This document shows positions 1 to 7,736 of a stretch of 7,736 nucleotides of DNA, in pieces (positions within the stretch are counted from its first letter, which is position 1; each line of letters starts with the position of its first letter). The translations under genes were made by a program, and so were the position numbers. Source of the stretch: a virus (Duplodnaviria; Heunggongvirae; Uroviricota; Caudoviricetes); the IMG/VR virus record IMGVR_UViG_648276645_000001; one strand, written 5' to 3'. The notes beneath the pieces are model-generated. The model saw nothing but the letters and a program-made list of their open reading frames with translations. It was not told the origin of the DNA and did not search any database.

Positions 1-1284
1 TTACTTCTTCGCCTCTGCAACCACTTTACTACCCACGCCGCGGTTATTGTATTCCCACATGCGGTTGTAGTTAGTGTCATTCAGATTGCGCTGTATTTCG
101 TCGTTATCATCTACGCTGCCGGTATTACCCGCAAACGGACGATTAGAGATCACCGCATCGGCCCACGGTTTAGCCGTGTTAAAACCTTCGTTGATGGCGC
201 TATCACGGATCACCACCTGACCGTTGGTATTGGCATCAACATCCAGCGAGCGGCCCAGTTGCGCCACACCATCACCGAAAGCATTGAAACGGCTGTTTAC
301 GGCGAGGAAACCGTAGTAAATGTTGGACAGCGTAGCCGGTGCAAACACATACGCTTCTTGCTGAGTACGTGAGTTCACCACGCGGAATTCGGTGTTATCG
401 AACACCACTGCGCCGCGACCAGAAACGATATCCACATCCCCTTCAATGTAGCTGTTGGTCACCAGCGTACGCGGCTGACGATTTGTTTCCAGACGGTTCT
501 GCACACCGCTGTTGGTGACAAAGAAGGTGTTCTGACGACCGAGAATGTTAACGTTGTTAATCTGTACCTGGTCACCATCAGTACGCAGTGCCACCGCCGG
601 ATGGTTACCTGCATCTACGCTATCGCCCAGCGTGTTTTCGATGGTCAGATTTTGCAGTTGCAGGCCATTGTTTTGTGACCAGAAGACCGCAGAGCAGAGA
701 ACACCGATACTGTCGCTGCGTTTGCTCTGGCAGCTATCGTACATATACCACGCTGGTTTACCTGGCATATATTTGCCGCGCGGGTTGACGTCGTGACGCC
801 AGTCGGCAGGGCTCATGCCACCATCAAGGGAAAGCCCAATCTTCACATCAATCGGTTTTTCACCTGTACCGTACAGAGTAATTCCACCCGGAGCGGCAGG
901 GACATATACCGTTCCCTGATACTCACCAGGCATCACGGCAATATACTGGCGCTTGTTGGTACGCTTGATAATTGCCGCATCTACCGCCGCCTGAATCGTG
1001 GTATGCGTTACACCTTGAGTGCCCGCCGGGCCGACAACAAAGTCAGGTTGCGCAGGCAGGGTAATCGGGGAAGGATTCCACGCTGCAGCACCTGGTGTCA
1101 GGGATGCAAAATAGTGTTGAGCATCGAAATTCTGCGCTTCTTTTGCCGACAGAATCGGGCGAGAAGAGGTACCAGGCGCGGTTTGATCAGAAGGACGTTG
1201 ATCGGGCGGGGTTGAGCTACAGGCGGTCAGCGTCACGCCAAAAGCCAATGCCAGCGCCAGACGGGAAACTGAAAATGTGTTCAC
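1..1284 (-). CDS. ybhC: YbhC, pectinesterase-family outer-membrane lipoprotein (putative acyl-CoA thioesterase); host chromosomal gene flanking attB
   Basis: Complete 427-aa ORF. N-terminal signal peptide with lipobox LTAC (MNTFSVSRLALALAFGVTLTACSS). Translation matches my memory of E. coli YbhC, whose gene lies immediately next to lambda attB. Window starts exactly at its stop codon. Confidence 0.92.
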   Translation of the reverse strand: MNTFSVSRLALALAFGVTLTACSSTPPDQRPSDQTAPGTSSRPILSAKEAQNFDAQHYFASLTPGAAAWNPSPITLPAQPDFVVGPAGTQGVTHTTIQAAVDAAIIKRTNKRQYIAVMPGEYQGTVYVPAAPGGITLYGTGEKPIDVKIGLSLDGGMSPADWRHDVNPRGKYMPGKPAWYMYDSCQSKRSDSIGVLCSAVFWSQNNGLQLQNLTIENTLGDSVDAGNHPAVALRTDGDQVQINNVNILGRQNTFFVTNSGVQNRLETNRQPRTLVTNSYIEGDVDIVSGRGAVVFDNTEFRVVNSRTQQEAYVFAPATLSNIYYGFLAVNSRFNAFGDGVAQLGRSLDVDANTNGQVVIRDSAINEGFNTAKPWADAVISNRPFAGNTGSVDDNDEIQRNLNDTNYNRMWEYNNRGVGSKVVAEAKK

Positions 1285-1330
1285 AGGTTGCTCCGGGCTA
1301 TGAAATAGAAAAATGAATCCGTTGAAGCCT

Positions 1331-1345
1331 GCTTTTTTATACTAA
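1331..1345. other. attL core (15-bp common core O of lambda site-specific recombination) at the host/prophage junction
   Basis: Exact GCTTTTTTATACTAA at 1331-1345. Left flank (gaagcct) reads like the bacterial B arm; right flank (gttggcattataaaaaagcattgc...) reads like the lambda P' arm, giving the BOP' arrangement. Confidence 0.9.
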
Positions 1346-1370
1346 GTTGGCATTATAAAAAAGCATTGCT

Positions 1371-1422
1371 TATCAATTTGTTGCAACGAACAGGTCACTA
1401 TCAGTCAAAATAAAATCATTAT
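1371..1422. promoter_or_regulatory. P' arm protein-binding sites: IHF site H' and three Int arm-type sites P'1-P'3
   Basis: TATCAATTTGTTG at 1371-1383 fits the IHF consensus WATCAANNNNTTR. Three consecutive arm-type-like decamers: caggtcactat (1391-1401), cagtcaaaat (1402-1411), aaaatcattat (1412-1422). Last site overlaps the int stop codon as in lambda. Confidence 0.75.
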
Positions 1423-2489
1423 TTGATTTCAATTTTGTCCCACTCCCTGCCTCTGTCATCACGATACTGTGATGCCATGGTGTCCGACTTATGCCCGAGA
1501 AGATGTTGAGCAAACTTATCGCTTATCTGCTTCTCATAGAGTCTTGCAGACAAACTGCGCAACTCGTGAAAGGTAGGCGGATCCCCTTCGAAGGAAAGAC
1601 CTGATGCTTTTCGTGCGCGCATAAAATACCTTGATACTGTGCCGGATGAAAGCGGTTCACGACGAGTAGATGCAATTATGGTTTCTCCGCCAAGAATCTC
1701 TTTGCATTTATCAAGTGTTTCCTTCATTGATATCCCGAGAGCATCAACATGCAATGTTGTTGGGATGGCAATTTTTACGCCTGTTTTGCTTTGCTCGACA
1801 TAAAGATATCCATCTACGATATCAGACCACTTCATTTCGCATAAATCACCAACTCGTTGCCCGGTAACAACAGCCAGTTCCATTGCAAGTCTGAGCCAAC
1901 ATGGTGATGATTCTGCTGCTTGATAAATTTTCAGGTATTCGTCAGCCGTAAGTCTTGATCTCCTTACCTCTGATTTTGCTGCGCGAGTGGCAGCGACAGG
2001 GTTTGTTGTTATATGGCCTTCAGCTATTGCCTCTCGGAATGCATCGCTCAGTGTTGATCTGATTAACTTGGCTGACGCCGCCTTGCCCTCGTCTATGTAT
2101 CCATTGAGCATTGCCGCAATTTCTTTTGTGGTGATGTCTTCAAGTGGAGCATCAGGCAGACCCCTCCTTATTGCTTTAATTTTGCTCATGTAATTTATGA
2201 GTGTCTTCTGCTTGATTCCTCTGCTGGCCAGGATTTTTTCGTAGCGATCAAGCCATGAATGTAACGTAACGGAATTATCACTGTTGATTCTCGCTGTCAG
2301 AGGCTTGTGTTTGTGTCCTGAAAATAACTCAATGTTGGCCTGTATGGCTTCAGTGATTGCGATTCGCCTGTCTCTGCCTAATCCAAACTCTTTACCCGTC
2401 CTTGGGTCCCTGTAGCAGTAATATCCATTGTTTCTTATATAAAGGTTAGGGGGTAAATCCCGGCGCTCATGACTTCGCCTTCTTCCCAT
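1419..2489 (-). CDS. int: Integrase (lambda Int, tyrosine recombinase)
   Basis: 356-aa ORF starting MGRRRSHERRDLPPNLYIRNNGYYCYRDPRTGKEF, which I recognise as lambda Int. Catalytic-region motifs present (HELRSL...R, HLLGHKSDTMASQYRDD with the Tyr nucleophile). Sits next to attL and overlaps xis by 23 bp as in lambda. Confidence 0.97.
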   Translation of the reverse strand: MGRRRSHERRDLPPNLYIRNNGYYCYRDPRTGKEFGLGRDRRIAITEAIQANIELFSGHKHKPLTARINSDNSVTLHSWLDRYEKILASRGIKQKTLINYMSKIKAIRRGLPDAPLEDITTKEIAAMLNGYIDEGKAASAKLIRSTLSDAFREAIAEGHITTNPVAATRAAKSEVRRSRLTADEYLKIYQAAESSPCWLRLAMELAVVTGQRVGDLCEMKWSDIVDGYLYVEQSKTGVKIAIPTTLHVDALGISMKETLDKCKEILGGETIIASTRREPLSSGTVSRYFMRARKASGLSFEGDPPTFHELRSLSARLYEKQISDKFAQHLLGHKSDTMASQYRDDRGREWDKIEIK

Positions 2490-2685
2490 TTCTGATCCTC
2501 TTCAAAAGGCTACCTGTTACTGGTCGATTTAAGTCAACCTTTACCGCTGATTCGTGGAACAGATATTCTCTTCCATCCTTAACCGGAGGAGGGAATATCC
2601 TGCATTCGCGCACCCATCGACGAACTGTTTCAAGGCTTCTTGGGCGTCGCTGGCGAGCGTTCCACTCCTGAAGTGTCAAGTACAT
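2467..2685 (-). CDS. xis: Excisionase (lambda Xis)
   Basis: 72-aa ORF MYLTLQEWNARQRRPRSLETVRRWVRECRIFPPP..., recognised as lambda Xis; 3' end overlaps the int start. Confidence 0.95.
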   Translation of the reverse strand: MYLTLQEWNARQRRPRSLETVRRWVRECRIFPPPVKDGREYLFHESAVKVDLNRPVTGSLLKRIRNGKKAKS

Positions 2686-2711
2686 CGCAAAGTCTCCGCA
2701 ATTACACGCAA
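2670..2711 (-). promoter_or_regulatory. pI-like promoter (cII-activated int promoter) with TTGC-N6-TTGC cII-binding repeats
   Basis: Minus strand reads TTGCGTGTAATTGCGGAGACTTTGCGATGTACTTGACA. TTGC tetrads at 2708-2711 and 2698-2701 (plus coordinates), overlapping the xis start as in lambda pI. Boundaries approximate. Confidence 0.6.
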
Positions 2712-2733
2712 GAAAAAACCGCCATCAGGCGGC
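2711..2733 (-). terminator. Putative intrinsic terminator hairpin (GC stem with 4-nt loop, then a T6 run on the minus strand)
   Basis: Minus strand CCGCC-TGAT-GGCGG followed by TTTTTT. Stem is only 5 bp. Overlaps the orf55 stop and sits just upstream of the pI -35 region. Lambda counterpart not certain (possibly a tL-series terminator). Confidence 0.4.
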
Positions 2734-2892
2734 TTGGTGTTCTTTCAGTTCTTCAATTCGAATATTGGTTATGTCTGCATGTGCTATCTGCGCCCATATC
2801 ATCCAGTGGTCGTAGCAGTCGTTGATGTTCTCCGCTTCGATAACTCTGTTGAATGGCTCTCCATTCCATTCTCCTGTGACTCGGAAGTGCAT
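2725..2892 (-). CDS. Small hypothetical protein (lambda orf55-like), 55 aa
   Basis: Not in the supplied ORF track (under 60 aa). Hand translation of the minus strand gives MHFRVTGEWNGEPFNRVIEAENINDCYDHWMIWAQIAHADITNIRIEELKEHQAA. Size and position (about 40 bp upstream of xis) match the small ORF annotated between xis and ea8.5 in lambda. Confidence 0.65.
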   Translation of the reverse strand: MHFRVTGEWNGEPFNRVIEAENINDCYDHWMIWAQIAHADITNIRIEELKEHQAA

Positions 2893-2980
2893 TTATCATC
2901 TCCATAAAACAAAACCCGCCGTAGCGAGTTCAGATAAAATAAATCCCCGCGAGTGCGAGGATTGTTATGTAATATTGGGT

Positions 2981-3262
2981 TTAATCATCTATATGTTTTG
3001 TACAGAGAGGGCAAGTATCGTTTCCACCGTACTCGTGATAATAATTTTGCACGGTATCAGTCATTTCTCGCACATTGCAGAATGGGGATTTGTCTTCATT
3101 AGACTTATAAACCTTCATGGAATATTTGTATGCCGACTCTATATCTATACCTTCATCTACATAAACACCTTCGTGATGTCTGCATGGAGACAAGACACCG
3201 GATCTGCACAACATTGATAACGCCCAATCTTTTTGCTCAGACTCTAACTCATTGATACTCAT
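2981..3262 (-). CDS. ea8.5: Ea8.5 protein (lambda early accessory protein, Cys/His-rich)
   Basis: 93-aa ORF MSINELESEQKDWALSMLCRSGVLSPCRHHEGVYVDEG...CPLCTKHIDD, recognised as lambda Ea8.5. AAGGAG RBS 7 nt upstream on the minus strand. Confidence 0.9.
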   Translation of the reverse strand: MSINELESEQKDWALSMLCRSGVLSPCRHHEGVYVDEGIDIESAYKYSMKVYKSNEDKSPFCNVREMTDTVQNYYHEYGGNDTCPLCTKHIDD

Positions 3263-3453
3263 TTATAAACTCCTTGCAATGTATGTCGTTTCAGCTAAAC
3301 GGTATCAGCAATGTTTATGTAAAGAAACAGTAAGATAATACTCAACCCGATGTTTGAGTACGGTCATCATCTGACACTACAGACTCTGGCATCGCTGTGA
3401 AGACGACGCGAAATTCAGCATTTTCACAAGCGTTATCTTTTACAAAACCGATC

Positions 3454-3765
3454 TCACTCTCCTTTGATGCGAATGCCAGCGTCAGACATCATATGCAGAT
3501 ACTCACCTGCATCCTGAACCCATTGACCTCCAACCCCGTAATAGCGATGCGTAATGATGTCGATAGTTACTAACGGGTCTTGTTCGATTAACTGCCGCAG
3601 AAACTCTTCCAGGTCACCAGTGCAGTGCTTGATAACAGGAGTCTTCCCAGGATGGCGAACAACAAGAAACTGGTTTCCGTCTTCACGGACTTCGTTGCTT
3701 TCCAGTTTAGCAATACGCTTAACAGAAAGGCCGGGAAATACCCAGCCTCGCTTTGTAACGGAGTA
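3454..3765 (-). pseudogene. ea22: ea22 C-terminal fragment (5'-truncated); fused in frame to antisense O sequence, giving a 179-aa chimeric ORF (3454..3993)
   Basis: C-terminal ~90 codons (KRIAKLESNEVREDGNQFLVVRHPGKTPVIKHC...DAGIRIKGE) read as real protein and lie 192 bp from ea8.5, the lambda spacing. The N-terminal ~90 codons (MFVRSSFGLLAVTTACCLLRL...) are low-complexity and are the reverse strand of O coding sequence. Upper boundary is approximate (junction between about 3720 and 3772). Confidence 0.65.
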
Positions 3766-3766
3766 G

Positions 3767-4021
3767 ACGAAAGTGATCGCACCTAACGATATCCGCCTGA
3801 TGCGTGAACGTGACGGACGTAACCACCGCGACATGTGCGTGCTGTTCCGCTGGGCCTGCCAGGACAACTTCTGGTCCGGTAACGTGCTGAGTCCGGCCAA
3901 ACTCCGCGACAAGTGGACCCAGCTCGAAATCAACCGTAACAAGCAACAGGCAGTCGTGACAGCCAGCAAACCAAAACTCGACCTGACAAACACAGACTGG
4001 ATTTACGGGGTGGATCTATGA
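3767..4021 (+). pseudogene. O: Replication initiator O, C-terminal fragment only (P-interaction domain); N-terminus and ori absent
   Basis: Open frame begins just after an in-frame TAG at 3764-3766. Translation ...IAPNDIRLMRERDGRNHRDMCVLFRWACQDNFWSGNVLSPAKLRDKWTQLEINRNKQQAVVTASKPKLDLTNTDWIYGVDL matches my memory of the lambda O C-terminus. Stop overlaps the P start (ATGA). No ori iterons or AT-rich region upstream. Confidence 0.85.
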
Positions 4022-4719
4022 AAAACATCGCCGCACAGATGGTTAACTTTGACCGTGAGCAGATGCGTCGGATCGCCAACAACATGCCGGAACAGTACGA
4101 CGAAAAGCCGCAGGTACAGCAGGTAGCGCAGATCATCAACGGTGTGTTCAGCCAGTTACTGGCAACTTTCCCGGCGAGCCTGGCTAACCGTGACCAGAAC
4201 GAACTGAACGAAATCCGCCGCCAGTGGGTGCTGGCTTTCCGGGAAAACGGGATCACCACAATGGAACAGGTTAACGCAGGAATGCGCGTAGCCCGTCGGC
4301 AGAATCGACCATTTCTGCCATCACCCGGGCAGTTTGTTGCATGGTGCCGGGAAGAAGCATCCGTTATCGCCGGACTACCAAACGTCAGCGAGCTGGTTGA
4401 TATGGTTTACGAGTATTGCCGGAAGCGAGGCCTGTATCCGGATGCGGAGTCTTATCCGTGGAAATCAAACGCGCACTACTGGCTGGTTACCAACCTGTAT
4501 CAGAACATGAGGGCCAATGCGCTTACTGATGCGGAATTACGCCGTAAGGCCGCAGATGAGCTTGTCCATATGACTGCGAGAATTAACCGTGGTGAGGCGA
4601 TCCCTGAACCAGTAAAACAACTTCCTGTCATGGGCGGTAGACCTCTAAATCGTGCACAGGCTCTGGCGAAGATCGCAGAAATCAAAGCTAAGTTTGGGCT
4701 GAAAGGAGCAAGTGTATGA
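4018..4719 (+). CDS. P: Replication protein P (DnaB helicase loader)
   Basis: 233-aa ORF MKNIAAQMVNFDREQMRRIANNMPEQYDEKPQVQQVAQIINGVFSQLL..., recognised as lambda P with the lambda length; translationally coupled to O' and ren. Confidence 0.96.
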   Translation: MKNIAAQMVNFDREQMRRIANNMPEQYDEKPQVQQVAQIINGVFSQLLATFPASLANRDQNELNEIRRQWVLAFRENGITTMEQVNAGMRVARRQNRPFLPSPGQFVAWCREEASVIAGLPNVSELVDMVYEYCRKRGLYPDAESYPWKSNAHYWLVTNLYQNMRANALTDAELRRKAADELVHMTARINRGEAIPEPVKQLPVMGGRPLNRAQALAKIAEIKAKFGLKGASV

Positions 4720-5006
4720 CGGGCAAAGAGGCAATTATTTATTACCTGGGGACGCATAAGAGCTTCTGTGCGCAGGACGTTGCCGCGGTAACAGGCGCAA
4801 CAGTAACCAGCATAAATCAGGCTGCGGCTAAAATGGCACGGGCAGGTCTTCTGGTTATCGAAGGTAAGGTCTGGCGAACGGTGTATTACCGGTTTGCTAC
4901 CAGGGAAGAACGGGAAGGAAAGATGAGCACGAACCTGATTTTTAAGGAGTGTCGCCAGAGTGCCGCGATGAAACGGGTATTGGCGGTATATGGAGTTAAA
5001 AGATGA
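4716..5006 (+). CDS. ren: Ren protein (protects against Rex exclusion)
   Basis: 96-aa ORF MTGKEAIIYYLGTHKSFCAQDVAAVTGATVTSINQAAAKMARAGLLVIEGK..., lambda Ren-like. AAGGAG RBS at 4699-4704; start overlaps the P stop. Confidence 0.92.
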   Translation: MTGKEAIIYYLGTHKSFCAQDVAAVTGATVTSINQAAAKMARAGLLVIEGKVWRTVYYRFATREEREGKMSTNLIFKECRQSAAMKRVLAVYGVKR

Positions 5007-5030
5007 CCATCTACATTACTGAGCTAATAA

Positions 5031-5066
5031 CAGGCCTGCTAGTAATCGCAGGCCTTTTTATTTGGG
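5031..5066 (+). terminator. Rho-independent terminator, lambda tR2-like
   Basis: 8-bp stem AGGCCTGC (5032-5039) pairing with GCAGGCCT (5048-5055), 8-nt loop, followed by TTTTTATTT. Located between ren and ninB, where tR2 sits in lambda. Confidence 0.8.
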
Positions 5067-5079
5067 GGAGAGGGAAGTC

Positions 5080-5520
5080 ATGAAAAAACTAACCTTTGAA
5101 ATTCGATCTCCAGCACATCAGCAAAACGCTATTCACGCAGTACAGCAAATCCTTCCAGACCCAACCAAACCAATCGTAGTAACCATTCAGGAACGCAACC
5201 GCAGCTTAGACCAAAACAGGAAGCTATGGGCCTGCTTAGGTGACGTCTCTCGTCAGGTTGAATGGCATGGTCGCTGGCTGGATGCAGAAAGCTGGAAGTG
5301 TGTGTTTACCGCAGCATTAAAGCAGCAGGATGTTGTTCCTAACCTTGCCGGGAATGGCTTTGTGGTAATAGGCCAGTCAACCAGCAGGATGCGTGTAGGC
5401 GAATTTGCGGAGCTATTAGAGCTTATACAGGCATTCGGTACAGAGCGTGGCGTTAAGTGGTCAGACGAAGCGAGACTGGCTCTGGAGTGGAAAGCGAGAT
5501 GGGGAGATCGGGCTGCATGA
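5080..5520 (+). CDS. ninB: NinB (Orf-family recombination mediator)
   Basis: 146 aa from ATG 5080 (MKKLTFEIRSPAHQQNAIHAVQQILPDPTKP...), lambda NinB-like with matching length. RBS GGGAGAGGGAAG upstream. The track ORF from 5062 uses an upstream TTG that I regard as not the real start. Confidence 0.92.
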   Translation: MKKLTFEIRSPAHQQNAIHAVQQILPDPTKPIVVTIQERNRSLDQNRKLWACLGDVSRQVEWHGRWLDAESWKCVFTAALKQQDVVPNLAGNGFVVIGQSTSRMRVGEFAELLELIQAFGTERGVKWSDEARLALEWKARWGDRAA

Positions 5521-6044
5521 CTATCAAATCAAATACGCCAGCACACGACAAGGACTGCTGGCAAACGCCGCTTTGGCTTTTTGATGCACTGGATATTGAG
5601 TTTGGATTCTGGCTGGATTCGGCAGCGAGCGACAAAAATGCTCTGTGTGCTCACTGGCTAACTGAGGCCGACGACGCGCTCAATTCTGAGTGGGTAAGCC
5701 ACGGTGCAATCTGGAATAACCCACCGTACAGCAATATCAGGCCGTGGGTGGAAAAAGCCGCTGAGCAGTGCATACAACAGCGACAGACGGTAGTGATGCT
5801 TGTGCCAGAGGATATGTCAGTCGGATGGTTCAGCAAGGCTCTGGAGAGTGTCGACGAAGTTCGCATTATCACTGATGGACGGATTAATTTTATCGAACCA
5901 TCGACGGGGCTGGAGAAGAAGGGAAACAGCAAAGGCTCCATGCTGCTGATTTGGCGACCGTTCATCAGTCCTCGACGGATGTTTACTACCGTATCCAAAG
6001 CGGCATTGATGGCGATCGGGCAGGGCGTCAGGAGGGCGGCATGA
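5517..6044 (+). CDS. Phage-type DNA N6-adenine methyltransferase (Dam family, orphan)
   Basis: 175 aa from ATG 5517, overlapping the ninB stop (ATGA): [34 protein letters not shown]... Contains the NPPY motif (WNNPPYSN) typical of N6-adenine methyltransferases. Occupies the position held by ninC in lambda. No restriction endonuclease gene nearby. Confidence 0.85.
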
Positions 6045-6217
6045 GGCGACAGCGACGAAGTTTCACCGACATCATCTGCGAAAACTGCAAATACCTTCCA
6101 ACGAAACGCTCCAGAAATAAACGCAAGCCAATCCCAAAAGAATCTGACGTAAAAACCTTCAATTACACAGCTCACCTGTGGGATATCCGGTGGCTAAGAT
6201 ATCGTGCGAGGAAATGA
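6041..6217 (+). CDS. ninE: NinE
   Basis: 58 aa from ATG 6041: [58 protein letters not shown], lambda NinE-like. GGAGGG RBS at 6031-6036; start overlaps the methyltransferase stop. Confidence 0.85.
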
Positions 6218-6219
6218 CA

Positions 6220-6561
6220 ATGGATTATTCACAGTTAAGTGATTTTGAAATTAACAGAATGGTAGGAGACATAATTTTTAAAGGCCTTTGGGCAAGTAAA
6301 CCGGAAACATCAGGGAATAACACCAACAAATGGTATTACGGAAATGCTGATACAACTTTTGAGCCATTAAATCATTTGCCTGACTACTGCAATGATCCGA
6401 GCGCTTCATGGCCGATTATTGAGAAATACAGGATTTCTATCTTAGACCAGTTAACTGAATGGTGTGTGGATGCAAAAGGCGTAAGCCCAATATTTGATAC
6501 CAGACCTCTCCGCGCCGCCATGATTGTCTTTCTCCTGATGCAGGAGGCCAATAATGCTTAG
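6220..6561 (+). CDS. Hypothetical nin-region phage protein, 113 aa (possibly DUF2591-like; function unknown)
   Basis: [116 protein letters not shown]. Start chosen at ATG 6220 because GAGGAA (6208-6213) is 6 nt upstream; the ATG at 6214 abuts the RBS. Family assignment is from memory only. Confidence 0.6.
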
Positions 6562-6748
6562 CCCATCTCAATCCCTTCAATACCTGAAAGGAAGCATAGA
6601 GCGGGCTTCAATGTGCACAGAGTGGATTCTATCTAGGTTTAGCGCATACAGAAGATTGCCGGTAAAGGGCATGCCAAGCAAGTCGATGCTGCATATGCAA
6701 AAGAATGCGCGCTGGAAGGTATGGCGAGAACACAGGTTATCTGGCTGA
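6554..6748 (+). CDS. NinF-like small protein with a divergent C-terminus (mosaic), 64 aa
   Basis: Strong AGGAGG RBS at 6542-6547, 6 nt before the ATG. First ~20 residues ([18 protein letters not shown]) resemble the NinF N-terminus I recall from lambdoid phages. The remainder ([46 protein letters not shown]) lacks the Cys-rich motif of NinF. Overlaps the preceding ORF by 8 bp. Confidence 0.5.
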
Positions 6749-6767
6749 AAGAGGGGGTTATTAAGGC

Positions 6768-7130
6768 GTGAATACCTACAGCATCACATTACCCTGGCCT
6801 CCGAGCAATAACCGCTACTACCGGCATAATCGCGGGCGCACGCACATCAGCGCAGAAGGGCAGGCATACCGTGATAACGTCGCCCGAATCATTAAAAACG
6901 CAATGCTGGATATCGGCCTGGCTATGCCTGTGAAAATCCGCATTGAGTGCCACATGCCGGATCGCCGTCGCCGTGACCTGGATAATCTGCAAAAAGCCGC
7001 TTTTGACGCACTCACTAAAGCAGGTTTCTGGCTGGATGATGCTCAGGTCGTTGATTACCGCGTTGTGAAGATGCCTGTTACCAAAGGTGGGAGGCTGGAA
7101 CTGACCATCACCGAAATGGGGAATGAATGA
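6768..7130 (+). CDS. rusA: RusA Holliday-junction resolvase (endodeoxyribonuclease RusA)
   Basis: 120-aa ORF with GTG start: [97 protein letters not shown]..., recognised as RusA of the DLP12/phage-82 type. RBS AGAGGGGG upstream. Confidence 0.92.
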
Positions 7131-7267
7131 TGTTTGAGTTTAATATGGCAGAACTTCTTCGCCACCGCTGGGGGCGTCTGCGCTTATATCGTTTCCCCGG
7201 TTCTGTTTTGACCGATTACCGAATACTGAAGAATTACGCCAAAACCCTGACAGGAGCAGGAGTATGA
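7127..7267 (+). CDS. ylcG: YlcG-like small protein (46 aa)
   Basis: Not in the ORF track (under 60 aa). Hand translation from ATG 7127 gives [46 protein letters not shown], stop TGA 7265-7267. Start overlaps the rusA stop. Matches the small gene found between rusA and the Q-like gene in DLP12-type prophages. Confidence 0.75.
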
Positions 7268-7352
7268 AGTCAGAGATAACAATCAACTAATACTGTTTTG
7301 TTGATTTTTGCTTGTAATTGGCGTTTTGGTCTGATTTTTGTGGAGTAAGTTG

Positions 7353-7736
7353 ATGCGTGATATTCAGATGGTTCTTGAGCGTTGGGGAGCGTGGGCGGCT
7401 AATAATCATGAAGATGTGACCTGGTCGTCCATTGCCGCCGGTTTTAAGGGATTAATTCCTTCAAAAGTAAAATCTCGCCCGCAATGTTGTGACGATGACG
7501 CGATGATCATTTGCGGGTGCATGGCCCGTCTGAAAAAGAACAACAGCGATTTGCACGATTTATTAGTAGATTATTATATAGTCGGTATGACATTCATGTC
7601 ACTGGCAGGTAAGCATTGCTGCTCTGATGGTTATATCGGGAAAAGGTTACAAAAGGCTGAGGGCATAATTGAAGGGATGTTAATGGCATTAGATATCCGG
7701 TTAGAGATGGATATCGTTGTTAATAACTCTAATTAA
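7353..7736 (+). CDS. Q: Late-gene antiterminator Q (QuuD / phage-82-type Q)
   Basis: 127 aa from ATG 7353 (GGAG RBS at 7342-7345): [62 protein letters not shown]..., recognised as QuuD-like Q. Stop TAA is the last three bases of the window. Confidence 0.9.

Follow-up and report, generated by a model that had tools for sequence, protein, structure and literature searches.

A lambda-type int-xis cassette, very probably stranded in a heavily decayed prophage at the classical lambda attachment site

The 7,736-nucleotide stretch of viral DNA analysed here (the window) carries, at positions 1419-2733, int and xis genes of lambda type with the cII-dependent promoter pI, and attL adjoins them. The question raised by this locus is whether such a cassette can still excise, or be induced to excise, the element in which it is found. 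In a preliminary description, made from the sequence of the window alone, Int and Xis, attL with its arm sites and the repeats of pI were considered intact, and cII and the pL/N system were placed inside a deletion; the element was thought to be perhaps unable to excise alone but open to mobilisation in trans, either by cII from a superinfecting lambdoid phage or by read-through transcription. Our comparison with the lambda reference (NC_001416) indicates that positions 1419-2733 are, very probably, the site-specific recombination cassette (int, xis and the cII-dependent pI) of a heavily decayed lambdoid prophage located at the classical lambda attachment site.

The entire element was recovered in a public locus, L012, which is 100% identical to the window, was retrieved only via the 82-aa O' ORF and shows both att cores (L012 positions 7559 and 16159) with ybhC and ybhB/bioA as flanks. 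From core to core the whole remnant, sitting between ybhC and ybhB, measures 8,615 bp and contains int, xis, orf55, ea8.5, ea22', orf60a', O', P, ren, ninB, dam, ninE, ninX, rusA, ylcG, Q, a porin gene and holin'. Phage genes are present between the att sites and the immunity, replication, lysis and morphogenesis functions have been lost, as in a defective (cryptic) lambdoid prophage. The left part of the window (1331-3721) runs collinearly with lambda 27724-30114; the alignment needs no gap and has 14 mismatches (99.4% identity). Positions 3783-5520 match lambda 39347-41084 at 98.6% identity. Two deletions with microhomology remove lambda 30115-31257 (1,143 bp) and lambda 31324-39346 (8,023 bp), and with them the content from exo through cIII, N, nutL, pL, rex, cI, cro, cII, the N-terminus of O and the ori iterons (lambda 39034-39118). 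The proposed location of cII and pL/N within the deletion was therefore correct. Positions of the features are collected in Table 1.

Table 1. Features of the window and their lambda counterparts (NC_001416).
Feature	Window position	Strand	Lambda counterpart	Remarks
attL (BOP')	1324..1422	.		core GCTTTTTTATACTAA, 15 bp, 1331-1345; H' IHF consensus ~1371-1383; P'1 1392-1401; P'2 1402-1411; P'3 1413-1422
int	1419..2489	-	lambda Int	heterobivalent tyrosine integrase of lambda type, 356 aa; H164P, A245T and I248V only
xis	2467..2685	-	lambda Xis	excisionase, 72 aa; G59S the sole difference
pI promoter	2672..2711	-	29065-29104 (100% identical)	cII box TTGC-GTGTAA-TTGC (TTGCGTGTAATTGC), 2711->2698
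putative pI -10 (from spacing)	2684->2679	-		TGTACT; overlaps xis ATG (2685-2683)
putative pI start (from spacing)	near 2672	-		about 13 nt past xis ATG
terminator-like hairpin and T-run	2716..2735	-	same place	between orf55 and xis, running directly into the cII box; fold -16.1 kcal/mol, z = -3.3
orf55	2725..2892	-	hypothetical protein lambdap35	55 aa; V41I
two tandem terminator-like hairpins	2912..2963	-	present	between ea8.5 and orf55; fold -24.7 kcal/mol, z = -6.0
ea8.5	2981..3262	-	same protein	93 aa; PF20735
ea22 3' fragment	3454..3721	-	29847-30114	ends at deletion junction 1, TA microhomology
orf60a island	3720..3785	-	31258-31323	66 bp; bears leftward hairpin 3749->3727
deletion junction 2, then O C-terminal 79 codons	3783..4021	+	39347-39585	CTA microhomology
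P and ren	4018..5006	+	lambda-like	233 aa and 96 aa; Pfam annotation; mark the right side of the deletion

The losses extend beyond the window. Pfam annotation of L012 found no CII, N or repressor domain in any gene of the full 8.6-kb element, so that a cII homolog in the remainder of the prophage, which the preliminary description had foreseen as a counter-finding, did not turn up. The lambda cosN 12-mer and the ori iterons are absent throughout the 8,615 bp, where no terminase or structural genes were found either, and an Rfam scan of the whole element returned no known RNA family. A phage satellite or helper-mobilised element would have its own ori and a cos or pac site; here O is cut to 79 codons, and this reading was dropped for an element without ori, cos and regulators. 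As for the junctions themselves, the first trims one T from the U-tract of the hairpin in the orf60a island (31287->31265 in lambda), which we tentatively take to be tL3, placed just downstream of exo; the papers naming tL3 do so without giving its coordinates. Searches for the exact double junction in 5,426 complete E. coli genomes and among the GTDB species representatives gave no match, and the 179-aa ORF spanning the junction is not on record.

In contrast to these losses, the cassette itself closely follows the lambda int-xis-pI-attP module (NC_001416 27724-29104) in gene order, lengths and overlaps, with 99.4% DNA identity, an identical P' arm, core and cII box and the same leftward hairpins. 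It is unlike that module in the three Int and one Xis substitutions, in having attL in a prophage and in the deletion of pL, N, nutL, cII and cIII upstream. Both proteins are full-length, as had been described. Int keeps all six catalytic residues where lambda has them (R212, K235, H308, R311, H333 and the nucleophile Y342), and its domains are recognised by PF09003 (arm-binding, residues 1-69), PF22022/PF02899 (central, 81-171) and PF00589 (catalytic, E = 1.7e-40). Xis is covered over residues 1-72, its full length, by PF07825 (Exc domain, E = 3.9e-41), as expected for a full-length winged-helix excisionase with the C-terminal tail that contacts Int. In the public collection, 25,569 blocks list exactly this Int protein. 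The int-xis module is present in 36% of complete E. coli genomes, and at least 12 complete genomes have a copy that is 100% identical. One of these is CFSAN061762, whose identical module is part of a P22-like lambdoid prophage that looks complete and has N, cI, cro and cII. The H164P, A245T and I248V alleles of Int and G59S of Xis occur also in complete-looking prophages, with an identical Int at the same site. Judged from these sequences, Int and Xis would be competent proteins, and the cassette, which does not differ at all from the copy in a complete-looking prophage (100% identity), looks competent as well.

The attL site is likewise preserved, as previously described. Its core, H' and P'1-P'3 (1392-1422) are exactly those of lambda, the first mismatch of the alignment starting at lambda 27724 being found at window position 1659, and P'3 overlaps the int stop codon; the core, H', P'1 and P'2 of an excision-competent prophage are therefore all in place. 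Site names and positions were assigned from the standard attP map and PMC4880445.

The cassette would nevertheless need to be expressed. In lambda, pI is located within xis and int is transcribed independently of xis (PMC2951348); activation of pI by cII permits the expression of int alone (PMC5300877), and xis and int together depend on pL and N (PMC2951348, PMC5300877). In the window, TTGC-N6-TTGC, the pair that in pI-type promoters flanks the -35 region, occurs once, on the minus strand. It precedes the xis ATG by 13-26 nt and coincides with the cII box of lambda pI (lambda 29104-29091), a promoter overlapping the xis start; this bears out the reported presence of the pI repeats. Taken by itself the motif is without significance, 0.6 occurrences being expected by chance and at least one being found in 91 of 200 shuffles; it counts because of this position and of the 100% identity with lambda over 2656-2772. 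According to the literature and to the geometry of the promoter, activation by cII would give a transcript lacking the xis start codon. Because the promoter and the 5' end of xis overlap, the retained pI does not count as a separate feature, and its survival would be a mere consequence of this physical overlap.

No route for the co-expression of Xis and Int (pL, N, nutL or an equivalent) was recognised in the element. Both the pL and N route and the cII route were removed by the 8,023-bp microhomology deletion. A promoter scan found no sigma-70-like promoter upstream of xis in window positions 1285-5100, and none turned up within 4.9 kb of that gene; four terminator-like hairpins, without N, are found on the leftward path to xis. 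Transcription of the cassette is very probably absent, since its sole known expression routes, antitermination by N from pL for xis and int and cII at pI for int alone, are gone; weak or non-consensus promoters may drive it.

Since the transcript of pI would begin inside xis, cII is not expected to drive excision: once supplied, it would lead to Int without Xis, and recombination between attL and attR would not follow. Since the element as a whole has lost cII, N and pL, autonomous excision is improbable, in accordance with the earlier suggestion that the element might be unable to excise alone. Excision would be obtained solely with Int and Xis of lambda specificity provided in trans; a phage residing in the same cell or superinfecting it could be such a source. 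Since a superinfecting phage of lambda type brings its own Int and Xis, the resident pI would be irrelevant. The excised product would be a circle lacking the ori iterons and cos and therefore destined to be lost, i.e. the host would be cured, with a canonical attB left behind, and the element would not be mobilised. In the heteroimmune superinfection curing of lambda lysogens, known from classical genetics, a prophage unable to express its own Int and Xis is excised by those of another phage with the same att specificity, acting in trans. A literature search on such curing returned no relevant match, and the likeness is by analogy, the attR of the present element being, unlike that of those lysogens, altered at X1, X2 and H2.

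The sites that have to be occupied for excision are X1/X1.5/X2 by Xis, H2 by IHF and P2, P'1 and P'2 by Int (PMC4880445). The attR of the element is present, with core and P2 intact and both att cores identical. X1 reads TATGATG versus TATGTTG, X2 reads TATAC versus TATGT or TATGC, and the H2 core reads ATTGAGATT versus ATTGATATT. The changed positions are conserved in lambda, 434, HK97, HK106, 2B8 and the CFSAN061762 prophage, with Chlobot deviating only at X2. Of the disruption of attR considered in the preliminary description as evidence against it, the conserved arm positions thus show a change and the core does not. The substitutions at X1, X2 and H2 may lower the efficiency of excision further. 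The attR end of the element (L012 15936-16300) and its ATCC 8739 counterpart show 99.7% identity, and ATCC 8739 has the X1 and X2 changes in common with the element and not the H2 change. ATCC 8739 was rejected as an intact carrier of the same attR allele, being itself another remnant that keeps int and xis, and the CFSAN061762 prophage and viable phages were used as controls in its place.

Low-frequency excision is seen in many cryptic prophages whose regulation is degraded, and rare spontaneous excision could be imagined here if enough xis-int mRNA came from read-through or from a cryptic promoter reading leftward, for example one antisense in Q. The identical att cores and the intact Int and Xis proteins are consistent with this, as is a near-consensus promoter-like site with 11 of 12 matches at 7602->7573 on the minus strand. 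That site, however, lies upstream of xis at a distance of 4.9 kb, and the sequence between them is antisense and untranslated, with at least four terminator-like hairpins in the path, N and nutL being absent; promoter-like matches are moreover rarer than expected by chance (1 versus 5.5 and 2 versus 10.1), and attR is altered at its conserved X1, X2 and H2 positions. We consider spontaneous excision unlikely, and the same applies to the read-through previously proposed as an excision route, given the lack of a nearby leftward promoter, the four hairpins and the absence of N.

Whether selection has preserved the cassette was considered in two forms. The repeated survival of an unmutated int-xis-pI with both att sites, in this element, ATCC 8739, O157:H7 EC4115 and the loci L009 and L011, could be taken as the mark of selection for curing triggered by a helper or for a docking and recombination platform used by incoming lambda-type phages, with deletion-bearing cores shuffled between att sites; we regard this as highly doubtful. 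Still harder to accept is that the cassette was kept by selection and not by chance or recency, through a benefit to the host from helper-dependent curing, from a docking site for lambda-type phages or from a regulatory role of Int or Xis. Independently decayed remnants at the same site (this element, ATCC 8739, L009, L011 and L004, the latter from O157:H7 EC4115) do all retain int, xis and orf55, and the cassette has no private mutation with respect to a complete-looking prophage. Recent decay, or recombination with incoming phages, would however account for zero divergence just as well, and the cassette occupies the extreme edge of the prophage, where deletions removing it would often also hit ybhC. 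The decay-like changes of attR speak against selection for excision competence, and no expression route remains. Least probable of all is an element poised for mobilisation, in which cII from a superinfecting lambdoid phage would switch on the retained pI and lead to excision, for although the cII box is intact and lambda-identical and int is intact downstream of it, the pI transcript starts within xis and gives Int only where Xis is required (PMC2951348, PMC5300877, PMC4880445), the Int and Xis of the helper act whatever the resident pI does, and a circle without ori and cos would be neither propagated nor packaged; this part of the preliminary description was abandoned.

On the reading preferred here, a cryptic prophage has been left with a stranded lambda recombination cassette. 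This is an ordinary, well-understood and already known situation, and the weight of the present result is mainly one of annotation, the cassette being a textbook one, its state common and the remnants at its site already on record. What is gained is a correction: the retained pI carries no functional implication, cII would not be the driver of excision, and a lambda-type helper would cure the host of the element and not mobilise it. For strain engineering, a site that holds attL and attR and not a free attB bears on the use of lambda-based integration tools.

Defective lambda-type prophages at ybhC-ybhB have been catalogued for E. coli B and Crooks (PMC3032704). The element resembles lambda*B (E. 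coli B), lambdaCr (Crooks/ATCC 8739) and Sp3/CP-933K (O157:H7) in attachment site, int/xis type and massive internal loss (PMC3032704, PMC8190617), and differs from the ybhC-ybhB prophages in deletion endpoints and retained genes. Its right half (rusA-ylcG-quuD-porin-essD') is 98% and then 92% identical to K-12 DLP12, although the K-12 nmpC carries IS5 and the porin gene of the element is uninterrupted. DLP12 and the DLP12-like remnants at icd share with it an immunity-region deletion fusing an exo/orf60a fragment to O'/P', but have other integrases and att sites (argU, icd), and the DLP12 breakpoint is located within P. The DLP12-like remnant of RM10410 has the very same orf60a/O junction as the element. 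In the highly doubtful picture of a selected cassette given above, an O' breakpoint in common with icd-site remnants would hint at a shuffling of prophage cores between remnants at different att sites.

Comparison of the window with the lambda reference NC_001416 by blastn gave three collinear blocks, and the features of the window were placed by transfer from the lambda annotation (Table); the nin/Q region following ninB, on the plus strand, is not lambda-like. The 82-aa ORF of the truncated O gene (O') led to a public locus, L012 (scaffold GL883782.1 of GCA_000176535.2), that matches the window at 100% over all 7,736 bases. A second copy of the core is found there at 16159, adjoining ybhB and bioA, and the element measures 8,615 bp, both cores counted. 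All that it contains past the window is the last part of a QuuD-like Q gene, a porin gene (360 aa), a holin fragment (45 aa) and the attR P arm.

Table. Window positions of genes, lambda-collinear blocks and leftward terminator-like hairpins.
Feature	Position	Strand	Remarks
ybhC	1-1284	minus	start of window; followed by lambda attL and left end of lambdoid prophage
Block 1	1331-3721		lambda 27724-30114; 99.4% identity, 14 mismatches, no gaps (blastn)
attL core	1331-1345	minus	lambda annotation
int	1419-2489	minus	lambda annotation
xis	2467-2685	minus	lambda annotation
Hairpin abutting cII box	2735->2716	minus (leftward)	terminator-like
orf55	2725-2892	minus	lambda annotation
Hairpin	2931->2912	leftward	terminator-like
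Hairpin	2963->2942	leftward	terminator-like
ea8.5	2981-3262	minus	lambda annotation
ea22, 3' part	3454-3721	minus	lambda annotation
Block 2	3720-3785		lambda 31258-31323 (blastn)
orf60a island, 66 bp	3720-3785	minus	lambda annotation
Hairpin in orf60a island	3749->3727	leftward	terminator-like; also in lambda at 31287->31265
Block 3	3783-5520		lambda 39347-41084; 98.6% identity (blastn)
Last 79 codons of O, then P, ren, ninB		plus	lambda annotation

Two deletions separate the blocks. Lambda 30115-31257 (1,143 bp) is gone, with TA microhomology at the resulting ea22/orf60a join, and lambda 31324-39346 (8,023 bp) is gone, with CTA at the orf60a/O' join. On the lambda map, the larger deletion removes, from the left, most of orf60a, exo, bet, gam, kil, cIII, ea10, ral and sieB, then N, nutL, pL with its operators, rexB and rexA, then cI, pRM/pR, cro, nutR and cII, and finally the N-terminal two thirds of O, including all four ori iterons. 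No gene with a CII, N or repressor domain was found in the element as it stands in L012, nor did its 8,615 bp contain the lambda cosN 12-mer, an ori iteron or a second TTGC-N6-TTGC repeat; an Rfam scan of the element returned no match. A chimeric maximal ORF of 179 aa (3454-3993, minus strand; L012 9682-10062), which leads from antisense O' across the orf60a island and on into the ea22 fragment, corresponds in the public annotation to a called gene of 126 aa with a DUF1317 match; it was rejected as a real gene, being an artefact of both deletion junctions.

The predicted Int (356 aa) differs from lambda Int by H164P, A245T and I248V, keeps all six residues R212, K235, H308, R311, H333 and Y342, and shows the arm-binding, central and catalytic domains by Pfam, while Xis (72 aa), with G59S as its sole difference from lambda Xis, carries a full-length Exc domain. 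No base departs from lambda before 1659, so the core, the H' IHF site and P'1-P'3 (1392-1422) match it exactly. The pI cII box TTGCGTGTAATTGC (2711->2698, minus strand; lambda 29104-29091) is the only TTGC-N6-TTGC in the window. A bare repeat of this kind is not significant, with 0.6 expected by chance and at least one in 91 of 200 shuffles; the weight of the box lies in its location, 13-26 nt ahead of the ATG of xis (2685), and in full identity to lambda over 2656-2772. With a 17-bp spacer, a -10 element (TGTACT) falls at 2684-2679, overlapping the xis ATG, and the pI start would lie some 13 nt into xis, near 2672, both -10 and +1 being deduced from spacing. The full-length proteins with their catalytic residues, the lambda-identical attL and the cII box thus bear out the preliminary description of a preserved int, xis, attL and pI. 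Retention of pI is uninformative by itself, since the promoter belongs physically to the xis 5' end.

That description also held that, its activators being deleted, the element may be unable to excise on its own, which is reasonable given the loss of cII, N and pL, but could be mobilised through read-through or through cII in trans. Co-transcription of xis and int depends on pL and N antitermination (PMC2951348). Since both genes are transcribed leftward, any read-through must come from the element interior. Between 1285 and 5100 a single sigma-70-like site was found, in the int 3' end, against 5.5 expected by chance, and promoter-like matches across the region overall were fewer than chance expectation. 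The nearest candidate leftward promoter (7602->7573, 11 of 12 matches) lies antisense in Q, 4.9 kb upstream of xis. This promoter-like site (L012 13801-13830; GTGACA, 18-nt spacer, TATAAT) resembles lambda paQ in position but has no cII box. Leftward terminator-like hairpins separate it from xis (Table), and with N and nutL absent these signals would not be overridden; the one in the orf60a island has lost one T of its tail to the ea22/orf60a junction. The hairpin abutting the cII box would end unmodified leftward transcripts immediately before xis. It is GC-rich, and its T-run continues straight into the first TTGC of the box, as in lambda; the terminator has no name known to us. With so distant a promoter-like site, hairpins in the path and no N or nutL, read-through expression of xis-int is unlikely.

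Activation of pI by cII leads to expression of int only (PMC5300877), and the pI geometry in the window is consistent with such a transcript. Since pI would give Int without Xis, and excision requires Xis, cII in trans could not excise the element, and this route is wrong. A superinfecting phage of lambda att specificity carries its own Int and Xis, so that the resident pI is irrelevant; supply of both proteins by a helper would amount to classical heteroimmune curing. Moreover, without ori or cos in the element, excision would mean loss and not mobilisation. The state of the cassette is already known biology.

In excisive recombination three Xis protomers occupy X1/X1.5/X2, IHF binds H2 and H', and Int binds P2, P'1 and P'2, Fis being dispensable (PMC4880445). 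Disruption of attR had been named as a point against mobilisation: attR is present (L012 15964-16177, 87% identity to lambda 27529-27742), keeping the sib/tI hairpin, P1, H1, P2 and an intact core, but is substituted at X1, X2 and H2. Because its B' side has the attB sequence in canonical form, attB would be restored on excision. An alignment of the sequence with attP from viable phages (lambda, 434, HK97, HK106, 2B8 and Chlobot) and with attR from the ATCC 8739 remnant shows natural polymorphism across positions -100 to -10. A separate comparison set attR of CFSAN061762, whose prophage looks complete, against the element and lambda. The substitutions of the element (L012 16030-16160, P arm, outside the window) hit positions conserved in working alleles: X1 reads TATGATG, not TATGTTG, and X2 reads TATAC against TATGT/TATGC (TATCT in Chlobot), both common only to ATCC 8739, and the H2 IHF core reads ATTGAGATT, not ATTGATATT, a change private to the element. 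As these are exactly the sites that excision uses, attR may be weakened as an excision substrate, and the substitutions may represent its early decay.

Within the public collection, 25,569 blocks list the exact Int protein, which lies beside ybhC in intact-looking and variously decayed prophages. Of 5,426 complete E. coli genomes, 1,967 cover at least 80% of the att-int-xis-pI stretch (1331-2740), and at least 12 carry it at 100% identity. In CFSAN061762 the identical module sits within a lambdoid prophage that is P22-like, spans about 39 kb and looks complete, having N, cI, cro, cII and Q as well as replication, lysis and virion genes; the cassette of the remnant therefore has no private mutation. 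The same site in ATCC 8739 is occupied by an independent remnant of some 9 kb that keeps int and xis intact. Published listings of defective lambda-type prophages between ybhC and ybhB include those of E. coli B and Crooks (PMC3032704) and Sp3 of O157 (PMC8190617). The pair of junctions was absent from the 5,426 genomes and from GTDB species representatives, and this rarity makes the element a further variant of decay rather than an element of a new kind.

The O' breakpoint (lambda 39347/8; window 3783-3785, L012 10011-10013; L023 9064-9066; L024 6748) is common to icd-site defective prophages. In Z1323CEC0014 and many other genomes exo (lambda 32002) is joined to O' (39348), and RM10410 has exactly the orf60a/O' junction of the window, within an unbroken match to 3720-4991 at 94.6% identity; in contrast, the O'-P-ren-ninB block of the window is 98.6% identical to lambda itself. 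One right breakpoint, agreeing to within 1 bp, thus accompanies two different left breakpoints, and the att sites differ. A deletion-bearing core may have moved between remnants by homologous recombination, or this position in O may be a hot spot of illegitimate joining.

In its right part (rusA-ylcG-Q-porin-holin') the element is DLP12-like, the identity being 98% at first and then 92%. Its attR end (L012 15936-16300) is 99.7% identical to ATCC 8739 (locus L016, 633-997), both including a short 'nucleocapsid protein' pseudogene fragment, and the ATCC 8739 remnant has otherwise decayed differently; this identity suggests a common ancestral right end or exchange between remnants. The porin gene (L012 14153-15235, minus strand, outside the window; PF00267), which adjoins Q, is uninterrupted, whereas its homologue nmpC in K-12 DLP12 is split by IS5, and it is a likely candidate for host-beneficial cargo of the remnant.

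Follow-up and report, generated by a model that had tools for sequence, protein, structure and literature searches.

The interval between positions 3,454 and 4,021 of the 7,736-nucleotide stretch analysed here (the window) brings the end of the lambdoid gene ea22 close to the end of the replication gene O, raising the question of whether this is the native order of some lambdoid phage or the trace of a deletion and, if the latter, how such a trace arises. The window matches contig GL883782.1 of Escherichia coli H736 at 100% identity and covers the left 6.4 kb, on the ybhC side, of a lambdoid prophage remnant that measures 8.6 kb and lies at attB-lambda. The remnant bears the marks of a cryptic lambdoid prophage: it is inserted at a phage attachment site with duplicated att cores at both ends, and its lambdoid gene order is colinear, with essential modules gone. 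Its flanks are 99.95-100% identical to the attB region of K-12, and the attR core, a second copy of the attL core, lies 8,600 bp from attL beside ybhB in H736. The remnant reads int, xis, ea8.5, ea22', orf60a', O', P, ren, ninB ... Q, porin, holin', and direct reading of its gene content finds cI, cro, N, ori and the lysis, head and tail genes absent. Lambda colinearity had been expected from position 1331, exactly where the attL core is found, and P is intact, as the earlier note on this DNA had supposed. Around the interval, the window contains:

1..1284, minus strand: ybhC, encoding a pectinesterase-family lipoprotein, the host flank of attB-lambda (open reading frame; 99.95% identity to the K-12 ybhC region)
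1331..1345: attL core, GCTTTTTTATACTAA, where lambda colinearity starts
1419..2489, minus strand: int, intact, 356 aa (353/356 aa identical to lambda Int)
2467..2685, minus strand: xis, intact, 72 aa (71/72 aa identical to lambda Xis)
2725..2892, minus strand: lambda orf55 homologue (54/55 aa identical)
2981..3262, minus strand: ea8.5 (93/93 aa identical to lambda)
4018..4719, plus strand: P, helicase loader, full length, its start codon overlapping the O stop (231/233 aa identical to lambda P)
4716..5006, plus strand: ren (91/96 aa identical to lambda Ren)
5080..5520, plus strand: ninB/orf, where lambda-type colinearity stops (146/146 aa identical to lambda)
5457..7736, plus strand: ev099/Chlobot-type nin region, containing a Dam-family methyltransferase gene, a ninF-like gene and the genes that follow
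6041-6217, plus strand: ninE
6220-6561, plus strand: NinX
6768-7130, plus strand: rusA
7127-7267, plus strand: ylcG
7353-7736, plus strand: Q-like antiterminator

Given that Int, Xis, the attL and attR cores and the P arm are all retained, the sequence suggests that excision of the remnant would still be possible in principle, and the earlier description of it as locked in goes further than the sequence does.

Three blocks of the interval align colinearly to lambda, overlapping by 2 bp and 3 bp. A single junction joining ea22 directly to O had been proposed, with ea22 alignment continuing to about 3760; this does not hold, since the ea22 alignment stops at 3721 and a piece of orf60a lies between the two genes, giving two junctions (J1 and J2):

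3454..3721, minus strand: ea22 3' fragment, codons 95-182 plus stop (lambda 29847-30114)
3720..3721: J1, TA common to ea22 (CGCT[TA]CTCC) and orf60a (CGGA[TA]ACAG)
3722..3782, minus strand: orf60a (DUF1317) island of 62 bp, codons 11-31 in the native frame, from alignment to lambda
3783..3785: J2, CTA common to orf60a (GCGC[CTA]CCCGG) and O (GGG[CTA]ACGAT)
3785..4021, plus strand: O 3' fragment, codons 222-299 plus stop, with the N-terminal DNA-binding part and ori gone

With its overlaps, the aligned orf60a block occupies 66 bp (window 3720-3785, lambda 31258-31323; 97% identity). At J1, 1,145 bp are missing relative to lambda (30115-31259), comprising the ea22 5' part and orf61/63; at J2 the gap is 8,026 bp (31324-39349) and takes in exo, bet, gam, kil, cIII, ea10, ral, sieB, N, rexB, rexA, cI, cro and cII, as well as the ori iterons along with the 5' part of O. 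The 9,171 bp absent in these two pieces agree with the predicted loss of about 9 kb, including cI, pL/pR, N, cro, cII, the O N-terminal part and ori. What survives of O is lambda 39347-39585 alone, at 98.6% identity, and the iterons (39034-39118) are deleted; true O sequence amounts to 78 codons rather than the last ~85 residues. A third deletion, J3, lies outside the window and was defined by comparison with the ev099 holin and the HK97/Chlobot b-region. It took out the whole stretch between the holin and a point 220 bp short of attR, including lysis, head, tail and b-region genes, and left 8.6 kb, a far smaller cryptic remnant than had been inferred.

Several familiar routes to deletion do not account for these joins. 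IS sequence, as expected of an IS-mediated deletion, is found at none of J1, J2 and J3. Att-dependent deletion promoted by Int was rejected, as the endpoints fall in ea22, orf60a and O and none resembles the attL core, and short-homology or slippage deletion was rejected because only 2 bp (J1) and 3 bp (J2) are common to the partners, in line with the earlier suggestion to inspect the breakpoints for microhomology, and the core is fixed as TA across ~25 events. Very probably, the interval records two illegitimate deletions in the defective lambdoid prophage that E. coli H736 carries at attB-lambda. The scar itself is ordinary prophage decay.

It is extremely unlikely that the order ea22'/orf60a'/O' is instead native to some lambdoid phage and the open reading frame (ORF) across it a genuine gene. 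Lambdoid phages are highly mosaic, the orf60a and ea22 pieces are both in their native frames and the H736 annotation names the ORF 'protein ea22', all of which would suit a native gene; however, a search of phage records and 5,426 complete E. coli genomes turned up none that spans the junctions, the O fragment lacks the N-terminal part and the ori iterons and hence the arrangement cannot replicate, and the first 70 codons of the ORF are the reverse complement of O. Neither a full-length protein match nor a native ea22/O adjacency, either of which had been named beforehand as grounds for abandoning the deletion reading, was found when looked for. Two ORFs cross the joins:

3454..3993, minus strand: chimeric ORF, 179 aa, GTG start; aa 1-70 antisense O, aa 71-91 Orf60a, aa 92-179 Ea22
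3773..4021, plus strand: 82-aa O-frame ORF; 4 junction-derived codons, then O residues 222-299

The minus-strand ORF had been described correctly in its extent and in its possession of the C-terminal half of ea22, its last 88 aa being identical to lambda Ea22 residues 95-182. Antisense O had been held to supply its N-terminal ~90 residues, which is true of 70 of them; the other 21 are identical to Orf60a residues 11-31, in their native frame. DUF1317 is the sole Pfam domain found in the 179-aa ORF (residues 68-93, E = 1.8e-10) and covers profile positions 8-33 of 60 only, short of the full 60-residue Orf60a. Its homologues have the N-terminal Ead_Ea22 domain (PF13935), which is missing from this ORF, and align to its C-terminal 49% only; the same holds for all 1,453 protein matches save H736's own call, a 126-aa version from an internal ATG (3454-3834, protein P0001). 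Exact look-up of the 179-aa sequence returned no record, and no other protein among 5.8 billion clusters covers its N-terminus. On the plus strand, the TAG at 3764-3766 in the O frame and the open frame from 3773 to 4021 are both present as noted previously. The 82-aa product of that frame falls short of a lambda O initiator, lacking the N-terminal iteron-binding part as well as the iterons. A scan of 3200-4800 on both strands for sigma-70-like promoters found none, and the native pL is deleted in the remnant, which leaves the fusion protein envisaged earlier without support for its expression. As no promoter or homologue supports a function for either ORF, both are read as by-products of the joins, and for the 179-aa ORF, a textbook case, this is the most likely status; the annotation 'protein ea22' is unwarranted.

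The same region is lost convergently in other prophages. The E. coli strains UTME-7 and wlxctx60 carry prophages at the same attB-lambda with a left arm 99.7-99.8% identical up to ea22, and here too truncated ea22 is joined to truncated O at a TA-type junction (TAA). However, these retain 138 nt of ea22 and 483 nt of O, lack an orf60a island, have additional TA deletions inside P and ybcK and possess a DLP12-like right arm; given that their breakpoints differ from those of H736, the deletions are independent. In cryptic prophages at the icd site (Z1323CEC0014, Z217-2, RM10410), the O breakpoint is identical to the J2 nucleotide (lambda 39348-39349) and is joined to exo' or orf60a', with exo the left partner in most, whereas the integrase and attachment site are different. 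Direct sequence comparison finds J2 itself in RM10410, and it also occurs in one IMG/VR contig, both in a sequence background distinct from the window (flanks 94.6% identical). J2 could therefore be recurrent, or could have been moved by recombination. Among 120 O-bearing IMG/VR loci, exo'-O' was the only other combination found at the O breakpoint; an 81-bp query across J2 was uninformative against E. coli genomes, as its halves align separately. DLP12 of E. coli K-12 (intD, xisD', exoD', peaD', renD) has likewise lost the recombination, immunity and origin block while keeping int, and retains a 306-bp exo island, comparable to the H736 island, between two TA-type joins, one of them at the same TA at the orf60a/exo end (lambda 31322) as J2. 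It differs in lying at argU, in joining xis to exo and exo to P, such that no O is left, in carrying emrE, ybcK and IS elements, and in having kept its lysis genes.

These relatives bear on whether J1 and J2 arose separately. The alternative is a single ea22-to-O deletion in which the 62-bp orf60a piece was captured during repair as filler DNA, a rather unlikely course of events to which the shortness of the island, the shared TA-type structure of the two junctions and the two-sided exo island of DLP12 nonetheless lend some weight. J1 alone is found in no genome searched (the E. coli genomes, and the GTDB species representatives and IMG/VR, from which its 26-mer is absent). Against this, J2 occurs without J1 in RM10410 and the IMG/VR contig and can hence stand alone, and the island is colinear and correctly placed and oriented on the map, which is what two nested deletions would leave. 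For the order and independence of J1 and J2, the evidence comes from one genome.

On the favoured reading, the starting prophage combined a lambda-type int-to-ea22 arm and an O-P-ren-ninB segment with an ev099-type nin/Q/porin/holin arm, and lost 1.1 kb from ea22 to orf60a (J1), 8.0 kb from orf60a to O (J2) and the stretch from the holin to just before attR (J3). With J2 went kil, N, cro, pL, pR and cI, which serve killing and control, together with the O N-terminal part and ori. A deletion of this type would spare the host from death on induction, and this presumed selective advantage is the probable reason for its fixation. By losing the killing, control and origin block yet keeping int/xis and nin/Q, the remnant offers another case of a lysogen neutralising its prophage.

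A common sequence feature links these deletions. TA is the shared core at every junction inspected by hand, and the three H736 junctions, together with about 22-25 further large deletions in lambdoid prophages, those of DLP12 among them, give the consensus C-S-G-D-TA-H-C-S-G around the crossover. An unbiased all-vs-all scan of 315 lambdoid loci (2.86 Mb), a sample skewed to E. coli prophages with O, rusA or exo, recovered ~25 distinct TA deletions vs ~12 events that were neither TA-type nor due to IS; about one-third of the short-microhomology indels were non-TA. IS insertions in the same scan displayed the expected target duplications and terminal repeats, providing an internal control. Beyond TA, a third base matches only about as often as chance predicts, and this speaks against annealing. 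Deletions of 68 bp and 107 bp, in addition to nin5, have 9-10-bp repeats, unlike the TA class; nin5, the classical laboratory deletion of lambda, is also a large loss of non-essential lambda DNA, but lies between 10-bp direct repeats (CACGAACCTG) and is of the slippage or short-homology type. The palindromic flank motif was derived from 22 sites, with a single-position p of about 3e-4. In a hold-out set of 22 new sites, G at outward position 2 was present in 27/44 half-sites (p = 8e-7) and C at position 4 in 26/44 (p = 3e-7), though the motif is degenerate, with C at position 4 in only ~59% of half-sites. Sites are also re-used: lambda 31322 participates in at least five independent events and lambda 39348 in three, and lambda 35261, the top-scoring predicted site, was later seen in two hold-out events. 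The site sequences are:

orf60a site: GCGCCTACCCGG
O site: GGGCTAACGAT

A control scan of P2-like prophages (81 loci, 1.0 Mb), which contained few events, gave varied microhomologies, with TA in 2 of ~11 events and bare TA in none.

Chance or sampling is a very unlikely source of this pattern. Few independent events, shared ancestry or pipeline bias might be suspected, given that several junctions fall at one common site, the carriers include related ones (L005/6/7/124/129 and L001/2), the motif is a weak one and the events number in the tens, not hundreds. However, 13 of the events each occur in a single unrelated locus, and TA core and flank motif alike recurred in the hold-out, two positions reaching p below 1e-6. 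In addition, the pipeline that yields the pattern gets IS target duplications right and finds P2-like loci free of a TA excess, and DLP12 of K-12, for which the sequence is of reference quality, has the pattern twice. No earlier description of the TA signature was found in the literature searched on prophage deletions and cleavage motifs.

The breakpoint pattern suggests that a specific DNA-cutting activity may drive lambdoid prophage decay. Each junction would join two TA dinucleotides, each within a degenerate 10-bp palindrome (5'-C-S-G-D-TA-H-C-S-G-3'); a symmetric protein would make either a cut staggered by 2 bp or a blunt one at T|A, and the left and right ends of two cut sites would then be rejoined. 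We infer that such a footprint is unlike annealing of random microhomology. On this basis, large lambdoid deletions are tentatively ascribed for the most part to a break-and-rejoin activity at TA within C-S-G-D-TA-H-C-S-G, with hot spots at 31322, 39348 and 35261 that independent lineages re-use and with J1, J2 and J3 of H736 as three instances, a reading that falls a little short of an even chance. The activity would be lambdoid-specific, because P2-like prophages lack the pattern. If TA-specific, palindrome-preferring cutting does occur, a mechanism of prophage domestication would be open to experiment, recurrent 'identical' deletions in unrelated strains need not mean common descent, and deletion scars would become predictable and automatically recognisable in genome annotation. 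The responsible agent might come from the phage, as a recombinase or nuclease, or might be a topoisomerase of the host that is recruited when induction aborts.

One candidate is a serine recombinase, such as YbcK of DLP12-type prophages or a Pin-type invertase, working at pseudo-sites. In this family, strand exchange takes place at a 2-bp core that the two partners must share exactly, and the enzyme binds inverted half-sites as a dimer; this matches the exact 2-bp core, chance-level flank identity, palindromic flanks and re-used sites; ybcK is present in DLP12 and the icd-site prophages and truncated in UTME-7, and the signature is found in lambdoid but not P2-like loci. Nevertheless, an origin from such an enzyme is unlikely, as conservation reaches just 4 bp from the core, far below the site of a large serine recombinase, and within the available DNA ybcK is present in only 9 of 22 carrier loci, with none in the H736 remnant; ybcK in cis was rejected, having no consistent association with carriers. 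A palindromic TA core would also confer no directionality, which is unusual for serine recombinases.

Topoisomerase-mediated illegitimate recombination, as in the subunit-exchange model for gyrase or with vaccinia topoisomerase I in E. coli, joins unrelated sites by cleavage and religation with little or no homology. A host type IA enzyme (Topo I or III) might make paired single-strand cuts on a melted palindrome and rejoin them to another site, a process favoured by the extreme supercoiling of an induced lambdoid prophage. Both consensus strands read C-N-N-N-TA, and cuts just before T on both strands would leave religatable 2-nt TA ends with 5'-linked protein, giving the observed products; a host enzyme would also explain carriers with no shared phage recombinase. 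In the motif of E. coli topoisomerase I, cleavage takes place at TA and a C is conserved a few nucleotides upstream (Sutormin et al. 2022, PMC9352719). Type IA sites are marked by a cytosine 4 nt 5' of the scissile bond. In ~59% of half-sites here a C stands 4 nt upstream of TA, on both strands, which fits the type IA rule only if the cut falls just before T. The register is otherwise off by 1 nt, the published oligonucleotide GCGTTTTTTTCTTCATTATTTTTCGCG implying C-N-N-T|A vs C-N-N-N-TA here; moreover, C is strictly required in the published work (PMC9352719) yet present in only ~59% of half-sites here, and the published motif is AT-rich and asymmetric, whereas that of the TA deletions is a G/C-rich palindrome. 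If the mechanism were a general one of the host, P2-like prophages should carry its mark too, and they do not. The involvement of a type IA enzyme is considered improbable.

Other candidates were rejected on individual grounds. Gyrase and Topo IV make a 4-bp stagger that cannot yield the structure of left base, TA and right base, and the published gyrase consensus differs. IS30 has its lambda hot spot at 33244-33498, of different sequence, and an IS would stay at the junction. IS630/mariner-type elements target CTAG or an AT-rich context and are not known to excise cleanly in bacteria; the deleted segments, moreover, are ordinary phage genes. RpnA was dismissed as a specific candidate, having no sequence specificity in vitro, as was RusA, which cuts 5' of CC at Holliday junctions, implying a 4-bp offset and a need for homology.

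Comparison of the window with the lambda reference genome (NC_001416) by BLAST identifies three blocks of lambda DNA, all colinear, followed rightward beyond ninB by sequence that tracks ev099/Chlobot-like phages (99% over 3783-7736). In the gene map, domain-bearing genes are backed by Pfam and the remaining genes by the source genome's gene calls.

Genes, lambda-matching blocks and the outlying junction of the H736 remnant (window coordinates unless stated)
1-1284, minus strand: ybhC (ORF list)
1331: lambda att core
Between the att core and the 3454-4021 interval, in this order: lambda-type int, xis, orf55, ea8.5
1331-3721: block 1, lambda 27724-30114, 99.4% identity
3720-3785: block 2, lambda 31258-31323, 97% identity
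3783-5520: block 3, lambda 39347-41084, 98.6% identity
Right of the ea22'/O' interval: P, ren, ninB
Right of ninB: nin region with Dam-family methylase, NinE, NinX, RusA, YlcG and Q-like gene
Beyond the window, 16257-16496 of the H736 locus (L130, reverse-complement coordinates): third junction (J3), just left of attR

The blocks meet at two junctions. J1, at 3720-3721, derives from parental sites CGCT[TA]CTCC in ea22 and CGGA[TA]ACAG in orf60a, and J2, at 3783-3785, from GCGC[CTA]CCCGG in orf60a and GGG[CTA]ACGAT in O. The absent lambda DNA comprises 1,145 bp (30115-31259) and 8,026 bp (31324-39349), the larger block holding exo, bet, gam, kil, cIII, ea10, ral, sieB, N, rexBA, cI, cro and cII, as well as the 5' part of O and all four ori iterons. 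The deletion between ea22 and O proposed in an earlier note is real, but it consists of two joins with a 62-bp orf60a island between them, so that ea22 does not abut O directly. The note's further proposal, that immunity and origin were lost, is borne out, given that cI, cro, N and the iteron-bearing part of O fall inside the missing DNA. A TAG at 3764-3766 was likewise confirmed in the O frame; the remnant that follows is the C-terminal end of O, but its genuine codons are 222-299 and not the last ~85 residues. P is intact, with 231 of 233 residues identical to lambda P. The ea22'/orf60a'/O' arrangement is a deletion scar and not a module order, because a match spanning it occurs neither among phage records nor in any of 5,426 complete E. 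coli genomes, the J1 26-mer has no match in 185,579 species-representative genomes or in IMG/VR, and the origin is missing from the O fragment.

The longest ORF of the Dam-family methyltransferase starts at a GTG at 5457 and shares 64 nt with the end of ninB (5457-5520). Calls for this gene differ between H736 (195 aa, from GTG 5457) and ev099 (528 nt, 175 aa), and the true start is probably downstream. The Q-like antiterminator gene (7353-7736) ends, stop codon included, on the final base of the window, and the porin and truncated holin genes of H736 therefore fall beyond it.

The 179-aa ORF reported across the scar (3454..3993) exists in the ORF list and is a composite of three genes. Residues 1-70 are O read on the reverse strand, residues 71-91 exactly match positions 11-31 of Orf60a (Pfam DUF1317, E = 1.8e-10), which exposes the island and second junction that the earlier note missed, and residues 92-179 exactly match positions 95-182 of Ea22. 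A protein search with the ORF recovered no intact relative of the full 179 aa; the one near-full match is E. coli H736's 'protein ea22', 126 aa long, which is the same ORF called from an internal ATG, and the remaining 1,452 hits cover only the C-terminal half of Ea22. When tested for membership of Ea22, DUF1317 and O, the ORF failed in each case. Expression as a fusion protein, as had been suggested, is not supported, since no sigma-70-like promoter was found between 3200 and 4800 on either strand and pL, the natural ea22 promoter, lies in deleted DNA; the ORF is best seen as a by-product of the joins. The public H736 annotation labels it (3454-3834) 'protein ea22', which is misleading because the Ead/Ea22 N-terminal domain is absent and the ORF begins in antisense-O sequence.

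All 7,736 bases of the window are 100% identical to H736 contig GL883782.1 (GCA_000176535.2), whose chromosomal flanks are 99.95-100% identical to K-12 MG1655. This identity extends over 7 kb around attB-lambda (window 1-1330 and the L130 flanks), and the host is therefore a very close K-12 relative. The right arm of the remnant (methylase, NinX, rusA, Q, porin) is not lambda-derived and is only 92-98% identical to that of K-12 DLP12. Past the window, the remnant runs via the porin gene into the holin gene, which is cut after GCTGGG[TA] and joined at J3 to an HK97/Chlobot-type b-region (partner site GCGAG[TA]TTGAATG) ~220 bp before the attR core. This third deletion takes out all lysis, head and tail genes, reducing the element to 8,600 bp between its two att cores. 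The remnant retains Int and Xis together with both cores and the P arm, leaving the description of the prophage as 'locked-in' without support. The locus is a further case of a well-known kind, the DLP12-like cryptic lambdoid prophage, and the deletion finding on its own is ordinary.

TA forms the shared core of every hand-defined junction. To remove hand-selection bias, lambdoid loci were compared by all-vs-all megablast, exact microhomology was computed wherever one sequence lacks at least 60 bp found in another, and the set was enlarged by two further IMG/VR scans to 315 loci (2.86 Mb). Four classes emerged: insertions of IS elements, which show the target duplications expected of them; exchanges of modules where sequence is conserved at gene boundaries; a small number of slippage deletions with repeats of 9-12 bp at their ends; and, dominant, deletions of 0.3-12 kb in which TA is the sole shared sequence. 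The dominant class shares exactly TA in 14 events and TA with 1-3 chance bases in nine; with J1 and J3 of H736 added, ~25 independent TA events stand against ~12 non-TA, non-IS events. Thirteen TA events are each confined to a single locus.

Loci carrying TA events
Window: 3720-3721 and 3783-3785
L130 (H736; reverse complement): ~16257
Further lambdoid loci: L001, L005-L008, L068, L090, L155, L169, L178, L192, L195, L203, L222, L235, L240, L294, L306

The same pipeline applied to 81 P2-like loci (1.0 Mb) yielded ~11 deletions with varied microhomologies (including GGGA, GTT, AA, TT and CACCCGCGT), none of them a bare-TA event; this control lacks the TA pattern seen in lambdoid loci. The laboratory lambda deletion nin5, unlike the TA-core joins, lies between 10-bp repeats. 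The H736 breakpoints belong to a reproducible, TA-specific deletion class. One IMG/VR 'viral contig' in the set (L255) differs from L003 near lambda ~33500 (L003 6500-6503) by a 1,250-bp insert bounded by TCGA and CCTGCAGGGGGGGGGG...CCCCCCCCCCTGCAGG; these are G/C-tailed PstI linkers, and the contig is therefore a lambda-backbone cloning construct made in the laboratory, not a natural phage.

When the first 22 parental sites are lined up by their TA, the flanks prove quasi-palindromic: on the left, C stands at -4, G at both -3 and -2, and G or T at -1, and the right side mirrors this, giving the palindromic consensus C-S-G-D-TA-H-C-S-G. The motif recurs at 22 new sites from the hold-out scans (44 half-sites), where, counting outward, position 2 is G in 27 (p = 8e-7), position 4 is C in 26 (p = 3e-7), position 3 is G in 18 and position 1 is C in only two. 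Endpoints are also re-used as single TA dinucleotides in unrelated prophages: lambda 31322-31323 in orf60a (window 3784-3785) in at least five events (H736, RM10410, DLP12, L203, L169), lambda 39348-39349 in O in three, and one P site in two. Lambda 35261, the best-scoring lambda site by the first motif, was then found in two hold-out deletions. J2 itself also occurs in RM10410 and one IMG/VR contig, both of the icd-site lineage, with flanks only 94.6% identical to the window and differences within 10 nt of the join; re-use of TA endpoints would account for this identical junction in backgrounds differing by 5%. In other icd-site remnants the partner of O is exo (CCCGG[TA]CGCT), with the O breakpoint at the very nucleotide used by J2. 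Two joins occur in K-12 DLP12: xisD'/exoD', which breaks at the orf60a/exo-end TA also used by J2 (lambda 31322) but keeps the opposite side, and exoD'/peaD'. A literature search, with most subscription journals outside its scope, found no prior description of a TA/palindrome signature with re-used hot spots for lambdoid prophage deletions.

Each junction reads as a left-site base, TA and a right-site base; the flanking bases differ between partners, and the parental sites have in common a symmetric 10-bp preference. A symmetric protein might make cuts in the two strands that are offset by two bases, or a blunt cut at T|A, after which ends produced at two sites would be rejoined. A 4-bp stagger (gyrase, Topo IV, RusA nicks 5' of CC) does not fit, because the apparent crossover would move to the edge of the 4-bp block; IS30, IS630-type elements, RpnA and gyrase were also weighed as sources and set aside. 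One candidate is a serine recombinase that acts at pseudo-sites; YbcK occurs in several TA-deletion carriers, though in cis in just 9 of 22. A type IA topoisomerase making paired cleavages is another: for E. coli Topo I, the cut falls at TA and a C four nucleotides upstream is conserved (PMC9352719), though its published register C-N-N-T|A is one nucleotide shorter than in the TA junctions, its motif context is AT-rich and its C is strictly required.

The kil/N/cI/cro/O block has been lost repeatedly, and convergently, in related prophages, which would fit selection for surviving induction. In UTME-7 and wlxctx60 the same attB is occupied by a remnant whose left arm matches the window at 99.8% identity; its ea22 breakpoint lies earlier and its O breakpoint later than in H736, with a [TAA] junction within the iteron region. 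Their loci (L001/L002; 6000-16700) represent an independently decayed remnant at attB-lambda, with a DLP12-like right arm and additional deletions, namely a 313-bp TA deletion inside P and a 3.3-kb TTA deletion truncating ybcK. At the icd site, three loci (L005, L006, L007; 12755-12767) have a ybcN-like gene abutting a tail-tip (J-like) gene at a GGTA junction, with loss of Q and the lysis, head and tail genes.

Follow-up and report, generated by a model that had tools for sequence, protein, structure and literature searches.

What would a DNA methyltransferase gene do in a prophage that can no longer be induced, which sequence would its product modify, and would the host methylome be altered by it? 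These questions are raised by an ORF in the nin region of a lambda-like prophage, for which the first-pass annotation had proposed an orphan N6-adenine methyltransferase, and which we analyzed within the whole surrounding stretch of 7,736 nt (hereafter, the window; Table 1). The best explanation, which we consider very probable, is that this gene (dam) encodes a known GATC-specific phage Dam, identical to M.EcoVT2Dam, and that it is carried as a passenger, likely silent, in a defective prophage.

Table 1. Coordinates of the features discussed, in window positions; lambda positions are given for the blocks compared with that phage.
Feature	Position	Strand	Basis or remark
Host ybhC	1-1284		Comparison with lambda
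att core GCTTTTTTATACTAA, ybhC-side prophage end (attL)	1331-1345	+	Lambda homology begins at 27724, annotated recombination core
int, xis, ea8.5, 3' part of ea22	1331-3721		Lambda 27724-30114, 99.4% identity (blastn)
Two deletion scars	3720-3785		Lambda 30115-31257 and lambda 31324-39346 missing (blastn and lambda feature table)
66-bp orf60a piece	3720-3785		Lambda 31258-31323
3' part of O, then P, ren, ninB	3783-5520		Lambda 39347-41084, 98.6% identity; block ends at ninB stop
tR2-type intrinsic terminator, ren-ninB gap	5032-5065	+	8-bp stem, 6 G-C pairs, then TTTTTATTT (terminator scan)
ninB (orf), recombination mediator gene	5080-5520	+	PF05772, 2e-54; upstream neighbor of dam
GGAG, Shine-Dalgarno-like	5503-5506	+	10 nt upstream of dam ATG
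ATGA, ninB stop/dam start overlap	5517-5520	+	Sequence
dam-like gene, phage N-6-adenine DNA methyltransferase	5517-6044	+	Intact, 175 aa
D34 codon, LD.AA motif	5616-5618	+	Invariant in 30 homologues, T1 Dam and F108 Dam
Catalytic motif IV codons, N68-P69-P70-Y71	5718-5729	+	Invariant in 30 homologues, T1 Dam and Pasteurella phage F108 Dam
AGGAGG within dam 3' end	6030-6035	+	5 nt upstream of ninE ATG
ATGA, dam stop/ninE start overlap	6041-6044	+	Sequence
ninE	6041-6217	+	PF05322, 3.4e-42; 95% identical to lambda 42097-42263; downstream neighbor of dam

The sequence and its six-frame ORF list delimit dam by an ATG at 5517 and a TGA at 6042-6044, and the longest mechanical ORF in this frame opens at GTG 5457, inside ninB, to yield 195 aa. 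As judged from the sequence, the true start is ATG 5517, because the PF05869 profile alignment begins at residue 4 of the product initiated there, M1 is invariant with 29 homologues aligning from the same methionine, and this codon shares an ATGA with the ninB stop and has a GGAG upstream. The gene call in the source assembly (195 aa, GTG 5457) over-extends the N-terminus of the methyltransferase by 20 residues. The final base (G5506) of the GGAG that precedes the dam start is also the first base of a GATC (5506-5509). On the opposite strand, an ORF of 174 aa (5651-6175, minus) covers most of the methyltransferase gene; it had no Pfam or PADLOC match and was discarded as probably a chance ORF.

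The gene had also been described as translationally coupled to ninB and ninE. ATGA overlaps indeed occur at both of its ends, identical 4-nt overlaps are annotated around the dam gene of VT2-Sakai, ATGA is also found at the lambda ninB/ninC junction, and such junctions are typical of nin regions (PMC8022706). The structural part of that claim is thereby confirmed, and coupling itself is the probable reading of this arrangement.

The profile search that the first-pass annotation had suggested for its N6-adenine methyltransferase ORF at 5517-6044 bore out the call, since the product gave full-length matches to both PF05869 (6.4e-65; 218.4 bits against a cut-off of 28.1; profile positions 1-167 of 169) and the TIGR01712 equivalog 'phage N-6-adenine-methyltransferase' (265.9 bits against a cut-off of 97.05; positions 1-165 of 165). 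With 218 and 266 bits, respectively, dam is not a chance ORF. The product further matched phrog_111 (PHROG 111, 'DNA methyltransferase'), and its best PADLOC model was that of orphan methyltransferases (oMTase). The NPPY motif noticed earlier corresponds to N68-P69-P70-Y71, which is the sole [DNS]PP[YFW] motif among all ORFs of the window, and the alignment with 30 homologues revealed no loss of catalytic residues. Relatives of the product were found by tblastn in 2134 phage records, among them T1 Dam and the HP1-type F108 Dam, and five blocks are common to these two enzymes and 29 enterobacterial homologues, namely TP...LD.AA, W.NPPYS, ML...D.S..WF, R..F, and N.KG. In the N-terminal block, the homologue alignments evidenced conservation of T17, P18, L33, D34, and A36/A37. 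From the general motif pattern of N6-methyltransferases, D34 is a putative SAM-binding residue; the AF2 model is poor around this position, with pLDDT <50 for residues 34-40.

By these profile matches, the dam product is a member of the PF05869/TIGR01712 family of small phage Dam enzymes. It would be SAM-dependent and may have the Rossmann-like fold of class I methyltransferases. PF05869 was its only Pfam match, so that an MT-A70 domain is absent, and PF02086 (D12 class) did not match at E<=0.01. Sequence searches of the PDB, using phmmer with the protein and a 30-sequence profile, did not retrieve EcoDam, T4Dam, or DpnM at E<=1; the matches that did appear (SdiA and designed proteins) were dismissed as chance ones, with E>0.2. 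No solved experimental structure of the PF05869 family was detected by sequence or fold. This structural gap is general to the family, whose enzymes are among the smallest DNA methyltransferases and have no separate recognition domain. Because 175 residues are too few for such a domain, the target would be read by loops of the catalytic domain.

Comparison with lambda also supported the supposition that the prophage is cryptic: two deletions remove the immunity region, N, pL, pR, and ori, which renders the element non-inducible and unable to replicate. The missing lambda content comprises exo, bet, gam, kil, cIII, N, rexAB, cI, cro, and cII, as well as the pL/pR operators, together with the 5' half of O and the ori iterons. 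At the scars, the deletions generate a fused minus-strand ORF within 3454-4021 (126-179 aa) that joins a DUF1317 fragment to the Ea22 C-terminus, and an 82-aa remnant of O is left on the plus strand (3773-4021). Both deletion junctions together were found in none of the 5426 complete RefSeq E. coli genomes, the orf60a-O junction occurs at 96% identity in a single complete E. coli genome (strain RM10410), and the first junction has no exact match in species-representative genomes. The exact two-deletion arrangement was found only in the draft assembly GCA_000176535.2, on scaffold GL883782.1, to which the window is 100% identical. GATC sites number 24 in the window versus ~30 expected from base composition, that is, neither notable depletion nor enrichment, and Rfam at gathering thresholds returned nothing in the window.

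Genes are ordered P-ren-terminator-ninB-dam-ninE-ninX-like-rusA-ylcG-Q, so dam lies, as proposed, in the nin region, between NinB (2e-54) and NinE (3.4e-42). Its placement between P/ren and Q, the ATGA packing, and its position downstream of tR2 fit the published description of nin modules (PMC8022706). Neither PADLOC defence models nor restriction endonuclease models matched its neighbors (NinB, NinE, NinX-like, RusA, YlcG, Q, Ren, and P), and no restriction endonuclease was present among the genes called in the source scaffold up to 6 kb to the left and right of the fused ORF (3454-3834). The enzyme is, on the evidence of this neighborhood and of its oMTase assignment in PADLOC, an orphan methyltransferase, as had been claimed. 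To the right of ninE (6220-7736) the prophage is not lambda-like, and the element combines lambda with another lambdoid type in a mosaic. There, a ninX-like gene (PF10765) is followed by a ~200-nt stretch before rusA that contains only a weak 64-aa ORF (6554-6748), uncalled in the source record. After rusA come a YlcG-like gene of 46 aa and the Q antiterminator gene, with its stop codon as the final triplet of the window; beyond it, the scaffold continues with a porin gene and then a holin gene.

Whether dam is expressed from this remnant was regarded as an open question by the first-pass annotation, and it can now be answered in part. An internal promoter or transcriptional read-through might still let the gene add measurably to host GATC methylation, for instance as a Dam backup or in lysogen physiology. 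The intact ORF would allow this, its product being identical to the phage enzyme. The product is also identical to that of 'dam' (CM2) in Phi24B, and antisera raised against cultures of Phi24B lysogens detected this identical protein, which the authors of that study speculated to supplement host Dam (PMC3342100). However, the same study grouped the qPCR pattern of the Phi24B gene with those of genes linked to the lytic cycle, and that pattern was not lysogen-restricted (PMC3342100). Besides, pR, pL, N, and cI are deleted here, and a tR2-type terminator stands 25 nt upstream of ninB. Its fold energy is -16.8 kcal/mol, with a z-score of only -1.4, and it is placed between lambda ren and NinB within the block that shares 98.6% identity with lambda; we take it to be lambda tR2. 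This terminator has been kept although the N antiterminator gene and the nut sites are gone. Scanning of the plus strand from 2600 to 7549, and hence upstream of dam, revealed no sigma-70-like promoter, a result that favors silence to the extent that a crude consensus scan can, as weak or non-sigma-70 sites could escape it. Weighing both sides, we deem expression with a measurable contribution to host methylation unlikely.

These observations support the view that dam is a delayed-early gene reliant on pR and N antitermination. The copy in the window would most likely be transcriptionally silent or nearly so, because pR and N have been deleted and tR2 has been retained. Any expression would leave the set of motifs in the methylome of a dam+ host unchanged.

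The target of the enzyme, likewise considered open by the first-pass annotation, is largely settled by its identity. All 175 residues of the dam product are identical to those of orf32 (NP_050531) from the Stx2 phage VT2-Sakai. This orf32 is the sole annotated methyltransferase of VT2-Sakai, and it can be equated with the protein named M.EcoVT2Dam in REBASE because it is the only ORF with a (D/N/S)PP(Y/F/W) motif in that genome (60,942 bp). A second methyltransferase was sought among VT2-Sakai orf3-5, where DUF551 alone was found. PMC6602927 describes M.EcoVT2Dam as 'known to target' 5'-GATC-3', crediting Radlinska & Bujnicki 2001; in two other articles, VT-2 is counted among the phages with demonstrated dam-like (GATC) activity (PMC7139368) and named among those encoding Dam-like proteins (PMC7556043). 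All three articles cite Radlinska & Bujnicki 2001 (PMID 11720311). The GATC assignment of M.EcoVT2Dam is taken here from such secondary citations, and it indicates that the enzyme would methylate GATC, with the same specificity as host Dam. As the enzyme duplicates the specificity of host Dam, no new methylome motif is expected, and the idea that this prophage gene alters the host methylome becomes improbable in so far as a new motif is meant, since the mark would be the same as that of host Dam. In agreement, a SMRT methylome of STEC with two 99%-identical dam copies showed GATC and no extra motif attributable to them (PMC6602927). Since the dam product is unrelated in sequence to E. coli Dam, T4 Dam, and DpnM, its GATC specificity appears convergent with that of the host enzyme; only the Dams of T2 and T4 are homologues of host Dam (PMC7139368).

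Could the main substrate nonetheless be something else, either DNA of relaxed or other specificity or RNA, with GATC activity as an over-expression artefact? A precedent exists in an M.EcoGV-like MT-A70 enzyme of Stx phages, which had been scored as methylating GATC in over-expression tests before it was shown to be mainly a 16S rRNA methyltransferase (PMC10810198). The modest size of the dam protein, whose mere 175 aa include no separate domain for target recognition, and the second-hand sources for its GATC activity would also accommodate this possibility. Yet the precedent belongs to MT-A70 and not to PF05869, whereas T1 Dam, which is a PF05869 enzyme with 33% identity by tblastn, is cited as a purified and characterized DNA methyltransferase with dam-like activity, and STEC methylomes with the dam gene contain no unexplained motif. 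We hence judge a main substrate other than GATC DNA to be very improbable. That dam is a decaying relic with an inactive product is scarcely credible, because, heavily deleted and non-inducible as the surrounding remnant is, the ORF has no frameshift, stop, or substitution with respect to the allele of functional phages (175/175) and its product retains every invariant residue of the family.

A GATC-specific phage Dam of this type is an ordinary, already known lambdoid-phage methyltransferase. At a nucleotide identity of at least 95%, the gene is present in 244 phage records, most of which are of lambda-like and Stx-converting phages. Among complete E. coli genomes, 1566 of 5426 (~29%) have it, and a single genome may hold as many as five copies. 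Its RefSeq name is 'phage N-6-adenine-methyltransferase', the genes on its two sides being labeled 'recombination protein NinB' and 'NinE family protein', and the NCBI annotation pipeline already names it routinely and correctly. A protein identical to its product has also been cloned before and given a GATC assignment. A further gap, again not specific to the window, concerns the reason for which phages of dam+ hosts bear a GATC methylase convergent with that of the host.

In N6-methyltransferase chemistry, the adenine is flipped into the NPPY pocket and a methyl group is transferred to it from SAM. Following the chemistry of the family, the adenine of GATC would be flipped into the pocket that NPPY forms, and the SAM methyl would be moved to its N6 to give G-m6A-TC, the same mark that the unrelated host Dam leaves. 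In intact lambdoid phages, transcription from pR would reach dam once N permits read-through of tR2, and ninB, dam, and ninE would then be translated in series by means of the ATGA stop/start overlaps. The outcome would be that rapidly replicating phage DNA is kept fully GATC-methylated even if host Dam is limiting or absent. With moderate confidence, we propose that the enzyme supplements GATC methylation and so frees the phage from the level of host Dam. In lambda and P22, host Dam leaves virion DNA under-methylated, and a possible cause is that replication runs ahead of modification (PMC8022706); stable lysogeny of 933W requires host Dam, as cited in PMC3342100. The role of a phage GATC methylase in a Dam-bearing host has been called 'still not well understood' (PMC7556043). 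An additional role, be it a secondary substrate (non-GATC DNA or RNA) or conditional expression that changes GATC kinetics at protected or hemimethylated sites, seems to us a distant prospect. In the window, dam would be a passenger of a defective lambda-like prophage in which pR, N, cI, and ori are missing and tR2 persists.

The closest known counterparts of this gene are those of VT2-Sakai (M.EcoVT2Dam) and Phi24B, which encode the same amino-acid sequence. In VT2-Sakai the gene is likewise flanked by ninB and ninE and overlaps each of them by 4 nt, and the DNA is 98.6% identical across 5510-6214; however, VT2-Sakai is an inducible Stx phage, whereas the window holds a lambda-type remnant that sits at att-lambda and lacks an immunity region. 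Lambda itself has ninC and ninD at this place between ninB and ninE, and its junction with ninB is likewise an ATGA, but NinC is annotated as a PAPS-reductase-like protein of 290 aa unrelated to the dam product, which points to a mosaic replacement of ninC/ninD. T1 Dam (YP_003925) and the HP1-type F108 Dam are likewise orphan phage enzymes of PF05869/TIGR01712, though only 34-37% identical to the window enzyme in the alignment and not located in a nin region; T1 Dam, cited with GATC (dam-like) activity in PMC7139368, further differs by a 45-residue N-terminal extension and internal insertions.

Other methyltransferases considered belong to families different from that of the window enzyme. M.EcoGV/M.EcoPA8orf6770P is also an orphan methyltransferase of Stx phages, reported to modify GATC when over-produced, but it is an MT-A70 protein at another genome position, was later shown to act chiefly as an rRNA methyltransferase, and needs a partner protein (PMC10810198). 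We rejected it as a homologue on account of its family and phage position; an M.EcoGV-type enzyme can share a prophage with a copy of M.EcoVT2Dam (PMC6602927). M.EcoMIV from the ST131 strain EC958 was similarly set aside as evidence for silent prophage methylases, because it is a PF02086 enzyme and belongs to another family. E. coli Dam and T4 Dam are PF02086 proteins of the D12 class as well, with no detectable sequence kinship to the dam product, and the match in specificity would be convergent. The enzyme encoded in the window is thus Dam-like in its predicted action and stands outside the canonical PF02086 family.

Follow-up and report, generated by a model that had tools for sequence, protein, structure and literature searches.

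The prototype of the Pfam family PF10765 is NinX of phage P22 (P22gp57, NP_059615), a protein of 112 aa whose gene lies between ninE and ninF and runs 8 nt into ninF. In intact lambdoid phages the nin genes belong to the delayed-early pR operon and are transcribed once N has brought about antitermination. Phage lambda itself is without ninX and its ninE directly abuts ninF, which indicates that ninX is dispensable. Solved structures of relatives by sequence or fold comprise 4QYB and 4PUP from Burkholderia cenocepacia, the former deposited as a disulfide-bridged dimer, and 1R7L, a prophage protein of ~110 aa from Bacillus cereus ATCC 14579 with an α/β/α sandwich fold, which we take to be the founder of Pfam PF18066 (Phage_ABA_S). 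All of these are labelled ‘uncharacterized’, and the literature found on NinX/DUF2591, 1R7L and 4QYB consisted of mentions in annotation tables, with no functional data.

The window analysed here, by which the whole stretch of 7,736 nucleotides is meant, carries an ORF at 6220–6561 in the same ninE/ninF slot as P22 ninX, with the same 8-nt overlap. Its product of 113 aa was 61% identical to P22 NinX; residues 1–15 and 55–113 were nearly identical, whereas a variable segment, V1 (residues ~16–54), had a distinct sequence in the P22 protein. Taking the evidence as a whole, the ORF is very probably ninX, a real, intact and non-essential accessory gene in the nin region of a lambdoid prophage. Since ninX is already a named and commonly annotated gene of lambda/P22-like phages, the copy in the window is an ordinary one, a routine gene in its expected place with nothing unusual about it.

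Gene structure, neighbours and state of the prophage

The features of the window that bear on ninX are as follows.

5032–5055, plus strand: terminator-like hairpin and T-run between ren and ninB; 8-bp stem with six GC pairs, then TTTTATTT
6041–6217, plus strand: ninE, upstream neighbour of ninX (PF05322 NinE, 142.6 bits)
6208–6212, plus strand: Shine–Dalgarno-like GAGGA, 7 nt before ATG 6220 and inside the last ninE codons
6220–6561, plus strand: ninX, coding for 113 aa and ending in TAG; its protein has 12.9 kDa and pI 4.5
6554–6748, plus strand: chimeric ORF of 64 aa, consisting of ninF codons 1–22 and then an out-of-frame run through the ybcO remnant
6643–6771, plus strand: 3′ remnant of ybcO (DUF1364, putative nuclease) in another frame, ending in a GTGA overlap with rusA
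6768–7130, plus strand: rusA, Holliday-junction resolvase (PF05866, 82.1 bits; also rusA in the PGAP annotation), the first intact operon gene after ninX

Inspection of the sequence placed ATG 6220 in frame with the TAG at 6559–6561, giving 113 codons plus the stop. The mechanically called ORF is longer (GTG 6178, 127 aa), and some annotators have chosen GTG 6178 or GTG 6190 as the start; both were set aside and ATG 6220 was preferred, because the M-[DN]-Y N-terminus of the family starts there in 88% of 137 aligned homologues, the Pfam model begins there and the PGAP coding sequence is likewise 342 nt long. An RBS is annotated at the equivalent place in the record of Salmonella phage MG40. Two nucleotides separate the ninE stop (TGA, 6215–6217) from the ninX start, and the 3′ end of ninX shares 8 nt (6554–6561) with the following ORF, which starts at ATG 6554. 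Overlapping stop/start (ATGA) arrangements are typical of lambdoid nin regions (PMC8022706), a pattern that the packing of ninX fits, and from this tight packing we infer translational coupling of ninX to its neighbours. The product is soluble, acidic and single-domain. The GC content of ninX was 40.6%, compared with 50–53% in the flanking nin genes.

NinE directly preceded NinX in P22, MG40, UAB_Phi20 and HK544 and in 75 of 80 IMG/VR loci, and these phages and loci also shared the order ninE–ninX–ninF; the related loci, retrieved with the family alignment, were near-identical lambdoid loci only and serve for counts of synteny and not for diversity of context. The preliminary description had placed the ORF between ninE and a NinF-like gene. 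The upstream half of that statement was borne out, but the downstream ORF carries only a 22-codon stump of ninF: 16 of its first 22 residues were identical to the N-terminus of P22 NinF and similarity was absent thereafter. No Pfam family matched this 64-aa ORF, including NinF PF05810, which P22 NinF carries at residues 20–44. It is a recombination scar and not a NinF gene, and the same truncation was present in 35 of the 80 loci. The ybcO remnant covers positions 62–92 of the 92 in the PF07102 YbcO profile; being a fragment, it scores below the family cut-off (18.2 bits), and PGAP lists it as a pseudogene (‘DUF1364, missing N-terminus’).

Beyond the lambdoid loci, PF10765 genes were inspected in eight unrelated phage contexts, where they always lay among runs of small same-strand ORFs and had no constant neighbour. 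A DUF551 gene adjoined the PF10765 gene in two contexts, too few for interpretation.

The prophage in the window has lost ~9 kb that carried N, cI, cro, pL and pR. No promoter-like site was found upstream of ninX at 3200–6219, nor was a terminator found after ninX, and a scan of the entire window with Rfam gave no RNA family. The hairpin at 5032–5055, whose position presumably corresponds to lambda tR2, is the only terminator-like site that the nin operon has ahead of ninX. Expression of ninX in situ is doubtful, and the gene is probably silent here because the prophage is without N and pR. The earlier view of ninX as probably expressed thus applies to the gene in intact phages and is doubtful for this window, where N and pR are lost and no promoter-like site was found at 3200–6219.

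Family membership and conservation

The ninX product matched PF10765 with 62.1 bits against a gathering cut-off of 22.6, residues 2–108 aligning to positions 1–114 of the 114-position profile. This family, Phage_P22_NinX, was previously named DUF2591, so that the resemblance to DUF2591 suggested in the preliminary description proved to be full-length membership well above the cut-off; the names ‘DUF2591’ and ‘NinX family’ alternate among homologues in the databases. RefSeq/PGAP lists a ‘phage protein NinX family protein’ (WP_000386643.1) at the same coordinates, and the product was 100% identical to ‘Phage NinX’ of Escherichia phage ev243. It also matched phrog_444 (7.6e-44), labelled ‘unknown function’; no NCBIfam model matched it, and neither did any family among the PADLOC-DB defence models at E up to 1. 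The preliminary description had held that no function could be assigned from the sequence, and this agrees with the phrog_444 label and the annotation-only literature: the confident Pfam match is to a named family without characterised function.

Full-length homologues were found in 523 phage records, and among 5,426 complete E. coli genomes 607 had the window allele at ≥80% coverage. Comparison with phage MG40 gave nine synonymous and four non-synonymous differences (dN/dS = 0.10), and by this comparison of sequences ninX is under purifying selection. Together with the GAGGA site, the confirmed coordinates and the PF10765 match, these data corroborate the earlier judgement that a genuine gene with a good RBS and an 8-bp overlap is present. 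Conservation was strong in related prophages and in phages as well, and the general remark that nin regions collect accessory genes holds.

The PF10765 family comprises 2,132 clusters at 50% identity and has members in phages whose hosts include Enterobacteria, Vibrio and Burkholderia, with a phage or prophage location in every context inspected. Nearly all of the 150 representatives listed were single-domain from end to end and ~105–135 aa long, a few having short N-terminal extensions. Longer proteins (NinE+NinX, DUF1364+NinX, Q+NinX) and N-terminal extensions look like artefacts of start-codon choice or frameshifting in the packed nin region and were set aside. Conservation was assessed on an alignment of 137 enterobacterial and Vibrio-phage homologues, all of which themselves match PF10765. 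Their median length was 118.5 aa (5–95% range 104–134), their median net charge −7.3 and their median pI 4.64, with values below 5.5 in 90% and above 8 in none. Conservation reached 90% or more in 23 columns; the window protein departs from these in one, with S63 in place of A (a minority state, 4%), and keeps the other 22. It carries the family motifs: M-D/N-Y..S-D-F-E-I-N..V at the N-terminus, D-x-C-N-N-P-x-D-A-W-P-I-I in the centre and P-L-R-A-A-M-I-x-F-L-x-M at the C-terminus.

Predicted fold, conserved helices and variable cassettes

AF2 models were obtained for the window protein (pLDDT 86.9, pTM 0.80) and for a NinX relative, P0165 (pLDDT 90.7, pTM 0.84). Both predict an α/β/α sandwich with an identical order of elements: α1, β meander V1, α2, β meander V2, α3. 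Along the gene these elements fall into the following segments.

6220–6276, plus strand: codons 1–19, N-terminal segment and helix α1 (M-D-Y-S-x-L-S-D-F-E-I-N-x-x-V)
6277–6381, plus strand: codons 20–54, variable cassette V1 (column entropy >3 bits; pLDDT 59–72)
6382–6435, plus strand: codons 55–72, conserved motif and helix α2 (helix at 60–69, AF2)
6436–6504, plus strand: codons 73–95, variable cassette V2, a three-stranded β meander (hypervariable, with indels)
6505–6558, plus strand: codons 96–113, conserved helix α3 (helix at 96–112, AF2)

Helix α1 spans residues 8–19 of the AF2 model with pLDDT >90, and Y3, S7, D8, N12 and V15 were each at least 90% conserved in the 137 homologues. In the α2 segment conservation reached 99% for C57, 93% for N58, 94% for P60, 96% for W64 and 93–94% for P65–I67, and in α3 it was 97–99% for L97, R98, A100, M101, I102, F104 and L105. 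Cassette V1 formed a three-stranded β meander in the P0165 model (strands 25–29, 34–41 and 45–51); the strands of V2 were placed at 73–77, 80–85 and 88–93 in the window model, with pLDDT ~95. A β-clamp binding motif has the form QL[SD]LF, and ‘QLSDF’ (residues 5–9) was considered as a candidate; it was rejected, as position 5 is mostly D, E or K in the family and the segment is helix-N-cap-like.

The two cassettes varied separately. In homologues with a V1 82–100% identical to that of the window protein V2 was 8–30% identical, and the converse was also seen: P0012 had 100% identity in V1 and 26% in V2, whereas P0103 had 11% in V1 and 100% in V2. In P0078, a homologue from Salmonella whose V1 resembles that of P22, identity was 14% in V1 and 91% in V2. 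From these comparisons of sequence, V1 and V2 recombine independently on a near-invariant scaffold of three predicted helices. The near-invariance of the helices could simply mark the hydrophobic core, and the variability of the strands could be due to drift and recombination instead of specificity. In the Burkholderia branch, which still belongs to PF10765, C57 is replaced by S, W64 by G and R98 by I; with C57 and R98 replaced there, no polar residue is universal in the family. The conserved polar residues, found mainly at helix starts, look like N-capping positions as we read the motifs. Within the enterobacterial/Vibrio branch C57, N58, Y3 and R98 (93–99%) might form a branch-specific ligand-binding or active site.

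The structure prediction and structural similarity search proposed in the preliminary description led to an ‘uncharacterized’ protein. In a Foldseek search 1r7l was the best solved match of the window model (TM 0.64/0.66, probability 1.00, rmsd 3.3 Å over 111 columns, both proteins aligned end to end), and the P0165 model also matched it (TM 0.57/0.66). The two proteins differ in sequence (15% identity) and 1R7L comes from a Gram-positive host; the window protein had no match to PF18066 at E up to 10, and 2 of the 137 homologues reached ~0.1. The P0165 model matched 4qyb as well (TM 0.61/0.63, probability 1.00), an entry that was not among the best 50 Foldseek matches of the window model itself. 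Searches of PDB sequences with the window protein and with the 137-sequence profile found nothing, and hhalign of the family profile against the 4QYB sequence was insignificant. The link of 4QYB to the family was reached solely through a Burkholderia phage homologue, gp38 of phage JC1 (PF10765, 66.7 bits), which matches 4QYB at 7.6e-12. The 4QYB sequence itself matches PF10765 over residues 8–124 with 59.6 bits and, on this sequence match, is a member of the family, albeit one distant from the window protein. Its equivalents of C57, W64 and R98 are S, G and I. With 4QYB/4PUP as NinX-family members, an experimental structure already exists for the family. The NinX family is very widespread in phages, is under purifying selection and has crystal structures, besides that of its fold relative 1R7L.

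A phmmer search aligned residues 59–106 to plant thioredoxin f at E = 0.04–0.2, the weak hits overall lying at E 0.04–2. This was rejected as a chance match, since there is no CxxC, the aligned ‘WCVDAK’ lies in the hypervariable V2 and Foldseek gave TM 0.14–0.16. The column of the aligned Cys82 is hypervariable as well, with C in 13% of sequences.

Possible roles of NinX

We tentatively infer that NinX is a binder of another macromolecule, most likely a protein of the host or of a competitor, and that it neither catalyses a reaction nor binds DNA nor has a dedicated genetic partner. This role is possible, although, with negative and circumstantial evidence behind it, it falls short of being probable. 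A standalone binder is favoured over an enzyme or a DNA binder because NinX is single-domain and acidic, has no constant neighbour and has no universal polar residue. NinX would act during lytic growth; the helices would provide a scaffold, and the swappable V1 and V2 cassettes would set the binding surface. It is conceivable, if rather unlikely, that NinX/DUF2591 constitutes an unrecognised class of modular counter-defence or host-takeover binders in which exchange of V1 and V2 through intragenic recombination sets which host or rival protein, or which signal molecule, they neutralise; in that case the window allele would represent a single V1/V2 pairing within a modular binder system. Lambda Gam, T7 Ocr and sponge-type proteins are likewise small, acidic, standalone and dispensable, lie in early or accessory regions and are spread among unrelated phages. 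The likeness of NinX to Gam, Ocr and the Tad/Acb sponges is one of functional analogy only, without similarity of sequence or fold. Two independently shuffling cassettes on an invariant helical scaffold provide a pointer for cassette-swap work and for a search for binding partners.

NinX might instead be a small-molecule ‘sponge’ or a thiol-dependent enzyme, with Y3, N12, C57, N58, W64 and R98 making up either an active site or a pocket that takes a nucleotide-like ligand. These residues are 93–99% conserved across the 137 homologues, PF10765 proteins are small, acidic and standalone, as are several known phage sponge proteins, and 4QYB crystallised as a dimer; sponges often bind their ligand at oligomer interfaces. 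However, the Burkholderia proteins have lost C57, W64 and R98 and still score 59.6–66.7 bits against PF10765, neither a His nor a second Cys is conserved among the 137 homologues, the conserved polar residues sit mostly at N-cap-like helix starts and the Foldseek matches to enzymes and nucleotide-binding proteins all had TM ≤0.3, and a sponge or enzyme appears improbable. There is also little likelihood that NinX is a nucleic-acid-binding recombination or replication factor. Such a role would be in keeping with the nin neighbours NinB/Orf, Dam, RusA/NinG and NinH and with the DNA-metabolism neighbours (ERF, DnaB, Prim-Pol, dUTPase) in several phages, and the predicted α1-(β3)-α2-(β3)-α3 order holds two β-β-β-α units, which could be used as in dsRBD, PUR or Whirly folds. 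Entries for dsRBD, PUR and MRP did occur low in the Foldseek list, but these matches were noise (TM 0.15–0.33, probability ≤0.16). The family is moreover acidic throughout, with the net charge and pI given above, and elsewhere its genes lie among tail or head genes or in moron-like islands, a DNA-metabolism neighbour never being constant.

A prophage-expressed ‘moron’ with its own transcription, benefiting the lysogen through superinfection exclusion or defence, would account for the low GC content of ninX relative to the flanking nin genes and for its being kept intact in a prophage remnant without an early region; in one siphovirus an Imm_superinfect gene adjoins the PF10765 gene. Against this stand the lack of a promoter-like site at 3200–6219 and of a terminator after ninX, the operon architecture, with ninX 2 nt after ninE and overlapping the next ORF, and the absence of a PADLOC match. 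Relatives by sequence or predicted fold furthermore turn up in isolated phages of many types; Vibrio phages account for 306 records, and sewage phages, seawater phages and large myoviruses also have them. The moron reading is highly improbable. That the ORF arose by chance, or is a decayed pseudogene without a product, might be suggested by the defective prophage and the adjacent gene scar, but this is refuted by the conservation data and can practically be discounted: the ORF encodes a full-length PF10765 member with a dN/dS of 0.10, its start is conserved and preceded by an RBS, and intact copies are carried by viable phages as well as by the 607 complete E. coli genomes.

Identity and start of ninX

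The ORF adjoining ninE was identified as ninX, an already named and routinely annotated gene; the observation made in the preliminary description was confirmed and its interpretation supported. The nin region around it comprised the following features.

5457-6044: gene for a Dam-type N6-adenine methyltransferase (PF05869, 217.8 bits), between ninB and ninE
5' neighbour of ninX: ninE (PF05322, 142.6 bits)
6220-6561 (+): ninX, from ATG 6220 to the in-frame TAG at 6559-6561, 113 codons plus stop
3' of ninX, in order: ninF start, YbcO remnant, rusA, ylcG, quuD
6643-6768: ybcO remnant in its true frame (PF07102 positions 62-92), ending in a GTGA overlap with rusA

The sequence GAGGA (6208-6212) lies 7 nt 5' of the ninX ATG, the TGA of the upstream gene (6215-6217) ends 2 nt ahead of it and the ATG of the downstream ORF (6554) creates an 8-nt overlap; the 113-aa ORF, ribosome-binding site (RBS) and 8-bp overlap reported earlier were all borne out by these coordinates. 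The mechanical ORF reaches back to GTG 6178 (127 aa), and three starts (6178, 6190 and 6220, giving 127, 123 and 113 aa) are found in public annotations. ATG 6220 was preferred because, in addition to the RBS, 88% of 137 aligned homologues have the family's M-[DN]-Y N-terminus beginning at this residue, the start of the Pfam model PF10765 coincides with it, and in other strains the PGAP annotation of RefSeq has the identical 342-nt CDS (WP_000386643.1). GTG 6178 and GTG 6190 were rejected, as the family alignment and the RBS favour ATG 6220.

The window protein matched PF10765 with 62.1 bits (gathering score 22.6) over profile positions 1-114 of 114; the DUF2591-like affiliation suggested in the preliminary description was correct, PF10765 being the former DUF2591. 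PHROG 444 ('unknown function') was matched at 7.6e-44, and no match was obtained with the protein in NCBIfam or PADLOC. The protein was found by tblastn in 526 phage records. Escherichia phage ev243 encodes a 100% identical copy annotated as 'Phage NinX', and the NinX proteins of several P22-like Salmonella phages are 95.6-96.5% identical to the window protein; identity to NinX of P22 itself is 61%. Relatives, recognized by sequence or predicted fold, are carried both by isolated phages of many types and by prophages.

That ninX is a genuine gene, as had been proposed, is supported by selection, prevalence and family size. Comparison with Salmonella phage MG40 gave nine synonymous and four non-synonymous differences (dN/dS 0.10). 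Of 5,426 complete E. coli genomes, 607 carried the window allele at >=80% coverage, and all of the matches listed bore the NinX family annotation. When 1.84 billion representative proteins were searched exhaustively with a profile, 2,132 clusters were recovered at E <=1e-3 and 1,419 at E <=1e-10; the 150 matches listed were nearly all single-domain proteins of ~100-137 aa, a few having short N-terminal extensions. No Rfam family overlapped the ninX region.

Variable segments and predicted fold

The product is a 12.9 kDa protein with a pI of 4.53 and a net charge of about -6. An AlphaFold2 model based on the 137-sequence alignment (mean pLDDT 86.9, pTM 0.80) comprised alpha1 (residues 8-19), alpha2 (60-69), strands 73-77, 80-85 and 88-93, and alpha3 (96-112), with lower confidence for residues 20-54 (pLDDT 59-72). 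In the model of a consensus-like relative, P0165 (pLDDT 90.7, pTM 0.84), the first variable region is also predicted as a three-stranded meander, and the overall modelled topology is alpha1-(beta3)-alpha2-(beta3)-alpha3. Conservation was strongest in the three helices, and residues conserved in >=90% of members were distributed as follows.

In and around alpha1: Y3, S7, D8, N12, V15
Around alpha2: C57, N58, P60, W64, P65, I66, I67
alpha3: L97, R98, A99, A100, M101, I102, F104, L105, M107

Two segments, V1 (aa 20-54; window 6277-6381) and V2 (aa 73-95; window 6436-6504), were hypervariable in both sequence and length. Relative to the window protein, the homologue P0012 was 100% identical in V1 and 26% in V2, P0103 was 11% identical in V1 and 100% in V2, and the P22-like P0078 was 14% identical in V1 and 91% in V2. 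V1 and V2 recombine and assort independently between near-invariant helices; partial megablast matches in other E. coli genomes to just the first 36 or 194 nt of ninX fit this mosaic picture.

The sole meaningful Foldseek match of the window model in the PDB was 1R7L, a structural-genomics 'phage protein' from Bacillus cereus, aligned end to end (TM 0.64/0.66, probability 1.00). The P0165 model again matched 1R7L and, in addition, 4QYB, an 'uncharacterized protein' from Burkholderia cenocepacia (TM 0.61/0.63). Matches among viral predicted structures were all 'uncharacterized protein', bar one named 'DUF2591 domain-containing protein'. Burkholderia phage JC1 gp38 has been described as DUF2591 (PMC9144972); this protein (L098:1531-1914) scored 66.7 bits on PF10765 and matched 4QYB and 4PUP at about 1e-11, and the 4QYB residues within that alignment themselves scored 59.6 bits. 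By sequence, 4QYB and 4PUP, both deposited as 'uncharacterized protein', are thus members of PF10765, and the NinX family already has crystal structures; no paper mentioning them was found in the library searched.

Likely role of NinX

No function for the family was found in the literature, where mentions were limited to annotation tables. Tentatively, NinX is regarded as a binder that acts on its own and without catalysis, its target being a macromolecule of the host or of a competitor during lytic growth; the helical core would serve as a scaffold, with V1/V2 giving the surface its shape. The other readings considered were all judged less probable than such a binder. One is a nucleic-acid binder, but family members are acidic throughout (median pI 4.64, 90% below 5.5 and none above 8), which speaks against DNA or RNA binding as the primary role. 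Another is a sponge or an enzyme using a Cys/Arg/Tyr cluster. The Burkholderia branch, still within PF10765, has C57 replaced by S, W64 by G and R98 by I; no polar residue is therefore universal, and this weighs against a catalytic site common to the family. Most of the conserved polar residues stand at helix starts (S7-D8-x-E10, N58/N59-P60-S61-D62 and, in most members, N95-P96) and, in our reading of the motifs, look like N-capping. A moron expressed in the lysogen was likewise rated below a lytic binder. Useful by-products of the analysis are the link of PF10765 to 4QYB/4PUP, the two-cassette mosaic of NinX and the recognition that its 'NinF-like' neighbour is a scar within a promoter-less prophage remnant.

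Neighbouring genes and the prophage remnant

The order ninE-ninX-ninF is common to P22, MG40, UAB_Phi20 and HK544 and was found in 75 of 80 IMG/VR loci with a close NinX homologue. In phage lambda, by contrast, ninE abuts ninF without ninX, which is therefore dispensable for a lambdoid phage; lambda also has ninC and ninD in place of the methyltransferase gene. The mechanical ORF of the latter begins at GTG 5457 inside ninB, but in relatives the annotated CDS is 528 nt long, corresponding to ~5517-6044. The GC content was 40.6% in ninX, 45.8% in ninE and 50-53% in P, ren, ninB, the Dam methylase gene and rusA; the low value for ninX is consistent with a separately acquired module.

Across eight unrelated phage contexts no partner gene recurred beside NinX. 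Its gene always lay within a run of small same-strand ORFs; in some phages this run was near replication or recombination genes, in others it was placed between structural modules or by an Imm_superinfect gene. A DUF551 gene directly adjoined NinX in an E. coli siphovirus (L005:5372-5569) and one E. coli prophage (NZ_AP042519), and lay ~2.4 kb away in a Vibrio phage (L006:7747-7974); DUF551 may be a recurrent neighbour, the cases being too few to judge.

The downstream gene described as NinF-like proved to be a gene scar. Only the first 22 residues of the 64-aa ORF at 6554-6748 are common with P22 NinF (16/22 identical), the NinF Pfam domain is absent from it, and the remainder is an out-of-frame read over the 3' end of ybcO (DUF1364), a remnant that PGAP annotates as a pseudogene. 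The scar is an old recombination join rather than decay peculiar to this prophage, because 35 of 80 related IMG/VR loci share it, phages ev243, ev099 and mEp332 have nin segments that align gaplessly with the window at ~99% identity, and the ev243 annotation passes from NinX to RusA without a gene between.

In intact relatives, ninX lies within the pR delayed-early operon. Overlapping stop and start codons (ATGA) are typical of lambdoid nin regions (PMC8022706); the packing of ninX fits this arrangement and suggests translational coupling to its neighbours.

The window prophage is a deletion remnant. Its left arm matches lambda 29083-30114 (end of xis, ea8.5 and the 3' part of ea22) up to 3721, and the right arm restarts at 3783, within the last ~240 nt of gene O; the ~9 kb carrying exo-bet-gam, N, cI, cro, cII, pL and pR is therefore absent. 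The 61 bp between the arms (3722-3782) match neither, and a 179-aa minus-strand ORF (3454-3993) appears to be an artefact because it spans this junction. The prophage sits at the lambda attachment site beside ybhC; within window 1300-4021, int, xis, ea8.5 and the 3' part of ea22 are joined to the end of gene O. Probable expression, as first proposed, holds for the gene family but is not secure for the window copy, given the loss of N and pR, the lack of a promoter-like site 5' of ninX within 3200-6219 and a terminator-like hairpin upstream of it at 5032-5055.

Among the 5,426 complete RefSeq E. coli genomes, the exact window arrangement was absent. The best E. coli match aligned as two pieces covering 94% of the window and carried an IS3 transposase at the position of the junction, and other E. 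coli genomes had IS1, IS5 or IS66 there; the presence of different elements at this point suggests that prophages at the site have been eroded repeatedly in association with IS elements.

Follow-up and report, generated by a model that had tools for sequence, protein, structure and literature searches.

What kind of gene, if any, is the 64-codon open reading frame (ORF64) that lies between ninX and rusA in a lambdoid prophage and opens as ninF opens? A sequence-only reading had proposed either a decayed ninF or a new small protein that had captured the ninF start, with one internal breakpoint at about codon 21. Our comparisons favour another answer, to which we assign a probability of about 0.8: ORF64 would be a scar left by recombination in the prophage's nin region, without a gene history of its own.

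The window, i.e. the whole 7,736-nt stretch of DNA analysed, represents the left arm of a lambda-like prophage that is defective and adjoins ybhC. Its genes run in the order int, xis, ea8.5, P, ren, ninB, Dam-type methylase, ninE, ninX, ORF64, rusA, ylcG and Q, the last being of the phage-21/DLP12 type. Annotations of phage ev207 and Escherichia coli strain 214-4 show the same succession of genes from ren through Q. The entire recombination, immunity and early control region is absent from the prophage (window 2685-4018); a reverse-strand ORF containing DUF1317 (3454-3993) follows xis and ea8.5, and an 82-codon ORF (3773-4021) abuts P at a place annotated in related genomes as a replication protein truncated at its N-terminus. 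None of the complete E. coli genomes in the collection is colinear with the whole window, the best covering 94% of it. The features discussed below are collected in Table 1.

Table 1. Features in and around ORF64 (positions in the window)
Feature	Position	Strand	Remarks and basis
ninX (DUF2591)	6220-6561	+	Pfam PF10765, E = 7e-17; annotation
Shine-Dalgarno AGGAGG	6542-6547	+	inside the 3' end of ninX, 6 nt before the ORF64 ATG; read directly
ORF64	6554-6748	+	64 codons, chimeric; product of 7.6 kDa, pI 11.0 (computed); older annotation 'protein ninF'
Segment 1, 5' end of P22-type ninF	6554-6608	+	codons 1-18 and first base of codon 19; blastn, three-way alignment, PHROG 672
Segment 2, 73-nt middle stretch	6609-6681	+	87-90% identity to the left edge of the type-B insert
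Segment 3, last 29 codons and stop of ybcO	6682-6771	+	DUF1364, PF07102, residues 68-96 of 96; pseudogene fragment
CGATG microhomology, junction 2	6684-6688	+	common to type-B insert, window and ybcO; three-way alignment
rusA (Holliday junction resolvase)	6768-7130	+	GTG start overlaps the ybcO stop (GTGA); 19 nt past the ORF64 stop
ylcG	7127-7267	+	46 codons; downstream of rusA

The strong AGGAGG ribosome-binding site that had been pointed out from the letters alone is indeed present, separated from the ATG at 6554 by the directly read 6-nt spacer CCAATA. This ATG overlaps the ninX stop codon as ATGCTTAG, the arrangement also found in P22 ninX-ninF, and the frame closes with the TGA at 6746-6748. 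Ribosome initiation at ORF64 is very probable because the Shine-Dalgarno sequence, the ATG and the ninX-stop overlap of ninF are all intact, and ORF64 is probably translated. In P22 the hexamer before ninF is AGGACG; the window has a perfect AGGAGG before the truncated gene, and the same change substitutes Glu for Asp in NinX. A promoter and terminator scan of 6300-6950 found neither, and an Rfam scan of 5900-7400 gave a single lncRNA match (E = 0.68) that was judged meaningless.

Anatomy of the reading frame

The alignments resolve ORF64 into three parts with two junctions, the last part being ybcO read out of frame; the donor changes at 6608/6609 and again at 6682-6688. The breakpoint anticipated near codon 21 was thus correctly located, whereas the idea of a single junction did not hold, since a second one follows and the C-terminal third comes from another gene.

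A blastn search with 6540-6775 against 50,697 phage records matched 6540-6616 to the P22 ninX/ninF junction (89.6% over 77 nt, E = 2e-20) and to the same junction in many P22-like phages, the alignment stopping precisely after codon 21. Among intact E. coli ninF genes, the closest (L126) is identical at 114/114 nt upstream and agrees at 56/63 nt over codons 1-21; counted per 9 nt, the matches are 9, 8, 9, 8, 6, 9 and 7, followed by 4, 2, 2, 1, 2, 4 and 2, which is chance level. Three-way alignment places the breakpoint itself at 6608/6609, inside codon 19, with an ambiguous tract at 6609-6616 where 5/8 positions still match ninF. At the protein level, 16 of the first 21 residues are identical to P22 NinF. 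The expected likeness of the first ~20 codons to NinF, in protein and DNA alike, and the departure after about codon 21 are therefore both borne out. The PHROG 672 (NinF) profile aligns with ORF64 residues 1-22 only (positions 1-22 of 58, E = 0.0031), as against residues 1-57 of P22 NinF (E = 2.7e-37).

The Cys-rich, zinc-ribbon-like motif of NinF is absent, as the sequence-only reading stated. Pfam model PF05810 (NinF), spanning the Cys-rich core (residues 20-44 of P22 NinF), finds no match in ORF64 and scores P22 NinF at 50.4 bits (cut-off 27.5). ORF64 retains a single cysteine, C21, where P22 NinF has five (C21, C24, C36, C39 and C40); its residues 24, 36, 39 and 40 are W, P, G and M, and the CxxC-x11-CxxCC core spanning P22 residues 21-40 is missing. 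NCBIfam returned no matches, not even for genuine P22 NinF. ORF64 thus shares with NinF (P22 gp58, lambda orf56) the position of its ATG over the ninX stop, the position of its Shine-Dalgarno sequence, codons 1-21 and the slot directly after ninX, but its homology ends at codon 19-21, its core and acidic tail are replaced by unrelated sequence and the next gene is rusA in the window and ninG in NinF systems. By these comparisons, ORF64 is best regarded as not a NinF: it has the homologous N-terminus and start site, and neither the profile match nor the Cys core.

Five of the 21 NinF-derived residues (L11, G13, I15, S19 and M20) differ from the sequence common to P22 and L126 NinF, although the adjoining 3' end of ninX does not differ from L126; L11 and G13 are polymorphic among copies of the chimera, others of which hold the NinF-like residue, a pattern that would fit recent drift. 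Length variation also occurs in the ninF-derived part: the 9-nt unit CAATCCCTT, of which the window holds one copy and a partial one, is present in three tandem copies in IMG/VR contig L083 (equivalent of window 6566-6585), an in-frame expansion that adds QSL repeats.

Across the phage collection and 5,426 complete E. coli genomes, the middle stretch has two settings and no others: the ORF64 chimera (type A) and a second arrangement (type B) carried by the Stx1 phages SH2026Stx1 and AU6Stx1 and by ~250 mostly STEC genomes. Type-B loci have a lambda-type ninF 5' end after ninE, the same breakpoint (after GAGCGGGCTT) and the same 73 nt, followed by a ~2.8 kb insert of 34% GC. The insert is flanked by ninF nt 1-49 and 151-192 (L127), and beyond it come the final ~20 nt of ninF, then the beginning of the next gene. 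Because the end of ninF reappears beyond the insert, the middle stretch represents the left edge of DNA that replaced ninF nt ~50-150. Types A and B diverge at CGATG. Type B thus differs from the window in having the lambda-type ninF 5' end after ninE, the insert rather than ybcO-rusA downstream, and no RefSeq annotation; most type-B counterparts of the frame contain an in-frame TAA, and some have GTA for the GTG start. The insert (L004 1298-1980; L127 3998-6801) contains hypothetical genes on the reverse strand, among them one of 275 aa without a Pfam match and one pseudogene, and looks like a moron, i.e. an accessory-gene insert. In IMG/VR contig L113 an IS5-like end (GAAGGTGCGAATAAG...) is inserted at CTAG in the type-B middle stretch (equivalent of window ~6637).

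Two other sources for the middle stretch were tried and rejected. As a diverged remainder of ninF, it aligns locally to the rest of P22 or lambda ninF no better than shuffled sequence does (p = 0.22-0.54), and its best score against the interval from ninF through KilAC/roi to DUF1364 in L126 falls below the shuffle mean. Of the two matches from a pattern scan of genome contigs, one is a copy in E. coli; the other, in a Bacteroidia MAG, has unrelated flanks and arose by chance.

The final segment is identical by blastn (94/94 nt) to the 3' end of the intact ybcO of phage PhiR34_1, whose gene order is ybcN-ninE-ybcO-rusA-ylcG-Q. Its own frame is offset from that of ORF64, and its TGA overlaps the GTG of rusA as in intact modules. 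In that frame it matches PF07102 over profile positions 62-92 (of 92) at 18.2 bits, below the cut-off of 29.9, where intact YbcO scores 138.7 bits; RefSeq labels the equivalent span 'DUF1364 domain-containing protein, incomplete, missing N-terminus'. The likeness to YbcO/DUF1364, the gene before rusA in DLP12 and phage-82-type nin regions, therefore consists of the 94/94 nt identity and the GTGA overlap onto rusA; it differs in that the first 67 codons are gone, and what remains lacks its own start and is read by ORF64 in another frame. The locus occupies the position before rusA, and as it lacks a full-length profile match and its own start it would not qualify as a YbcO. One database protein (P0025) that starts as YbcO shifts frame and finishes with the C-terminal peptide of ORF64. 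A programmed -1 frameshift at CAAAAG, joining ORF64 to the YbcO C-terminus, was considered and is not favoured: the site lacks a canonical slippery heptamer, and indels account for the database variants in the YbcO-fused reading (P0019, P0022).

Spread, variation and predicted fold

Searches with residues 22-64 retrieved only copies of the same locus. A word-indexed search of 5.8 billion clusters found just 11 proteins, all 93-100% identical and all fragments, frameshift variants or deletion fusions of the ORF64 locus; an exhaustive phmmer search of 1.84 billion representatives gave just eight matches, all at least 87% identical; and neither Pfam nor NCBIfam gave any match. By these searches, residues 22-64 do not constitute a protein family, and no full-length alignment of ORF64 to a conserved family, such as would mark an ordinary if divergent homolog, was found in Pfam, NCBIfam, PHROG or the two large libraries. 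Four of the database proteins (P0018, P0020, P0021 and P0023) come from other prophages, in which deletions have joined ORF64 residues ~37-64 to the N-terminal part of replication protein P (MKNIAAQMVNFDREQ...); these fusions span window 4018-4719 and 6660-6748, with ren through ninX lost, and represent further decay.

The chimera is present in 584 of 5,426 complete E. coli genomes (~11%), including Nissle 1917, ATCC 25922 and S88, and in 27 phage records, including the plaque-forming mEp332 and the ev/PhiR series. The exact ORF64 protein is recorded on at least 1000 contigs as 'protein ninF', and our literature search found no paper describing a ninF-ybcO chimera.

Variation was surveyed in 117 IMG/VR contigs that carry an 18-nt tag from the middle stretch, which yielded 62 ungapped type-A copies. 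The 64-codon frame is intact in all 62. Distinct changes in ORF64 comprise 13 nonsynonymous and 5 synonymous (pN/pS ~0.7), as against 52 nonsynonymous and 74 synonymous in dam, ninE, ninX and rusA pooled from the same contigs (pN/pS 0.17-0.25), a difference with Fisher p = 0.021 in a small sample and with kinship ignored. Part of the variation in the ybcO-derived segment was probably imported from intact ybcO alleles by recombination, and the polymorphism of ORF64 as a whole looks neutral, without detectable constraint. The stop-free frame in this sample is uninformative because it holds only 18 substitutions; 43 random codons would remain open with a chance of ~0.13, (61/64)^43, and the frame is open by luck. 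The downstream ylcG shows 16 nonsynonymous and 6 synonymous distinct changes in ~57 related contigs, a pattern like that of ORF64 and unlike that of dam, ninE, ninX and rusA; it has no Pfam match, and its standing as a constrained gene looks doubtful.

AlphaFold2 in single-sequence mode predicted helices at residues 4-33 and 43-62 (pLDDT 87, pTM 0.40). High single-sequence pLDDT values for helices are common in arbitrary helix-prone peptides, and the prediction has no power to tell a genuine protein from a chance sequence that favours helices.

Origin of ORF64 and rival readings

In the reading that we prefer, an ancestral ninF would have been interrupted after ~50-56 nt by foreign DNA, a state still seen today in certain Stx1 phages and prophages of STEC. 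A second join at CGATG would have led from 73 nt into the foreign DNA to codon 68 of ybcO, attaching a DLP12/phage-82-type module, ybcO'-rusA-ylcG-Q, and homologous exchange upstream would have replaced the ninE-type arm with a P22-type ninX-ninF 5' end. We infer this order of events (insert, ybcO join, upstream exchange) from comparison of the sequences. Ribosomes would then read 18-21 codons of NinF, 22-24 codons of the middle stretch and 22 codons of ybcO out of frame before terminating 19 nt short of the rusA GTG. The product would most likely be a functionless by-product; at most, translation of ORF64 may cover the ninX-rusA interval and free ribosomes near the rusA start.

Such a history has parents and precedents. 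Intact donors exist for both ends, ninX-ninF in P22 and L126 and ybcO-rusA in PhiR34_1. In the E. coli prophage L126 (1315-2496), ninX is followed by ninF, the gene for a KilAC antirepressor and a DUF1364 gene, ninF and the DUF1364 gene both being intact, and a nin region of this type, with both ninF and ybcO-type genes, is a plausible kind of parent for the chimera. Lambda can do without ninF and without the entire nin region (PMC10695390), and temperate phages readily gain DNA, the nin region included, from defective prophages such as DLP12 (PMC3945230). The locus shares with known lambdoid mosaic joints and gene remnants, products of homeologous or illegitimate recombination (PMC3945230, PMC2327257), its sharp identity transitions, a junction at microhomology, exchange of nin modules and remnants of the flanking genes; it is particular only in that both joints are intragenic and the frame remains open. 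On these resemblances it would be a case of ordinary lambdoid mosaicism. Counted against a scar are the intact frame in 62/62 contigs, its very common occurrence, plaque-forming phages included, a Shine-Dalgarno sequence stronger than the AGGACG of P22 and the confident AlphaFold2 helices.

Translation might matter even if the peptide is irrelevant, ORF64 acting as a spacer whose translation leaves no unread gap from ninX to rusA and brings terminating ribosomes to a point 19 nt from the rusA GTG. We consider this improbable, although it is compatible with the scar explanation and would partly replace the lost GTGA coupling of ybcO to rusA. The geometry speaks for it, with the ninX stop lying over the ORF64 start, the ORF64 stop at 6746-6748 falling 19 nt before the rusA GTG at 6768, and the ybcO stop overlapping the rusA start in intact modules. 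An open frame, however, arises by chance in ~13% of cases, and nin genes, rusA-type resolvases among them, are dispensable. Moreover, N-antitermination is expected, from established lambda biology, to make transcription of the nin region resistant to Rho-dependent polarity.

Distinctly less credible is a newborn functional small protein, expressed from a captured ninF start and kept as a useful basic two-helix product that, for example, binds nucleic acid or modulates a phage or host factor. The strong Shine-Dalgarno sequence and ninX-stop overlap, the intactness of the frame in every type-A contig sampled, its wide occurrence, viable phages included, and the two predicted helices would all suit such a protein. 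Against it, the DNA of the C-terminal 22 codons is 100% identical to an intact ybcO allele in another frame, so these codons have had no evolution of their own; pN/pS is ~0.7 against ~0.2 in the neighbouring genes; homologues beyond the locus are absent, frameshifted variants exist and pTM reaches only 0.40. A related version, in which a very young chimeric protein, created when two recombination joints put out-of-frame ybcO sequence after the ninF start, is translated and kept in ~11% of complete E. coli genomes and in viable phages for an advantage from its peptide or from rusA-adjacent translation, strikes us as a long shot as well. The new small protein of the sequence-only reading thus finds little favour here.

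The other half of that proposal, a decayed ninF, stands in so far as ORF64 contains a ninF remnant. Decay in place, in which point mutations and small indels would have erased the Cys motif without any recombination, is very improbable. A short patch just after the break (CAATGTGCAC versus TAACGTGCGC) and the GCAAAAC-GATGAG of type-B loci beside GCAGAACTGATGAG in ninF could be taken as its traces, but the alignment to ninF beyond the break stays at shuffle level (p = 0.22-0.54), identity drops abruptly from ~89% to ~25%, the last ~20 nt of ninF lie 2.8 kb downstream in type-B loci as insert replacement would leave them, and the final third is ybcO. Judged from these alignments, the 3' part of ninF was lost by recombination and replacement and not by decay in place. 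That ORF64 is an ordinary NinF homologue, full-length though divergent, as the public name 'protein ninF' implies, can practically be dismissed, given that the Pfam NinF model finds no match, PHROG aligns positions 1-22 of 58 and four of the five cysteines are missing.

The recombination scar thus favoured leaves no open biological question hanging on ORF64, and its value lies first in annotation. ORF64 is already catalogued under a misleading name; the present analysis defines its anatomy precisely and connects it with the STEC insert. The name 'protein ninF' stands in thousands of database entries though ORF64 keeps the first third of NinF and no metal-binding core, current RefSeq marks the ybcO fragment only, and neither label tells of the three-part scar. 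For the lambdoid phages, the locus offers a clean, datable case of nin-region rebuilding, in which one joint is common to the Stx1 phages of STEC and the other, at a 5-nt microhomology, brings in the rusA module.
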